From IMG/VR virus record IMGVR_UViG_3300022213_000004: DNA of 64,000 bases, one strand, 5' to 3'. The stretch is from a virus. The notes under the pieces were generated by a model, which was not told the origin of the DNA, made no database searches, and worked only from the letters and a program-made list of their open reading frames with translations. The translations under genes and the position numbers were made by a program. Shown one piece after another: positions 1 through 64,000 of this stretch (within the stretch, counting starts at the first letter, position 1; each line of letters starts with the position of its first letter).

Positions 1-2
1 TT

Positions 3-158
3 GATGCTGATCTCTGTGAGTATCTGCTCCCCGATCACAGCGAAGAGTTTGCCTATGTCTTCCGTAATGGTGAGTGGGTATGCTATAATATGCACCAGTT
101 TGATGATAGCAAACTTCCCGAAATCGTTGAAATCCCCTCTGCTGCTCTTGCTGTTTGA
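3..158 (+). CDS. Hypothetical phage protein, 3' part (truncated by window edge)
   Basis: Open frame from window start to TGA at 156-158 (..EEFAYVFRNGEW..). Confidence 0.6.
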   Translation, partial: DADLCEYLLPDHSEEFAYVFRNGEWVCYNMHQFDDSKLPEIVEIPSAALAV

Positions 159-161
159 CCT

Positions 162-353
162 ATGAAAACTTCTACTGCTCTTGGTGTTGCTTTTGGTGCT
201 CTTGTTATTGTAACCGCCAGTCTATTCTTTGAGGCATGGTTGGTTGGACTGATTTTGTCTTGGTTTGGTGTAACCTTGTCATTCTGGCAGAACTTCGTTA
301 TGATTGTTCTTGCTAATCTTATCTTCAAACCCACTGGAGGTTCTTCAAAATGA
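162..353 (+). CDS. Small membrane protein
   Basis: 63 aa, hydrophobic throughout; ATGA overlap with next gene. Confidence 0.7.
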   Translation: MKTSTALGVAFGALVIVTASLFFEAWLVGLILSWFGVTLSFWQNFVMIVLANLIFKPTGGSSK

Positions 354-760
354 AACAACAAAACGGTTTTATTGACCCTGGTATTGCTATCGTCGCAATC
401 GGTGTAATTGCTTTGGGTGGTCTCATCTTTATTGGTGGTCCTCAGTATAATGTGTGGCAGCAATCTCTTGCTGGTAAAGCAGAACTGCAAAAAGCAGAAT
501 ATACTCGCCAGGTAGCAGTGCTGGAAGCACAAGCAAAGAAAGATTCGGCACAACAACTTGCTGATGCTGAGATCATCCGTGCTACTGGTGTTGCCAAAGC
601 AAACCAAATCATCGGTGACAGTCTAAAGGACAACCGTGAGTATCTTCAGTATCTGTATATCACTGGTCTGGAAGAAGGATCTAACAAAGGTAATGTTACG
701 ATCTATGTTCCTACAGAAAATGGACTTCCTGTGCCAACTCTTTCTTATGATAGGAAATAA
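350..760 (+). CDS. Membrane-anchored coiled-coil protein (SPFH/band-7 C-terminal-like)
   Basis: N-terminal TM segment; Ala/Glu-rich coil (AEIIRATGVAKANQII). Confidence 0.6.
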   Translation: MKQQNGFIDPGIAIVAIGVIALGGLIFIGGPQYNVWQQSLAGKAELQKAEYTRQVAVLEAQAKKDSAQQLADAEIIRATGVAKANQIIGDSLKDNREYLQYLYITGLEEGSNKGNVTIYVPTENGLPVPTLSYDRK

Positions 761-768
761 ATAATAAT

Positions 769-819
769 ACCTGATTTGACCGCAATCTGTCAGGAGGAGG
801 GTGAAAATCCCTCCTTTTT
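769..819 (+). ncRNA. Putative antisense small RNA 1 upstream of GIY-YIG gene
   Basis: Late-promoter-like AATAAATA 756-763; hairpin CCTGA/TCAGG; terminator 795-819; 774-784 is perfectly complementary to 834-844. Confidence 0.55.
795..819 (+). terminator. Intrinsic terminator
   Basis: AGGAGGG-TGAAAAT-CCCTCCT followed by T run. Confidence 0.75.
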
Positions 820-853
820 AGCATAAATAAATATGCGGTCAAATTAGAGTAGT

Positions 854-1429
854 ATGAAAGGCACTATCTATTGTGTCCATTGTATTTCTACAGGAAAGAA
901 ATACATAGGTCAAACAATACAAAAATTACAATATAGAATAAATGATCACTTTTGTAGGTCTTCAAATTCACAATATAAGTTTCATCGTGCCATAAGAAAA
1001 TATGGAAAAAATAACTTCATTTATGGTGTAATTGAAGAGTGTGATTTTAGTATCATTAATGATAGAGAAATGTATTGGATAAATGTATTTGATACATTTG
1101 AGAATGGATACAATAGTGATACTGGGGGAATGAATGGAAGATTATTGTCTGAAGAAACCAAAAGTAAAATACAACAAAAAACATCTAAACATAATAATCC
1201 AAGATATGGAGTAAAATTAGATGATGAATTAAAAGAAAAAATAAAAAATTCAAATTCCAAATTTGAATATACAATTTTAGAACTTAATACTAATATCTTT
1301 TACAAAACAAATAGTTTGAGAGACTTTTGTAAAAGATATGATTTGAAAAGAGTAAATCTCGCCAGAACTTTTACTGGAAAATATAAACAACATAAAGGTT
1401 TTAGAATGGTTAGTAAGGTGACACTTTGA
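854..1429 (+). CDS. Free-standing GIY-YIG homing endonuclease (Seg-like, NUMOD-type C-terminus)
   Basis: GTIY..KKYIGQT..R, FHRAIRKYG, E..WI..GYN, SEETKSKI..NPRYG. Confidence 0.88.
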   Translation: MKGTIYCVHCISTGKKYIGQTIQKLQYRINDHFCRSSNSQYKFHRAIRKYGKNNFIYGVIEECDFSIINDREMYWINVFDTFENGYNSDTGGMNGRLLSEETKSKIQQKTSKHNNPRYGVKLDDELKEKIKNSNSKFEYTILELNTNIFYKTNSLRDFCKRYDLKRVNLARTFTGKYKQHKGFRMVSKVTL

Positions 1430-1475
1430 GAACTGGCACAAGGCACCTCCTATTCCCTGCTGGATGCCCTATAAT
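1417..1475 (+). promoter_or_regulatory. Palindrome/-10 early-type promoter copy 1
   Basis: GGTGACAC-N8-CTGGCACA, 29 bp, TATAAT. Confidence 0.75.
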
Positions 1476-1498
1476 ACTTTCATACACAAAGACACCTG

Positions 1499-1705
1499 AT
1501 GACTGACCAACGACTAATGGAACTCTGGGGAGACGGAACTGAATTTGGTATGTCTCCCGATATGATTGGTGCTATGAACAACGCATTCCGTGAGGTTGCT
1601 ATGAGGTTTGCTACTAAGGTTATGGAAATTGAATATCAGGAAGGATATAATGATGGTTGGAGTGATGGTGTGGATAGTGCAAGGTCTGGTATTCTTGGAG
1701 ATTGA
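1499..1705 (+). CDS. Hypothetical protein
   Basis: 68 aa ORF directly downstream of promoter copy 1. Confidence 0.65.
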   Translation: MTDQRLMELWGDGTEFGMSPDMIGAMNNAFREVAMRFATKVMEIEYQEGYNDGWSDGVDSARSGILGD

Positions 1706-1707
1706 AA

Positions 1708-1755
1708 ATGATTGAAGGTGGTATGCCTGTTCCTACACTTCAGATGAACAAATGA
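1708..1755 (+). pseudogene. Stranded duplicate C-terminus of the 350-760 gene
   Basis: IEGGMPVPTLQMNK* aligns with TENGLPVPTLSYDRK*. Confidence 0.6.
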
Positions 1756-1910
1756 ACCGCAAGTATGTTGTCGCTGGATTGATTGGTTTTGCAGTCATTC
1801 TTGGATGGAATGTCTTTCTAATCCAACGCGATGATGCAATGTATAAAGCATACTATCCTCAGCAAGAGATAGAGAATCTCAAGAAACCTCCAAGTTCTCA
1901 AATCCGATGA
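1752..1910 (+). CDS. Small membrane protein
   Basis: 52 aa MNRKYVVAGLIGFAVILGWN.., ATGA-coupled to neighbours. Confidence 0.6.
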   Translation: MNRKYVVAGLIGFAVILGWNVFLIQRDDAMYKAYYPQQEIENLKKPPSSQIR

Positions 1911-2020
1911 CAATAGCACTTGCAATTTCTATCTACACTGCAATGATTGCCACGGTAGTATCAATCGTGGTATATTATTTCAGGGTTATTCGTCCTAAAG
2001 ATGAGGAGCAACTTAAATGA
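1907..2020 (+). CDS. Small membrane protein
   Basis: 37 aa with one TM helix, ATGA-coupled. Confidence 0.5.
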   Translation: MTIALAISIYTAMIATVVSIVVYYFRVIRPKDEEQLK

Positions 2021-2154
2021 TTTCGCAACGCATTAAAGACCTGATTATGAAAGCAGAACAAGAAAAAGTTGCCCAAGACTTTTGGAAAGAGATTGAGCGA
2101 CTTGCCTCCGAAAAAGAGGTTACAGTTGAATATTTCCTGATGGAGTTTTATTGA
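2017..2154 (+). CDS. Hypothetical protein, paralog of the C-terminus of 21443-21715
   Basis: EIERLASEKEVTVEYFLMEFY vs ELERKAAELEVTVDYYVMEFI. Confidence 0.6.
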   Translation: MISQRIKDLIMKAEQEKVAQDFWKEIERLASEKEVTVEYFLMEFY

Positions 2155-2226
2155 TGACTTTTATTCTTGGTATGGGACTTGGCATCCTTTTGACTATCGG
2201 AACTTCGTTTATAGTCTTTTCCGATC

Positions 2227-2255
2227 TTGACAACGACGACGACTAATCTTAAACT
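2227..2255 (+). promoter_or_regulatory. Sigma70-type promoter
   Basis: TTGACA-17-TAAACT upstream of ORF 2279. Confidence 0.6.
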
Positions 2256-2278
2256 AAAGAGGTAACTTACACAAACAA

Positions 2279-2518
2279 ATGGCACAAAAGTTCTTGTATA
2301 TCGTTGACCACTTTGCAAACTTTCCCCGTTCAGAATATGGAGGAATCTGGAATGTAATTGCAGAGGACGATGATGAATGTTTTGATTTGATTAAACAATA
2401 TGATGATGGATATAATGATGATTATTATGTAAATCTTCGTGAAAAAGTAGTTAATGCAAGAACCTATGCTCTTGCTGAGGATGTAGAATCCCGAGTGGTG
2501 GAGGCATTTACAACATAG
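2279..2518 (+). CDS. Hypothetical phage protein
   Basis: 79 aa ORF; GAGG RBS; FPRSEYGGIWNVIA motif. Confidence 0.7.
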   Translation: MAQKFLYIVDHFANFPRSEYGGIWNVIAEDDDECFDLIKQYDDGYNDDYYVNLREKVVNARTYALAEDVESRVVEAFTT

Positions 2519-2533
2519 GTTATAAATACTGAT

Positions 2534-2590
2534 GCCTGCGTTGGGTGCAATCTTCACAGGTAGAGGAGGAGCAGAGATGCTCCTTTTCTT
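2534..2590 (+). ncRNA. Putative antisense small RNA 2 upstream of GIY-YIG gene
   Basis: TATAAATA 2521-2528; hairpin GCCTG/CAGGT; terminator 2567-2590; 2540-2549 is perfectly complementary to 2604-2613. Confidence 0.55.
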
Positions 2591-2625
2591 GTATAAATAC
2601 TACTGCACCCAACAAAAGAGCAGTT

Positions 2626-3294
2626 ATGGTAAATCCTAACCGATTTTATACCTACGCATATTTGCGTGAGGATAAAACTCCTTATTACATAGGTAAAGGA
2701 GTCGGTGATAGATTATACAGAAAAAATAAAAGTGAGATAAAACCACCAAAAGATAAATCTAGAATAATATTTCTCAAACAGAATTTAACTGAAGAGGAAG
2801 CATTTAAGCACGAAATCTATATGATTGCTGTGTTTGGAAGAAAAGATTTAGACGCTGGTATTCTTCGAAATAAGACTAATGGAGGTGAAGGCACTAGTGG
2901 CATTATTCGTAATGAGGAATGGAAAGAAAATCAACATAAATCACAAAAAATTCGATTCAAAAGTCCAGAACAAAGAAAAAAACTAAGTGACTCAATTAAA
3001 AAATCTTGGCAAAATCCAAAAATAAGAAATAAAATTATCGAGTCATTTAAGAATAAAAGACTTACTGAGGAACACAAAGAAAATCTTAGTGACAGTATGA
3101 AAAAATTTTATGAACAGAATCCAAATTATAAAAAACAAAAGAGTGAATACCAAAGTAATTTTTTAAAAGGAAAAAAATGGTGGACTGATGGTAAAATTGA
3201 AAAAATTGATTTTGAGTGTCCTGGTGACGGGTGGAAAAGAGGAAGAATCTCCAGAAAAAAATCTACAGTAGACAATTCTAAAACTGACCACTAG
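2626..3294 (+). CDS. GIY-YIG family endonuclease with NUMOD3-like repeats
   Basis: FYTYAYLRED.TPYYIGKG.G.R, E..MI..FGR, LRNKTNGGEG, TEEHKENLS; start moved to ATG 2626, after late promoter 2592-2599. Confidence 0.85.
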   Translation: MVNPNRFYTYAYLREDKTPYYIGKGVGDRLYRKNKSEIKPPKDKSRIIFLKQNLTEEEAFKHEIYMIAVFGRKDLDAGILRNKTNGGEGTSGIIRNEEWKENQHKSQKIRFKSPEQRKKLSDSIKKSWQNPKIRNKIIESFKNKRLTEEHKENLSDSMKKFYEQNPNYKKQKSEYQSNFLKGKKWWTDGKIEKIDFECPGDGWKRGRISRKKSTVDNSKTDH

Positions 3295-3297
3295 ATG

Positions 3298-3326
3298 TTG
3301 ACTTTTGATTATTTCTCTGTTACTAT
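3298..3326 (+). promoter_or_regulatory. Sigma70-type promoter
   Basis: TTGACT-17-TACTAT. Confidence 0.55.
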
Positions 3327-3346
3327 TGGATAGTTGTTAAAACCTA

Positions 3347-3502
3347 ATGACAAACACCAACAAAATGGTATTTGACCTAAAGGTACAATACCAAGAACGA
3401 ATTGAGCAACTACAAAGAAAAATTGCAGAACAAGAGCACGAAATCTCACAACTGCAAAAACAAATCGAATATATGTCAAGAGACAAATTTTACGATTGCT
3501 AA
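3347..3502 (+). CDS. Small coiled-coil protein
   Basis: 51 aa ORF with heptad pattern. Confidence 0.55.
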   Translation: MTNTNKMVFDLKVQYQERIEQLQRKIAEQEHEISQLQKQIEYMSRDKFYDC

Positions 3503-3507
3503 TCAAT

Positions 3508-3795
3508 ATGAGTTATGAACCACAGGTTAATGATTATGTAAAATGGTCTAAAAGTGTTGAAGGATGGGTTTACTTTAAGGGCAAAGAGTATATCACAATT
3601 GAATACAATGTTCGCCCAAAGAATAAACAAAATTATCTTGCTTGTTCTATTCATAAGAATGAAAGAGTTCTTGTGATTTGCTACCATCATCAGTGGAATC
3701 AGTTAGAGTATGTTAAATCAAGAAAATCAAAATATGAAGAAGAACAAAACTGCCTGGCGATGGTGGGCAAAAGCGATTGGGGAGAAGGCAAGTAA
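3508..3795 (+). CDS. Hypothetical phage protein
   Basis: ORF MSYEPQVNDYVKW..EGWVYF. Confidence 0.65.
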   Translation: MSYEPQVNDYVKWSKSVEGWVYFKGKEYITIEYNVRPKNKQNYLACSIHKNERVLVICYHHQWNQLEYVKSRKSKYEEEQNCLAMVGKSDWGEGK

Positions 3796-3997
3796 ATGTG
3801 ATCGTGAATCGGATAAGATCGCTCTTATCCGAACTTTTATTTTTGCGACCTATTTGATTACTAATGCTTTTATTGTTGCTGGTGTGATTCGTCATTGGAA
3901 TGATGGCACTAAAATAGAAGTATTTGTTGAGACTTCTGCTCCAGAATATCAAACTCCTACGATGAAAGCATCAAATAGATCTTTTGAGTTTGAATAG
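3734..3997 (+). CDS. Hypothetical membrane protein
   Basis: WRWWAKAIGEKA..TM..IRHW. Confidence 0.65.
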   Translation: MKKNKTAWRWWAKAIGEKASKCDRESDKIALIRTFIFATYLITNAFIVAGVIRHWNDGTKIEVFVETSAPEYQTPTMKASNRSFEFE

Positions 3998-3999
3998 AC

Positions 4000-4007
4000 T
4001 ATAAATA
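4000..4007 (+). promoter_or_regulatory. T4-type late promoter
   Basis: TATAAATA 22 bp upstream of ATG 4030. Confidence 0.75.
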
Positions 4008-4029
4008 TCTAAAAAGTATTTGTAAAAAA

Positions 4030-4770
4030 ATGAACTCTCAAGACATTCACAATCTTCAAGAAGCATACCTAAGTGTTTATGAATCAAATTCACTTGAAGA
4101 AGGTATTCGCTCAGCAATGAAAAGACTTCTTGGTGGTAAGAAAAAAGAAACTGAAACATCAGAACCAGAAAGTAGAGGTGCATATCTCCGTAGAAAATAT
4201 AATGTTGGACCAGAAAGAAGTGATACATCTGCAAAGAGACAAATTCTAAACAGATCTGGTGCAAGAGCAGAAAGAGACAAAAGAGACTATGGTGGTTCTA
4301 AGTATTCCAAATCAGTTGCTCAACAATCAGCAGACGCACACGATCGTTATTTGAAAGCAGGTTATAGTAAGTATGGTGCTGATCTGAAGCACGGTAGAGG
4401 TAGTAAAGCAGCAAAAAGAGCAGCAGCACTTCAAAGAGAAGAGTATGACCTCTACGACATCATTCTCTCACACCTTCTTGATGAAGGATATGCTGAAACA
4501 CCAGAAGCAGCAGAAGTCATTATGGTGAATATGAGTGAAGAGTGGAGAGAGAGTATCGTTGAAGAAATGCTTGATGAAGCACTAACTGGTGAGCGTTATA
4601 AGAAGGTAATGAAAAAACCAGGTGGAACTGCATATAGTCGTAAGGTAAGCGCAGACCCATCCAAACGTGCTACAAGAGGTGGTAGAGGTGGTGAAAGTGA
4701 TTTTGGTGCTGGTGATAGAGGGTCTGGTAATAGAGCAGCAAGAAGAGCAGGAACTTATAGAGAGGACTGA
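4030..4770 (+). CDS. Late-expressed, probable internal head protein
   Basis: Late promoter; basic blocks separated by LQEA/LEEG/IVEE/LDEA candidate prohead-protease sites. Confidence 0.6.
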   Translation: MNSQDIHNLQEAYLSVYESNSLEEGIRSAMKRLLGGKKKETETSEPESRGAYLRRKYNVGPERSDTSAKRQILNRSGARAERDKRDYGGSKYSKSVAQQSADAHDRYLKAGYSKYGADLKHGRGSKAAKRAAALQREEYDLYDIILSHLLDEGYAETPEAAEVIMVNMSEEWRESIVEEMLDEALTGERYKKVMKKPGGTAYSRKVSADPSKRATRGGRGGESDFGAGDRGSGNRAARRAGTYRED

Positions 4771-4825
4771 ACCACTTTTCAAACTGTCCACTGGGGGGTC
4801 TTCGGACCTCCTTTTTTTGTATAAT
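4768..4825 (+). promoter_or_regulatory. Palindrome/-10 promoter copy 2 with embedded terminator
   Basis: TGAACCAC-N8-CTGTCCAC, 28 bp, TATAAT; the gap holds GGGGGTC-TTCG-GACCTCC-T7. Confidence 0.7.
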
Positions 4826-4847
4826 GGTCTCATACGAAACAAACCTC

Positions 4848-4934
4848 ATGGCAGTCTCTCACGAAATCAAGTCCCAACTCGCCAAACTGCTGGCTACTGA
4901 AGACCTTGTGGTGGAGCACAAGAAAGTCCCATAG
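4848..4934 (+). pseudogene. 28-codon 5' remnant of a CobT-like/peptidase-vWA gene
   Basis: MAVSHEIKSQLAKLLATEDLVVEHKKVP* resembles the N-terminus of a large protein common in T4-like cyanophages (recognised from memory). Confidence 0.55.
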
Positions 4935-4955
4935 TATCTTAAAATAAAATATAAT

Positions 4956-4983
4956 AAAAAAGGAGGGTTTTATCCCTCCTTTA
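4956..4983. terminator. Terminator between convergent units (mainly - strand)
   Basis: AAAAAAGGAGGG-TTTTAT-CCCTCCTTT. Confidence 0.7.
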
Positions 4984-4986
4984 ACT

Positions 4987-5190
4987 TTATTTGGAACTTA
5001 CGAAATCATTGATGATTTCTGCCTGCTTTAGGACATTTTCTAAAGTTGGAAACTCTGGATAGTCCATCGGCACTTCTTTTTTCTCAACTTCATTCCAACG
5101 AACAGCAGTATCGTGTTCTACACAAAATTGATCATTGAGCATATTATATGCTTGCTTAAAGATTTCAAATCGAAGTTCATATGGTGTCAT
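4987..5190 (-). CDS. Hypothetical protein; the only convincing - strand gene
   Basis: MTPYELRFEIFKQA..FPT..VLKQAEIINDFVS; AGGAG RBS; TTGACT-16-TATAAT on - strand at 5239-5266; own terminator. Confidence 0.8.
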   Translation of the reverse strand: MTPYELRFEIFKQAYNMLNDQFCVEHDTAVRWNEVEKKEVPMDYPEFPTLENVLKQAEIINDFVSSK

Positions 5191-5272
5191 AGGTATTCTC
5201 CTAATGTGTGTGATGTGTGAGTGTAATACTCAAGGGATATTATACAATAAATAATCAAAAAGTCAAGAGATA

Positions 5273-5482
5273 ATGAAGACCTTTCAACAATTCAATGAAG
5301 ATTTGAGAAAGCTTCAAGGAGAACTTGAAACTCTTGAGCGTCAATCTGCACCAAGACAAAGACTTGCTGCAAGAAGAAGAGCAGCACTAGAAAGAACAAG
5401 ACAACTTCATAAAGCAGAAAAACAAAGACAAAAGAAATATCAAGAGCAGCAAGCAGAATTAAGAAGACAAAGAAAAGATTAA
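5273..5482 (+). CDS. Basic coiled-coil protein with capsid-targeting-like N-terminus
   Basis: MKTFQQFNE resembles T4 internal-protein CTS MKTYQEFIAE; AATAAATA upstream. Confidence 0.65.
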   Translation: MKTFQQFNEDLRKLQGELETLERQSAPRQRLAARRRAALERTRQLHKAEKQRQKKYQEQQAELRRQRKD

Positions 5483-5492
5483 GCAAACTTAC

Positions 5493-5551
5493 TGGGACAC
5501 CTTGAGAACCGTCCATCACCCCTTCCCAGACCGCCCGTTCTGGTGTATGAT
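5493..5551 (+). promoter_or_regulatory. Palindrome/-10 promoter copy 3
   Basis: TGGGACAC-N8-CCGTCCAT, 29 bp, TATGAT. Confidence 0.75.
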
Positions 5552-5576
5552 ACTTAAGTTCAAATGAGAGAGGTCA

Positions 5577-5714
5577 ATGGACGATTTTGATGATTTTCAA
5601 ATTGAAGAGATCTCTGGTTTTGATTTTGCAGAAGAATCTTTCGATGGTCTCTTTGATGAAGAAACTGAGGAGCAATCATTTAACTCTTTTTTGAAATCTA
5701 ATTACGACTATTGA
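5577..5714 (+). CDS. Very acidic small protein
   Basis: 45 aa MDDFDDFQIEEISGFDFAEESFDGLFDEETEE..; GAGG RBS. Confidence 0.6.
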   Translation: MDDFDDFQIEEISGFDFAEESFDGLFDEETEEQSFNSFLKSNYDY

Positions 5715-5761
5715 TGTTTGCATCAATTCTTATCCGTCATCACTTTAATAAACTTGCAACT

Positions 5762-5947
5762 ATGACCCCCGATACTCTTAACTTCGCAGGTGATTATACC
5801 ACAATCCTTGGTTTTGTTGGTGTTCTTTCGACGTTTGTTATTGTTTATACTTCCTTCAAGCGTTTTTATAATTCTCCTTACAATGTTCGCGTAAAGACTC
5901 AAACTTCCAACGAAACCCCTGAACTTTATACCGAAACCAATGACTGA
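5762..5947 (+). CDS. Small membrane protein
   Basis: One TM helix. Confidence 0.6.
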   Translation: MTPDTLNFAGDYTTILGFVGVLSTFVIVYTSFKRFYNSPYNVRVKTQTSNETPELYTETND

Positions 5948-6131
5948 TACTGTAAATGTTCTTCCACATCTTCAAGAACTTCAACAAACTTGGAGGCGGC
6001 AGGATTTTAGTTTGACTAAACAACAACAAGAAGAATACAATATGCTTCTTCAAGCACGGCGAGAGAGAGTAAAATGGTTTTACTCTGAAGGTAGAGTTAG
6101 TAAAGGTCGCACTAAGACGGACACTTTCTGA
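5940..6131 (+). CDS. Hypothetical protein
   Basis: 63 aa; stop codon lies inside palindrome copy 4. Confidence 0.65.
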   Translation: MTDTVNVLPHLQELQQTWRRQDFSLTKQQQEEYNMLLQARRERVKWFYSEGRVSKGRTKTDTF

Positions 6132-6176
6132 ACTGGCACAGTCCCCTATCGTGGGGACTGCTGACCCTGCTATAAT
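6117..6176 (+). promoter_or_regulatory. Palindrome/-10 promoter copy 4
   Basis: ACGGACAC-N8-CTGGCACA, 30 bp, TGC-TATAAT. Confidence 0.75.
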
Positions 6177-6201
6177 AACCTTGTTGAAACGAACCAGTCC
6201 T

Positions 6202-6345
6202 ATGAAGTACATTGTTGAACTTTATGTTGGTGGTAAAGTCTTCAAGGAAGAGGTTTATGCAAACTCTCCTAAAGATGCCCGTGCTACGGCAACCGCAAGA
6301 AATCCTACAGCAAAAGTTGTTGGTGTTAATGCAACTTTCAAGTGA
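6202..6345 (+). CDS. Small hypothetical phage protein
   Basis: MKYIVELYVGGKVFKEEVYA..DAR.TA.ARNP.AKV. Confidence 0.7.
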   Translation: MKYIVELYVGGKVFKEEVYANSPKDARATATARNPTAKVVGVNATFK

Positions 6346-6350
6346 GTTCA

Positions 6351-6626
6351 ATGACTACTGACTTCACAACTTCTAATCTTTCTAAAATTCGCCCTAAACT
6401 TCGCACACAAGGAGTTGTATCTGGCAATTTTGGAAAAGCAAAAGTAAAATCAGGTTCTCCTCTTAAAGAACTTGGGATTACTAATGTTAAAGTAGTTAAA
6501 TGCACCAAACAAGATGATTATCTTAATCGTCTTTACAAAGCATTTGATGCTACTGAAGATCCTAAACTGAAGAAGTTCATTTACACTGAAATCCGCAAAA
6601 TCCACGTTCAACGAGGTGAATGGTGA
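6351..6626 (+). CDS. Hypothetical basic protein
   Basis: ORF within a coupled operon. Confidence 0.65.
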   Translation: MTTDFTTSNLSKIRPKLRTQGVVSGNFGKAKVKSGSPLKELGITNVKVVKCTKQDDYLNRLYKAFDATEDPKLKKFIYTEIRKIHVQRGEW

Positions 6627-6808
6627 CTAAAGTTGTTTATGCTTATGCTGAGATTGAAAAAGCATATAAGATTCTCAAAGAGATGGTGACTCGTGAAAAT
6701 AAACTTCACGAGATGGATATGACTATTATGTCTCAGCATCTTGATGATATTCAGTATGAGATTCTTCCTGCATTAGAAGAGATTGTTTATTACGATCCTT
6801 CTCCCTGA
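6620..6808 (+). CDS. Hypothetical protein
   Basis: 62 aa ORF, GAGG RBS. Confidence 0.6.
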   Translation: MVTKVVYAYAEIEKAYKILKEMVTRENKLHEMDMTIMSQHLDDIQYEILPALEEIVYYDPSP

Positions 6809-6826
6809 TTGTATAACTAATACTAC

Positions 6827-6885
6827 TGTGCCACTACTTTTTCTGGCACAATAACCTTTACGGGGCACAACAATCGTGCTATGAT
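6827..6885 (+). promoter_or_regulatory. Palindrome/-10 promoter copy 5
   Basis: TGTGCCAC-N8-CTGGCACA, 29 bp, TGC-TATGAT. Confidence 0.78.
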
Positions 6886-6911
6886 ACACACATCAAGTCA
6901 AGGAGGTTTCA

Positions 6912-7055
6912 ATGGTTATTAAAAATCAGAATACCATAGATGCTTATGGAGAGTTTGCTTTGAATTATCTTGGAATTGATCTTGAGGATTATATTGAACT
7001 CATTAGCGATTGTGAAGTCAAAGATGAGGAACTTGATTACTCTTTGAGTGTTTGA
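6912..7055 (+). CDS. Small acidic protein
   Basis: 47 aa, strong AAGGAGG RBS. Confidence 0.65.
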   Translation: MVIKNQNTIDAYGEFALNYLGIDLEDYIELISDCEVKDEELDYSLSV

Positions 7056-7098
7056 TACTTAGACCGCCGCAGTTCGGTCTCTAAACATAAACTGTTCT

Positions 7099-7170
7099 GG
7101 GGCGTTAGTATAACGGTTATTACCCTGGATTTGCAATTCAGAAATAAGGATTCGATTTCCTTACGCTCCA
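7099..7170 (+). tRNA. tRNA-Ala (UGC)
   Basis: Cloverleaf GGGGCGT/ACGCTCC with G3:U70 Ala determinant; anticodon loop TTTGCAA; TTCGA T-loop; no encoded CCA. Confidence 0.88.
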
Positions 7171-7211
7171 TTGGGAATAGTATTCCCAAATTACCCATTT
7201 ACATTTTTACT

Positions 7212-7394
7212 ATGTCTGCTAAACTGATTGAGTTCGCTGCTGAAATCATTGATGAAAATCCTGCTGGTGCTCAACTGATTGTTAATTTGGTCAAAGCAGC
7301 AACTGGTGAAGAAATCCTTGAAGCACTGGATAATTATGATTCCACTGTTCTTGAGAACTACACTCAACCCGTAGAAGATACTGTTGCTGTTTGA
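7212..7394 (+). CDS. Hypothetical protein located between two tRNAs
   Basis: MSAKLIEF..KAATGEEILEAL; start moved because the longer ORF overlaps the tRNA. Confidence 0.65.
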   Translation: MSAKLIEFAAEIIDENPAGAQLIVNLVKAATGEEILEALDNYDSTVLENYTQPVEDTVAV

Positions 7395-7399
7395 TTACT

Positions 7400-7421
7400 A
7401 GGGAGCATTGCTCCCTTTTTT
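7400..7421 (+). terminator. Intrinsic terminator or processing hairpin
   Basis: AGGGAGCA/TGCTCCCT hairpin plus T run. Confidence 0.65.
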
Positions 7422-7423
7422 AT

Positions 7424-7495
7424 GGGCACATAGTTAAGCGGATATAATCTTCGCCTACGAAGCGAATGTCTCTGGTTCGATTCCAGGTGTGCCTG
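7424..7495 (+). tRNA. tRNA-Arg (ACG)
   Basis: Acceptor GGGCACA/TGTGCCT; anticodon arm TTCGC-CTACGAA-GCGAA; GGTTCGATTCC. Confidence 0.9.
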
Positions 7496-7516
7496 CTACA
7501 CTTTATTCATTCAAAA

Positions 7517-7777
7517 ATGACTATTCAACAAATTGAAAGTATTAGCTACAATCAGTCAGGTTTAGTCACAGTATCGGCAATTATTGAAGATGCTGCATTA
7601 GTTTATGAACAAACTCTTTATGATCCACCAGAATATGGACCTGCTTTATGTGAAGCGTCATTTGAATTAAGTAAAGAAGAATATATTTCAGTTCTTCCTG
7701 ATAATGACTCTGATTTGATTCAATATCTGGAAGACCTTGATTTAGATTGGATTATTATAGATACTAGCGATTACTGA
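7517..7777 (+). CDS. Acidic hypothetical protein
   Basis: QTLYDPPEYGPALCEASF; start placed after the tRNA. Confidence 0.7.
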   Translation: MTIQQIESISYNQSGLVTVSAIIEDAALVYEQTLYDPPEYGPALCEASFELSKEEYISVLPDNDSDLIQYLEDLDLDWIIIDTSDY

Positions 7778-7785
7778 GTAAAACA

Positions 7786-7929
7786 ATGAAGGATCTAACG
7801 CTAGATGAAATGCTTGAAATTGCTGCGGAAAGAGAAGCAGCAAACGAAGCACTACTAAAACAACAGCAAGAGGGTGATGCTAGGGACACTTCTTCTAGTG
7901 TCCCTACAGACCCGCACAGTGCCCTCTGA
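7786..7929 (+). CDS. Small hypothetical protein reading through palindrome copy 6
   Basis: MKDLTLDEMLEIAAEREAA.. Confidence 0.5.
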   Translation: MKDLTLDEMLEIAAEREAANEALLKQQQEGDARDTSSSVPTDPHSAL

Positions 7930-7940
7930 TGCCCTATTAT
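7882..7940 (+). promoter_or_regulatory. Palindrome/-10 promoter copy 6
   Basis: Perfect AGGGACAC-N8-GTGTCCCT, 29 bp, TATTAT. Confidence 0.78.
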
Positions 7941-7962
7941 AGTCTTATGAGACATCAAGGCA

Positions 7963-8088
7963 ATGACTACTCCAAATTGGCAACACAATTCAGGAAAGGA
8001 TAAGACTACAAAAGGAACTTGCAAGGGGAAACTCAAAGCAAGGAAACAAGCATTGCAAGCACTCAAACTAAAATTAAAAGTTAAGTAA
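7963..8088 (+). CDS. Small basic protein
   Basis: 41 aa MTTPNWQHNSGK..; TAATG coupling to the nuclease gene. Confidence 0.6.
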   Translation: MTTPNWQHNSGKDKTTKGTCKGKLKARKQALQALKLKLKVK

Positions 8089-8696
8089 TGAAATCACTTG
8101 TCACTGAACTGACTGAAAACTACAAGAAACAAGCAACCTATTGGTCTGGTTCTTTGTTTGCGGATGTTGTTAATCTTTCCACAGATTATAAGGGTAAGTG
8201 GGGAGAAGAACTTTTTCGTGATATTCTTTTGAAATATACTGATATTCCAGTTCAGTGGGACGAGGATTCTAATACATCTAACAATGATGGCGTTTATGAT
8301 TTGTTTTGGTATCTTCATAATGGTAAAAAACTTCGCATTGAAGTAAAAACTTCTGGGCGCACTGTTTCCAAAGGTGTAGCAAAAGGTTGGCAACATGAGA
8401 ATGTTTACTTCTGTGATGACAAATGGGATAAGATGGTCTTTATTGACTATGATGCAAATGATGTAATGTATATTACGATTGTTAATTACGATCAAGTAGT
8501 GACAAATGATATGATCGATCTTTCTTTGTTTGGTAAGAACGGTCACTGCCGTAAGAATGAAGATGGCAAAGCAAAGGTTGACTTTAGTATGAGGTCCATT
8601 GAGAATGGTATTGCCAAAGGAGTAACATTCAAGTATGATTTTAACAATCCTAATGATGACCTTCTTGGTTTCTTTCTTCTCAGTAAACTTGCATGA
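8088..8696 (+). CDS. PD-(D/E)xK nuclease, putative type II restriction endonuclease
   Basis: GKWGEEL..YDL..IEVKTS catalytic pattern; coupled to a methyltransferase. Confidence 0.72.
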   Translation: MKSLVTELTENYKKQATYWSGSLFADVVNLSTDYKGKWGEELFRDILLKYTDIPVQWDEDSNTSNNDGVYDLFWYLHNGKKLRIEVKTSGRTVSKGVAKGWQHENVYFCDDKWDKMVFIDYDANDVMYITIVNYDQVVTNDMIDLSLFGKNGHCRKNEDGKAKVDFSMRSIENGIAKGVTFKYDFNNPNDDLLGFFLLSKLA

Positions 8697-9775
8697 ATAA
8701 TATCTACGACTTTTTTCTTCCCATCTATAATAAGTATGGCATGTCAGTCATTTGTAATGAACTGTACGTTCACAAAGGTACAGTTCAAAGATGGATAGAG
8801 AAAAAAGAAGTACCACCACAGTATTATTTTGATCTATGTCGTATATCTGGAACTAAAATAGACTATTCTCAGTATAATGAGAAAGACAAAGATCAATTCT
8901 TTACCTGTAATGAGACAGCAAAGTATTGCTACAATAAAGCAATCAAAATTATATCATCATTTTGTAATTTTGAAGACTATACTATTATTGAACCATCTGC
9001 TGGAGATGGAAGTTTTTACAATCTTTTTCCTACAAATAAAAGAATCGGAATTGATATTGAACCAAGATGTGATGGGATAATTCAATCTGACTTTTTGGCA
9101 TGGAAACCTAATGGAAATAAAAATATCTGTATTGGCAATCCTCCATTTGGATTAAGAGGAAACCTTGCTCTAAAGTTTATCAATTATGCAGCAGAGTTTT
9201 CTGATTTTGTATGTTTTATTCTACCCAAATTATTTGATAGCAACGGCAAAGGAAGTTGTAAATCTAGGGTAAAAGGATTAAATTTAATATATTCAGAAGT
9301 AATTGATAGTGATTTTTATTATCCAAAAGGAAAGGAAGTTAAAGTAAACGTAGTTTTTCAAATTTGGTCTAAACACCATAAAGTATCTGAAGATAATATT
9401 GACTTAACTGATATTGTTAAACTTTATTCTTTGTCTGATGGAGGAACACCATCAAGCACTAGAAATAAGAAACATTTGTATAGTTGTGACTATTATCTTC
9501 CTTCGACTTGTTTCGGTAAAGAAACAATGAAAGTTTATGATAATTTTGAATCACTGCCCCATAGAAGAGGATATGGAATTGTAATACAAAATCATAAACA
9601 ATTACTTGATGAGATAATTAATACTATTGATTGGTCTTCAGTAGCATTTGAATCAACAAACGGTGCCTATAATCTTAGGTTTGATTTGATTGGAAGAAGT
9701 ATTTGGAATCATCTTCCCGATGAAGCAAAGAGACCAAAAATGAATATAGAAGATTACATCATGTGCCAGTCGTAG
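8693..9775 (+). CDS. N6-adenine DNA methyltransferase with N-terminal HTH-like domain
   Basis: DQFFT (motif X), IEPSAGDGSF (motif I), IGNPPFG (motif IV); N-terminal ELYVHKGTVQRW. Confidence 0.88.
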   Translation: MNNIYDFFLPIYNKYGMSVICNELYVHKGTVQRWIEKKEVPPQYYFDLCRISGTKIDYSQYNEKDKDQFFTCNETAKYCYNKAIKIISSFCNFEDYTIIEPSAGDGSFYNLFPTNKRIGIDIEPRCDGIIQSDFLAWKPNGNKNICIGNPPFGLRGNLALKFINYAAEFSDFVCFILPKLFDSNGKGSCKSRVKGLNLIYSEVIDSDFYYPKGKEVKVNVVFQIWSKHHKVSEDNIDLTDIVKLYSLSDGGTPSSTRNKKHLYSCDYYLPSTCFGKETMKVYDNFESLPHRRGYGIVIQNHKQLLDEIINTIDWSSVAFESTNGAYNLRFDLIGRSIWNHLPDEAKRPKMNIEDYIMCQS

Positions 9776-9820
9776 CACCGTCCATAACACCTCTCAGAGA
9801 CTCACCTGATGCCCTATAAT
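9762..9820 (+). promoter_or_regulatory. Palindrome/-10 promoter copy 7
   Basis: TGTGCCAG-N8-CCGTCCAT, 29 bp, TATAAT. Confidence 0.75.
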
Positions 9821-9826
9821 AGGGAT

Positions 9827-10234
9827 ATGAACAACACCACTCTTATGAAAGAACAAGTCCTCGATCTAATCCAACAGTATTGTGATGTTCTTCGTACTAA
9901 TTTCCAAACTTATTCAATTAAACAGCACCATAATAAAATTGAACTTGGTGAAAATGTAGAGTATCATCAAAAACAGATTGATAAACTATGTGAAGGAGAA
10001 GGTCTATACAGATACTACTTTGAAAAAGGTAGGAAGTATGCACGAATCATAATGCAAACGCCAGAAGGACAGAGAAGTGCTCACGCATTTGTAGATATGA
10101 ATACTGCCGATGTGTATAAGGCAGCATCTTGGAAGGGTCCAGCAAAAGGTATTCGTTACAATCTCCTTGATGATAAGTCAAAGGAAGAAATGTATAAACG
10201 TGCTGATTGGGCAGGAGCACATCTATACGCCTGA
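9827..10234 (+). CDS. Conserved-type phage hypothetical protein
   Basis: GRKYARI..SAHAFVD..DVYKAASWKGPAKGIRYNLLD. Confidence 0.75.
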   Translation: MNNTTLMKEQVLDLIQQYCDVLRTNFQTYSIKQHHNKIELGENVEYHQKQIDKLCEGEGLYRYYFEKGRKYARIIMQTPEGQRSAHAFVDMNTADVYKAASWKGPAKGIRYNLLDDKSKEEMYKRADWAGAHLYA

Positions 10235-10291
10235 GGACACTTGCGGAACCGTCCATAACACCCCCCACAGTGCCCTTTTATCCCCTATAAT
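10233..10291 (+). promoter_or_regulatory. Palindrome/-10 promoter copy 8
   Basis: GAGGACAC-N8-CCGTCCAT, 29 bp, TATAAT. Confidence 0.75.
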
Positions 10292-10312
10292 ACAGAGACA
10301 CAAGCAAAGGAA

Positions 10313-10462
10313 ATGACCCCAACTTCACTGTCTTTTGAAGAATTAGATGCAATTCTTGCACTTATTGAGTTTCACGATGATTGGGACGAAGTGAGTGAAA
10401 TTGTAGGTACAGATGTACCTGCACTGTATGAAAAACTTTCTGAAATGAGGGATGAAGTCTGA
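10313..10462 (+). CDS. Small acidic protein
   Basis: 49 aa MTPTSLSFEELDAIL..; AAGGA RBS. Confidence 0.6.
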   Translation: MTPTSLSFEELDAILALIEFHDDWDEVSEIVGTDVPALYEKLSEMRDEV

Positions 10463-10713
10463 TGATTGTTTCTGAGGTATTCTATTACACTACTTCCCGT
10501 TGGGATTGGATTGAAGGTAATGTGAATCAGATGTGGATTCAAGAGATTGAGGAATCTCCTGATTGCTACAGATACGTTGCTGTTGCTTACAATCCTCGTA
10601 AGGATGTAGGTATAGTAATGTCTGAACCTCGTTGCTATGCTGATACTCTTCAATGGGTTCGTAGTTGGTGCAATTCTTTCTGCATCCTTCCTGAGTTCTC
10701 TGTTGCTGTTTGA
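10462..10713 (+). CDS. Hypothetical protein
   Basis: 83 aa, TGATG-coupled. Confidence 0.65.
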   Translation: MIVSEVFYYTTSRWDWIEGNVNQMWIQEIEESPDCYRYVAVAYNPRKDVGIVMSEPRCYADTLQWVRSWCNSFCILPEFSVAV

Positions 10714-10719
10714 TTGGTT

Positions 10720-10902
10720 ATGACTTACACCCAACAAATTAACGTTTTAATTGCACAAACTCTTGAGAAGTTGCAAGAGTTAAATCCAGAACGTTATGGT
10801 GTTTGGTATAGTAAACTGTATCCTCCTTTTGGTGATAAAGAGAACTGGAATGTAAAGACACTCCACACACTTGAACAACTGTTGATTGATTACGCTAACT
10901 GA
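10720..10902 (+). CDS. Hypothetical protein
   Basis: ORF in operon. Confidence 0.6.
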   Translation: MTYTQQINVLIAQTLEKLQELNPERYGVWYSKLYPPFGDKENWNVKTLHTLEQLLIDYAN

Positions 10903-10904
10903 TT

Positions 10905-11210
10905 ATGACCATCAACTTCACCCGTTTGTCTGTTGGTATCTACGAAGTCCAGAAGGATTCTAATACAGTTGGTTTTATTCGTAAAGCAACTGCATCAAAG
11001 TGGATTGTTGCTGATGTTGTAGATACTCCTCAACACGTTACAAAGACTCTCAAAGATGCAAAGAATGCTTGTATCAATCTAATCATCTTTGATGAAGTAG
11101 TTGACAAGGTAGAAGAAAGTAAGTATAATACCTTTGTTGAGGTTGATAGGAATAGTGTAGAAACTTCTAAGGTATTCAAAGAACCTACTCTAGACCCTAT
11201 TGTGTTCTAA
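10905..11210 (+). CDS. Hypothetical protein
   Basis: 101 aa ORF. Confidence 0.6.
   Translation: MTINFTRLSVGIYEVQKDSNTVGFIRKATASKWIVADVVDTPQHVTKTLKDAKNACINLIIFDEVVDKVEESKYNTFVEVDRNSVETSKVFKEPTLDPIVF
11101..11129 (+). promoter_or_regulatory. Consensus sigma70 promoter (intragenic) upstream of helicase
   Basis: TTGACA-17-TATAAT. Confidence 0.75.
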
Positions 11211-11268
11211 GGGACACTTGTGGAACCGTCCAGCATCTCTCCCAAACTCACGGGAGGGGTGCTATACT
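11210..11268 (+). promoter_or_regulatory. Palindrome/-10 promoter copy 9
   Basis: AGGGACAC-N8-CCGTCCAG, 29 bp, TGC-TATACT. Confidence 0.75.
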
Positions 11269-11288
11269 GTATGAATACAAATTGATTG

Positions 11289-12524
11289 ATGATGCAACTC
11301 TATCCCTACCAGCAACGTGCTCTTAATGCTATTCAAAAAGCAATTAAGGGAACTTGTTATCTTCCTACTGGTGCAGGTAAAACAGTAGTGATGATGGAGG
11401 ATACGCGTCAGAGGATTCTTAATGCAAAAGAACCAATGACGTTTGTTGTAGTTGCTCCTCGTATTCTTCTTGCAAATCAACTCTGTTCTGAGTTTGAAGA
11501 ATACCTTAAGGGTCATAATGTTTCTTATATGCACGTTCATAGTGGAGAAACTACTCATCAATCCTCTACACGTCCTTCAGTGATTGCAGAGTACAATGAT
11601 ACTGCAATCGGAAGTGGTAAGCATCATATTATCTTCACCACTTACAATTCTATTCATCGGGTAAATGAAGCAGATATTAACATTGATGTAGTTTTCTTTG
11701 ATGAAGCGCATCACTGTGTGAAACCTTCTAACTTTGTGGGTATTGCTCACACTTCAGCAGTTGCAGATAATGCCTATTTTTTCACTGCAACTCCGAAGTT
11801 CAATAACAGCAAGGAGTCGATGAACAATACTGATGTGTATGGCAACAACATCATCAGTATTCCTGCAAAAGAACTGATTGAGGCAGGTAGTATCATTCCT
11901 CCTCGGGTTGTGCCTTATGAAGCAGAGACCATCCGCACTAAGGAAAATGCTCCTTTTGTAGATGCAGAGAACATTGTAGGTATTCTCTCTCAGATTTCTG
12001 ATTGTGATGCTCCTAAAGTTCTTGTTGCTGCACCTAGCACCAAAGTAATCTGGGCAATGTTTACTGAGAGTGATTTGCTTCAACAACTCAATGAGATGGG
12101 TTATACCATTATGCACATCACTTCTAAACACGGTGCATACATTGATAAGAAGAAAGTATCCCGTGAGGTATTCTTTGATACGATGAATGAGTTTGGTGCT
12201 GACCCAGACAAGAAGTTCATTGTGTTTCATTATTCTATTATGAGTGAGGGTATTAGTATTCACGGTCTGACGCATTGTATTATGCTTCGCAATCTTCCTT
12301 TGATTGAAATGGCACAGACTGTGGGTAGAATTATTCGCGTTCATAAAGATGATCGTAAAGCACTCCAGGATGGAACTATGAAACCCGGACAATTTGCTTT
12401 CTATAAGAAACCCTTTGGTACGATTACTATTCCTGTCAACAACAACTATGGTGATAAGATTGCCCGACAACTTCAAAATGTGATTGATACCATCTTTGTG
12501 AAAGGAGAGGTGCTTGCTGCATAA
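11289..12524 (+). CDS. Superfamily 2 (DEAH, ResIII-like) helicase
   Basis: LYPYQ Q-motif, PTGAGKT, DEAHH, TATP, QTVGRIIR. Confidence 0.92.
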   Translation: MMQLYPYQQRALNAIQKAIKGTCYLPTGAGKTVVMMEDTRQRILNAKEPMTFVVVAPRILLANQLCSEFEEYLKGHNVSYMHVHSGETTHQSSTRPSVIAEYNDTAIGSGKHHIIFTTYNSIHRVNEADINIDVVFFDEAHHCVKPSNFVGIAHTSAVADNAYFFTATPKFNNSKESMNNTDVYGNNIISIPAKELIEAGSIIPPRVVPYEAETIRTKENAPFVDAENIVGILSQISDCDAPKVLVAAPSTKVIWAMFTESDLLQQLNEMGYTIMHITSKHGAYIDKKKVSREVFFDTMNEFGADPDKKFIVFHYSIMSEGISIHGLTHCIMLRNLPLIEMAQTVGRIIRVHKDDRKALQDGTMKPGQFAFYKKPFGTITIPVNNNYGDKIARQLQNVIDTIFVKGEVLAA

Positions 12525-12550
12525 ATCACTATACTCTTTAATTGAATATA

Positions 12551-12715
12551 ATGCCTTTCACAAAAAAGTTTCCTAATTCAGGTGAAACAAAGCACATTAG
12601 AGTTCCAGTTGTTTATGCTGATCTAGTATTAGAACTTATGGAACTCTTTGAAAGTAAATTTGAATCAGAGAAGGGAAAACATCTGCTGAAGAAATATATA
12701 AGCAATCTTAGTTGA
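12551..12715 (+). CDS. Small putative ribbon-helix-helix DNA-binding protein
   Basis: 54 aa; SGETKHIRVPVVYADLVLELME strand-helix pattern. Confidence 0.5.
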   Translation: MPFTKKFPNSGETKHIRVPVVYADLVLELMELFESKFESEKGKHLLKKYISNLS

Positions 12716-12729
12716 GTTTCAGTTGAGAC

Positions 12730-12787
12730 TGTGCCACTTGTACTGGTGGCACAGTAAAAGAGCACAGTGCCCTGGTTGTGGTATAGT
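12730..12787 (+). promoter_or_regulatory. Palindrome/-10 promoter copy 10
   Basis: Perfect TGTGCCAC-TTGTACTG-GTGGCACA, 28 bp, TGG-TATAGT. Confidence 0.8.
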
Positions 12788-12811
12788 AGTTCTATGGTTG
12801 AGGAAGACCCA

Positions 12812-12979
12812 ATGACTTACGTTCCACACATTCCACACGACATTCCTTATTTGCTTGTTCCTGAGAACCGAGTGAACAATGCTTTTGGTTGGTATCAAAG
12901 AAAGCAAGACCATCCAATGAACTTTCCTGCTTATGCTTATTGGATTCAAAAGTGTGAAAATGATGGGAGTGATTACTGA
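12812..12979 (+). CDS. Hypothetical protein
   Basis: ATG after GAGGA RBS. Confidence 0.6.
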   Translation: MTYVPHIPHDIPYLLVPENRVNNAFGWYQRKQDHPMNFPAYAYWIQKCENDGSDY

Positions 12980-12982
12980 ATA

Positions 12983-13177
12983 ATGAACAACACCAACACA
13001 ATGCTCAATAAAGTTCTGATGACTGAAGAATTGCTCAACGAAAAGCAACTCACTGCTCTTCGTGATATGCTTTATGTGTATAAAGATCTTCAAAGTGAGG
13101 TTCATAACTATCCCCCTGAAGATACCCTCTTCACTCAAACTCAATTTGAAATCTTTGACATTTTCGACATCAAATGA
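12983..13177 (+). CDS. Hypothetical protein
   Basis: Coupled ORF. Confidence 0.6.
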   Translation: MNNTNTMLNKVLMTEELLNEKQLTALRDMLYVYKDLQSEVHNYPPEDTLFTQTQFEIFDIFDIK

Positions 13178-13380
13178 CTTTTGCTGAAACACTTATTTCC
13201 GAAGGTTATGTCTTTGATGATGAAGATTATGATGGTTGTTATGTAAAACAAGATCTTGATGGCATTATTCATTGCTACCAAGAGGGCGAGGATGAAAATG
13301 ATTGGAACTATGTTCAATTCTCACCTTCATTTGATGTTCTAAAAGAATACACAGTTTCTATTCCTAATTCTGCACAATGA
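13174..13380 (+). CDS. Acidic hypothetical protein
   Basis: Coupled ORF, D/E rich. Confidence 0.6.
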   Translation: MTFAETLISEGYVFDDEDYDGCYVKQDLDGIIHCYQEGEDENDWNYVQFSPSFDVLKEYTVSIPNSAQ

Positions 13381-13583
13381 CGCAAGTTTCTTTTACCTCT
13401 GGTGAGTTGCTGGACATTATCTCTACACTTGAAGAGAAAGAAAATGCTCTCTATGATGCAGATGATAAACATCTTGCTGCTTATTACATGAATCTTGGAA
13501 ATCAATTCCAAAAGATTTACGATAAACTCCAAGAGTTTGTTCCTGAAAACCGAGTTGCTAATCTTGTCCTTGCTGTGAATTGA
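13377..13583 (+). CDS. Hypothetical protein
   Basis: Coupled ORF. Confidence 0.6.
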   Translation: MTQVSFTSGELLDIISTLEEKENALYDADDKHLAAYYMNLGNQFQKIYDKLQEFVPENRVANLVLAVN

Positions 13584-13771
13584 TGACTATGAAACCTAGA
13601 TTCCGTGCTGTATTAGAAATGGCAATCGAGGAAGGTGTTAGGTTCGGATACAACCGTGCTTTCAAGCATAATCCAGAACCACACATTGATGCTATTACTG
13701 ATAGCATCGTGACCGAAATCTTTAATTCACTTGACACTTGGTTTGAGGATGTAAATGATGTTGAAAACTAA
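13583..13771 (+). CDS. Hypothetical protein
   Basis: AIEEGVRFGYNRAFKH. Confidence 0.65.
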   Translation: MTMKPRFRAVLEMAIEEGVRFGYNRAFKHNPEPHIDAITDSIVTEIFNSLDTWFEDVNDVEN

Positions 13772-13772
13772 A

Positions 13773-14165
13773 ATGAATCCCGAAGTTAAGCAAAAGTGGA
13801 TTGATGCTCTGCGTTCTGGTGAATACGAGCAAGGCAGTGAGAAACTCCGCAGTGTGAGTGGTTATTGTTGTCTTGGTGTTCTTTGCGACATTTATGCAAA
13901 GGAAACCAATACTGAGTGGGAGTTCCGAGGTAATGAAGAAACTAATCTTCAACCAATGGACTATTGGTATTTTGATGACCAGAGTGAGTTTCTGCCTGAA
14001 TCAGTAATGGATTGGGCAGGTCTTAGTCTTAATTGTCTTGTGGTGAAAATTGATGTTGAAGAAGATGATGAAGACCCTTGGTTTTATAATGAGGGACTTG
14101 CAGAACTGAACGATTCAGGTTATACTTTCAATGACCTTTCTAAACTAATTGAAGCGCAACTGTGA
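13773..14165 (+). CDS. Conserved-type phage protein
   Basis: KWIDALRSGEYEQG..YCCLGVLCD..LAELNDSGYTF. Confidence 0.75.
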   Translation: MNPEVKQKWIDALRSGEYEQGSEKLRSVSGYCCLGVLCDIYAKETNTEWEFRGNEETNLQPMDYWYFDDQSEFLPESVMDWAGLSLNCLVVKIDVEEDDEDPWFYNEGLAELNDSGYTFNDLSKLIEAQL

Positions 14166-14183
14166 GTGAGTCTAGTGTTGAGA

Positions 14184-14241
14184 TGTGCCACTTGTAGTAG
14201 TGGCACACTAAATGAGCACAGACCCCAAAGTGTGGTATTGT
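14184..14241 (+). promoter_or_regulatory. Palindrome/-10 promoter copy 11
   Basis: Perfect TGTGCCAC-N8-GTGGCACA, 28 bp, TGG-TATTGT. Confidence 0.8.
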
Positions 14242-14294
14242 ATATGGGTGGTGAGGGACGGACCTGATCCACCAGTTCTCTATTCTCTACAACA

Positions 14295-14624
14295 ATGCAA
14301 CTGACTAATTCTTTTCCTCCTGTGGACGCAATGGTAAAGAAAATCCAAGAGTTTGATTATGTGAAGTTTTGTGATAATGTAGTTGAGTTTTCTGCCACTG
14401 CTTATGCCATTGTAGTTGGTGTGTTCTCCTATGTTTGGACTGCATTTCAACTGTGGTGGGATGATAATGGTGAAGCAACGCAAGTTAATCTCATTCGCTT
14501 TGTTGTGAATGTAATTGACTTCATCGCTGCGATTGTGATTGCTACTCCCAAAGTTTATCGTTGGGTGAAACTGAATAGCAATCGCTTGGTTGATGCTCTG
14601 TTCTTCCAATACACTTTCGCTTGA
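14295..14624 (+). CDS. Hypothetical membrane protein
   Basis: 109 aa with hydrophobic segments. Confidence 0.65.
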   Translation: MQLTNSFPPVDAMVKKIQEFDYVKFCDNVVEFSATAYAIVVGVFSYVWTAFQLWWDDNGEATQVNLIRFVVNVIDFIAAIVIATPKVYRWVKLNSNRLVDALFFQYTFA

Positions 14625-14770
14625 TGATGACACAAACTCAATGGGATGATCTTTACATCAAACTCTACGAAGCGTATGAGTTTGTGTCACTGAAAGATGA
14701 GCAAGTTCGCTCTACTCTTGGTGATGCACTTGACCGACTGATTGACATTAACCCTCGCAACAAAAACTGA
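14624..14770 (+). CDS. Small hypothetical protein
   Basis: 48 aa MMTQTQWDDLYIKLYEAY.. Confidence 0.55.
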   Translation: MMTQTQWDDLYIKLYEAYEFVSLKDEQVRSTLGDALDRLIDINPRNKN

Positions 14771-14772
14771 TT

Positions 14773-15054
14773 ATGTTCCGCACACTTTCTGAACTTCGTG
14801 ACTCTATCAACCGTATGATTGAGAGTCAAGGTGAGAACGCTCCCTGTGCTGCGTTTGTATTCACTCAACACGATGTCTTTGAGTTCAATGAGGAAACTAA
14901 TCAAGAGGACTATTTCTCTACACTTTTCACTCAAGATGTGCTCGCTGATGTAGGTGGTTCTTCCTACATTTACGAACAGGTTGGTGAGATGATTGATGAA
15001 GCAATTCGTCTCCGTAAGGGTATGGAAATCTATCAGGATTCTGTGAAATTTTGA
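14773..15054 (+). CDS. Hypothetical protein
   Basis: 93 aa ORF. Confidence 0.65.
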   Translation: MFRTLSELRDSINRMIESQGENAPCAAFVFTQHDVFEFNEETNQEDYFSTLFTQDVLADVGGSSYIYEQVGEMIDEAIRLRKGMEIYQDSVKF

Positions 15055-15060
15055 CGCTGA

Positions 15061-15120
15061 TGTGCCACTAATCCTTGTGGCACAATACACTCCCCAAACC
15101 CCCTCTGGGGGTGCTACAAT
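15061..15120 (+). promoter_or_regulatory. Palindrome/-10 promoter copy 12
   Basis: Perfect TGTGCCAC-N8-GTGGCACA, 30 bp, TGC-TACAAT. Confidence 0.8.
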
Positions 15121-15147
15121 TACGAAGTAATCAAGGTTAAACACCAA

Positions 15148-15543
15148 ATGACTGCAACTCAAATCCAACTGAAAGTTGAAACTGAAGACTTCATCACTCA
15201 TCTTCTTGAAGAAAACTATGGTGATGAAGACATTTATGAGTTCATCAACGAGCACGGTGAAGATAACTTTGTTGAGTACTACGAGCAATATGTAGAACTC
15301 GGTGAAGAGAACTCCTACGGTGCAGTTGATGCTTTCATTGCTGAGTTTTCTCTGCAAGATCTTGACAACTTTGAAGATGCTTATCGCGGTGAATGGAGTT
15401 CTAAAAGTGAGTATGCAGAAAACTTTGTAACTGATTGTTATACTACCAATCTGCCTGGTTTTGTTGAGATTGATTGGGAAGCAACTTTCGACAATATGGA
15501 TTGTGTTTATGTCGATGGATTTGTGTTCGATACTCAATTCTGA
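15148..15543 (+). CDS. ArdA-like antirestriction / DNA-mimic protein
   Basis: Very acidic; FEDAYRGEW.S..EYAE..LP.FVEIDWEA..D..GFVF resembles the ArdA C-terminal domains. Confidence 0.65.
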   Translation: MTATQIQLKVETEDFITHLLEENYGDEDIYEFINEHGEDNFVEYYEQYVELGEENSYGAVDAFIAEFSLQDLDNFEDAYRGEWSSKSEYAENFVTDCYTTNLPGFVEIDWEATFDNMDCVYVDGFVFDTQF

Positions 15544-15587
15544 TACATTAGTTTCTCAACTCCAATTCACTTCGATTTAATCACTCA

Positions 15588-15836
15588 ATGAAACTTCAAT
15601 CTAAAGATGGAAATATGGTGGTGGATTTCTACCCCATCAAAACTCCGATGGGTGATGTATCTAAAGAGTGGTTCTTGAAGACTTTGACATTTATGGGTAA
15701 AAGTCAATCCAAGAAGTTTCTCAACCGAGTTGAAATGAATCTTGAGGTTCAAGAGTATCTCAATCACACTATTCCGTATGAAGTTGTGGACTTCAATACG
15801 ATTCCTCAACTTACCAATCCTTTCGCTGAGGTTTGA
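15588..15836 (+). CDS. Hypothetical protein
   Basis: 82 aa ORF. Confidence 0.65.
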   Translation: MKLQSKDGNMVVDFYPIKTPMGDVSKEWFLKTLTFMGKSQSKKFLNRVEMNLEVQEYLNHTIPYEVVDFNTIPQLTNPFAEV

Positions 15837-15970
15837 TGATTACTTTGGTAATTGGTGGAGTTATTCTTTCCACCTTTGCAACAATGTTTTATCTTGAAGA
15901 TAGAGATGGTGGTGGTCTTTATGATCCCGACCCATCTGCATCTTATCGACACAAAAAATCAAACAAATGA
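15836..15970 (+). CDS. Small membrane protein
   Basis: 44 aa MITLVIGGVILSTFATMFY..; coupled on both sides. Confidence 0.5.
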   Translation: MITLVIGGVILSTFATMFYLEDRDGGGLYDPDPSASYRHKKSNK

Positions 15971-16101
15971 GAATTGCATTTCTGATTGCTACTCTAGCAT
16001 TAGGACTTCGCGTTGGTCTTGCTGCTCATGCTACCGTGAATGAGTATCAAGAACATCAAGCAGATCGCTTCTGTCAAATTGACCCTAACTACTGCAAATA
16101 A
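15967..16101 (+). CDS. Small exported or membrane peptide
   Basis: 44 aa; signal-like N-terminus; C-terminal FCQIDPNYCK. Confidence 0.55.
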   Translation: MRIAFLIATLALGLRVGLAAHATVNEYQEHQADRFCQIDPNYCK

Positions 16102-16340
16102 TGCAATTCCAAGTTACTGAAATTGAGTTTGATTTTGATGATGAATGTCCGTATTGTGGCGAGAATCAATCTCCAGAACATGATGCCGAATGTGATGGAT
16201 TCTTGGAGTTTGATTATGTCACTCAAGCAACAATCGGTCAAATCTGGGAGGCAGATGATGAAGATGATCTAGTTGAAGAGATCACAACTGCCTACGGTTG
16301 GTGTATCAAATCTCTTGATTATCGTCACGTTCTGAAATGA
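16101..16340 (+). CDS. Acidic hypothetical protein, paralog of 18403-18639
   Basis: QVTEIEFD..GQIW..LVEEI; CPYC..H..C insert. Confidence 0.65.
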   Translation: MQFQVTEIEFDFDDECPYCGENQSPEHDAECDGFLEFDYVTQATIGQIWEADDEDDLVEEITTAYGWCIKSLDYRHVLK

Positions 16341-16513
16341 CCTATCAGGATTTGCTTTTCTTTCTTCAAACTCTTGATCATCAGCAACTCAAACGTCAAG
16401 TTGCAATTTATGATGAAGAGTGTGATTTGCTAAAGGATGCAACTTCTTTGCGAATTACCGCATATGAAACTCCAACGGTCATTGATAAAGATTACCCATA
16501 CCTGGTAGTCTGA
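16337..16513 (+). CDS. Hypothetical protein
   Basis: 58 aa MTYQDLLFFLQTL..YPYLVV. Confidence 0.6.
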   Translation: MTYQDLLFFLQTLDHQQLKRQVAIYDEECDLLKDATSLRITAYETPTVIDKDYPYLVV

Positions 16514-16520
16514 GCGATTC

Positions 16521-16707
16521 TCAACAGTTTCAGATGGACCGTCGATGAGATTGCGGCGGATGACCTAGGACACCTGGACCCCTAAATTGCAGGAAAATCC
16601 CAAATCAACAGTTTCACACGAGACTGCAATGGGACGGCATCCTGCGGTGGGGGGTGCCTGGGTTGCAGGCGGAATCGCAGAAAAACCAAAGTTTTTCAAC
16701 GGTTTCA
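16521..16707. repeat. Three dispersed TCAACRGTTTCA repeats in a GC-rich intergenic segment
   Basis: Copies at 16521, 16605, 16696. Confidence 0.7.
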
Positions 16708-16783
16708 CTATGTGTCCCGCATAGGACTCAGGGGGGTTGGTGCTTTCAAGCAAAATCCAGTCTCAATAAGTCCAATTATGAGA

Positions 16784-16841
16784 TGTGCCACTTGTTCTTG
16801 TGGCACACTAAATGAGCACAGACCCCAAAAAGTGCTATATT
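16784..16841 (+). promoter_or_regulatory. Palindrome/-10 promoter copy 13
   Basis: Perfect TGTGCCAC-N8-GTGGCACA, 28 bp, TGC-TATATT. Confidence 0.8.
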
Positions 16842-16896
16842 AAAAGGGTGGAGGGAGTCACGCCCCGCCTCAAACGTCAAACTAACACAAACTACA

Positions 16897-17094
16897 ATGA
16901 CTGTTGATTTCTCTAAGGATGTTATGCTCGGTATGCTCCGCAAAGGTGCTACTGGCACTCAACTCCTGGATATTCTGAATGTCCTGGTTCCTGAGCAAAT
17001 TGAACTCACCCGTGAGTATGTTTGTGAGCAACTAGGAATTGCTGATTGTCCTGAGAATGATGATGAGATTGCTGCTTATATGGCAGCGGTCTGA
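16897..17094 (+). CDS. Hypothetical protein
   Basis: KGATGTQLLDILN motif shared with 7212 and 21363. Confidence 0.65.
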   Translation: MTVDFSKDVMLGMLRKGATGTQLLDILNVLVPEQIELTREYVCEQLGIADCPENDDEIAAYMAAV

Positions 17095-17130
17095 GTTTAA
17101 TTTGGGGGGAGATTATTCTCCCCTCTGTGG

Positions 17131-17202
17131 GGCAATTTAGTTCAGTGGTGGAACAAGAGATTCATACCCTCTATGTCGGTGGTTCGATTCCACCAATTGC
17201 TA
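17131..17202 (+). tRNA. tRNA with CAU anticodon (elongator Met or Ile2)
   Basis: Acceptor GGCAATT/AATTGCT; D-stem GTTC/GAAC; loop TTCATAC; T-arm GGTGG-TTCGATT-CCACC; not an initiator (no 3 G-C pairs). Confidence 0.85.
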
Positions 17203-17227
17203 CTTTATTCTTTTACTTTTGATTCCA

Positions 17228-17416
17228 ATGTTTGTTATTTGCCCCAAGTCTTTTGATTTGATTGATGCAGAGTGGTTTGATAATTTTTATGAAGCAAAGG
17301 AAGAGGCACTTGATTGGAGTGTTGAACTTGCTGGTGAAGATGTAATTGTATATGAAGCAATCGAAGAAGATGAAGGTGCTTATGACTTTCAGAAACGATA
17401 TTCTATTTGTGCTTGA
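17228..17416 (+). CDS. Acidic hypothetical protein
   Basis: MFVICPK..EAKEEALDWSVE. Confidence 0.6.
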   Translation: MFVICPKSFDLIDAEWFDNFYEAKEEALDWSVELAGEDVIVYEAIEEDEGAYDFQKRYSICA

Positions 17417-17582
17417 TGAGAACTAAAACACTCACATTCAAATCGCCAGATCGAATGAAAGTTATTGCACTGATTTTTGTTGTTTCGTTTATATTGTCTC
17501 CAAGTATAAGGAATCTAACTGCAAATACACTTTACACTGTTGCTGACATTATAAGCACAACTCGGTGAGTCTAGTGTTGAGA

Positions 17583-17640
17583 TGTACCACTTGTACTGGT
17601 GGCACAGTAAATGAGCACGGTGCCCAAAGTGTGGTAGATT
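17583..17640 (+). promoter_or_regulatory. Palindrome/-10 promoter copy 14
   Basis: TGTACCAC-TTGTACTG-GTGGCACA, 28 bp, TGG-TAGATT. Confidence 0.78.
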
Positions 17641-17690
17641 AAGAAGGTGGAGGGAGTGAGTCCCTCCCGAGTCCAATTCTTCATTTTATT

Positions 17691-18365
17691 ATGGATCGCG
17701 CACAAGTTATTGCAAAGATTCAGTCCATTCTGAAACTGCAAGAAAATACCACTTTTGATGGTGAGGCATCCGCTGCCGCTGCAATGATTGATAAACTGTG
17801 CAAACAGTATGGTATTACAATCAATGAGGCAACTGAAACTCAAGTTATTGATGAAGAGTTTCTCACTTTCAAGCGTGTTAATGCTGCACTGAGTCTTCTG
17901 CTTAATGCTGTTGCAAACTTCTATGATGCAAAAGCATATCTGAAGAATGGCGATACTAAATCCATTCAGGTAATCGGTTCTGAGGCACAACAAATCCAAG
18001 TGCGCCTCTATTATGATTACCTGGTGCAGGTGATGGAGAAAGAAGTAGAAGTTGCACATAAAGCAGAAAAGATTCTTTCTTCTCTGCGCGGTGATACTGT
18101 TTCTCGCAGTTTCAAGATTAACTTCCGCAAAGCATTTGCTGAGAAAGTATCTCTGCGACTGCAAGAAATGAAACAGGAAGAGGGTCGAGTTCATGATGAT
18201 GCTGATGCAGTGAAAACCAAACTCTCTGCTATGCGATTCGGTCGCGCAAAGAAAATGAATGGCGCAAGTGGTGCTGGTGCTTATGCTGGTTCTAATGTTG
18301 GTGCTGGTGTTTCTTTGAACCGTCAAGCATCTGGTTCTGTTGCAAAGCAACTGTGCGGTGTGTGA
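17691..18365 (+). CDS. DUF2786-like domain protein
   Basis: N-terminal KIQSILKL..GEASAAAAMIDKLCKQYGI; Gly/Ala-rich C-terminus. Confidence 0.7.
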   Translation: MDRAQVIAKIQSILKLQENTTFDGEASAAAAMIDKLCKQYGITINEATETQVIDEEFLTFKRVNAALSLLLNAVANFYDAKAYLKNGDTKSIQVIGSEAQQIQVRLYYDYLVQVMEKEVEVAHKAEKILSSLRGDTVSRSFKINFRKAFAEKVSLRLQEMKQEEGRVHDDADAVKTKLSAMRFGRAKKMNGASGAGAYAGSNVGAGVSLNRQASGSVAKQLCGV

Positions 18366-18402
18366 GTTATACACCTCCATTCTCATTCCTTCTTAATTCA
18401 AA

Positions 18403-18639
18403 ATGCCACAAGTACAGATTACTGAAATTGAGTTCGACCTGGACACACTTGATAGTATCCAACAACCGAATATGAAAGAATCGCTGCAAGAAGAGTATGT
18501 GGGGCAAATATATGACCTCGATATGTGTTGTTATGAGGAAGTGAATGATGAGACTGTATGTGATTGTTTAGTTCAAGAGATTGCCAATCAATCAGGTTTG
18601 TATATCAACCTGATTAACTTTGATTACGTCCTTTCCTGA
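18403..18639 (+). CDS. Acidic hypothetical protein, paralog of 16101-16340
   Basis: QITEIEFD..GQIY..LVQEI. Confidence 0.65.
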   Translation: MPQVQITEIEFDLDTLDSIQQPNMKESLQEEYVGQIYDLDMCCYEEVNDETVCDCLVQEIANQSGLYINLINFDYVLS

Positions 18640-18648
18640 GATTACAAA

Positions 18649-18978
18649 ATGAACGCACAACTGACTGTTGATGAGTGTAAAGTGATGTGGGTCGTTGGTG
18701 CATTGGAACGACTTGCAACTCTGGGACTACTTTCACCCGATATTCCAACTCGACTCACTGCTGATGCAATTGATATTTTTATTGAAATTGACCGTGATGT
18801 AGACTTACTTTTCTCAAGCGATTATGAAATTGCAAGTATTTTCCGCGAAATTGCATCTACGTTCAATGAACGTGAAGTTGATGAAAATGATATGAGAAGT
18901 ATTGTAAATCTGATTCTTGAGTTTAAGAATAATCGCACTGAGATGGTGAAGTATGCACTCTCGCATCAAATCATCTGA
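18649..18978 (+). CDS. Hypothetical protein
   Basis: 109 aa ORF. Confidence 0.65.
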   Translation: MNAQLTVDECKVMWVVGALERLATLGLLSPDIPTRLTADAIDIFIEIDRDVDLLFSSDYEIASIFREIASTFNEREVDENDMRSIVNLILEFKNNRTEMVKYALSHQII

Positions 18979-18992
18979 GTCCAATGATACGC

Positions 18993-19050
18993 TGTGCCAC
19001 TTGTACTGGTGGCACAGTAAAAGAGCACGGGGGTCAAATTGTGGTATTCT
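18993..19050 (+). promoter_or_regulatory. Palindrome/-10 promoter copy 15
   Basis: Perfect TGTGCCAC-TTGTACTG-GTGGCACA, 28 bp, TGG-TATTCT. Confidence 0.8.
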
Positions 19051-19107
19051 TAAAGGGTGGAGGGAGCAGGTCTCACTGTCCCACCCGAGTCCCATTGTTT
19101 ATTCTTT

Positions 19108-19686
19108 ATGACTTCTTTCACTGTTGTTAAGAAAGGCGAAGAGATTCAGTTTGATTCTTCTTTTGCTGATGTGAATGAGGCGAAAGATTATCTGAGTAAG
19201 CATATGTCTTTCAATGACTTTGCAATGCAACTGGTGGAGAAGAAGAAACTTTCTGAAAAGCAAGTTGCTTGGGTTCACTATCTTGCAACTCAAGATGTGA
19301 TTGATGCTCAAACTCCTGTTGAGTTTGGTCCTTACAAGCAACTGGTAAATAAGATGTATGATGCAGGTGCATATCGTGCGACTAAGTTTCAAGTGCGACT
19401 GCCTGGAATTACTCTTTCCACGGTAACTAAAGGTGCCAACATTGGTTGTGTTTATGTCTTCGAGAACAACAACTATGTGGGTAAGATTACTGCTACTGGT
19501 GATCTGAAAGGTAATGCTTCGGAAGATGTGCTGAATCTGCTGGAAGATGCCAATGATAATCTTCTGCAACTGGCAAAGATTTATGGTCACGAGACTGGTT
19601 CTTGTTCCATTTGTAGTCGCACATTGAATGATCCTCTCTCGGTGCAAATGGGAATTGGTCCTATTTGTGCAAAGCGCCTTGCCTAG
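19108..19686 (+). CDS. DUF6011-like zinc-binding domain protein
   Basis: C-terminal CSICSRTLNDPLSVQMGIGPICA. Confidence 0.75.
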   Translation: MTSFTVVKKGEEIQFDSSFADVNEAKDYLSKHMSFNDFAMQLVEKKKLSEKQVAWVHYLATQDVIDAQTPVEFGPYKQLVNKMYDAGAYRATKFQVRLPGITLSTVTKGANIGCVYVFENNNYVGKITATGDLKGNASEDVLNLLEDANDNLLQLAKIYGHETGSCSICSRTLNDPLSVQMGIGPICAKRLA

Positions 19687-19721
19687 TTCTTATTCATCTG
19701 TCCCACATAACCACAACTCCA

Positions 19722-19970
19722 ATGTTCGATCAACTTCAATTCAAAGCACATCATCTTCCTGGTGCAATTCAAGGAAGGTATAAGTTCAGCAATGGATGGA
19801 GTATTTCTGTTGTTGCTGGACTTCCTGGTTGTGGATTGTATGGTAGTGTATTTGATGGCACTTTTGAAGTTGCAATTATTCGACCGAATGGTAATATGAC
19901 TGAAGATGTAATTGGATGGAATACTAAAGATGAAGTTTCTGCAATGATGAAAGTTCTTGTGCAATTATGA
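19722..19970 (+). CDS. Conserved-type phage hypothetical protein
   Basis: KFSNGWSISVV..LYG..FEVAII..EDVIGW. Confidence 0.7.
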   Translation: MFDQLQFKAHHLPGAIQGRYKFSNGWSISVVAGLPGCGLYGSVFDGTFEVAIIRPNGNMTEDVIGWNTKDEVSAMMKVLVQL

Positions 19971-20152
19971 ACACAGAAGACCAGGTTAAACTGTTAATGC
20001 AACGGATTCGAGAACTTCAGAAAGAGAGGGACAATGTACCTAAACATCAAGTTCAGGTAATTGAATCTATTACTGAAGACATCAATTACTATCAGAATCA
20101 AATTAACTTTTTACTCACTGAAAATGTCCAAAACTCATCGCAACTACGGTAA
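19967..20152 (+). CDS. Small coiled-coil protein
   Basis: Coupled ORF. Confidence 0.55.
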   Translation: MNTEDQVKLLMQRIRELQKERDNVPKHQVQVIESITEDINYYQNQINFLLTENVQNSSQLR

Positions 20153-20342
20153 CAAATATCCTTATCGCAAACCAAAAACATTCAATGAGCGCAAACAGTT
20201 AGAAACATTGTTGCATGATGATGAAGTACAACTGAGCAATCGGGAAAAAGCAAAAATCAACTCTCTTCCCACTGTTTATGATGATATTGTGAAGAGTGGA
20301 TTTTATGAAGAGTATAACTGGAAGCATTACTGGGATTGTTAA
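20124..20342 (+). CDS. Hypothetical protein
   Basis: YRKPKTFNERKQ..LPTVYDDI. Confidence 0.65.
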   Translation: MSKTHRNYGNKYPYRKPKTFNERKQLETLLHDDEVQLSNREKAKINSLPTVYDDIVKSGFYEEYNWKHYWDC

Positions 20343-20348
20343 ACACAC

Positions 20349-20579
20349 ATGAAAATCACAACCACTCAAACTCTCAAGCATTTGATTGAAGAACTGGAAG
20401 CAGATCTAAATGATCTTGCAATTCAAATGAATGATGAAGTTGATGCTCATTGTTTAGATGATAATGATGATGGTTGGCATGAAACTCATATGGAGCAATT
20501 AAATGATGAGTATGAAGAGAAACAAGAACATCTGAGTAATCTTAAAACTCTGTTGAGTTCTCTACTCTTTCAAGGGTGA
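20349..20579 (+). CDS. Acidic coiled-coil protein
   Basis: 76 aa, D/E rich. Confidence 0.6.
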   Translation: MKITTTQTLKHLIEELEADLNDLAIQMNDEVDAHCLDDNDDGWHETHMEQLNDEYEEKQEHLSNLKTLLSSLLFQG

Positions 20580-20690
20580 GACGGCATACCCATAAGGGAT
20601 GCTGATAGTTAGAAGAACCCAAAGTGTATCAGGGCGAACTACGGCACACCCTACCCCCATGCTATGATGAACGGAGTTCAGAGTTAAGGA

Positions 20691-20867
20691 ATGACTACTG
20701 CTCAACGGATGGAACGTCAATTCTTTATTTCTTTCATTGAACTTGTAAATGAAGTCCAAAGTGCAAAGACTAAACTTCCTTCACAAGTTAAGTCTTACAA
20801 AAAGTCTGCATGGGTAAAACAAAATCACAATCCCCGACAGAAAGTTGATGCTCTGTCCCGCGTTTGA
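20691..20867 (+). CDS. Hypothetical protein
   Basis: 58 aa; AAGGA RBS; TGC-TATGAT -10 at 20663. Confidence 0.6.
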   Translation: MTTAQRMERQFFISFIELVNEVQSAKTKLPSQVKSYKKSAWVKQNHNPRQKVDALSRV

Positions 20868-20905
20868 TTTTTACCCCACCCCATAACATCCAAACAACAA
20901 ACAAA

Positions 20906-21067
20906 ATGATCATTAAGTACACTTTCGACATTGAAACTCAACAACCTGCATATGCAATTTGTAATCATCAACATCAATGTGGTTATGTGACTTATGATAT
21001 TACAAAAGCAATTCAAGCAGCACAATGTAAGGATTTCGCACAACTGCAACAACTCATCAATGCCTGA
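20906..21067 (+). CDS. Hypothetical protein
   Basis: ORF in operon. Confidence 0.55.
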   Translation: MIIKYTFDIETQQPAYAICNHQHQCGYVTYDITKAIQAAQCKDFAQLQQLINA

Positions 21068-21218
21068 AATGTACGAAGTTACTTATCAAACTCCTTACAA
21101 CAATCAAGAGTGGAGAAGTCAATACTTTAACACTAAAGAAAAAGCGCAATCAATGGTAGAGTTTTATAGATCTTGTGGATCACCTGCTAAACTGATTAAA
21201 CATAAAGTAAGTAACTGA
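21060..21218 (+). CDS. Hypothetical protein
   Basis: EWRSQYF..A.SMVEFYRSCGSPA. Confidence 0.65.
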   Translation: MPEMYEVTYQTPYNNQEWRSQYFNTKEKAQSMVEFYRSCGSPAKLIKHKVSN

Positions 21219-21442
21219 AATGACTGAATTGATTTTTAATTTCACACCTGAAGAATTAGAAGTTCTTCAATCAATCATTTCATTCATTGATGATGTAGGT
21301 ATTCCTGACCACATCAATCAAAATGCTTATGATTCATTATTCAATAAGGTAATGAGTAACTGATGAAAAAGAAAACCAAAATCGAACTGCTCTCAAAAGC
21401 ACAAACAGGAAATGAACTTCTTATTATTCTCAATTACTTCAA

Positions 21443-21715
21443 ATGATTGATTCAGTAAAACTTCATTCAACTCTGTTTCAAATCTGCAATACTGATGAGA
21501 ATGTACTTCAACAAGTATTGGATGAATATGTGAGTTCATTGAATGATACTGAACTTAGAACACTTGAAAGGTTTATTGTAATGCACGATTCAACACTTGA
21601 TCTTTTCTGTCAGCATGAAGATGAAAATTATGCTGATGAATATGCAATGGAATTAGAAAGGAAAGCAGCAGAATTAGAAGTAACTGTTGATTACTATGTG
21701 ATGGAGTTTATTTAA
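21443..21715 (+). CDS. Hypothetical acidic protein; last gene of the early block
   Basis: 90 aa; C-terminus paralogous to 2017-2154. Confidence 0.65.
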   Translation: MIDSVKLHSTLFQICNTDENVLQQVLDEYVSSLNDTELRTLERFIVMHDSTLDLFCQHEDENYADEYAMELERKAAELEVTVDYYVMEFI

Positions 21716-21800
21716 TATAATATTATCGTTATATTAAAAAATGTATTAAAAAACATATATGTGATGATTGTTTGTATAATGATTAGTATTGAATAATGGT

Positions 21801-21884
21801 ATTGATATGAATTCTTATTAGTTGTTGATATTGATATGAATTCTTATTAGTTGTTGATATTGATATGAATTCTTATTAGTTGTT
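21801..21884. repeat. 29-bp tandem repeat, 2.9 copies
   Basis: Unit ATTGATATGAATTCTTATTAGTTGTTGAT, exact. Confidence 0.95.
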
Positions 21885-21894
21885 CTAAACCTTA

Positions 21895-21976
21895 TTAAAT
21901 GCCGGTTCTTATCGTTAAATGCCAGTTCTTATCGCGGTCTTAAAGTTAATTAAATGCCGGTTCTTATCGCGGTCTT
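21895..21976. repeat. 20-27 bp direct repeats, 3 copies
   Basis: TTAAATGCCRGTTCTTATCG at 21895, 21915, 21950; the last two extend with CGGTCTT. Confidence 0.92.
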
Positions 21977-21983
21977 GGCTTGC

Positions 21984-22012
21984 ATTATACCAGCACTCGG
22001 TGATTTTGTCAA
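21984..22012 (-). promoter_or_regulatory. Consensus sigma70 promoter firing leftward into the tandem repeats
   Basis: On - strand TTGACA-17-TATAAT with extended TG; no ORF downstream. Confidence 0.8.
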
Positions 22013-22018
22013 TACCGG

Positions 22019-22078
22019 GAAGACACATAAAATACTGGCACACCTCACATAAACATAATATAACGATACTGTTATAAC
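22019..22078 (+). promoter_or_regulatory. Palindrome/-10 promoter copy 16 (degenerate), no downstream ORF
   Basis: GAAGACAC-N8-CTGGCACA, 30 bp, TGT-TATAAC. Confidence 0.5.
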
Positions 22079-22436
22079 TTATGAGAATGGGTTATCTATA
22101 AGATTTCCCAGATATCGGGTAATACTTATAAACACTCCCAGACACCTCTGTATGCCCCTGCAAGGCACTTATAAACACTCTCAGGGGTCAGAGTACCTAA
22201 TAAGACTTAATTCAATCTTTTGTCATAAAGACCTGACATAAGATGCAAATGTGAAAATAAGACTTATAAATAAATCACCTATTCAAATTCAATAGAGCAG
22301 CTCTTGAACTTTCCTACGGGATCAAAAGGTAACAAACTGACAGAAAGAGAATAGAAACATCAAACACTGATGGTTTATATGAAAGGCGAACAGGGTTTAA
22401 TATAAGATTTCCCGATGTGCCAAATGCCCGATGAAG

Positions 22437-22759
22437 AATATCAAACTCTTTCGTGATTAGGTACTTTCCGTGCCATTGAATTACTTACAATCAATGCTAA
22501 ACATAAAGAATCAAAAATTCATTCGTGTTTAGATAGATTTCGTATGGCTTTTTATAATATCAAACACACAATGAGATAACAACTCAAAGTTTGTTCGTGA
22601 TTAGATAAGATTCGTACAGAACAATCATCACTTACAAGACTAAGCAGAATGAAATCAAAAATTCATTCGTGTTTAGATAAGATTCGTATTGCAATTTAAT
22701 TTGATAGGATTATCAGAGCATTTGCAAATAAAAAGATTCGTGTATAATTAAGATTCGTT
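22437..22759. repeat. Five imperfect 36-bp repeats at 72-bp period
   Basis: Consensus AATCAAAAATTCATTCGTGTTTAGATAAGATTCGTA; TTCGTG cores at 22450, 22522, 22594, 22666, 22737. Confidence 0.85.
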
Positions 22760-22771
22760 GTAGAGAATTCC

Positions 22772-22800
22772 TTGACAGGGGTAATAAGGTCTGGTAGAAT
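22772..22800 (+). promoter_or_regulatory. Sigma70 promoter
   Basis: TTGACA-17-TAGAAT with extended TG. Confidence 0.75.
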
Positions 22801-22832
22801 TTACAAGTAGAGTTTATTCGTTCTTCCGTCTT

Positions 22833-23000
22833 ATGGCAACTTCTTCTCTCACAGCACAAAAGAATAAGTATCGTATCACGTTAGAACTCAACGTGAATGA
22901 AGATTTTAATCCTCATCAGATTGATTGGAATAAACTCTTTGACCTTGAGAGTAATGAATACGTTAAGAGTTATGTAGAAGATCTTAACGTGCGTTGGTAA
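22833..23000 (+). CDS. Small hypothetical protein isolated within the non-coding region
   Basis: 55 aa KYRITLELNVNEDFNPHQIDWNKLFDL..; own promoter. Confidence 0.7.
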   Translation: MATSSLTAQKNKYRITLELNVNEDFNPHQIDWNKLFDLESNEYVKSYVEDLNVRW

Positions 23001-23473
23001 TTAGAATACACTTGTAGTTTCTCTGAGTGTATTATACTCAACGACAGTAAGATACATCGCTTGGTAAATGTATTCGTTTATTATTATTACTTTGTCTGAT
23101 TGTTTATATTCTCTCAGAGCAACTTAATTCTTTATACTTATCATTATTCGTCGTTAATTGGCAGCAGTTCGTATAAAGAATAGGCAATTCTTATTGTATA
23201 AGTAGCGTAATTGTTGGGGATTCGTATAAAGAACTGCGTTGTTTTATTAGAATAACGCAGTGATTTGGGGCAGTTAATATAAAATAGACGAATAATGATA
23301 GTTATTCGTTGTCAGTTTGTTATTCGTTATAGCAGTTATTTGATTTTATTGTTGATTGTTTATATTTTGCGTTGCCGCCCCCGTTTATAAAAAATCGATA
23401 AGTCCCTAACCTACACTGTATGTCTTTTTCGACCTCTATTTCACTTTCATAAAAAAAAAATTCCCAGAAAAAA

Positions 23474-23611
23474 ATGGCACCAAAGAAGAAAGCAAATTGT
23501 CACGGTTGGGGAATATTCGGAGGAAAGCACAAAAGAAATAAAAGTTGTGCCACTGGAATATTTCGGACGCCTGCACAAAAAAGAGTATCATCAAAAAGAA
23601 AAAGGAAATGA
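23474..23611 (+). CDS. Small very basic protein
   Basis: 45 aa MAPKKKANCHGWG..KRKRK. Confidence 0.5.
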   Translation: MAPKKKANCHGWGIFGGKHKRNKSCATGIFRTPAQKRVSSKRKRK

Positions 23612-23748
23612 GATCTCACCCATATTGGAATTTTTGGAGAGTAGTTTTTGCTGGTTGGTTAATTCGCCATCCCGCAAAATGCTTTAAGATCATTGGAGTT
23701 CCTCTGGGGATTTTAATTGTTATAATATATAAGTCGATAGTAAATTAA
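23608..23748 (+). CDS. Small membrane protein
   Basis: PYWNFWRVVFAGWLIRHP plus TM helix. Confidence 0.6.
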   Translation: MRSHPYWNFWRVVFAGWLIRHPAKCFKIIGVPLGILIVIIYKSIVN

Positions 23749-23784
23749 GTTTTACCACAAAAAATTTTCGAAAAAAATTTTTTT

Positions 23785-23985
23785 ATGAAAAACCAAGAGA
23801 GAATATATCACATATACGCAAAGGATAAGTGCATATATCACAGTCTATCGGAAGAAAAGTTTTCCGAGACTTGGGAGATGCTGCACAGAATGGTTGATTT
23901 ACTTGATTTAAATCTTACAAAGGATGATTTAAATTATGAAGAACTTTATCTTAATATGGAAGCAGTTTTAAATTCCTCACATTGA
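23785..23985 (+). CDS. Hypothetical protein
   Basis: IYHIYAKDKCIYHSLSEEKF. Confidence 0.7.
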   Translation: MKNQERIYHIYAKDKCIYHSLSEEKFSETWEMLHRMVDLLDLNLTKDDLNYEELYLNMEAVLNSSH

Positions 23986-24035
23986 CAATCACATATATAC
24001 AATGTTAAAATTGAAATGAAGGTTTATTAATTTTT

Positions 24036-24806
24036 ATGTCCAAAGGATTTACTGTTAAGGCTGCATCCCCTCAAAAATCAGCAGAAGAGTGGGACTATGA
24101 TGCTATTAAAAAAAGAATGAGAGGTAAGAGCATTGTCTTTTGTCTTCCTGGAAGAGGATGTTCTTTCATCTTTCTAAAAGCATTCGTACAACTTTGTTTT
24201 GATCTAGTACAAAATGGAATGAGTATTCAGATTTCTCAAGACTACTCTTCAATGGTAAACTTTGCACGATGCAAGTGTCTTGGCGCGAATGTACTCAGAG
24301 GTCCAAAGCAAGTACCTTGGGATGGAAAACTTGAATATGATTATCAACTCTGGATTGATAGTGATATTGTTTTCGATTCTAACAAGTTCTGGCAACTCTG
24401 TGATATTGCTTTCCCCGCAGAAGAAGAGGAGGAGCGTGAAATTGTCGCTGGTTGGTATGCAACTGAAGACGGACACACAACCTCTGTCGCACACTGGTTA
24501 GAAGAAGATGACTTCCGTAAGAACGGTGGAGTCATGAATCATGAGACCGTTGAATCTATCTCAAAGCGTCGTAAGCCATTCACTGTAGATTATACAGGTT
24601 TTGGTTGGGTTTTGATTAAGAAAGGTGTCTTTGAAAATCTAGAATATCCTTGGTTTGCTCCAAAGATGCAAGTCTTTGAGTCTGGTGCCGTTCAAGATAT
24701 GTGTGGTGAAGATGTATCATTCTGTCTTGATGCAATTGATGCAGGATTTAAGATTTGGTGCGATCCTCGCATTAGAGTCGGACATGAGAAAACTCGTATT
24801 ATCTGA
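24036..24806 (+). CDS. GT-A fold (GT2-like) glycosyltransferase
   Basis: WIDSDI DxD motif, TGFGWVLIKKGVFE, GEDVSFC, VGHEK; TTGACA promoter at 23982. Confidence 0.75.
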   Translation: MSKGFTVKAASPQKSAEEWDYDAIKKRMRGKSIVFCLPGRGCSFIFLKAFVQLCFDLVQNGMSIQISQDYSSMVNFARCKCLGANVLRGPKQVPWDGKLEYDYQLWIDSDIVFDSNKFWQLCDIAFPAEEEEEREIVAGWYATEDGHTTSVAHWLEEDDFRKNGGVMNHETVESISKRRKPFTVDYTGFGWVLIKKGVFENLEYPWFAPKMQVFESGAVQDMCGEDVSFCLDAIDAGFKIWCDPRIRVGHEKTRII

Positions 24807-24961
24807 TGATAAAATACAACGTACTTTATCAAGCACGTAAAATTTATACAGATCTCACTGCAGAAGAATGCAGTGAGATCATTCAAGACTTCGCTGAGCG
24901 TTTTTACTTAGGTGAAGATATTGATCCAAATTTAATTGAACTGGAGGAAATTTATGGCTAA
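24806..24961 (+). CDS. Small hypothetical protein
   Basis: 51 aa, TGATG-coupled. Confidence 0.6.
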   Translation: MIKYNVLYQARKIYTDLTAEECSEIIQDFAERFYLGEDIDPNLIELEEIYG

Positions 24962-25094
24962 AGGTGGAAGTAATAAGACGGTGTTTGAACCTGGAGCACC
25001 TAAGAAAACACGTCAAGGACGTTCTCCTCGCACACTACTCAGTGCAACCTCTCGCAATGGACGAAAGAAAAAGTATAGAGGTCAAGGAAAATAA
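24954..25094 (+). CDS. Small basic protein (..KKYRGQGK)
   Basis: 46 aa; GGAGG RBS; C-terminal motif typical of the small gene preceding gp25 in T4-like phages. Confidence 0.75.
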   Translation: MAKGGSNKTVFEPGAPKKTRQGRSPRTLLSATSRNGRKKKYRGQGK

Positions 25095-25301
25095 ATGCTC
25101 CAATTAGATCCATAAAGCCCAGTCATTACCCCAAAGGGTCTTGGCTGGGCTTTTTTTGTAATTGATCGTTCTCAGGAACACAATTTAGAATGGGTTGTCT
25201 TTTTAGATGACACAGGTGAATGTTGGACTTTTACCAATTCCCAAATTAAAATACAAAGAAACTATACAATGGAAAGACAAAACTATGAAACTAAAATTTA
25301 A
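25095..25301 (+). pseudogene. Small phage gene interrupted by in-frame TAA at codon 7 and overlapping a terminator
   Basis: MLQLDP*SPVITPKGLGWAFFVIDRSQEHNLEWVVFLDDTGECWTF..; hairpin 25114-25153 plus T run. Confidence 0.6.
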
Positions 25302-25331
25302 GATAAATCATAATATGGACTAGAAAAAATT

Positions 25332-26000
25332 ATGTACCATTTCAATCCTCTATATGAATTGAGTTCCATTCATATAGAGGATTTATGGGTATATAATAAA
25401 CTCTTTCTATCACACTCTCTAAGGTATCTGTGTGGTCCTGTAGGGACTTCTGTACCATCTCCAGACCATTATATCGTCCGACCAAGTATTAATTTACTCG
25501 GTATGGGACGATTTTCTCGTATAGAGTGGATTGATAGATATACCGATCATTTCCATCCATCAGAGTTTTGGTGTGAAATATTTCATGGAGAACACATTAG
25601 TGTTGATTTTAGAGATAAAAAGGCACAATTAGTTGTTTTGGGTGATAGATATGATAATAAATCATTGTACAAATGGAAAAAATGGACTAAGATTGATAGA
25701 GATATTGAATTTCCTTCAACTTTAAACAATTTGAAAGGGAATTATGAGTGGATTAACTGCGAATTTATCGGAAATAAACTTATCGAAGTACATTTTCGCC
25801 AAAATCCAGACTTTCGATATGGCAATACTGTTGCAATTCCTGTTTGGAAAGGTGATAAGATAGAAAAAATAGAAAATTATACCTTTGTTAAAGACGAAGA
25901 CTATCTAAGAAAAGGGTTTTACATCAATACCCGGGATAGTAACCCCGTAAAAAGTTCTGATTTTAACGAATCAGGAGCGCACAATGTCCAAAAAAATTGA
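25332..26000 (+). CDS. Hypothetical protein, possible ATP-grasp fold
   Basis: YIVRP..LGMG..FWCEIF.GEHISVD..NCEFIGNKLIEVHFR. Confidence 0.55.
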   Translation: MYHFNPLYELSSIHIEDLWVYNKLFLSHSLRYLCGPVGTSVPSPDHYIVRPSINLLGMGRFSRIEWIDRYTDHFHPSEFWCEIFHGEHISVDFRDKKAQLVVLGDRYDNKSLYKWKKWTKIDRDIEFPSTLNNLKGNYEWINCEFIGNKLIEVHFRQNPDFRYGNTVAIPVWKGDKIEKIENYTFVKDEDYLRKGFYINTRDSNPVKSSDFNESGAHNVQKN

Positions 26001-26238
26001 TAAAGATCAAAATTTTATGAAAAATGAGTGGGGAACTCGATATTTGAGTAGTGAATATGGTTGGGAAGACCAAATTAATAAGCAAAAGATGCTTCGTGAG
26101 ATTGCAAACGATGATCTAACTCCCAAAAAACACGATTTTTATCATCAAAACGAAATTCATGCCAAAATTAGAAATGATTCTGACTATGATGATTGGGAAT
26201 ATGGCACTGAACCACTTTATGAATCAAAAAATTCCTAA
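25984..26238 (+). CDS. Hypothetical protein
   Basis: 84 aa, AGGAG RBS. Confidence 0.7.
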   Translation: MSKKIDKDQNFMKNEWGTRYLSSEYGWEDQINKQKMLREIANDDLTPKKHDFYHQNEIHAKIRNDSDYDDWEYGTEPLYESKNS

Positions 26239-26264
26239 TAAATAAGATAGATTTAAAATAATTC

Positions 26265-26666
26265 ATGCCTCTAGAACGGGTAAGTCAAGGATTTAAAGAC
26301 GTTAGTATGACTTTTCAGACCAATCCTCTGAATAATGATCTCATTGCACTAAAAAATGAAACTGCAATCTCCCGTTCTATTAAGAATATTGTTTTTACTC
26401 TTCGGGGAGAAAAGTTTTTTAATGAAAATTTTGGTTCCAACATTTCAAAAGTTCTCTTTGAAAATATAGATGAGATTACGTCATCAATCATTGCAGATGA
26501 AATTAGGCAATCGATAATAAATTATGAACCAAGAGTTAGACTGATTGATGTTCAAATTTTTCCAGACTATGATAATGGTTCTTTTGATGTGAGTATTTTA
26601 TATAATATTATAGGAGTGGACGTTGCTTCACAACAATTACAATTTGTATTGCAATCTACCAGGTAA
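26265..26666 (+). CDS. gp25: Baseplate wedge subunit gp25
   Basis: AISRSIKNIVFT..GEKFF..FGS..INYEPRV; late promoter 26237-26244. Confidence 0.93.
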   Translation: MPLERVSQGFKDVSMTFQTNPLNNDLIALKNETAISRSIKNIVFTLRGEKFFNENFGSNISKVLFENIDEITSSIIADEIRQSIINYEPRVRLIDVQIFPDYDNGSFDVSILYNIIGVDVASQQLQFVLQSTR

Positions 26667-28592
26667 ATGTCATTAATAAATTTTTCAAATCTGGACTTTG
26701 ACCAGATTAAAACAACACTTAAAGATTATTTAAAAGCAAATTCTAATTTTATTGATTATGATTTTGAGGGATCTAATCTTTCAACAATTCTTGATGTTTT
26801 GGCGTACAATACCTATATAACTTCATATAATGCGAACATGGTTGCAAATGAAGTTTTTATAGACAGCGCAACTCTTAGAGAAAATGTGGTTTCTCTTGCT
26901 AAAAATATAGGATATGTACCAAGGTCTAGAAAGGCAGCATCTGCAACGGTGAGTTTCTTTGTTGATGTATCGAATATTTTTCCAAAACTATCTTCTCTTA
27001 CCTTAAAAAAAGGTCCAGTTGCAACATCCACCAATTCCTTTGAAAATAACTCATTTGTTTTTTCAATATTAGATGATATTACAGTTCCAGTTGTTAATGG
27101 AATTGCTTCCTTTGACAATATAAAAGTTTACCAGGGAATTCTCATATCAAATAATTTTACATACTCTTCTAGAAATCAATATCAAAGATTTATTCTACAA
27201 AATCTCGGTATAGACACAGATTTAATATCCATAAGTGTTAGAAATAATGAGCAATCATCAATAGTTCAAAAATACACATTTCAAGATAGTCTTTTTGATA
27301 TTAATAAAGAATCTAGAATATATTTTTTACAAGAAATAGAAGACGAAAGATATGAAATTATTTTTGGTGATGGAGTATTTGGGAAAAAACTTGATGAAGG
27401 AAATTACATAACTATCAATTATATTACTTCAAACGGCGATAGTGCAAATGGAGTTTCTCAGTTCGCTTTTTCTGGTAGATTAACATATACAAGAAATTCC
27501 ATAGAATATACGGTATCAACGGGAATTTCTCTAATAACCACTATCTTACCATCGTCTGGCGGAGAAAATATAGAATCGGTAGAATCAATAAAAAAATATG
27601 CACCTAGAATATATGCCTCTCAAAATAGAGCTGTCACAATAAATGATTACGAAACTTTAATACCTTCCAGAATATACAAAGAAACGGAATCTATATCAGT
27701 TTTTGGTGGGGAAGATTTGGTGCCGCCACAATACGGAAAGGTTTTTATAAGTATCAAACCAAAATTTGGCGATTTTATTCCAAATCTTATAAAAGAAGAA
27801 ATTAAGTTAAAGTTAAAAAAATATGCAATATCTGGTATAGTTCCGGAAATACTAGATCTCAAATATATTTATCTTGAGGTAAATTCAAAAGTTTATTATA
27901 ATACAAACTTATCACCATCTTCCGAATATATATCAAGCATTGTTCAGCAAAATGCATTAAAATACTCAAAGTCTACGGAATTGAATCAATATGGAGCAAG
28001 ATTTAAATATAGTAAATTTTTAAAAATAATAGATGATAGTCACGAATCAGTTACTTCAAATATAACAACACTTCAAATGAGAAGGGATTTGAGAGTATCT
28101 TTAAATACTTATGCAGAATATCAAATTGGATTTGGAAACGAATTTCATATAAAAAACCAAAATGGTTATAACATTAAAACATCGGGATTCAAAATTGATG
28201 GATTATCTCAAACTGTTTATATAGGAGATATTCCCAATACAGACCAAACTACAGGGTCTTTGTTTTTATTTACGATAAATTCTATAAATTCAACTTCCCC
28301 AATAATTTTAAGAAGAAATATTGGAAATATTGATTATAAAAAAGGTATATTGACGATAAATCCAATTAATATTTTATCTGGAAAGATAAAAGATGGTCAA
28401 ACAATTATCGAAATATCTGCTGTCCCAAAATCAAATGATGTTGTGGGAAAACAAGATCTTTATTTACAACTAGATATTAATAACAGTATTTTTGATACTG
28501 TTATTGATAATATTTCATCTGGATTGGACCCCTCAGCATCAAATTACATTATATCATCAAGTTATAACAACGGAAATTTAGTAAGATCATAA
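26667..28592 (+). CDS. gp6: Baseplate wedge subunit gp6
   Basis: LDFDQIK..DYDFEGSNLS.ILDVLAYNT..FIDSATLRENVVSLAK.IGY.P; QNRAVT..DY. Confidence 0.95.
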   Translation: MSLINFSNLDFDQIKTTLKDYLKANSNFIDYDFEGSNLSTILDVLAYNTYITSYNANMVANEVFIDSATLRENVVSLAKNIGYVPRSRKAASATVSFFVDVSNIFPKLSSLTLKKGPVATSTNSFENNSFVFSILDDITVPVVNGIASFDNIKVYQGILISNNFTYSSRNQYQRFILQNLGIDTDLISISVRNNEQSSIVQKYTFQDSLFDINKESRIYFLQEIEDERYEIIFGDGVFGKKLDEGNYITINYITSNGDSANGVSQFAFSGRLTYTRNSIEYTVSTGISLITTILPSSGGENIESVESIKKYAPRIYASQNRAVTINDYETLIPSRIYKETESISVFGGEDLVPPQYGKVFISIKPKFGDFIPNLIKEEIKLKLKKYAISGIVPEILDLKYIYLEVNSKVYYNTNLSPSSEYISSIVQQNALKYSKSTELNQYGARFKYSKFLKIIDDSHESVTSNITTLQMRRDLRVSLNTYAEYQIGFGNEFHIKNQNGYNIKTSGFKIDGLSQTVYIGDIPNTDQTTGSLFLFTINSINSTSPIILRRNIGNIDYKKGILTINPINILSGKIKDGQTIIEISAVPKSNDVVGKQDLYLQLDINNSIFDTVIDNISSGLDPSASNYIISSSYNNGNLVRS

Positions 28593-28596
28593 TAAA

Positions 28597-31500
28597 ATGC
28601 TAGAAAAAAGAATTCAAATCAAAGACATTGTAAGTAATCAACTTCCACAGTATGTGAAAGAAGATTATCCTCTTGTTGCAGAATTTCTTAAACAGTATTA
28701 TTTGTCCCAGGAATTTCCGGGTGGTCCTGCAGATTTAATACAAAATATTGATAGATACGTAAAAGTAGATAACACAACAGAACTGACAGATTTTGTTCTT
28801 TTACAATCCGATATTTCTAGTATAGAAGAAAACATATCAGTAGATTTTTTAAATTTTGAACAAAATCAAATTGATTTTCCAAACAATTATGGTTTAATAT
28901 CAATAGATGATGAATTAATTTTATATGAAAATAAAACTCAAACTGGATTTGAAAATTGCCATAGAGGATTTAGTGGTATAATATCTCATAAAAATGTAAA
29001 TGTTGGAATAGCTTCTACTTACAGGCTTCGTCCCTCTGACGAATTAATTTTCAAAAAATCAGATTCATCTTCACATAAATCCGGTGCAAAGATTTATAAT
29101 TTAAGTTCTTTATTTTTAAAAGAATTTCTACTCAAATTAAAATATCAATTAACACCAGGATTTGAGAATAGAAGTTTTGTTGAAAGAGCGAACGAAGCAA
29201 CTATTATTAAACAAATAAAAGATTTTTATAGAAGTAAAGGTACAGATCAATCGTTTGAAATTCTGTTCAGATCTTTATATGGTGAAGATGTAGAAGTATT
29301 GCGTCCAAAAAATTTCCTTTTTAGACCTTCAGACGCTCAGTATAAAATAACAAATGATTTTATTATAGAAAAGATATCTGGTCCGATAGAAAAAATTAGA
29401 AATCTTACATTATTCCAAAATGAATATTTAAATATTACAAAAGCTTATGGTACAATAACTGAACCTCTCGAAGAAATAGTTACAAGCGATGGTAAAATAT
29501 TTTATAAGTTAAAAATTGATGGGGGATATAATAGAGACCTAATATATGACGGTGCCATTTATGGAGGGTTTTCTGTACATCCAAAAACTAGAGTTATTGG
29601 AAACTATAATACACAATCAACTACAATAGATGTTGATTCTACTGTAGGATTTCCAAATAAAGGTGAATTTTTAGTAAATTATGAAGATGGTACACAAGGT
29701 GTAGTTTCATATAATTCTAAAAGTTTAACTCAGTTTATTGGATGCTCTGACATTACAAAAAATATTTTAGATAATTCCACAATTGGAGTTAACACCTATG
29801 CATATGCCAACACAGAAGATGGTGAAGAAATTAGAGTAAGAATTGTTTCTACTTTAAATGATGTAGAAATTCCCAATGATAATATTTTGTTCAGTGAAGG
29901 AGATACTATTAGAATAAAAACACTTGGTTTTGAAGATGGTGATGCAAGGTCAAATGAATGGATATTTAACTTACCTATTGTTTATGATGTAGAGTCTTAT
30001 AATATAATTGATGATTTTGATAATACTTATTCATTAACTTTAAAAGATAATCATAATTTAAAAGTCGGCGATACTTTACAAATTATTGATAATTTAGGTA
30101 ACAAAAAGCAATCCACTATAATTGATGTAACTTCAGATAAAACTATTGTTATTTCCGGGCAGGGATTTTTACCACAAGGTTTGTACACAGTAAAAAGAAA
30201 TATTTTAAAAGGAAATTCTTCAAAATATTCATATATTGGAGAAACATCGACCGATATTCAAAATGTCTATACAAATAAAAACAATGACCTATTAATATCA
30301 TCTCCATCTATTCCATATTATCCAAACACTGAATTAAATTCAAACAATAGATCTGTTTATTTTTCTGGATCTTACATTGCAGGATCCACAATCTTCAAAT
30401 TAACGTCTACTATTGATCATGGATTTTATACGGGAGATTGTGTCTATTATACGCCAGAAAAAGAAACAATACAATCTAGAGATATTGATGGAAGTATAAA
30501 CAATTTTGAAATAATATCATCTTCTCTATTCGATGAAGGAATTTATTTTATTAAAAGAATTGATAAAAACAATATTAAACTATCGAAGAGTAAATCCGAT
30601 ATTCTATATGAAAAATATGTATCTCCAGAAAATGATATTGTAATTAATAATAATAAAATAGAACCTATACAATTTAGCGGTAAAACGATAAAATCGCAAA
30701 AATTATTGAGAAAAATTTCTACTCCAATTGCATCAGAAAAATTAGAACCAACATCTCACGGATTTACTGGTATTTTAATCAATGGTACGGAAATTTTAAA
30801 TTATAAGTCAAAGGATAAAATCTTCTTTGGACCCTTAGAAAAGATTGATGTAATTTCGGGAGGATCCGATTATGACATAATAAATCCTCCAACATTAATA
30901 ATCTCAGACTCAGTGGGAAGTGGTGCTACTGGACATTGCTCAGTTTCTGGATCTTTAAAAGAAATTCGCATATTAAACCCTGGTTTTGATTATTTGGAAG
31001 ACCCAATTGTCAAAATTACCGGAGGTAATGGAATTGGTGCCGTAGCTAAATGTAATACCAAATTAATCACACACAAATCCACGTTTAATTCGGAAAAAAG
31101 TTCTGGATTAGTTGGGATTGGTAGCACTATTTCTACTATTGGATTTTCTACTTATCATAAATTTAAAAATGGAGAAGAAGTAATATATAAAACCAACTCT
31201 CATACTGCAGTTGGTGGATTATCTACAGATTCAAAATATTATGTTTCCACAGTTTCAACGACAAAAATAAAATTACACAAAACGCTAGGTGATTCTATTT
31301 CAGGAATAAACACAATAACATTGACTAATCACGGAATAGGAAATCATGATTTTGAATCTGTAAATCGGAAAAGAATTTTATCGTCCATAAGCGTAGAAAA
31401 TACGGGAAGTGGATACCAAAATAAAAAAAGAACGGTTTCATATTCGGGTATTAATATTGCCTCAGATATAATAACAATAGAAAATCATGGTTTTCTTTCT

Positions 31501-34500
31501 GGGGAAGTTGTAAAGTACACCACTACAGGAACTGTTATCGGTGGATTGGTACAAAATAAAAATTATTATGTATTAAAAATAGATGATAATCAGTTCAAAC
31601 TATGCGAAATTGGAACTGGTAGTTATGTTCAAGATTATTTTTATAATACAAGTCAATTTGTAAATCTTACTTCAAAAAATTCTGACATTCATGTATTTAA
31701 TTATCCAGATATTGAGGTTGAAATAATTGGAAACGTTGGATTATCTTCACAATATAAAGCGCAAATTGATCCCATTTTTAGAGGTGAAATAACTTCATTT
31801 CATTTAGAATCAAAAGGTTCTTCTTATGGTCTTGAAGAAGTATTTAATATTGAAAGACAACCTTCTCTTAACATTTTGTCTGGTTCCGGATCAGAATTTG
31901 ATGTAGTAGTTTCAGGTGGACGTATACAAAAAGTTCTCATTAATTCTGTTGGTCAAAATTATACGTGTTCGCCAGATTTAATTGTAGTTGGAGATGGAAA
32001 TGGTGCAGTATTAACTCCAGTAGTTTTAAATAATCAAATAGTTGATGTTAAAATTATTGAACCAGGTGCAGGATATTCTCCCAACAATACAAGAATAATC
32101 GTTTTTCATCCGGGAAGTGGTGCAAAATTCGCTTCAAAAATTAAAACATGGACTGTAAATTTATTTGCAAAATATTTGAACACATTTACAGAAGATGATG
32201 GATTTTTAAGTAGTGGATTAAACGATCAATATGAAATTCAATATTGCCATCTATACGCTCCAAGAAAATTAAGACAAATCTTATATTCTAGAGATCAATC
32301 AGGAAAAATTTTATTTTCAAATCCAGACTTAAAGTTTTCCAGAAACAAAGAAATAAAATCAACGGATCATTCTCCAATAATTGGATGGTCTTATGATGGA
32401 CATCCAATTTATGGTCCATATGGTTATTCCAAAAAATCTGGTGGCGTTGTTTCTCAAATAAAAAGTGGATATAACTTATTCATAGATCAAACTAGACCAT
32501 CTGCAAAGTATTTTCAACCAGGATTCTTTGTTGAGGATTTTAAATACCAAAAATCAAATGACGAATCTGTATTGGATGAAAATAATGGAAGATTTTGTAT
32601 AACTCCAGAATTTCCAAACGGAACTTATGCGTATTTTGCAACATTTGAAGAATCTTCAGTAGATTCTTCAGGACCATTTAAGAGATATTATAGACCAAAA
32701 TTTCCTTACCTAATAGGAAATTTCTTTAATTCAAAACCAAATGATTTTAATTTTAAGAAAAAATCCAATCAAGATGATATAGATCTCAATAAAACTGATT
32801 GGATTAGAAATACTTATGCTTATAATATAACAAAAACTAATTCTAGATATGAATATATAACTTTACCAAATAATTTAAACCAATCGATAGATATTGACGG
32901 AGTTTCTCCTGGTTCAATTGATAGTATTGGAATATCTTCTGGGGGAAACAATTATAAAGTAAATGACAAATTAATATTTAATAACATAGATTCTGAGGGA
33001 AATCCTAGAACCTTAGGAAGTTCTGCATCGGCAGTTGTTTCTGAACTAGTCGGAAAATTTATTTCTACAGTGAGCACTGCAAGTACTCACTTTTATAGTG
33101 TTCCAATATATCCATCAAACAAAAAAGGAGAATATGTTTTATATAACAATTTTCCACACAATATTAACACTTATGATTTAGTTAAAATATCCGGATTAAA
33201 TACAACTTCAAATATAGTTGCTGGAAATTATATTGTAGGAGTTGCAACAAATAGATTAGTTTTAGTTGGTTTGGGAACTACAACGGTAGGAATTGCCTCT
33301 GCAAATGTAACTGGAATAGTTACTTACATATCGGTTAGAGGAAATTTAGATTTTCTAAGTATAAGGGAGAATGATATTTATAGCATTGATAGTGAAAAAG
33401 TAAAAATTTTAAATGTTGATAGAAAATCTTCAAGATTAAGAATATTGAGACAAATAGAGGGAACTCCTGGATTATCTCATAGTATTACAACACTTTTATA
33501 TGAAGATCCTAGAAAGTTATTTGTGAAAGTTTCTAAAGAAAATGACATAACAAATTATAGTTCATACTTAGAAAATAAACAAATTTATTTTAATCCAAAA
33601 GAATCTCTGGGAATAGGAACTAATGGTAATGTAGGGATAGGGACAACAATTTATTTTTCCAATCCTGGAGCTGGTGCAACACAAGTATTCATACCACTCA
33701 GAACGATTTATTTACCAGAACATGGATTAAACACCGGAGATTTATTAACTTACGAAGTTAATAATGGAAGTCCCATTGTTGTTTCATCTACAGGGATAGG
33801 AACTACATCTTTATCTAACAATTCATCTTTATACGTTGCAAAAATAAATGAGAATTTAATTGGTATTTCTACAGTACAAGTTGGTTTAGGGAGCACTGGA
33901 TTTTTCTCTGGCATAACAACATCCACAAAAAATATTGGATTACTATTTTTTACAGGAATAGGCACAGGAACTTATCATAGTTTCAAAACAAATTATCCAG
34001 AAATTAAATGCGATTTATCAAAACATGTTGTCACAGTTTCTACTGCACAAACTCATGGATTAACAACTGATGATGTTGTTAATGTAATGGTAAGTGCATC
34101 TTCTACAACTGTTATTGTAAAATATAATAACTTTAATAGAAGAATTGTAGTAAATCCTAGAGATTTTACTGGAGCAAATATAAGTACAGCAAATAGTACA
34201 ATTACTATTTTAAATCATGGATATATTAATGGGCAAAGAGTGATTTATACTTCAGATTCTCCTTCTGGGGGATTAGTCAGTAATCAAATGTATTATGTTG
34301 TTTCGATTAATAAGGATATTATTAAACTTTCAAATTCTTATTACGATTCTACTATTGAAAGGCCAAGTACTATTAATATTACAAGTTCATCGGATGGAAC
34401 TATATCACCAATAAATCCACCTATAGATCTTTATAAAAATTCTACAGTAACATTTGACTTATCTGATTCATCTCTATCATACGTTAATGCACTTAAAACA

Positions 34501-37500
34501 TACCCATCATTTAAGTTTGAATTGTATGTAGATGAACAATTTAGAAAAGTTTTTGACTCCGATCAAAGAGATAGTAGTTTTAATGTGCAAAGAAATGGAG
34601 TAGTTGGAACTCCTGGATCTGCGCTAACTTTAAAAATTGATGAATTTACGCCAAATATTTTATACTATGATTTAGTTCCATTAGATTCTAATGGTCTCTT
34701 CTTACCCGAAGCACAGAAAGAAATTGTAAAAGATGAAATTGTAAATTCTTACAATCAACTCAGAATAAGAAATAGCGTTTATAATGGCACTTATAAAATA
34801 AGAGTTTCTGATCCAAATTATTTCGAATATTTTCTTCCCACAACTCCAGAAGTCCAATCATATACATCTGAAATTTCTCCTACATCTACATTATCATCGT
34901 ATCTGAAATACACGACAGAATCTTTAACTGCATCAGGTGCAATTTCTAAGATAAAAATTGCAAATAAAGGAACAAATTATTATTCTTTACCAGGAATAAC
35001 TTCAGTAAGTTCTTTAAAGGGTAGCGGGTGTATATTAAATGCAGAAACTAATACAATTGGAAAAATTAAAAAAATAAAAATAGTAGATGGTGGATTTGAT
35101 TTCACCTCAGATAAAACTTTAAGACCATATGCAGAATTTCCAGAGAATATAAAAATTGATAATTTATTTTCCATTGACAATATTGGAATATCTTCCCAAG
35201 GAAGAGGATACACAACTGCACCGAAACTTCTAGTTTTGGATGGAAGAACTAAAAAAGTAATACCATCTGATTTGAGTTATAAACTTGGAGATAATAAAGT
35301 AACGATTAAAATCAATGCCAAAGGATTAACTGATTCTATCCCAACAATAATCCCAACACAAAATTCAAATGGTATAGGAATAACGGACATAACATATAAT
35401 CCAACTACTAAAGAAGCAAAAGTTTATTTGCCATTTTCTTTCAGCGATATTGGAAACTTCGATGCCAATACATATCCAATTAGAGTCGGTGATAAAGTTT
35501 TAATTGAAAATATTAGTGTGGGTGTAAATTCTACATCTAAGGGATTTAATTCTTCAAATTATGAATATTCTTTATTCGCAATAAAAAGTATAGACTTAAA
35601 TATTGGTGGTGTTAGCGCGGTAACTTATAGTTTGGATGGATATCTCTCAGATTCTGAATCTCCAGGCATATATGACCCAATCAATTCTTCGGGAAGAATA
35701 GTTCCAGAGAGAAATTTTCCTACATTTGTACCAACAATTAAACAAGATGAATATAAAAAAGGAGAAACCGTAAGATCTAACGGTTCTCTTGGAGTTGTTG
35801 AAAACTGGGATCCAATTACCAAATATTTAAAAATATCATCAAAAAGCGACTTTAAAATTGGTAGCATTATAGAAGGATTGTCTTCAAAAACAATAGGAAC
35901 TGCATCATCAATAGTCGATTTTAATTCTCATGCAAAAACTGATTTTTCAATTAAAGTACTTGGTGGATGGGAGTCTAATGCTGGATTTTTAAATGATAAT
36001 GCACAGAGAATTCAAGATAGTTTGTACTATCAGAATTTTTCATATTCATTAAAATCAAGAGTTGACTATGATACTTGGAATGATGCTGTCAGTGCTTTAA
36101 ATCATACTGTCGGATTTAAAAAATACTCAGATTTTCAAATGGAGTCCAAACTAGATAATGATTTTAGTAATTTGTTTGTGGGTCTTTCTACAGATACAAC
36201 TGCCACTGATGTTAAAGTAGAACTGATTAGTTATGGCGATTTAAATTGTGTGACGGATTTTGATTTGGGAAGAGAAAATTATTTGAATCTAAATTCAAAA
36301 ATTGCAAGTAATAAAATATATTTTGATAACATACCTCTTACTGATTATTATGAGGCGAGAGGAAATAGGGTTTTACTAATAGATGATATTAGTCCATATT
36401 TTAATAGTGGAGAAAGACCAGAAAAATACTCCAATGTTTACAAGTTTAATATTAACACAACTAGATCTTTAAAGTTTCTTTCATATATTAGAGATAAACA
36501 ATTTACTGGACAAAGGCAAGTAATGTTGACATCTCTTATTCATAACGATTCATACGGTGCCATAAACCAATATGGAAGGATTGAAACTGCATATGATTTG
36601 GGTTCTTTTGATTTTATAGTTGATCAACCATTTGGAATTGTTCGTTTTTATCCTACAAGGTATACTATTAATAATTATGATGTTGCTTTATTATCATACA
36701 ATTTAGACGATGCTTTTACTGGAGTTGGAACAACAACAATTGGTTCAATTGTTAAAGTAGATACAAGTAATATATCTTCAACTGCCTCTACAATAAATGT
36801 TGTTAGTTTGGCAACTTCATACACTTCGGCTAAAATTTTAGTACAGATATACAGAGACAGTTTAAATTATCAATTTAATGAGCTAAATGTAGTTCACACA
36901 GGAACTAATGCATCTATTGATTTTATTGAATATGGAGAATTATCAACAAAGACAAGGACTACAGAGTCATCTGGTTATGGCACATATTACCCATACATTT
37001 CTGGTGGAAATCTAAAAATAGACTTTATACCAAATGTTTCTGTTGGAAATACTTTCTATATAAACACTGCAAATGTTGCTCTTGGTGATACAAATTCATC
37101 AGGAATTGGGACAATTGAACTAGAATATGGAGAAATAAGAGCAAATAGTGTTTCTATACCAAGCTCTCCAACACCGACTGCATCAACCATTTTGAGTTTT
37201 ACTGGGGAGCATGATTGTGCATATTGTTTAGTTCAAGTTTCTGACATTACAAATAATCGCTGTTCCTTTTCCGAAGTTATTTTGATAGTTGATGATGTAA
37301 CTTCAGAACCTTTAATAACAGAATATGGCAATGTTCAGACTTTTGCTGGTCTTGGTACAATTGGCGCATCAGTAACTGGAATTGGATCGACAACTCAACT
37401 GTTATTTACTCCGTTACCTAATATTCAAGTTCAGGTAAAAGTATATGCAAATTTACTTGGTCTTGAAGGTAGCGATATAAAATCATATCAATTAAGTAAC

Positions 37501-40500
37501 CTAAATGTGAGTTCTCAATATGGTTCTTATAGTGGTACTGAGGTTGACCAAGTAAGAACATTCAATTTAACTCACAAAGGATATCCTCTTTTTGAAAGAT
37601 ATTTTTCAGCATCCGATTCTTCGATTGTAGATTTATCAAGAAATACCATAAAAATTCCATCTCATTTTTATTCAACTGGAGAAAAAATAACATATGATGC
37701 CAACTTTGGAAATCCAATAGGAATAGCGACAACTACTATTGCAGGAATAGGTTCTACAACCATACTTCCAAGCACATTATATGTTGTAAATTTAAACAAC
37801 AATAAAATTAGAGTTGCAGCTTCTGCTTCTGAAGCATTAAGACCAATCCCCAACGTATTAAATCTAACTTCACTTGGTAGTGGAACACAGCATAAATTTT
37901 TATCTCAGAATAAAAATTCTAGATTGGTAGTTGCTATTGATAATATTATTCAATCACCAATAGTGGCCACAGGATTAACTGCATCGTTGACATCTCCAGT
38001 ATTTTTAACTGATGAAAGTATTGAATTGGACAATTCAACATCTTTCTATGGTGGAGATTTAATAAAAATTAATGATGAGGTAATGCGAATCACTTCTATT
38101 CAAAAAAATAATGTAGTTAATGTAAGAAGATCTTGGATGGGAACGGATATTGCAAATCATTCTGGAGGTTCATTAGTCAATACTGTAGTTGGTTCTTATA
38201 ATATTGTTAATAATAATATTAGTTTTGCTGAAGCACCATACGGAAATGTTCCACAGACATACACAACAAGTCCTCCGGACGAACAAGACTGGGTTGGAAT
38301 ATCAACTGGTTCTAGTTTTTCCGGTAGATGTTTTATGAGGTCTGGAATACAAGATTCTTTAAATGACACTTATTCCAAAAATTACATTTTTGATGATATA
38401 GCAACAGGATTTAATGGAATAACTTCTACTTTTACACTAAAATCTTCACAATCAAATATTACAGGAATTTCTGAAGAAGGTGCCTTGATATTGATTAATG
38501 ATATAGTTCAAGCAAGAGGTTTATCCAGTGATTTAGAAAATGAAAGAAAAGGTATAAATTTCATTCTTTCAGAATCAAGTGGAATAACGTCTGCAACTTT
38601 CATCGGTTCAGCAACTTCAGTTTCTTATGATATAAATTCATCTGGATTGCCTAAGGGTGGTATTATAGTTTCTGTTGGGTCTACTGAAGGTCTTGGATAT
38701 CAACCTTTAGTTTCTGCCGGCGGTACTGCTATTGTTTCTTTAGCAGGAACAATTCAATCAATTTCTATAGGAAATACTGGTTCTGGATATAGAGCGAGTG
38801 CTTATTATGATATTCCTACAAACATTTCATCGGTTGTTGGAGTAGGTTCGACTGAAATTTTTATTGAAAATAAAAATAGCGTTTTTGGACTTCTAAATTT
38901 ACTTAATACAGGTTCAAATTGTTCTATTGGAGTTGGAACATTTATTTTTTCAACAAATATAGTGTCAGTTGGATCATCTTTTGTAAGGATTGGTTTCGGG
39001 AGCACTAGTTCCAATCAGATATCAGTTGGAACTCCAGTAAACATTAAGATTTCAAACCCACAAGTTGGAATAGTAAATGTGGGAATTTCTAGCACTTCCG
39101 CAGAAAATTCTACAAAAACTTATGTTGGATTTGCCACAATCATAAAAGGAAAAATTTCAGAATCTGTTACAATAACAAAAGTTGCTTCTGGATATACTTC
39201 ATCAAATCCACCTCAGGTTATAATTGACGATCCTTTATCATACTCAGATGTTCCTTTGATTTATAGTTCATCTTCAATTTCTGGAGTGGGAACAGCAGCT
39301 ACTATTGACATAGTTGTTGGACAAGGATCTAGCGTTATTGATTTTGAGATAAAGAACACTGGTTATAATTATAGAGCAGGTCAGACACTAACCGTTCCTA
39401 TTGGAGGACTAACTGGTATTCCAACAACGTCTTCATTCAAAGAGTTTCAAATATCGATACAAGAAGTTTTTAATGATAAATTTACAGGTTGGGCTTTTGG
39501 TGAACTTCAAATACTTGATGATATTTCAGACTTATTTGATGGCGAAAGAGTCGCATTCCCCCTCAAATATTTTGGAGAATTGATTTCAATTAGATCCGCT
39601 AGAGGATCTAACATTAATCCACAGGAATTATTGTTGGTCTTTATAAACGATGTTTTACAAGAACCAGGAAAAGGTTATACTTTTAGGGGAGGTAGCAACA
39701 TATTCTTCACAGAACCACCAAAACCACCAGTTCTTGAAATTCCAAATACTGGAGATTCTTGCAAAATACTATTCTATAAAGGCACTGCCTCCGTTGATGT
39801 CGTTTATAAAAATATAATAGAAACTGTCAAACCAGGAGATGGATTAACACTTGGATTTGATTCAACATTAAATCAATCTTACGGTCTTCAGGAAGATGAA
39901 AGAATTGTTGATGCAATTTTATCTTCAGATTTAGCATCAACAAATCCATACTATGGACCAGGAAACACTAAAGACGAAACATTAACAAGACCAATCACTT
40001 GGTGTAGACAAACTGAAGATAAAATTATTTATGAGCAAGAGGTTTCTAAAGATAGGATGTTATATGAACCAGTTATTAATCCATCGGCATATCTTATAAA
40101 ATCCGTTGGAATAGGTTCTACGATAGTTTTCGTTGACAATTTAAAACCAATCTTCAACCAGGTTAATGAAAATAAGTCACTAATTCCATCATTCCAAGAT
40201 GAATTTTTAAGTTTCCAAAAACAAATTACATTCATTCCACAAGAAACAAAAAGAGATGCATTTGCTACTGCTATTGTTTCTGTAGCAGGAACAATAAGTT
40301 CTATAGCAATTTCTACGGGAGGATTTGGATATCTTTCAGTTCCTGATGTAGTAATTCAAAATCCAATTGGATTTGGAACTACATGTAGAGCAGAAGCAAC
40401 TGCTTCTATTTCTTCCGGAATTGTTACATCAATAACAATAACAGGTCCAGGAACAGAATATTCCCAGGAGAATCCACCCGTTGTTTTAATTTCTCCACCA

Positions 40501-41085
40501 TCATTTGAGTCAGAAACCAATAATGTTGTTCAATATGAAGGAGATTTTGGAATTATTTCAGGAATTTCGACAACTTCTGTTGGAGTTGCTTCAACTGGCA
40601 TTATTTTTGATTTCGCCATAGAAAAAGATTCTATTCTTAGAGTTGTTGGTATTGCATCAACTTCAATAACTGGGGTAACTACAATTAGTGGAATACAAAC
40701 CGGATATTATTTTGCGGTGTATAATTCCAGAGTTGGTAACGGCGTAACTTCTCTAGATGAAAATCTACAAGTTATTGGTATAGGAACTACTGGATTAGAT
40801 AACATTTATAGAGTTGCAAGTGTTTCTTTAGCACAAACTGCAGTTCCTGGTCTTGGAGTAACTTATGTTGCTAGAGTTACTGTTAGTGTATCTGGATATA
40901 ATGGATTAAGTGGCATAGGATACAGTTCTTTATTCGCTGAATATAGTTGGGGGAAAATTACCTTAAAAACTAGAACAAAAGATAATGAGTACAACTCTTA
41001 TACAAAATCTGGTTTTTCTGGAATATCAACTGGAACTATGATAATGAGAACTAATCCTCTCAAATATTATAATTATGGTATATGA
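28597..41085 (+). CDS. gp7: Giant baseplate wedge initiator (gp7-like) with YHYH-like domain and GxGY beta repeats
   Basis: Lies between gp6 and gp8; IKDFYRSKGT..F.ILFR.LYG; IQDS.YYQNFSYSLKS; HSPIIGWSYDGHPIYGPYG. Confidence 0.8.
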   Translation: MLEKRIQIKDIVSNQLPQYVKEDYPLVAEFLKQYYLSQEFPGGPADLIQNIDRYVKVDNTTELTDFVLLQSDISSIEENISVDFLNFEQNQIDFPNNYGLISIDDELILYENKTQTGFENCHRGFSGIISHKNVNVGIASTYRLRPSDELIFKKSDSSSHKSGAKIYNLSSLFLKEFLLKLKYQLTPGFENRSFVERANEATIIKQIKDFYRSKGTDQSFEILFRSLYGEDVEVLRPKNFLFRPSDAQYKITNDFIIEKISGPIEKIRNLTLFQNEYLNITKAYGTITEPLEEIVTSDGKIFYKLKIDGGYNRDLIYDGAIYGGFSVHPKTRVIGNYNTQSTTIDVDSTVGFPNKGEFLVNYEDGTQGVVSYNSKSLTQFIGCSDITKNILDNSTIGVNTYAYANTEDGEEIRVRIVSTLNDVEIPNDNILFSEGDTIRIKTLGFEDGDARSNEWIFNLPIVYDVESYNIIDDFDNTYSLTLKDNHNLKVGDTLQIIDNLGNKKQSTIIDVTSDKTIVISGQGFLPQGLYTVKRNILKGNSSKYSYIGETSTDIQNVYTNKNNDLLISSPSIPYYPNTELNSNNRSVYFSGSYIAGSTIFKLTSTIDHGFYTGDCVYYTPEKETIQSRDIDGSINNFEIISSSLFDEGIYFIKRIDKNNIKLSKSKSDILYEKYVSPENDIVINNNKIEPIQFSGKTIKSQKLLRKISTPIASEKLEPTSHGFTGILINGTEILNYKSKDKIFFGPLEKIDVISGGSDYDIINPPTLIISDSVGSGATGHCSVSGSLKEIRILNPGFDYLEDPIVKITGGNGIGAVAKCNTKLITHKSTFNSEKSSGLVGIGSTISTIGFSTYHKFKNGEEVIYKTNSHTAVGGLSTDSKYYVSTVSTTKIKLHKTLGDSISGINTITLTNHGIGNHDFESVNRKRILSSISVENTGSGYQNKKRTVSYSGINIASDIITIENHGFLSGEVVKYTTTGTVIGGLVQNKNYYVLKIDDNQFKLCEIGTGSYVQDYFYNTSQFVNLTSKNSDIHVFNYPDIEVEIIGNVGLSSQYKAQIDPIFRGEITSFHLESKGSSYGLEEVFNIERQPSLNILSGSGSEFDVVVSGGRIQKVLINSVGQNYTCSPDLIVVGDGNGAVLTPVVLNNQIVDVKIIEPGAGYSPNNTRIIVFHPGSGAKFASKIKTWTVNLFAKYLNTFTEDDGFLSSGLNDQYEIQYCHLYAPRKLRQILYSRDQSGKILFSNPDLKFSRNKEIKSTDHSPIIGWSYDGHPIYGPYGYSKKSGGVVSQIKSGYNLFIDQTRPSAKYFQPGFFVEDFKYQKSNDESVLDENNGRFCITPEFPNGTYAYFATFEESSVDSSGPFKRYYRPKFPYLIGNFFNSKPNDFNFKKKSNQDDIDLNKTDWIRNTYAYNITKTNSRYEYITLPNNLNQSIDIDGVSPGSIDSIGISSGGNNYKVNDKLIFNNIDSEGNPRTLGSSASAVVSELVGKFISTVSTASTHFYSVPIYPSNKKGEYVLYNNFPHNINTYDLVKISGLNTTSNIVAGNYIVGVATNRLVLVGLGTTTVGIASANVTGIVTYISVRGNLDFLSIRENDIYSIDSEKVKILNVDRKSSRLRILRQIEGTPGLSHSITTLLYEDPRKLFVKVSKENDITNYSSYLENKQIYFNPKESLGIGTNGNVGIGTTIYFSNPGAGATQVFIPLRTIYLPEHGLNTGDLLTYEVNNGSPIVVSSTGIGTTSLSNNSSLYVAKINENLIGISTVQVGLGSTGFFSGITTSTKNIGLLFFTGIGTGTYHSFKTNYPEIKCDLSKHVVTVSTAQTHGLTTDDVVNVMVSASSTTVIVKYNNFNRRIVVNPRDFTGANISTANSTITILNHGYINGQRVIYTSDSPSGGLVSNQMYYVVSINKDIIKLSNSYYDSTIERPSTINITSSSDGTISPINPPIDLYKNSTVTFDLSDSSLSYVNALKTYPSFKFELYVDEQFRKVFDSDQRDSSFNVQRNGVVGTPGSALTLKIDEFTPNILYYDLVPLDSNGLFLPEAQKEIVKDEIVNSYNQLRIRNSVYNGTYKIRVSDPNYFEYFLPTTPEVQSYTSEISPTSTLSSYLKYTTESLTASGAISKIKIANKGTNYYSLPGITSVSSLKGSGCILNAETNTIGKIKKIKIVDGGFDFTSDKTLRPYAEFPENIKIDNLFSIDNIGISSQGRGYTTAPKLLVLDGRTKKVIPSDLSYKLGDNKVTIKINAKGLTDSIPTIIPTQNSNGIGITDITYNPTTKEAKVYLPFSFSDIGNFDANTYPIRVGDKVLIENISVGVNSTSKGFNSSNYEYSLFAIKSIDLNIGGVSAVTYSLDGYLSDSESPGIYDPINSSGRIVPERNFPTFVPTIKQDEYKKGETVRSNGSLGVVENWDPITKYLKISSKSDFKIGSIIEGLSSKTIGTASSIVDFNSHAKTDFSIKVLGGWESNAGFLNDNAQRIQDSLYYQNFSYSLKSRVDYDTWNDAVSALNHTVGFKKYSDFQMESKLDNDFSNLFVGLSTDTTATDVKVELISYGDLNCVTDFDLGRENYLNLNSKIASNKIYFDNIPLTDYYEARGNRVLLIDDISPYFNSGERPEKYSNVYKFNINTTRSLKFLSYIRDKQFTGQRQVMLTSLIHNDSYGAINQYGRIETAYDLGSFDFIVDQPFGIVRFYPTRYTINNYDVALLSYNLDDAFTGVGTTTIGSIVKVDTSNISSTASTINVVSLATSYTSAKILVQIYRDSLNYQFNELNVVHTGTNASIDFIEYGELSTKTRTTESSGYGTYYPYISGGNLKIDFIPNVSVGNTFYINTANVALGDTNSSGIGTIELEYGEIRANSVSIPSSPTPTASTILSFTGEHDCAYCLVQVSDITNNRCSFSEVILIVDDVTSEPLITEYGNVQTFAGLGTIGASVTGIGSTTQLLFTPLPNIQVQVKVYANLLGLEGSDIKSYQLSNLNVSSQYGSYSGTEVDQVRTFNLTHKGYPLFERYFSASDSSIVDLSRNTIKIPSHFYSTGEKITYDANFGNPIGIATTTIAGIGSTTILPSTLYVVNLNNNKIRVAASASEALRPIPNVLNLTSLGSGTQHKFLSQNKNSRLVVAIDNIIQSPIVATGLTASLTSPVFLTDESIELDNSTSFYGGDLIKINDEVMRITSIQKNNVVNVRRSWMGTDIANHSGGSLVNTVVGSYNIVNNNISFAEAPYGNVPQTYTTSPPDEQDWVGISTGSSFSGRCFMRSGIQDSLNDTYSKNYIFDDIATGFNGITSTFTLKSSQSNITGISEEGALILINDIVQARGLSSDLENERKGINFILSESSGITSATFIGSATSVSYDINSSGLPKGGIIVSVGSTEGLGYQPLVSAGGTAIVSLAGTIQSISIGNTGSGYRASAYYDIPTNISSVVGVGSTEIFIENKNSVFGLLNLLNTGSNCSIGVGTFIFSTNIVSVGSSFVRIGFGSTSSNQISVGTPVNIKISNPQVGIVNVGISSTSAENSTKTYVGFATIIKGKISESVTITKVASGYTSSNPPQVIIDDPLSYSDVPLIYSSSSISGVGTAATIDIVVGQGSSVIDFEIKNTGYNYRAGQTLTVPIGGLTGIPTTSSFKEFQISIQEVFNDKFTGWAFGELQILDDISDLFDGERVAFPLKYFGELISIRSARGSNINPQELLLVFINDVLQEPGKGYTFRGGSNIFFTEPPKPPVLEIPNTGDSCKILFYKGTASVDVVYKNIIETVKPGDGLTLGFDSTLNQSYGLQEDERIVDAILSSDLASTNPYYGPGNTKDETLTRPITWCRQTEDKIIYEQEVSKDRMLYEPVINPSAYLIKSVGIGSTIVFVDNLKPIFNQVNENKSLIPSFQDEFLSFQKQITFIPQETKRDAFATAIVSVAGTISSIAISTGGFGYLSVPDVVIQNPIGFGTTCRAEATASISSGIVTSITITGPGTEYSQENPPVVLISPPSFESETNNVVQYEGDFGIISGISTTSVGVASTGIIFDFAIEKDSILRVVGIASTSITGVTTISGIQTGYYFAVYNSRVGNGVTSLDENLQVIGIGTTGLDNIYRVASVSLAQTAVPGLGVTYVARVTVSVSGYNGLSGIGYSSLFAEYSWGKITLKTRTKDNEYNSYTKSGFSGISTGTMIMRTNPLKYYNYGI

Positions 41086-41112
41086 TTAATAAATAAATAA
41101 AAAACCAAAAAA

Positions 41113-42660
41113 ATGGCTGCAATTGTAACTGACCAACTTAGAATATTAAATGCTAAAAATTTTGTAGAAAAAATTTCTTCTGAAAATAATTCATATTATT
41201 CATTTATTGGATTACCCAATCCTTATGATTATCAAACTAACTGGGATGAGTCACCACCTGTACCTAAAGATAATTTTACACAGGAAGATGACTATTGGGA
41301 TACAATGATTGCATTGAAAAAGATAAACTCAGAAGATGTTCGTCAAGTTGTTCCGAAAAGGGTTTGGACTTCCGGAACAACATATGACATGTATAGGCAC
41401 GATTATAGCAGAACAACTATAGCTCCAGTTTCTGGAGCAACAAATTTATATTCATCATCTTATTTTATTATTAATAGTGAGTATAGAGTTTATATTTGTT
41501 TGCAAAATAATTCAAATCCAGATACTCCGGGAGGAGGTCCTTCATTAGATGAACCCCTTTTTACTGATTTGGAACCAAGAGCAGCAGGTGACAGTGGAGA
41601 TGGATATATTTGGAAATATCTTTATACTATAAAACCTGCTGATGTTATAAAGTTTGAAACAACAGATTTTATTCCTGTTCCTAAAAATTGGGCAACATCT
41701 GCAGATTCTTCATTAATAAGGAATAATGCGATAGATGGTTCAATAAAAACTATAGTGATTAAAAATAGAGGAAGTGGGTTAGGTGAGGCAAATACATATC
41801 TCAATGTCCCTATTAAAGGAGATGGATCTGGATCAACATGTACTATTGTGGTAGATGAGAACGGCGAAGTGAGCACAGTAACAGTTTCAAATCAAGGTTC
41901 TGGATATACTTTTGGAAATGTTGACTTATCTGGCGGAAATTTCCCCACAGGCGATATAATACCAACCTTTGATGTGATTATTTCACCAAAAGGTGGACAT
42001 GGTTATGACATTTATAGAGAACTTGGTGCTTTTAATGTATTAATGTACTCTAGAATTGAAAATGATAATGAAAACCCGGATTTTATTACGGGAAATCAAA
42101 TTGCTAGAATTGGAATAGTAGAAAATCCAGAGGTAACTACAGGTACTATTTTAACTTTAGACAAAGCTAGTTCCGTTTATGCTATAAGATTGACCGGAAC
42201 TGGTTATAGTAGTTCAAATTTTGCTTACGATTCTTATGTAACACAGACTATATCTACTGGAACAACTGCTGTCGGTAGAGTTATTAGTTATAATTCAACA
42301 ACTGGTGTTTTAAAATATTGGCAAGATAGAAATTTATCCGGATTTAATACAGTAGGAACTGCACAAACTAATCCAACTTATGGATTTAATCTTAATAGAT
42401 TCACAAGTTCACCATCCACTGGAGGAAATTTAGTCATTAACGGAAATAGTGGTGGAACTTTATTTGTTGATACATCTTTTACCGGTATATCAACCACAAT
42501 AAATAATAGAATATATTATCTAGGGCAAACTTTTACAAATGGAATTTCCTCTCCAGAAGTAAAAAAATATTCCGGAAATATCATTTATGTTGATAATAGA
42601 CCGGCAATAACTAGATCATCAAACCAAAAAGAAGATATTAAAGTCATTTTGCAGTTTTAA
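41113..42660 (+). CDS. gp8: Baseplate wedge subunit gp8
   Basis: WTSGTTYDMYRHD, YRVYICL, DGYIWKYLYTI, SGNIIYVDNR..EDIKVILQF. Confidence 0.93.
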   Translation: MAAIVTDQLRILNAKNFVEKISSENNSYYSFIGLPNPYDYQTNWDESPPVPKDNFTQEDDYWDTMIALKKINSEDVRQVVPKRVWTSGTTYDMYRHDYSRTTIAPVSGATNLYSSSYFIINSEYRVYICLQNNSNPDTPGGGPSLDEPLFTDLEPRAAGDSGDGYIWKYLYTIKPADVIKFETTDFIPVPKNWATSADSSLIRNNAIDGSIKTIVIKNRGSGLGEANTYLNVPIKGDGSGSTCTIVVDENGEVSTVTVSNQGSGYTFGNVDLSGGNFPTGDIIPTFDVIISPKGGHGYDIYRELGAFNVLMYSRIENDNENPDFITGNQIARIGIVENPEVTTGTILTLDKASSVYAIRLTGTGYSSSNFAYDSYVTQTISTGTTAVGRVISYNSTTGVLKYWQDRNLSGFNTVGTAQTNPTYGFNLNRFTSSPSTGGNLVINGNSGGTLFVDTSFTGISTTINNRIYYLGQTFTNGISSPEVKKYSGNIIYVDNRPAITRSSNQKEDIKVILQF

Positions 42661-42666
42661 AGAATT

Positions 42667-45600
42667 ATGTCTCAGAAAACTAATCTAAACGTAGCTCCAT
42701 ATTTTGATGACTTTAATCCAAATAATGATTATCATAGGGTTTTATTTAAACCAGGATACCCAGTTCAAGCTAGAGAACTAACCACTCTTCAGTCAATACT
42801 ACAAAATCAAATTGAAAAATTTGGTCAACATTTTTTCAAAGAAGGTGCAAAAGTAATACCAGGAAATACCGGATATACTCAGTTATACTACTGTGTACAA
42901 TTAGAAAATAATTATCTAGGTGTTCCTGTTGCAGCATATGTCGATCAACTTATTGGTGCAAAAATAACCGGACAAACATCCGGTGTTACCGCTGTAGTTG
43001 ACAAAATATTGTTACCCCAGGATTCAGAAAGAGGAAATCTTACATTATACATAAATTATTTAAGTTCTAGTACCCAAAATAATTCTACTCAACAATTTTC
43101 TGATGGAGAGTTATTAACTTCAAATGTTATAATTACATCAGGTCTTTTAGGAAATACTTCTATTGCAGCAGGAGAACCTTTTGCTTCAACAATTTCAACT
43201 AACAGCACTGCTGTTGGATCATCTTTTAATATTTCCGAGGGAGTTTATTTTATAAGAGGGCAGTTTGTTAATGTAAAAACAGAAACTTTAATACTTGATC
43301 AATACACTAATACCCCAAATTATAGAATTGGACTTTTTATTGATGAGCAAATAGTAAATTCAAATACAGATGAAACATTAAACGATAATTCTCAAGGATT
43401 TAATAATTATGCTGCTCCGGGAGCAGATAGATTAAAAATATCAATATATTTGTTCAAAAAATCATTAACTGATTTTGATGATGGTAATTTTGTAGAACTT
43501 GCCACTATTGTTAATGGTTCAATTCGTTCAAAAAAAGATGATGACAAGTATTCATTTATAAAAGACGAGTTTGCAAGAAGAACTTATGCAGAATCGGGTG
43601 ACTATTTAGTTTCTCCATTTGACGTTTCAGTAGAAGAATCTCTGAATAATCAAAAAGGAAATAATGGGGTATTTAATAAAAATCAAATTACTTACGGTGG
43701 AGATACTCCAAGTGAAAGTAAATGCGTTTATAAAATATCTCCAGGAAAAGCATTTATTAGGGGATATGAAGTAGAAACAATTTCTACTTCATTTTTGGAT
43801 GTAAATAAACCAAGAACTACTCGAATTTTAGAAAATCAATCAATTACATATAACACAGGAACAACTCTAAAACTAAACAGAGTTTATGGTTCTACTCCTG
43901 TTGGTTTAGGAAATACTTTTATTTTGAGTTTGAGGGATGAAAGAGTTGGTTCTTCTGGTGCAGTAAGTTCGGGAAAGGAGATAGGTCTTGCTAGGGTTTA
44001 TGATTTTTATCTAGATTCTGGTTCATATAGTACATCAAACTCAAATTTAAACGAGTGGAACATTTCGTTATTTGATGTTCAAACTTTTACAAATATAACT
44101 TTAAATAACCCAGTCACACTCTCAACTCCAACTTTTGTTAAAGGAAATAATAGTGGAGCAACAGCATTTTTGAGGGATAGTGTTGTAGGGACAGCTTTAA
44201 CTCTATATGAGGTAAAAGGTTCTTTTAGTAGATTTGAATCATTTTCGTTTAACGGAATTGATTCTGGGATGATAGGTATTGCAGTTACCTCATATGGAAT
44301 TTCTGATGTAAAATCAATTTACGGTCAAGTAAGTTCTGCATCAACTTTTTCTGCAGATACTATACAATCGAGTGCTTTTAGTGTTGGCATTGCAACAATA
44401 AGTGCAGCATCTAGTGGAGTAAGCACAGTAAGAAGTTCTAACAGTCTTTTTCCTGGGAATATTGTTAAAGTTGGCAATTTAGTTAAGTATTCAGATTTAA
44501 CAAAAACTTCTCCAGTTGTAGCAAAAGTAATTGGAGTAGGAGCGTCAACTATTTCTATAACTGGAGTAACTACAGTAAGTGGAGTAGTAGATGGTTCTTT
44601 ACCAACGTCTGTTTTAAATGTGACTGATTTTACTGTCCTCAAAACAGATTTGGAAAAGTTAACAGATAATACATTATACACTAGTCTCCCAAAAAATAAT
44701 ATATCTAATGTTGATGTTTCAAATACTACTCTCAACATAAGAAAAATATTTACTGTCAATATTTCCAACAACAAACTTTCTACTGTTGTAACTTCTGGCA
44801 CAAACGAAACTTTCTTACCATTTACAGAAAAAAGATATTCTTTAGTTAGATCTGACGGAACAACTGAGGTTTTAACTCCAGATAAATTTGAATTTACTTC
44901 CGGTGGAACAGAATTGCAAATTTATAATCTTGGTTCTAATAATACAAATGCCACCTTAGTAGCAACTTTACAAAAAATAAAACCAAAAGCAAAAGTTAAG
45001 AGAAAGAATAGAGTAAATTCTATAATTATTGAAAATTCAAAATACGAAGGATCTGGAATTGGAGGCACTACTCTAAATGATGGATTAGTATATGGACAAT
45101 ATCCATATGGAACCAGAGTTCAGGATGAAAATATATGCTTAAATGTTGCAGATATTATAGAAATTCACGGAATTTACGAGTCAGAAGACACATCAAATCC
45201 TTCTGCTCCTAAAGCAGTTCTTGCATCTATTACAAGTCAATCCTCCACAACTTCAGAATTAGTAGTTGGGGAAGAAATTTTAGGAACAACTAGTGGCGCT
45301 GTTGCTATTGTTGCAGAAAAACTAACCTCATCACAAATATCATTACTATATAAAAATCAAAATAGATTTAATGAAGGAGAAACAATCACTTTCTCAGAGT
45401 CAAACATTCAGGCGCAAATAGTAACCCTAGATACTCCCAGTTTTGAGATCTCGTTTAATTATAATTTTAATAAAGGTCAAAATGGAAGTTTTTATAATTA
45501 TGGATATTTGATAAGAAAACCAAATATAAGTGAGCCAACTAAAAAGTTAAAAATATATTTTTCTAATGGATATTATGAATCAAGTGATGATGGGGATATT

Positions 45601-48600
45601 ACAACAGTAAATTCATATAATTCTTTTGATTATATCTATGATATTGGTATTGTAAATGGGATTAGAAACACCGATATTATAGACATTAGACCGGTAGTAA
45701 ATAATTATTCGGTTTCAGAAGGATCTCGTTCTCCTTTAGAATTTTATGGAAGAACTTTTGATTCTGTTTCAAATTCATCAAATGCTATATTATCTCCCGA
45801 TGAAACTTTGATTGCATCATTCTCATATTATCTGGGAAGAATTGATTCAATTTATTTGTCTAAAGATGGAAAGTTTCAAGTAAAATATGGAACTCCTTCG
45901 GAAAAACCAGAAAGACCGGTATCGGTAGATGATTGTTTAGAAATAGCAACAATTTCTTTACCCCCATATCTATATTCTAATCGCCAAGCATCTATAAGAT
46001 TTTTAGAATATAAAAGATATAGAATGAGTGATATAAAAAATCTTGAAAATAGAATTAAAAATCTAGAATATTACACTTCACTTTCTTTATTGGAGACAAA
46101 TACTTCCAATCTGTTCATTTCAGATTCTGGTGGATTTAATAGATTTAAATCTGGATTTTTTGTGGATAATTTTACTTCATATTTACCACAAGAATCTGCT
46201 GTAGATATTAATAATTCTATTGATATTGAATTTAAAGAATTGAGACCAAAAGCTTATCCAACCTCAATAGATCTAAAACCTGGATATTCCTCAGTAAACA
46301 CATCTATTGCAGATTTGGCATTTGAAAATCCAGATGGAATTAATATTAGAAAATCTGGAGATATTATAACTTTGGATTATGCTGAAGTTGAATGGTTAAA
46401 GCAATCTTTTGCAACAAGGTCAGAAAGTGTAACACCATTCCTTATTAGTTTTTGGCAGGGAACGGTCGAACTTACTCCAGCATCAGATACCTGGATGGAC
46501 ACTGTTAGAATTAGAGCCAAAATTATTGATGTTGAAGGAAATTACTCAACAACTTTAGCGGATTCGGTAAGAAGATTAAATGTTGATCCACAAACTGGTT
46601 TTGCACCAACTGTTTGGAATGCGTGGACAACAAATTGGACAGGAAGAAATGTTAGCATAAGCACTAGAATATCATCAAGTGGATCTTCAAGTGTACGTGG
46701 TGTTGGTGGTTGGATAAATGGTGGTAGTGGCACAGCCGCATGGGTAGAAACTTCATCTTCTTCGACAATTGAAGAAACACTACAAAATATAACAGAAACT
46801 GGAGTTGAGTCAAGAACTGGAACTAGAACGGTAGTCACTGAGCAATTTGATAGAACTTCTGTTGGTGATAGAGTTGTAAGTAGGGATATTGTTCCTTACA
46901 TGAGGTCAAGGAATGTTCAATTTATTTCCAAAAAAATCAAACCACTCACTCAAATTTATGCATTCTTTGATGGAAAAGATGTAACAAAATACTGTGTCCC
47001 CAAACTTCTAGAAATTACTATGTCATCTGGAGTATTTCAGATTGGAGAAACTGTAACGGGGTATATTCAACAAACTGGAACGGGTCAAAATGAAAATGAT
47101 ATTGCCGCAAAAATTACTTTTAGAGTTGCACAAACTAACCATCGAGAAGGGGCTTATGACTCACCTACAGTAACATATTCAAGAAATCCATACAATTCTC
47201 AAGTTCTTCCATCAACATATTCATCAACTTCAACAATATTGAATGTTGACACATTTTCTCTTTCAAATTCAACTCAAGGAGAATTTGGTGGATGGGTAGA
47301 AACTGGCATGATTTTAATAGGCAATACCAGCAAGGCCCAGGCAACTGTTTCTAATTTAAGATTAATATCTGATTTATCTGCTACTTTAATAGGAAGTTTC
47401 TATATTCCAAATCCAAATACAGAGGTACATCCAAGATTTGAATCTGGAACAAAAACCTTTACTTTAGTGAATACTGCAAATAATGACCAAAACGCAGCAA
47501 CTACTATTGCAGAGGAAGCATTCGTCTCCAGTGGAACTATTGAGACTGTTCAAGAAAATATTGTTTCAGTGAGAAACGCTAGAGTTGAAAATAAACAAGA
47601 ATTTGATTCGAGAGCAGTTTCCAGAACAACTGGTACTCAGGTAATAAATTCTAGAGTTATAGCTTCGGCGTCATCATCAAGGGTTATAGGGTGGTACGAT
47701 CCATTAGCACAATCATTTTTGGTTGATAATGAAGAAGGTGTTTTCTTAACTAGTTGTGACGTATTCTTCAAAACAAAAGATGATGCAGATATCCCAGTTA
47801 CTTTCCAGTTAAGAACTATGAGGGGAGGATTTCCCACTCAATATGTTCTTCCATTGTCAGAAATTATACTGAACCCCGATCAGGTTAATGTATCGGGAGA
47901 TGGGTCTGTACCAACTAGAGTAACATTTAAAGCACCTGTTTACTTAGAGGGGGGAGGCGAATATTGTATTTGTCTCGCATCAATTTCAACAAAATATAGT
48001 GTCTATATTTCTAGAATAGGTGAAAATGATTTACTAACACAAACATTCATATCCAATCAACCATATCTAGGGTCATTATTTAAATCCCAAAATGCCTCTA
48101 CATGGGAAGCAAGTCAGTGGGAAGACCTCAAGTTCACTTTATATAGAGCGGATTTTATTGAAAATGGTTCTATAGATTTTTACAATCCAGATTTAACTGA
48201 GGGTAATTCACAAATTGCAAAATTGATGCCCAATTCTTTGCAGTTTAATTCTAAAAAAATTAGAGTAAGTCTTTCTTCAACCATTTCAGACTCTGGAATA
48301 AAACTTGGAAATACCATAATTCAAGCAAACACTACTGGCAGAGGAAATTATGTGGGAAGTGCCGGAAGTGCAACAGGAACTCTTTCTATAAGTAATCCCG
48401 GTATTGGATACACCCCAAGTTCTGGCGGATATGCATTCAATAATGTAAGTCTAACTACAGTTACAGGTAAGGGTACAGGAGCTACAGCAAATATAACTAT
48501 TTCTAATGGAGTTGCTGCGGCTGCCACGATTGTTAATGGTGGAAGCGGGTATCAATCTGGCGATGTTTTGGGAATTAGTAGCATTGGTAATAGTCCAGTA

Positions 48601-50148
48601 GGAACAAATGCTAGATTAACTATAGTTTCTATAGGCAATACAAATCAAATTATTATAGATAATGTCCAAGGTGAATTTTCAACTGGTGTAGGAAAGACAA
48701 TTCAATACATCAATAGTTCCGGAATTACTACCACTTTAAATGCGTCTCTGGGTGGAAATATTTTGGCAAATGAGATTATTACTGAAAGTGATGGTTTGCA
48801 TGTGAAAGTAAATCATAAAAATCATGGAATGTATTTTGATAATAATTTTGTTAAGATATCTGGAGTTGAATCTGATGTAAAACCAACAAAATTATCCGCA
48901 GAATATGCATCAGACTCCACTGGACAAATAACTGTCGAAGATGCATCGAAATTTGCAAATTTTGAAGGTGTTGGAGTTGGAACAACTAATCCGGGATATC
49001 TTCTAATAGGAAATGAATTGATAGAGTATACTTCAGTTATAGGTAATACTATTGGTGGAGATATATCTAGAGGTTTATCATATGGACCAAATTCTGCCTC
49101 AGTAACTCATCCAATAAATTCTACAGTTTATAAGTATGAAATTAATAATATTTCTCTTAGAAGAATTAATAAAATTCATGATTTAAATAATGTAACATTA
49201 GAAAATCCTATTGGATTTGACTATTATAATATTAAACTAGATATGTCTTCGGATGGTGTTGATAGATCTGTTGGTATAGGATTTAGTAATCTATACCAAA
49301 ATACAACTAAATCTGGTGGTGGTTTTAATATAAGAGCATCCCAGAATATTCCATATGAAATTATTTTACCAAACGTCCATAATGTTACAGTAAACGGAAC
49401 TTCATTGAGTGCAGAATTGAGAACTGTTACAGGGAAGAGTATAAGTGGTAATGAAATACCATTTATTGATAATGGATTTGAACCTGTAACAATAAGAGAA
49501 AATAATTATCTTTCTTCACCAAGAATTGTTTGCTCCAAAGTTAATGAAAGCAATTTTCTATCAAATTTACCTGAAAACAAATCTTTAACTTTAAGACTTA
49601 CTCTGGGGACAACAACACCATATCTTTCTCCGGTGATAGATACTCAAAGAATAAGTGCCCAATTTGCTTCAAATAGAGTTAATAACATTGTAACAGATTA
49701 TGCAACCGACAATAGAGTTAATTCTATTTCAGATGATCCAACCGCTTTCCAGTATATTTCAAAAGAAATAAACTTAGAAAATTCGGCAACTTCTCTCAAA
49801 ATAATTTTAGAAGCTTATATCAATTCATATTGCGATATAAGAGCTTTTTACTCTATTGGACAAAATCCAGGTTTTTCTCCAATCTTTACTCCTTTTCCTG
49901 GATATGATAATTTGAATGAAAAATCTCAAATTATTTCATTAGAAGATAGTAATGGAAAATCGGATTCATTCGTAACTCCTACAAGTTCTTTGGAATATAT
50001 TTTAAGTGATGGTGATTTTAAGGAATATGTTTTTACAACTGACAACTTACCATCATTTAGAAATTTTAGAATTAAATTGTTGGGAACATCGACAAATCAA
50101 GTTTTTGTCCCTAGAATAAGAAATTTAAGAGTTATTTCTCTTGCATAA
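42667..50148 (+). CDS. Large virion structural protein (VrlC / DUF4815-like)
   Basis: NLNVAPYFDDF..VLFKPG.PVQARELT.LQSILQNQI; APGADRLKI; RFKSGFFVDNF; DPLAQSF. Confidence 0.85.
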   Translation: MSQKTNLNVAPYFDDFNPNNDYHRVLFKPGYPVQARELTTLQSILQNQIEKFGQHFFKEGAKVIPGNTGYTQLYYCVQLENNYLGVPVAAYVDQLIGAKITGQTSGVTAVVDKILLPQDSERGNLTLYINYLSSSTQNNSTQQFSDGELLTSNVIITSGLLGNTSIAAGEPFASTISTNSTAVGSSFNISEGVYFIRGQFVNVKTETLILDQYTNTPNYRIGLFIDEQIVNSNTDETLNDNSQGFNNYAAPGADRLKISIYLFKKSLTDFDDGNFVELATIVNGSIRSKKDDDKYSFIKDEFARRTYAESGDYLVSPFDVSVEESLNNQKGNNGVFNKNQITYGGDTPSESKCVYKISPGKAFIRGYEVETISTSFLDVNKPRTTRILENQSITYNTGTTLKLNRVYGSTPVGLGNTFILSLRDERVGSSGAVSSGKEIGLARVYDFYLDSGSYSTSNSNLNEWNISLFDVQTFTNITLNNPVTLSTPTFVKGNNSGATAFLRDSVVGTALTLYEVKGSFSRFESFSFNGIDSGMIGIAVTSYGISDVKSIYGQVSSASTFSADTIQSSAFSVGIATISAASSGVSTVRSSNSLFPGNIVKVGNLVKYSDLTKTSPVVAKVIGVGASTISITGVTTVSGVVDGSLPTSVLNVTDFTVLKTDLEKLTDNTLYTSLPKNNISNVDVSNTTLNIRKIFTVNISNNKLSTVVTSGTNETFLPFTEKRYSLVRSDGTTEVLTPDKFEFTSGGTELQIYNLGSNNTNATLVATLQKIKPKAKVKRKNRVNSIIIENSKYEGSGIGGTTLNDGLVYGQYPYGTRVQDENICLNVADIIEIHGIYESEDTSNPSAPKAVLASITSQSSTTSELVVGEEILGTTSGAVAIVAEKLTSSQISLLYKNQNRFNEGETITFSESNIQAQIVTLDTPSFEISFNYNFNKGQNGSFYNYGYLIRKPNISEPTKKLKIYFSNGYYESSDDGDITTVNSYNSFDYIYDIGIVNGIRNTDIIDIRPVVNNYSVSEGSRSPLEFYGRTFDSVSNSSNAILSPDETLIASFSYYLGRIDSIYLSKDGKFQVKYGTPSEKPERPVSVDDCLEIATISLPPYLYSNRQASIRFLEYKRYRMSDIKNLENRIKNLEYYTSLSLLETNTSNLFISDSGGFNRFKSGFFVDNFTSYLPQESAVDINNSIDIEFKELRPKAYPTSIDLKPGYSSVNTSIADLAFENPDGINIRKSGDIITLDYAEVEWLKQSFATRSESVTPFLISFWQGTVELTPASDTWMDTVRIRAKIIDVEGNYSTTLADSVRRLNVDPQTGFAPTVWNAWTTNWTGRNVSISTRISSSGSSSVRGVGGWINGGSGTAAWVETSSSSTIEETLQNITETGVESRTGTRTVVTEQFDRTSVGDRVVSRDIVPYMRSRNVQFISKKIKPLTQIYAFFDGKDVTKYCVPKLLEITMSSGVFQIGETVTGYIQQTGTGQNENDIAAKITFRVAQTNHREGAYDSPTVTYSRNPYNSQVLPSTYSSTSTILNVDTFSLSNSTQGEFGGWVETGMILIGNTSKAQATVSNLRLISDLSATLIGSFYIPNPNTEVHPRFESGTKTFTLVNTANNDQNAATTIAEEAFVSSGTIETVQENIVSVRNARVENKQEFDSRAVSRTTGTQVINSRVIASASSSRVIGWYDPLAQSFLVDNEEGVFLTSCDVFFKTKDDADIPVTFQLRTMRGGFPTQYVLPLSEIILNPDQVNVSGDGSVPTRVTFKAPVYLEGGGEYCICLASISTKYSVYISRIGENDLLTQTFISNQPYLGSLFKSQNASTWEASQWEDLKFTLYRADFIENGSIDFYNPDLTEGNSQIAKLMPNSLQFNSKKIRVSLSSTISDSGIKLGNTIIQANTTGRGNYVGSAGSATGTLSISNPGIGYTPSSGGYAFNNVSLTTVTGKGTGATANITISNGVAAAATIVNGGSGYQSGDVLGISSIGNSPVGTNARLTIVSIGNTNQIIIDNVQGEFSTGVGKTIQYINSSGITTTLNASLGGNILANEIITESDGLHVKVNHKNHGMYFDNNFVKISGVESDVKPTKLSAEYASDSTGQITVEDASKFANFEGVGVGTTNPGYLLIGNELIEYTSVIGNTIGGDISRGLSYGPNSASVTHPINSTVYKYEINNISLRRINKIHDLNNVTLENPIGFDYYNIKLDMSSDGVDRSVGIGFSNLYQNTTKSGGGFNIRASQNIPYEIILPNVHNVTVNGTSLSAELRTVTGKSISGNEIPFIDNGFEPVTIRENNYLSSPRIVCSKVNESNFLSNLPENKSLTLRLTLGTTTPYLSPVIDTQRISAQFASNRVNNIVTDYATDNRVNSISDDPTAFQYISKEINLENSATSLKIILEAYINSYCDIRAFYSIGQNPGFSPIFTPFPGYDNLNEKSQIISLEDSNGKSDSFVTPTSSLEYILSDGDFKEYVFTTDNLPSFRNFRIKLLGTSTNQVFVPRIRNLRVISLA

Positions 50149-50149
50149 T

Positions 50150-50377
50150 ATGAGTTATATAAAGGTGGAGGGTCATGAAGGTCTATTTCGTGACTCAAAT
50201 ACAAACTCCATTATCAACAAAAACATGACAGAATATCAAGAGTACATCTCTAGAAAAAAATTCAAACGTGAAGAAGATGAAAAAATGAAAAATTTAGAAT
50301 CCGAAGTTTCTGAAATAAAAAATGATCTTAATGAAATTAAATCTATGTTAAGGAGTTTTATAAAAGAATCTTCATAG
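50150..50377 (+). CDS. Small conserved-type protein
   Basis: KVEGH..LFRD..TNSIIN..coiled coil. Confidence 0.75.
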   Translation: MSYIKVEGHEGLFRDSNTNSIINKNMTEYQEYISRKKFKREEDEKMKNLESEVSEIKNDLNEIKSMLRSFIKESS

Positions 50378-50470
50378 CAATTTAACAAAATTTCAAAGGA
50401 ACACACAAAAATTTATACAAAATAATATAAAAATTTTATTTTAAATATAGGAAAATAACATCTCATATAC

Positions 50471-50478
50471 TATAAATA
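50471..50478 (+). promoter_or_regulatory. T4-type late promoter
   Basis: TATAAATA; similar sites at 41088, 52762, 58379, 61650, 63353. Confidence 0.8.
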
Positions 50479-50499
50479 TTTCTAAGAATAAAACTAAAT

Positions 50500-51348
50500 A
50501 TGGCGCAACCATCTACTAGACAGGAACTCATAGATTACTGCAAAAGAAAACTGGGAGCGCCAGTTTTGGAAATTAACGTTGCTGATGAGCAGATTGAAGA
50601 CTTAGTAGATGATGCAGTTCAGTTTTTTCAAGAGCGTCATTTTGATGGAGTTTATCCCACGTTTTATAAGTACAAAGTAACTCAAGCAGATATTGATAGA
50701 GGAAGAGCAAAAGGATTAAGTCAGGATAGTGTTGGCATTGTTACTACAACGGTCAATACAAATATAGTAGGAACTGCCACTACTTTTAGTTATTATGAAA
50801 ATAGTAATTATCTCCAAGTCCCCCCAAATATCATTGGAGTAAACAAAATTTTTACTTTTGATGGGGCTAATACTATCACTCATAATATGTTTAGTGTTAA
50901 ATATCAATTGTTCCTAAACGATATTTACTACTGGGGAACAACTGAACTTTTGAGTTATGCAATGGTTAAGACATATCTAGAAGACCTAGATTTTCTCTTA
51001 AATACACAAAAACAAATCAGATTTAATAAGAGGCAGGATAGATTATACTTAGATATTGATTGGGGTTCCGTAACAGAAAATCATTATTTTGTTATTGATT
51101 GCTATTCAACTCTAGATCCAAATGATTATTCAAGAGTTTGGAATGATTCTTTCCTAAAACCATATCTGACTGCACTAATTAAAAAGCAGTGGGGTCAGAA
51201 TATGATGAAATTCACTGGAGTTAAACTTCCAGGTGGAGTTGAATTAAATGGCAGACAAATGTATGATGATGCACAAAGAGAGATAGATGTTTTAATGGAG
51301 AAGATGTCTAGCACTTACGAACTTCCACCCTATGATATGATTGGTTAA
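50500..51348 (+). CDS. gp13: Neck protein gp13
   Basis: ELIDYCKRKLGAPVLEINVADEQ..ERHFDG; QWGQN..KF.G..LPGGV.LNG. Confidence 0.95.
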   Translation: MAQPSTRQELIDYCKRKLGAPVLEINVADEQIEDLVDDAVQFFQERHFDGVYPTFYKYKVTQADIDRGRAKGLSQDSVGIVTTTVNTNIVGTATTFSYYENSNYLQVPPNIIGVNKIFTFDGANTITHNMFSVKYQLFLNDIYYWGTTELLSYAMVKTYLEDLDFLLNTQKQIRFNKRQDRLYLDIDWGSVTENHYFVIDCYSTLDPNDYSRVWNDSFLKPYLTALIKKQWGQNMMKFTGVKLPGGVELNGRQMYDDAQREIDVLMEKMSSTYELPPYDMIG

Positions 51349-51351
51349 TAT

Positions 51352-52758
51352 ATGTTAAATCCATTCTTTCTTCAAGGATCAAAATCAGAGCAAGGTCTTA
51401 TTCAAGATTTAATTAATGAACAATTGAGGATGTATGGCGTTGAAGTTTATTATTTGCCGAGAAAGTATATTACTGAAAAAACAATAATAAGAGAATTGAT
51501 AGAATCCAAATTTACAAATGCATATCCAATTGAAGCATATGTTAATAGTTTTGATGGATATGGAGATAATCCAACAATATTATCAAAGTTTGGGATTCAA
51601 GCACTCAACGAAATTACACTTACTATTTCTAGAGAAAGATTTAAAAATTACATCTCTCCTCTATTAAAAAATCAACCCAATATTAAATTATCCTCAAGAC
51701 CCAAAGAGGGAGATTTAGTTTGGTTTCCTCTTGGCGATAGATTATTTGAAATAAAATATGTTGAACCTGAAAAACCATTTTATCAACTGCAAGAAAATTA
51801 CACGTATGAATTGAGGTGTGAACTTTTCAGATATGAAGATGAGATTATTGATACTGATGTAGAAGATATTGATGACAACATTAGTGGAAGTTTGGGTGAT
51901 GATAAAGTTCCTATTGGATCAATCCAAAAACTTACAATGGTCGGAATCGGTGTTACCGCATCTGCAATTACAGAAATTGTAAATGGTGGTATTAGATTTA
52001 TTACTATCACAAATCGTGGTGGCGGATATACAAGCACTCCAACTGTAGGAATATCGTCAGCACCTTCTGGAGGAAAAACTGCAGTAGCAATTGCTAAAAT
52101 GATTGGTGGGATTGTAGTATGTAATGATAATACAAATCCTTCTGCACAATCTGTTCAGAGTGTTGAGATAGTAAATCCTGGATATGGATATACAATAACT
52201 CCAGGAGTTAGATTTATTGGTGGGGGTGGGAATGGAGCAACCGCAACTGCAACTTTAGGTGATGGAATTATTGGAATTATAACAATTACAAATTCTGGTT
52301 CAGGATACGTAACTCCACCAACAATTACATTCAGTGGCATTTCTTCAGTATCTGCTGCTGCTACTGCTGTTGTTTCTACTTCAGGAACAATTACACAAAT
52401 CAGAATTACAAATGCGGGTCTTGGATATACTGAAGCGCCAATAATTACTATCGGAAATCCATCATTGTCTTCCACAGGAACATTTGTTTTTAATGAAATT
52501 GTTACGGGTTCTCAAAGTGGAGTAACTGCAAGAGTAAGATCCTGGAATTCTATTACTAATATCCTTGAAGTTTCTAATGTAAATGGAGAATTTATTTCCG
52601 GAGAAAATGTCGTAGGAACAGCATCAAGTGCATCTTATCGCTTAAGATCTGTCGATGTTTTTGCACCTAAAGATGGATTTTCGAGTAATGAAGAAATTGA
52701 AACCAAAGCAAATAATATTATAGATTTTAGTGAGTTAAATCCCTTTGGAATGCCATAA
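51352..52758 (+). CDS. gp14: Neck protein gp14 with C-terminal GxGY repeat insertion
   Basis: EQ.LIQDLINEQLRMYGVEVYYLPR; RPKEGDL; FEIKYVE..PFYQL; DFSE.NPFG. Confidence 0.93.
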   Translation: MLNPFFLQGSKSEQGLIQDLINEQLRMYGVEVYYLPRKYITEKTIIRELIESKFTNAYPIEAYVNSFDGYGDNPTILSKFGIQALNEITLTISRERFKNYISPLLKNQPNIKLSSRPKEGDLVWFPLGDRLFEIKYVEPEKPFYQLQENYTYELRCELFRYEDEIIDTDVEDIDDNISGSLGDDKVPIGSIQKLTMVGIGVTASAITEIVNGGIRFITITNRGGGYTSTPTVGISSAPSGGKTAVAIAKMIGGIVVCNDNTNPSAQSVQSVEIVNPGYGYTITPGVRFIGGGGNGATATATLGDGIIGIITITNSGSGYVTPPTITFSGISSVSAAATAVVSTSGTITQIRITNAGLGYTEAPIITIGNPSLSSTGTFVFNEIVTGSQSGVTARVRSWNSITNILEVSNVNGEFISGENVVGTASSASYRLRSVDVFAPKDGFSSNEEIETKANNIIDFSELNPFGMP

Positions 52759-52811
52759 TTCTATAAATAGAATTTATTATGTTTAAATATTATCATAAGG
52801 GTCTGTAGTAT

Positions 52812-53813
52812 ATGTTTGAGTATTTTTATCACGAAATTTTAAGAAAAACCGTTATTGCATTTGGTTCTTTATTTAATGAAATAAATATCAAGCACACCAA
52901 TAATAGTGGAGATGTTACTAACATCATTAAGGTTCCTCTTGCATATGGACCAACGCAGAAGTTTCTTGCAAGATTAGAACAGTCTCCAGATTTAAATAAA
53001 CCAGTTCAAATAACATTGCCAAGAATGTCTTTTGAATTTATTGGTTTAACTTATGACCCATCAAGAAAATCAACAACTACTCAAACATTTACTGCAAAAT
53101 CAACGGAAGACGGAACAGAAACTAAAAAGACGTATCTCCCTGTTCCTTACAATATGCAATTTGAACTTAGCATTATGTCAAAGTTAAATGATGATGCTTT
53201 ACAAATAATAGAACAAATTTTGCCATATTTTCAACCAGCATATGCAATGAGTGTAGAATTGGTCGATATTATCAACGAAAAGAGGGACGTTCCTGTTGTT
53301 CTTGAAAATATAACAATGCAGGACGATTATGAAGGCAATTTTACAACGAGAAGAGTATTAATTTATACTTTAAGATTTACTGCAAAAACTTACTTGTTTG
53401 GCCCTGTTTCTTCTGCGACAAAGGATATTATCAAAAAGACTACTATTGGTTATATCACTGGAGATACTACAAATACTCCAATGAGAGAAATCGTATATTC
53501 TGCGGAACCAAGAGCAATCAAAAATTATACAGGAATTATTCTTACAAACTTAACTAAAGATATTACGTCAGAAGATACATTAATTGCAGTAGATAATGTA
53601 AGTTCGATTCTTGTAAATACATATCTAGATATTGAAGGTGAAGAAGTTTATGTAAAATCAAAAGCAGGAAATATTCTTACTGTTGATAGGGGAAGGGATA
53701 ATACTACTATTACTTCACACTTAGCGGGTTCTCCAATCAAGTCTATTACTGCAACTGATGCTACTCTAATTGAAGATGGAGATGATTTTGGATTTAGTGG
53801 TAGTAATCTATGA
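52812..53813 (+). CDS. gp15: Tail sheath stabilizer / completion protein gp15
   Basis: YFYHEILRK..FGSLFN; KVPLAYGP.QKFLARL; LPRMSFE; QIIEQILPYFQP. Confidence 0.95.
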   Translation: MFEYFYHEILRKTVIAFGSLFNEINIKHTNNSGDVTNIIKVPLAYGPTQKFLARLEQSPDLNKPVQITLPRMSFEFIGLTYDPSRKSTTTQTFTAKSTEDGTETKKTYLPVPYNMQFELSIMSKLNDDALQIIEQILPYFQPAYAMSVELVDIINEKRDVPVVLENITMQDDYEGNFTTRRVLIYTLRFTAKTYLFGPVSSATKDIIKKTTIGYITGDTTNTPMREIVYSAEPRAIKNYTGIILTNLTKDITSEDTLIAVDNVSSILVNTYLDIEGEEVYVKSKAGNILTVDRGRDNTTITSHLAGSPIKSITATDATLIEDGDDFGFSGSNL

Positions 53814-54244
53814 AAATGACAAAGAAATTTGACAAATTAAATGATGCTTTCAATGTTGAAGGAGAAATCGTGTCAGTTGAGAGTAAAAGTGAAATTGAAA
53901 AAATTGAAAAAATAGCATCTACAGTTGATGATATTAAAAAAGATTATGATTACACTAGAGGAAATTTATATTCATTGATTGAAAAGGGTCAAGAAGCAAT
54001 TAATGGTATTCTTGAACTTGCCCAAGAAAGTGAGATGCCTCGTGCTTATGAGGTTGCGGGACAATTAATTAAGAATGTTGCTGATGCAACTGATAAATTA
54101 ATGGATCTACAAAAGAAACTCAAAGATATTGAAGAAGAAAAGGTGGGTAAAGGACCAACTACTGTCAATAATGCATTGTTTGTGGGTTCTACCGCCGAAC
54201 TAGCAAAACTCTTAAAGCAACAAACGGAAAATGAAAACGTTTAA
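53810..54244 (+). CDS. gp16: Terminase small subunit gp16
   Basis: DYDYTRGNLYSLIEKGQEA..PRAYEVAGQLIK; NNALFVGST.EL. Confidence 0.93.
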   Translation: MKMTKKFDKLNDAFNVEGEIVSVESKSEIEKIEKIASTVDDIKKDYDYTRGNLYSLIEKGQEAINGILELAQESEMPRAYEVAGQLIKNVADATDKLMDLQKKLKDIEEEKVGKGPTTVNNALFVGSTAELAKLLKQQTENENV

Positions 54245-54386
54245 GCAGTTTCAAGAAGATTGGAGTAATAAATATAAAAAGAGTATTGATTGCTCCAATC
54301 CTAAAGGATTTTCTCAACGTGCTCACTGTGCTGCGAGAAGAAAAAGAGCAAAAGGCGAACAAACTAAATCAAAACCAGTTGAATAA
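54231..54386 (+). CDS. Small basic protein with capsid-targeting-like N-terminus
   Basis: 51 aa MKTFKQFQEDWSNKYKKSIDCSNPKGFSQRAHCA.. Confidence 0.7.
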   Translation: MKTFKQFQEDWSNKYKKSIDCSNPKGFSQRAHCAARRKRAKGEQTKSKPVE

Positions 54387-56425
54387 TGCCCAAGATTAAA
54401 GCGCATAAAACCGTTGAGCAAATTGCAAAGAAGCATCGTCTTGAGACTTCTTTTATACAAAAGCAACTTGATATGGGGGAACCTATCGAACATGAACACA
54501 CTCAAGATCATGAACTTGCAATGGATATTGCTCTTCAACATCTTGACGAAATTCCAGATTATTACACTCGTTTGAAAAAAATGGAAGCATCCGCCAAAAA
54601 AGAACATAAAAAATTTAAAGATGTAAAAGAAGAAAATAGTAGTGATGGAAATCTTAAATATGAATGGGACACTCCTATTCATCCAGAAAAAATAAGATAT
54701 TGTATTAAATGTGGAAAAGATGAAACTAGAGAAGACTGCCAATATGGAACTAGATATTGGGATTTATTCTCTTTACCTTCAAAATTGAAAGAAGAAACTA
54801 AAAAGAAGGGAAGTCTTCATAAATGGTTTCAAGATTCAGAATCGACAGATAAAACCCCAGGTTGGGTTGAAGTAATCTCCGGAGAACCTTGTGCCCGCGA
54901 AGAAGGTGAAGAAGATGAAACTCCTAAGTGCGTTTCTTCGGATAAAAGAGCAAGTATGACTAAATCTGAAAGAATATCAGCACAAAGAAGAAAAAGTGCT
55001 ACAGACCCAAATCAACCAGAAAAATCTGGTGCCGCCAAACCAACATATGTTTCTACAGATTCACCTAAAAAGAAAATGAAAGAAGAGATGGACGTACAAG
55101 AAGCAAAGGATAAACCAGGTAAAGGTAGCGGTAAAAAAGATGCCTGCTATCATAAGGTAAAGTCTAGATATGATGTATGGCCAAGTGCATATGCTTCTGG
55201 AGCACTAGTCAAGTGTCGTCAAGTTGGTGCTGCAAACTGGGGAACTAAATCGGAGGAAATTATGCACGAAGAAGAAAGATACTGTCCTTTATGCGATAAG
55301 AGAGAAACAAGATCGGAATGTTCTTATGGCGGAAAAGCATGGGATAAAGTCTCCGTAAAAGACGAAGAATATTCAATGGCAAGATCAGAACTTAAAACTA
55401 TTGAAGATGCGGTAAAGAGACTTAAGGCAAGAGTTGGTAAAGGTGAGGGTTCACTGGAAGCATGGGTTCAATCAAAAATCACCAAAGCAGCTGATTATAT
55501 TGATACTGCGGCAGATTATGTTAATAGTGGCGAAATGGAAGAAGAAATTAGTTTTAAAGTTAATGAAAAAAAACCACTAACTTCTCCACAAATAAAAGTT
55601 CATAAAATGTCTCCAAAACAAAGAGGACAACTTCCCCCAGAAATGGTTGGTAAGTTAATAGGACTTACTGACTTACCTCCAATGGATTTAAATAAAAAAG
55701 AATCTATATCCATAGTTGATAAAATTTTAGAGGAATGTGGTTGTTCACATTCAAACAAAAAAAGTAAGTCTAAAAAGATCATAGTTCCAGAACAAACCAT
55801 TGAAGATGCAAACGGAAATACTTTTGCAGAAGTTGTGGATTTGATTAAACCAGAACCAATTAAAGGATTTAAGTCTCAGGTAAGCGAAGCAACAAGACTT
55901 CAAGCACAAACTGGAAATGTTATTGCAGTAGTTCTTTCCTGGAGGGGGAAATATTATTCACTTAAAATGTTTTTCCCACAAGTAAAGACGCCTTCAAGAA
56001 AAGAAATTAATGATGAGATTCAAAAAGTTTATCCAGGTTCAGTAGTTGTATATCATTCTATCTCAGAGATTCAACCAGGTCAACCACTAATTCAAATGGT
56101 TGGACCACAAGGTGGAAGTTATGCCAAACCTGGACCAAATAAAAATTATGTAAAACCAATGGGTGAAGAAGTTGATTTAAAGGAAGAAGGTCCTTCTTTG
56201 TCCGTAGGTAGGGGAGAAAAACTTCCAGTAAGTAGAGGTGGAGGTCTTACTAAAAAGGGAAGAGATAAATATAATCGTGCTACGGGTTCCAATTTACAAG
56301 CACCAGTGACTGGAGACGTAGAACCAGGAAGTAAAGCAGCAAAACGACGTAAAGCATTTTGCTCTCGCAGTAGAAGTTGGAAAGGAGAAAGAGGATTAGC
56401 GGCAAGAAGACGTTGGAAGTGTTAA
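54386..56425 (+). CDS. Modular polyprotein-like late protein
   Basis: Series of small basic or Cys-containing modules separated by (L/V/M/I)xE-E/A linkers. Confidence 0.7.
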   Translation: MPKIKAHKTVEQIAKKHRLETSFIQKQLDMGEPIEHEHTQDHELAMDIALQHLDEIPDYYTRLKKMEASAKKEHKKFKDVKEENSSDGNLKYEWDTPIHPEKIRYCIKCGKDETREDCQYGTRYWDLFSLPSKLKEETKKKGSLHKWFQDSESTDKTPGWVEVISGEPCAREEGEEDETPKCVSSDKRASMTKSERISAQRRKSATDPNQPEKSGAAKPTYVSTDSPKKKMKEEMDVQEAKDKPGKGSGKKDACYHKVKSRYDVWPSAYASGALVKCRQVGAANWGTKSEEIMHEEERYCPLCDKRETRSECSYGGKAWDKVSVKDEEYSMARSELKTIEDAVKRLKARVGKGEGSLEAWVQSKITKAADYIDTAADYVNSGEMEEEISFKVNEKKPLTSPQIKVHKMSPKQRGQLPPEMVGKLIGLTDLPPMDLNKKESISIVDKILEECGCSHSNKKSKSKKIIVPEQTIEDANGNTFAEVVDLIKPEPIKGFKSQVSEATRLQAQTGNVIAVVLSWRGKYYSLKMFFPQVKTPSRKEINDEIQKVYPGSVVVYHSISEIQPGQPLIQMVGPQGGSYAKPGPNKNYVKPMGEEVDLKEEGPSLSVGRGEKLPVSRGGGLTKKGRDKYNRATGSNLQAPVTGDVEPGSKAAKRRKAFCSRSRSWKGERGLAARRRWKC

Positions 56426-56461
56426 TTTATTTTTATATTTAAAAAATAGAGGTGATTTATT

Positions 56462-58108
56462 ATGTCAAATGATGTTTATCTCGGTAATCCGCTTTTAAAA
56501 AAAGCAAATACCCCGATGGAGTTTACTCAAGAACAAATTCTTGAGTTTGTTAAGTGTCAGAATGATCCCGTTTACTTTGCAAATAATTATGTAAAGATCG
56601 TGACCCTGGATCACGGTCTTCAAACATTCAAACCATATCATTTTCAAGAGAAGTTAATTAATAATTTCCACAATCATAGATTTAATATCTGCAAGATGCC
56701 ACGACAGACTGGCAAATCAACGACTGTCATATCTTTTCTATTACACTATGCAGTTTTTAATGATAACGTAAATATTGGTATTCTCGCAAACAAAGCAGCA
56801 ACAGCAAGAGAGCTCTTAGACAGACTGCAAACCGCTTATGAAAATCTACCAAAGTGGATGCAACAAGGAATCATATCATGGAACAAAGGTTCCTTGGAAT
56901 TGGAGAATGGAAGTAAAATCTTGGCTGCTTCTACTTCTGCTTCTGCGGTTCGTGGTATGTCATTCAATATCTTATTTTTGGATGAATTTGCGTTCGTTCC
57001 CAATCACATCGCAGACTCATTCTTTGCATCAGTTTATCCGACAATTACTTCAGGTAAACAAACCAAAGTTATAATTGTTTCTACACCACACGGTATGAAT
57101 CATTTCTACCGAATGTGGCACGATGCAGAAAAAGGTAAAAATGAATATGTCTTTACAGACGTTCATTGGAGTGAAGTTCCTGGAAGAGATGAGGAGTGGA
57201 AAAAGCAAACAATTGCAAACACGTCAGAACAACAATTCAAGGTTGAGTTTGAATGCGAATTCTTAGGTTCTGTCGATACTCTTATTGCACCATCTAAACT
57301 CAGAACCCTCGTATACGATGCCCCCAAGACCCGCAGCGCGGGTTTAGATGTTTATATTGATCCTGAGGAGAATCATGATTATCTCATCACTGTAGACGTT
57401 GCTAGAGGTGTGGGAAACGACTATTCAGCATTTACAGTCATAGATATCACTGAATTTCCACACAAAGTTGTTGCAAAGTACCGAAATAATGAAATAAAAC
57501 CAATGCTTTTCCCAAGCATTATTCATGAAACAGCAACTGCATATAATAGTGCTTATGTTTTATGTGAGGTTAATGACGTTGGGGATCAAGTAGCAAGTAT
57601 TATTCAATATGATTTGGAATACAATAATCTTCTTATGTGCTCTATGAGAGGTAGGGCAGGTCAGATTGTTGGACAAGGATTTTCTGGGAAGAAAACGCAA
57701 CTCGGTGTCAAGATGTCCAAAACGGTCAAGAAAGTTGGTTGTCTCAATCTAAAGACAATGATTGAAGAAAGTAAGTTATTACTGAATGATTATGAGATTA
57801 TCAGTGAACTTACAACTTTTATTCAGAAACATAATTCTTTTGAAGCAGAAGAAGGTTGCAATGATGACTTAGCAATGTGTCTTGTAATTTATGCTTGGTT
57901 GGTTGCTCAAGACTACTTTAAGGAGCTCACCGACCAAGACGTGAGAAAAAGATTATATGAAGAACAAAAGAATCAGATTGAACAAGATATGGCACCTTTT
58001 GGATTTGTATCTGATGGATTAGATTCCAGTAGTTTTGTCGATACAGACGGTGATCGGTGGTATGTTGATGAATATGGAGATCGCGCTTATATGTGGGAAT
58101 ATATGTAA
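56462..58108 (+). CDS. gp17: Terminase large subunit gp17
   Basis: YLGNPLLK, PRQTGKST Walker A, FLDEFAF Walker B, STPHG, VDVARG, DDLAM. Confidence 0.97.
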   Translation: MSNDVYLGNPLLKKANTPMEFTQEQILEFVKCQNDPVYFANNYVKIVTLDHGLQTFKPYHFQEKLINNFHNHRFNICKMPRQTGKSTTVISFLLHYAVFNDNVNIGILANKAATARELLDRLQTAYENLPKWMQQGIISWNKGSLELENGSKILAASTSASAVRGMSFNILFLDEFAFVPNHIADSFFASVYPTITSGKQTKVIIVSTPHGMNHFYRMWHDAEKGKNEYVFTDVHWSEVPGRDEEWKKQTIANTSEQQFKVEFECEFLGSVDTLIAPSKLRTLVYDAPKTRSAGLDVYIDPEENHDYLITVDVARGVGNDYSAFTVIDITEFPHKVVAKYRNNEIKPMLFPSIIHETATAYNSAYVLCEVNDVGDQVASIIQYDLEYNNLLMCSMRGRAGQIVGQGFSGKKTQLGVKMSKTVKKVGCLNLKTMIEESKLLLNDYEIISELTTFIQKHNSFEAEEGCNDDLAMCLVIYAWLVAQDYFKELTDQDVRKRLYEEQKNQIEQDMAPFGFVSDGLDSSSFVDTDGDRWYVDEYGDRAYMWEYM

Positions 58109-58339
58109 ATGGATTTAGATAAGCAGATAAAACTTGGACATTTGTTATTAGCAGATAGAAAATGTAGAGTCTGTGGCGAAATAAAAAATCTAATAGATGG
58201 ATTTTATAGAACAAGAAAAGATAGAGGACCAGTTGCATCTTCTTATTCTTATGAGTGTAAAGAATGTACTATAAAAAGAATTATTGAAACTAAAAGAAGC
58301 GCAGCGCCATCTATAAATTGGGAATACCCTGATTGGTAG
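58109..58339 (+). CDS. Small zinc-ribbon protein
   Basis: CRVC..CKEC. Confidence 0.75.
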   Translation: MDLDKQIKLGHLLLADRKCRVCGEIKNLIDGFYRTRKDRGPVASSYSYECKECTIKRIIETKRSAAPSINWEYPDW

Positions 58340-58421
58340 ATATTCACGTCAGGTTTCCCCCGTGTAAAGTATCTTTTTAATAAATATTTTTTAGATAAAC
58401 TGAGATTTCACGGAGAAAAAA

Positions 58422-60893
58422 ATGGCGACTCCTCAATTATCTCCAGGCGTACTCGTCAGGGAAGTTGATTTAACTGTAGGAAGAGCTGATAATGTTTTAG
58501 ATAATATTGGTGCAATTGCTGGACCCTTCCCAATTGGACCCGTTGATTACCCTATTGATATTACTACTGAGCAAGATTTAATTAACGTATTTGGAAAACC
58601 ACAAACCACGGATTCCCAGTATGAATATTGGATGAGCGCCTCGTCCTACCTATCATATGGCGGAGTTCTCAAAGTTGTTAGAACTGGTGGAACATCTTTA
58701 AATAACGCGAATGCTGGAGTTGGAGTTGCTTCAGATACCAGCTTAAAAATTGATAATTATGACGATTATTTAAATAATCACGCAGAGGCTACGGAATTTT
58801 ATTTTGCAGCAAAAAATCCAGGATCTTGGGCAAATGGTCTTAAGGTTTGTATTATTGATGATTTAGCAGATCAAACTATAGGAATTACAACACTTAATGT
58901 TGCAAATCTCGGCATAAGTGCCAGTATGGGAGTAACCGTAGCATTAAATTCTGTTAAAATACCAACTTCAAGTGGAATAACTACATTTAATGGATATCTT
59001 AAAGGAATTATTACGGGAGTAACTACAGATTCTGTAAATGGAAATAGTACTTTAAATGTAAAAATTGTTTCTAGAGTATCTTCCGGTTCAACACAGTTTA
59101 ATACAACTTTAGTATCAGCAGCAACGACTAGTGCAAACGCAGGAATCAGCACAGTTTATGTGAACAGTATTGATGGAATAAATGCACTTTCCGATTTAAT
59201 TACTGTAAATGGACTTTCAAACGTTGCAATTAGTGCTGTTGGAATAGCAACTGCTGGCGTTGGTTTGGGATTAACTGAATTTTATGGATATTATGTTACA
59301 TTAAGCACCCCATTGACTTCTGGAATTTCTGCAGGAGTAGGTGTCACTTTCACTAGACTTGTAACAATAGGTTCAACTGAGACAAGTGTTGACTATGCAA
59401 GTGAAACAAGACATTCATCATTTAATTTAAGCGACACTATTAACGTTGTCAATTCTTCAGGAACATCTGTTGAAACTTTTTCTGCTGTTAGTGTTAGCGA
59501 TTGGTACGATCAACAAACTTTACAATTAGATAGTGGAATAATTTATTGGAAATCTATTGCACCAAAACCCGTTTCTAACAAATATGTTTTAGATAGAAAT
59601 GGTAAAAATGACGGAATTCACGTTGTTGTAGTTGATGATTCCGGATCTATTAGTGGAAATCAAGGAACAATTCTTGAGAAACATCTGAGTCTCTCTAAGG
59701 CATCAGATACAGTTTCATCCGCAAATTCTCCTCAAAAGATTTGGTATAAACAATATATTGCAGATTTTTCTTCACAGGTTTTTGCTGGAGGAAATCAATC
59801 AAATTCTTCAGATTCTTACTGGGGAACTTCTCCAAGAGCAACTGCATTCTCAACAGGATTTACTCCAGTTACTGGATTATGGGGTTCTTCTGCACAAGGA
59901 ACAAAGTTTAGTGCAATTGGAAATAAAACCTACACTTTAGGTGGCGGAGTTGATTATTCTGCATCAGGAGGACTGACAGCAACTCTTGGAGATTTGCAGA
60001 CATCATACAATTTATTTTCAAACAAAGATGAAATTCAAGTTGATTATTTGATTATGGGTCCTGGACTAACAGGTGATGCCAACAATCCTTTTGATTCACA
60101 AGCAAAAGCACAATACTTGATTTCTATAGCGGAACAAAGAAAAGATTGTGTTGCTTGTATTGGACCACATAGAACATCGATTGTTGGACAAACAAACACA
60201 ACTACACAAACAACGAATCTAATCAAATACTTTAGTTCGCTTTCTTCTTCATCATATGCAGTCTTTGATAGTGGATATAAGTACACCTATGATAGATTCA
60301 ATAATAAATTCGTATATATTCCTTGCAACGCTGACGTTGCAGGTTTGATGTGCCGCACAAATATCGTAGCATATCCATGGTTCTCTCCTGCTGGTCAGCA
60401 AAGAGGAATTATCAACAATGCAATCAAACTTGCATATAATCCAAATAAGACACAAAGAGATCAACTTTATCCACAGAGAGTTAACGCAATTGTAACTCAA
60501 CCTGGAATCGGCACTCTTCTGTTTGGTGATAAAACTGCTCTCGGTTATGCATCAGCGTTTGATAGAATCAATGTTCGTCGTCTCTTCCTCACCATCGAGC
60601 AAGCTCTGCAAAGAGCAGCACAATCTCAACTCTTTGAATTAAACGATGAACTAACTAGAGCAAACTTCAGAAACATTGTTGAACCATATCTGCGTGATGT
60701 TCAGGCAAAGAGAGGTCTTTATGGATTTCTTGTTGTTTGTGATAGTTCTAATAATACCCCAGATGTTATTGATAATAATGAATTTAGAGCAGATATCTTC
60801 TTAAAACCAGCCAAATCCATTAACTACGTCACTCTTACATTTGTCGCAACCCGCACTGGCATAAGCTTTGAAGAAGTAGTCGGAACAGTTTAA
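58422..60893 (+). CDS. gp18: Tail sheath protein gp18
   Basis: SPGVLVREVDLT; YPWFSPAG..RG; FDRINVRRLF; KPAKSINY..L.FVA. Confidence 0.97.
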   Translation: MATPQLSPGVLVREVDLTVGRADNVLDNIGAIAGPFPIGPVDYPIDITTEQDLINVFGKPQTTDSQYEYWMSASSYLSYGGVLKVVRTGGTSLNNANAGVGVASDTSLKIDNYDDYLNNHAEATEFYFAAKNPGSWANGLKVCIIDDLADQTIGITTLNVANLGISASMGVTVALNSVKIPTSSGITTFNGYLKGIITGVTTDSVNGNSTLNVKIVSRVSSGSTQFNTTLVSAATTSANAGISTVYVNSIDGINALSDLITVNGLSNVAISAVGIATAGVGLGLTEFYGYYVTLSTPLTSGISAGVGVTFTRLVTIGSTETSVDYASETRHSSFNLSDTINVVNSSGTSVETFSAVSVSDWYDQQTLQLDSGIIYWKSIAPKPVSNKYVLDRNGKNDGIHVVVVDDSGSISGNQGTILEKHLSLSKASDTVSSANSPQKIWYKQYIADFSSQVFAGGNQSNSSDSYWGTSPRATAFSTGFTPVTGLWGSSAQGTKFSAIGNKTYTLGGGVDYSASGGLTATLGDLQTSYNLFSNKDEIQVDYLIMGPGLTGDANNPFDSQAKAQYLISIAEQRKDCVACIGPHRTSIVGQTNTTTQTTNLIKYFSSLSSSSYAVFDSGYKYTYDRFNNKFVYIPCNADVAGLMCRTNIVAYPWFSPAGQQRGIINNAIKLAYNPNKTQRDQLYPQRVNAIVTQPGIGTLLFGDKTALGYASAFDRINVRRLFLTIEQALQRAAQSQLFELNDELTRANFRNIVEPYLRDVQAKRGLYGFLVVCDSSNNTPDVIDNNEFRADIFLKPAKSINYVTLTFVATRTGISFEEVVGTV

Positions 60894-60930
60894 GAATTTT
60901 ATCCAAACAACTATAAAGGAGTAAAGAATC

Positions 60931-61632
60931 ATGTCTATTGGAGCTTATTCAATCTCACAATTTAAATCAAAACTATCGGGTGGTGGAGCCCGCGCAAATT
61001 TATTTGAAGTTAGAATGAATTTACCTTCAGGATTGTCTTGGGGAGGAGGAAAATCTGCCGCCTCTTCAAGTGCAAGCACTGGCAATAATAATGAAAAAGC
61101 ATCTAACACAAGCAGCTCTGCAGAAACTTTTATATTTTTATGCAAAGCAGCTGCTTTACCGGCATCTAATGTTGCATCAATAGATGTTCCATTTAGGGGA
61201 AGAACTTTTAAAGTTGCTGGCGATAGAACTGTTGATCCCTGGACAATCACAGTTATAAATGATGAGGATTTTCAGTTAAGAAGAACTTTTGAGCAGTGGG
61301 TGAACTCCATCGCCACCTTGGAATCGAATGTTGGATCAACCAATCCATCAAATTATATGGCTAGTGCAAATGTTTATCAATTAGGAAGATCATCGGCATC
61401 ATCTGGCGGAAAAACTGACTCAAACACAAATGCATCTTCACTTACTCATTCAGTTTTAGCGAATTATAAATTTGTTGATATTTTTCCAACCACAGTTTCT
61501 CAAATTGATCTTTCATACGATTCATCAAATACTATTGAAGAATTTACGGTAGAATTCCAGGTTCAAAATTGGAGTTATGTGGGAACCAGCTTAGAGTCTA
61601 CTTCTTCATCTTCGGAAGAAGATGAAAAATAA
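60931..61632 (+). CDS. gp19: Tail tube protein gp19 with Ser-rich insertions
   Basis: GGARANLFEV; FLCKAAALP; VPFRGR..KVAGDRT..W; IEEFTVEFQ. Confidence 0.95.
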   Translation: MSIGAYSISQFKSKLSGGGARANLFEVRMNLPSGLSWGGGKSAASSSASTGNNNEKASNTSSSAETFIFLCKAAALPASNVASIDVPFRGRTFKVAGDRTVDPWTITVINDEDFQLRRTFEQWVNSIATLESNVGSTNPSNYMASANVYQLGRSSASSGGKTDSNTNASSLTHSVLANYKFVDIFPTTVSQIDLSYDSSNTIEEFTVEFQVQNWSYVGTSLESTSSSSEEDEK

Positions 61633-61677
61633 TAATCAATTTAAATTTAAATAAATAAGTAAAATTACTAATAAATT

Positions 61678-63357
61678 ATGGCAAGATTGTTTGGATTTTC
61701 CATTGAGGATAATGAACCATTATCTCCCGGTGTGGTCAGTCCAGTTCCCCAAAACAATGAGGACGGGACTGACCACTATCTGAGTAGTGGTTTTTTTGGT
61801 TCATATGTTGATATTGAAGGTGTTTATAGGACTGAGTTTGATCTAATTAAAAGATATCGTGAAATGGCACTTCACCCAGAATGTGATAGTGCTATTGAAG
61901 ATATTGTAAACGAAGCAATTGTATCAGATACAAATGATACTCCTATAGAAATTGAACTTTCTAATTTAAATGCAAGTGACGGAATTAAGAAAAAAATAAG
62001 GCAAGAGTTTAAATATATTCTTTCTCTTTTAGATTTTGATAAAAAATCTCACGAAATCTACAGAAATTGGTATATAGATGGTAGATTGTATTACCATAAA
62101 GTAATTGACCTCAAGAATCCGCACGAAGGAATTCAAGAGTTGCGTTACATAGACCCAATGAAAATGAGGTATGTAAGGCAACAAAAGAAGTCAGAAAAGG
62201 ATAGATATAGACTATCAAATATTAATACAGATAATCCAATGGATTTTGAGTTTCCTCAAATCGAGGAATACTTCATTTATAATCCCAAAATGACATATCC
62301 AGCAAGCAATCCATCATCTCTTGGCGGAACTGCTGGAATCAAAATGTCAAAGGATTCCATTACATATTGCACTTCTGGACTTGTAGATAGAAATAAGGGA
62401 TCAACTCTTTCATACCTCCACAAGGCAATCAAGTCTCTTAATCAACTGCGAATGATTGAGGATTCTTTAGTCATTTATCGTCTCTCTCGGGCTCCAGAAA
62501 GAAGAATTTTTTACATTGATGTAGGTAATCTTCCGAAGGTTAAAGCAGAACAATACCTTCGCGATGTTATGATGCGTTATCGCAACAAACTTGTATATGA
62601 TGCAAATACTGGAGAAATTCGTGACGACAAGAAGTTTATGGCAATGCTTGAGGACTTCTGGCTTCCAAGAAGAGAAGGTGGTAGAGGAACTGAAATCTCT
62701 ACACTTCCTGGTGGTCAGAATCTTGGAGAAATTACAGATATTGAGTATTTTAAGAAAAAACTTTATCGTTCACTAAACGTTCCCCCCTCAAGAATGGATG
62801 GAGAGGGTGGATTTAATCTTGGACGCTCATCAGAAATTCTCCGCGATGAAGTTAAGTTCAGTAAGTTTGTTTCTCGTTTAAGAAAGAGATTCTCATATAT
62901 GTTCCACGATATGTTGAGAACTCAACTGATTCTTAAAAATATTATTACTCCAGAAGATTGGAACATTATGGAAGAGCATATTCAATATGACTTCCTATAT
63001 GACAATCATTTTGCAGAACTTAAAGATGCGGAGTTGATGAATGAAAGACTTGGTATGGTTCAAATTGCAGAACCATATGTTGGGAAGTATTTTTCTCAAG
63101 ATTATCTGAGAAGAAAAATTCTTCGCCAAACAGATGAAGAAATTCTTGAGCAAGATAAGATTATGAAAAAAGAGATTAAAGATGGAATTATCCCCGATCC
63201 AAATGCTCCAGTAGATCCAATGACAGGAATGCCTTTAGATCAAACTGCTCAAATGGATTTAGGTCAACCAGTAATGGAACCAAATCTTGATGCTCAAGGT
63301 GCTGCAACTGAGGCAAGTGGAAAGATTGCAGAAATGCCCAAGGGTGGCGAGATATAA
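61678..63357 (+). CDS. gp20: Portal vertex protein gp20
   Basis: YRLSRAPERRIFYIDVGNLPK.KAEQY; EDFWLPRREGGRGTEI.TLPGG. Confidence 0.97.
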   Translation: MARLFGFSIEDNEPLSPGVVSPVPQNNEDGTDHYLSSGFFGSYVDIEGVYRTEFDLIKRYREMALHPECDSAIEDIVNEAIVSDTNDTPIEIELSNLNASDGIKKKIRQEFKYILSLLDFDKKSHEIYRNWYIDGRLYYHKVIDLKNPHEGIQELRYIDPMKMRYVRQQKKSEKDRYRLSNINTDNPMDFEFPQIEEYFIYNPKMTYPASNPSSLGGTAGIKMSKDSITYCTSGLVDRNKGSTLSYLHKAIKSLNQLRMIEDSLVIYRLSRAPERRIFYIDVGNLPKVKAEQYLRDVMMRYRNKLVYDANTGEIRDDKKFMAMLEDFWLPRREGGRGTEISTLPGGQNLGEITDIEYFKKKLYRSLNVPPSRMDGEGGFNLGRSSEILRDEVKFSKFVSRLRKRFSYMFHDMLRTQLILKNIITPEDWNIMEEHIQYDFLYDNHFAELKDAELMNERLGMVQIAEPYVGKYFSQDYLRRKILRQTDEEILEQDKIMKKEIKDGIIPDPNAPVDPMTGMPLDQTAQMDLGQPVMEPNLDAQGAATEASGKIAEMPKGGEI

Positions 63358-63386
63358 ATAAAAAAAAATATTATTAGGTATTAACA

Positions 63387-63548
63387 ATGGATGAACTTAT
63401 GGATATGATTGTAGGTGATGAAGCACCTTCTCAAATCAGCGATAAAATTAAAGAACTTTTGTTTGCAAAGTCTTCTGAAAAGATTGACGAATTTCGCCCA
63501 GCAGTTGCAAATGCTATGTTTAGCGGAGAAACCGAAGAGGAAGAATGA
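63387..63548 (+). CDS. Small acidic protein, probable prohead core protein (gp67 position)
   Basis: 53 aa after late promoter 63353; synteny downstream of gp20. Confidence 0.6.
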   Translation: MDELMDMIVGDEAPSQISDKIKELLFAKSSEKIDEFRPAVANAMFSGETEEEE

Positions 63549-63868
63549 AATCTTTTAAAGAATTCCTTTCAGAGTCAGTAAATATTTCTGGAGATTTTAA
63601 CGGAAATCTCTACATCAATTCTTCTCAACCAGAATCACAACAAGTTGGAGAGGAATATGTTGCAGATGTAATGTGGAATGGAAGTCTTTACAGAATGGAA
63701 ATGACCACTCAAAGTGGCGGCATTCCATCCAAAAGAGATTTGGGAGAACAACTACAAACTCAATATCCAGGTGCTGTAGTTCAGCAGATATATCCAGTCG
63801 AAGAGAAAAACTTTAACATTAAAAAAGCAAGTAGATACAACCCATCGAAGTTGGAATGGATTGATTAA
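63545..63868 (+). CDS. Protein with capsid-targeting-like N-terminus
   Basis: MKSFKEFLSE; C-terminal LQTQYPGAVV resembles module IQKVYPGSVV of 54386-56425. Confidence 0.65.
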   Translation: MKSFKEFLSESVNISGDFNGNLYINSSQPESQQVGEEYVADVMWNGSLYRMEMTTQSGGIPSKRDLGEQLQTQYPGAVVQQIYPVEEKNFNIKKASRYNPSKLEWID

Positions 63869-63870
63869 TA

Positions 63871-64000
63871 ATGGCTATTTGGAATAAGACTACACAAGAT
63901 TATTTAAATCAGGAAAGAACCCTACACGAGGTTTATATCCGTGCTGATGAGTATGGAAATATTCTAAATGAGAGTGCTTGCTCCAAATCTGCATTTGGAG
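63871..64000 (+). CDS. Hypothetical protein, 5' part (truncated by window edge)
   Basis: Open frame from ATG 63871 to window end. Confidence 0.6.
   Translation, partial: MAIWNKTTQDYLNQERTLHEVYIRADEYGNILNESACSKSAFG

Follow-up and report, generated by a model that had tools for sequence, protein, structure and literature searches.

The window, that is, the whole 64,000-nucleotide stretch of viral DNA that was analyzed, contains two homing-endonuclease-like genes, each preceded by a cassette. The order of parts was identical at 756–856 and 2521–2628: a late promoter (P1), a hairpin, an intrinsic terminator, a second late promoter (P2), a leader and the ATG. An earlier note on this DNA had claimed this shared order, and all parts were located where it had placed them. 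All features described below lie on the plus strand.

In copy 1, P1 carries the late-promoter motif AATAAATA (756–763, predicted start A769) and overlaps the stop codon of the upstream protease-like gene (350–760). The 5' hairpin spans 769–794 according to RNAfold, with a stem of 770–775 paired to 789–794, and displays the 5' arm ATTTGACCGCA (774–784) in its loop. The intrinsic terminator follows at 795–819 (stem 795–801 with 809–815, loop TGAAAAT, T-run 815–819). P2 was assigned from alignments as the late-promoter motif CATAAATA (822–829) with a predicted start at G835. The leader (834–856) contains the 3' arm TGCGGTCAAAT (834–844), an SD-like GAG (847–849) and the ATG (854–856). Homing endonuclease gene 1 (854–1429) encodes a GIY-YIG and NUMOD3 protein of the group I intron endonuclease family, based on Pfam PF01541 and NUMOD3, NCBIfam TIGR01453 and PHROG 314. 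An insertion footprint was found at 1714–1755, where the original 3' end of the protease-like gene is present as a displaced copy. In S-SZBM1, tblastx showed the protease gene followed directly by the next gene. Judging from this sequence comparison, the insert that delivered cassette 1 and endonuclease 1 has its far border at 1714–1755.

In copy 2, P1 is TATAAATA at 2521–2528 with a predicted start at G2534, and the 5' hairpin (2534–2561, stem 2534–2538 with 2557–2561) displays the 5' arm GTTGGGTGCA (2540–2549) in its loop. The intrinsic terminator at 2562–2590 has a 12-bp stem (2562–2573 with 2578–2589) and the tail TTTTCTT. P2 is again TATAAATA (2592–2599, predicted start G2605), and the leader (2604–2628) includes the 3' arm TGCACCCAAC (2604–2613), an SD-like GAG (2618–2620) and the ATG (2626–2628). 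Homing endonuclease gene 2 occupies 2626–3294. Both genes had been called GIY-YIG; Pfam confirmed this for gene 1, whereas gene 2 gave no Pfam GIY-YIG match. Gene 2 also belongs to PHROG 314, and its homologues are annotated as Seg-like or intron endonucleases. Its invariant residues are Y8/Y10, Y20-Y21-x-G23 (the YIG motif), R29, E63 and N82, and its top nine PDB fold matches were UvrC GIY-YIG domains, at weak scores (probability ≤0.96, E 0.046–0.38). On the basis of PHROG 314, the conserved residues and these weak fold matches, gene 2 is a divergent, Seg-like GIY-YIG gene.

The motif CCTG..GCAATCT..CAGG occurred twice in the window against 0.01 expected, and folding of the whole cassettes gave z = −8.1 and −4.8 for copies 1 and 2, respectively. 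A covariance model built without P1 and run on the 64 kb matched only the two cassettes (E ~1e-16 and ~1e-12), and this pair adjoins the only two homing-endonuclease-like genes of the window. A chance origin of the cassette order and complementarity is excluded. When positions 1–6000 of the window were searched against Rfam 15 with E up to 10, no match overlapped either cassette. Neither terminator was called by a simple terminator scan; both stems run on into the T-run via A/G–U pairs.

With the model lacking P1, about 110 further copies were found in cyanophage genomes and contigs, ending at the start of homing endonuclease genes (HEGs) of the GIY-YIG, HNH or EndoVII-like type. In five complete genomes, all matches (15/15) ended at an ORF's start codon or within a few nucleotides of it; these ORFs were GIY-YIG-type and HNH/NUMOD3 HEGs, one EndoVII-like nuclease and a few without assignment. 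Within the HNH family, the cassette was present at 33 of 79 loci; because the cassette sequences are related, these counts are not independent events. Nuclease linkage thus extended to the ~110 copies, and covariation of the long helix was very strong. A second cassette type on related HEGs showed the same loop–leader pairing without a clear P1; therefore, an own promoter for the arm is not universally required. Loci of this second type gave no Rfam match either. The cassette was absent from all four tested cyanophages with published transcriptomes (Syn9, S-PM2, P-SSM2 and P-SSM4). The cassette appears to be a portable 5' control module of ~100 bases for HEGs of T4-like cyanophages (Kyanoviridae).

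The loop sequence of the 5' hairpin pairs with the first 10–17 nt of the P2 leader, and the helix continues to the SD-like GAG. In copy 1, it includes the pairs C771–G847 and C770–G849 and continues to 851; in RNA from upstream, pairing extends to 853–855. In copy 2, CUGC at 2536–2539 pairs with the partner segment GCAG at 2620–2623. The loop–leader complementarity reported from the two copies covaries across ~100 natural copies. The arms are as they had been described, but the helix is longer, continuing as far as the SD-like GAG and, for copy 1, almost as far as the AUG. GCAATCT, previously regarded as a fixed scaffold, proved to be a common variant whose GCA belongs to the arm.

The long helix was paired in 94.8% of cells, compared to 67.1% in shuffles and 32–49% in slid controls, with a covariation score of 0.73 versus 0.23 and changes on both sides in 20 of its 22 pairs. 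At two positions, G–U pairs were common (GU 20, UG 25) and other non-standard pairs were rare (2 and 0); therefore, the pairing operates in sense-strand RNA. Pairing reached 95.5% in the proximal helix of the family, and this helix shows covariation with the SD-like AG(C/U)AG (GC 39, GU 20, AU 19), which points to translation-initiation control. In both RNAalifold and RNAfold, the long helix was the most stable structure. Because it takes up the 5' half of the local stem, the two helices are alternative structures, and for the same reason a pseudoknot in read-through RNA, as once suggested, is unlikely.

The predicted mask is partial. The mean unpaired probability of positions −12 to +3 drops from 0.59 to 0.44, that of copy 2 is unchanged (0.65 vs. 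0.64), and the AUG is mostly unpaired in predicted structures. Pairing is strongest at the very start of the P2 mRNA, not at the SD or AUG. In both copies, P2 is located between the arms with its predicted +1 at about the first base of the 3' arm, and its TAAATA did not vary among 71 aligned cassettes. No other part changes as fast as the arms, with 50 distinct arms in 80 cassettes and a difference of 0.55, compared to 0.26 at 4-fold sites in the neighboring coding sequence. This divergence could reflect module shuffling, or homogenization that affects the scaffold together with the N-terminal coding region, and not selection on addresses.

A mask helix with a late promoter between its arms has been described for I-TevI, I-TevII, I-TevIII and segB of T4 and for mobE of Aeh1 (Edgell, Gibb & Belfort 2010; PMC2988022). 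The cassettes share with these masks a helix directly upstream of the HEG that takes in the ribosome-binding element, a TATAAATA-type late promoter between the arms with late transcripts free of the 5' arm, the setting in T4-like phages and the apparent purpose of restricting nuclease synthesis. The earlier view that the design departs from the T4 hairpins did not hold, since the helix extends as far as the SD-like element and its two arms flank P2, as in the T4 nested mask. Unlike in the T-even and Aeh1 masks, the cyanophage helix encloses an intrinsic terminator, and a late promoter of its own precedes the 5' arm, which is displayed in the loop of a distinct, covarying hairpin. Furthermore, the cyanophage arms are hypervariable, one cassette is common to several unrelated HEG families, and the main duplex lies at the 5' terminus of the late mRNA with the AUG mostly unpaired. 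Among marine metagenomic 'fractured genes', 15 of 16 free-standing endonuclease ORFs have a hairpin upstream; ten of these hairpins include the late-promoter motif TATAAATA, and two conserved motifs pair in the stem (Dassa et al. 2009; PMC2677866). These come from a similar marine, cyanophage-like environment, but they are described as translational hairpins only, with no mention of an upstream promoter, enclosed terminator or discrete RNA. Thus, the mask helix with a nested late promoter is already known, and the parts that look new in the sequence are P1, the covarying hairpin starting at the predicted +1 and the enclosed terminator.

P1 (xTAAATA) was found at the same spacing in 36 of 36 cassettes recovered with the model lacking P1, and P1-type motifs also precede the baseplate, sheath and portal genes in the window. 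The 5' hairpin begins at the predicted +1 or +2 in 78 of 80 unique cassettes. The same proportion of predicted P1 RNAs (78/80) fold as two abutting hairpins with a gap of 0–2 nt, and their median length is 54.5 nt. Compensatory variants of the local stem included CCTG/CAGG, CTCT/AGAG, TCTGT/ACAGA and GCTTAA/TTAAGC, although only 78% of its cells were paired in the model-fitted alignment because of register shifts. The terminator helix of the family was 89–91% paired, with compensatory changes. With P1, the hairpins and the terminator all conserved, the sequence does look like a separately promoted and terminated RNA of 50–60 nt, as had been proposed, and P1 together with the terminator probably releases a predicted antisense RNA of ~55 bases.

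The cassette may nevertheless act only in cis, as an elaborate T4-type mask with an insulating terminator, the short RNA being a by-product without trans function. P1 would then be a weak or accidental AT-rich promoter-like motif, or just a source of more masked read-through RNA, and the local hairpin would prevent mispairing of the 5' arm during transcription or aid termination. We consider this possible, though somewhat doubtful. A nested-late-promoter mask is established for T4-family HEGs (PMC2988022), hairpins are also noted for marine metagenomic HEGs (PMC2677866), the second cassette type reaches the same pairing without a clear P1, and both folding programs favor the long helix. However, a pure mask needs neither a P1 at invariant spacing nor a hairpin whose base falls at the predicted +1 and whose stem covaries independently of the leader, and pairing that is strongest at the 5' end of the P2 mRNA is odd for a pure RBS mask.

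The loop–leader duplex averaged −21.1 kcal/mol for cognate pairs and −9.0 kcal/mol for non-cognate pairs. The cognate leader was the best partner for 62 of 78 predicted RNAs, the two window copies were orthogonal, and formation of the heterodimer from the folded monomers was favored by a net −12.9 ± 2.5 kcal/mol. IS10 RNA-OUT/RNA-IN and the type I antitoxins Sok/hok and IstR-1/tisB are antisense RNA regulators. As in these systems, a selfish element would limit its own potentially harmful enzyme by a small stem-loop RNA, here a predicted one, whose gene adjoins its target and whose loop would make its first contact at the target mRNA's 5' end and cover the translation start region. The duplex energies reveal the specific complementarity to the translation initiation region that is typical of antisense regulators. 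RNA-OUT and the type I antitoxins are transcribed from the opposite strand or divergently, whereas in the cassette the gene shares its strand with both promoters, the terminator T-run and the G–U pattern. The predicted antisense segment lies in tandem and owes its complementarity to an inverted repeat. In cyanophage S-PM2, CfrI links psbA to the F-CphI homing endonuclease and is a true antisense transcript of ~225 nt from the opposite strand. Like CfrI, an S-PM2 antisense RNA named in PMC9964418, the cassette would provide a non-coding RNA associated with a cyanophage HEG; unlike CfrI, it has no match in S-PM2.

A P1 RNA could also be real and serve another role, such as protection of the mRNA 5' end, RNase III processing that activates or times expression, pairing with another phage or host RNA, or titration of an RNA-binding protein. 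The duplex covers the mRNA 5' terminus, where it could block 5'-end-dependent decay or form a double-strand RNase site, and the mask over the AUG is weak. Such roles are unlikely, as covariation ties the proximal helix to the SD-like AG(C/U)AG, the T4-family HEG precedent is repression, and the arms have no second target in the window: beyond their own leader, they gave no further exact match in the 64 kb. The same lack of other matches counts against the idea that the inverted repeat acts in DNA (as a cruciform, recombination or homing signal), or that the RNA serves the nuclease as a guide or cofactor, as the earlier note speculated. The arms do form a perfect inverted repeat of 10–11 bp, but tolerance of G–U with few other non-standard pairs at the same positions indicates selection on sense RNA. 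In addition, the copy-1 arm also occurs on L188, an endonuclease of the gene-2 family, which places one arm on two endonuclease families; the cassette is common to GIY-YIG, HNH and EndoVII-like genes and not tied to one family; and GIY-YIG and HNH homing enzymes recognize DNA by protein domains such as NUMOD3. A DNA or guide function is therefore very improbable.

On balance, we lean toward a two-layer cassette, in which a cis mask is bypassed by P2 and a small RNA from P1 brakes its own leader in trans. The first layer, the mask with its nested promoter, is evident at the sequence level and known from T4; the second is what we infer from the predicted P1 RNA. A transcript with the 5' arm, made by upstream read-through or from P1, would form a 16–24 bp helix with the leader, burying the leader 5' end and the SD-like GAG and lowering translation. 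P2 sits between the arms; therefore, its mRNA, predicted to start at the first base of the 3' arm, would lack the mask and be translatable late. The enclosed terminator would reduce read-through into the nuclease gene. From P1, as a second late promoter, transcription would begin at the base of the covarying hairpin and stop at the terminator, giving a compact ~55-nt RNA of two hairpins with the 5' arm in a loop of 13–17 nt. Made simultaneously with the P2 mRNA, this RNA would pair in trans with roughly the first 17 nt of its own leader, like IS10 RNA-OUT on RNA-IN. It may thereby act as an addressable brake that blocks translation, creates an RNase III target, or both, and keeps a potentially toxic nuclease at a low level. 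The arm sequence would be free to vary provided that both arms match, giving each cassette its own address. More tentatively, P1 transcripts may constitute a widespread family of ~55-nt trans-acting antisense RNAs, encoded in tandem on the same strand, each with an address of its own that evolves quickly within a fixed scaffold of two hairpins; they would serve as a stoichiometric brake for several unrelated nuclease families, with selection keeping the addresses distinct.

HEGs need low, well-timed nuclease levels to spread without harming the phage, and a mask helix bypassed by a late promoter is the textbook solution in T4. The cyanophages appear to package this logic as a mobile, self-contained module with its own insulator terminator, which passes from one unrelated nuclease family to another and whose pairing is preserved by extensive compensatory change. 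Without a P1 RNA, the cassette would still be a well-supported structured RNA family absent from Rfam. If the P1 RNA is true, it would represent a new antisense layout, in tandem on the same strand, and a class of small RNAs in marine and freshwater phages that current annotation has missed. It would also provide a natural library of dozens of orthogonal RNA–RNA pairs.

The order of parts was identical in the two stretches upstream of the endonuclease genes: a putative late promoter (P1), a hairpin whose loop sequence forms the 5' arm, a terminator, a second putative late promoter (P2), the 3' arm and the ATG. In copy 1, P1 AATAAATA was located at 756-763, the hairpin at 770-794 with ATTTGACCGCA in its loop (774-784), the terminator (GC-rich stem-loop plus T-run) at 795-819, P2 CATAAATA at 822-829, and the 3' arm TGCGGTCAAAT at 834-844; the leader ends in TTAGAGTAGT, followed by the ATG of gene 1 at 854. 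Copy 2 contains P1 TATAAATA (2521-2528), the hairpin (2534-2561) carrying GTTGGGTGCA (2540-2549), the terminator (2562-2590), P2, again TATAAATA (2592-2599), the 3' arm TGCACCCAAC (2604-2613), and the ATG of gene 2 at 2626. The shared part order claimed in the earlier note was thus borne out, with all parts located. The hairpin motif CCTG..GCAATCT..CAGG occurred twice in the window compared to 0.01 expected, no further exact copies of the arms were present in the 64 kb, and the full cassettes folded far more stably than shuffles (z = -8.1 and -4.8). Therefore, the cassette pair is more than chance. A simple terminator scan called neither cassette terminator because the stems extend into the T-tract, and folding and covariation served as the terminator evidence in its place.

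The window encodes T4-type baseplate, sheath, portal, and further late proteins, and its closest sequenced phages were the Synechococcus myoviruses S-SZBM1 and S-PM2 (~82-85% identity, over one gene only). Together, these matches identify the source as a T4-like, Kyanoviridae-like cyanophage. In the window, the baseplate, adaptor, sheath, and portal genes carry ATAAATA 13-42 nt 5' of their start codons. Since the motif precedes late structural genes of the same phage, this supports the assignment of the P1 and P2 motifs as putative late promoters. The exact P1 and P2 start sites here are presumably those given by the T4 rule.

Gene 1 (854-1429) encodes a clear GIY-YIG and NUMOD3 enzyme. Gene 2 (2626-3294) showed no Pfam match, and its similarity to gene 1 was below detection. 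It is a member of a large family in cyanophages, in which Y..Y, YIG, R, E, and N residues are invariant, and matched PHROG 314, 'homing endonuclease'; the best matches of its predicted fold were UvrC GIY-YIG domains, weakly. These two were the only endonuclease-like genes in the window. Gene 2 homologues are labelled 'translation initiation factor 2' in GenBank (S-SRM01, B23, B3, and Sf-CH5; L121:1501-2259 and L123:1495-2118 among the related loci outside the window), a label apparently given in error to a Seg-like GIY-YIG endonuclease.

The complementarity between the hairpin loop and the leader proved to be real, and folds showed a helix longer than the 10-11 bases given in the earlier note. 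In copy 1, this long helix joins 768-784 with 834-851 and takes in the SD-like GAG (847-849); in RNA arriving from upstream, it is extended by pairing of 764-766 with 853-855. Beyond the arm helix of copy 2, CUGC (2536-2539) pairs with GCAG (2620-2623). The mask was predicted to be partial: the mean accessibility of positions -12 to +3 fell from 0.59 to 0.44, with no fall in copy 2.

Covariation was analyzed in a model-guided alignment of 80 distinct cassettes. Standard pairs occupied 94.8% of cells in the long helix and terminator, compared to 67.1% in shuffles and 32-49% with slid partners, and the covariation score was 0.73 versus 0.23; this alignment was fitted to the structure and its sequences are related, so the covariation events are not independent. 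The unfitted alignment agreed: RNAalifold on a plain MAFFT alignment chose the long-range helix, with compensatory changes in 10 of 11 predicted pairs. A single helix position, for example, was CG in 27, UA in 27, and GC in 24 cassettes, and the purine at the predicted P1 start covaried with the C/U of the leader AG(C/U)AG (GC 39, GU 20, AU 19). At the same helix positions, G-U pairs were frequent and other mismatches rare, which places selection on the sense-strand RNA, and not on DNA or an antisense transcript. One natural chimera, at L310:295-403, has a 5' arm TGTGTGTCGCA unmatched to its 3' arm TGCGGTTTCAA.

In T4 I-TevI, I-TevII, I-TevIII, and segB and in Aeh1 mobE, early, middle, or read-through transcripts hold the RBS hidden in a stable RNA structure, and a late promoter is positioned so that late transcripts lose the inhibitory half (PMC2988022). 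The long helix of the cassette, with P2 between its arms, follows the same logic as these T4-family masks. Consequently, a design different from the T4 hairpins, as previously proposed, was not upheld for the core, where a nested late promoter and a mask helix are arranged as in T4. Among 16 endonuclease ORFs in 'fractured genes' from marine metagenomes, Dassa et al. described hairpins 5' of 15, with TATAAATA in ten hairpins and a stem of two paired motifs (PMC2677866). A pseudoknot in read-through RNA, also suggested earlier, was rejected, as the 5' bases of the local stem are those that the long helix would use. A guide-RNA function and a role of the repeat in DNA were likewise rejected, given the G-U pattern, the lack of other arm matches in the window, and the presence of one arm on two endonuclease families.

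Beyond the known mechanism, P1, the local hairpin, and the enclosed terminator are conserved, none of which is needed by a purely cis mask. The 5' half of the local hairpin doubles as the proximal segment of the long helix, and its 3' half is separate. The terminator lies inside the long helix, and its stem covaries as well. The local hairpin stems showed many compensatory variants; a covariance model of this hairpin aligned poorly (78% paired, with register shifts), so per-sequence folding was used. The predicted transcript from P1 to the terminator (P1 RNA; median 54.5 nt) formed two abutting hairpins in 78 of the 80 unique cassettes, the first starting at +1 or +2 and the gap being 0-2 nt.

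As its own molecule, the P1 RNA would expose an antisense stretch of 10-12 nt within a loop of 13-17 nt. Its computed duplex with the cognate leader averaged -21.1 kcal/mol compared to -9.0 kcal/mol for non-cognate leaders; for the window copies, the cognate values were -22.6 and -21.6 versus -6.5 and -9.8 kcal/mol when crossed. Net pairing after the cost of hairpin opening was still favourable (-12.9 +/- 2.5 kcal/mol). YUNR U-turn motifs occurred in about as many loops as expected (60 versus 57) and were enriched only toward the loop 5' side (48 versus 31 expected), a weak signal among related sequences. The arms were the most variable part of the cassette, with 50 distinct among 80 cassettes. 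Among cassettes next to coding sequences with identical starts, arms differed at 0.55 of positions compared to 0.26 at 4-fold sites. This divergence would fit selection on the arms as addresses, or module shuffling.

The homologue of the protease-like gene (350-760) directly abuts the next gene in S-SZBM1. In the window, the original 3' end of this gene is displaced to 1714-1755, and the gene ends just 5' of P1 in different codons (718-760) from the inserted segment. The displaced 3' end and the contiguous S-SZBM1 genes show that ~720 to 1713 was inserted as one unit. It contains P1, the hairpin, the terminator, P2, the endonuclease gene, and a 68-codon ORF, so that P1 and the terminator arrived together with the nuclease. 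The 68-codon ORF (1499-1705), between endonuclease 1 and the footprint, had no family match; from this position, it was carried in by the mobile segment. A TATAAT is present at 1470-1475, 3' of endonuclease 1, and a sigma-70-like promoter (TTGACT, 17 nt, TACTAT, upstream TG) at 3298-3326, just past the endonuclease 2 stop. Both elements may restart downstream transcription behind the cassette terminator.

Gene 2 homologues in S-SRM01, S-B68, and B23 showed the same architecture with wholly different yet matching arms. Protein-guided IMG/VR searches gave 140 loci, from which 71 unique upstream regions of this cassette type were aligned. The covariance model begins 3 nt 5' of the predicted P1 start, which excludes the promoter and avoids circularity on P1. 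It detected the two cassettes and nothing else in the window, 15 sites across five complete genomes (six in S-SRM01), and 33 sites in 79 loci gathered with an unrelated HNH/NUMOD3 endonuclease. An xTAAATA stood at a constant upstream distance in all 36 unique matches of the five-genome and HNH-locus sets. Matches ended at, or a few nt from, an ORF start codon. The linkage to nuclease genes that the earlier note proposed to check was found, as these ORFs encode GIY-YIG-type and HNH/NUMOD3 endonucleases, an EndoVII-like nuclease, and a few unassigned products. The cassette is therefore a module common to unrelated selfish nucleases. Window cassette 1 recurs almost unchanged before a gene-2-family endonuclease at L188:1396-1497, which represents a module swap.

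The cassette was absent from Syn9, S-PM2, P-SSM2, and P-SSM4, the tested cyanophages for which transcriptomes have been published, and an Rfam search with both cassette types returned nothing. A loose IMG/VR DNA pattern scan (CCTG..GCAATCT..CAGG) gave chance matches only and was dropped. A weak P-HM2 model match after psbD (L285:1500-1590) precedes a small non-endonuclease ORF and resembles the cassette in layout (GGTAACGCAC, TAAATAA, terminator, CTAAATA, GTGTTACC). Four of the six S-SRM01 cassettes (L265, L268, L272, and L273) were near-identical in terminator and P2 scaffold with unrelated arms; this likeness may reflect concerted evolution within one genome.

A second cassette kind (type 2) was found upstream of gene-2-family endonucleases at L171:1423-1500, L195:1423-1500, L197:390-470, and L188:2700-2788. 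Its conserved, terminator-like scaffold is GGGCAGCAAC..GTTGCGTAAGTCCC followed by a T-run, with the variable loop as the 5' arm. This loop is complementary to a 12-16 nt stretch whose end falls at or over the ATG, and TATAAATA lies between the two. A clear upstream promoter was absent at the type 2 loci; therefore, a dedicated promoter for the arm is not always required.

We consider it highly probable that the long helix forms and represses in cis. We favour, with moderate confidence, the accumulation of a discrete P1 RNA, and action of this RNA in trans is put forward more tentatively, as something we would doubt slightly more than expect. The cassette is best read as a mobile unit that packages a T4-type mask with a nested promoter, and whose promoter-hairpin-terminator extension probably also releases the arm of the mask in the form of a small antisense RNA.
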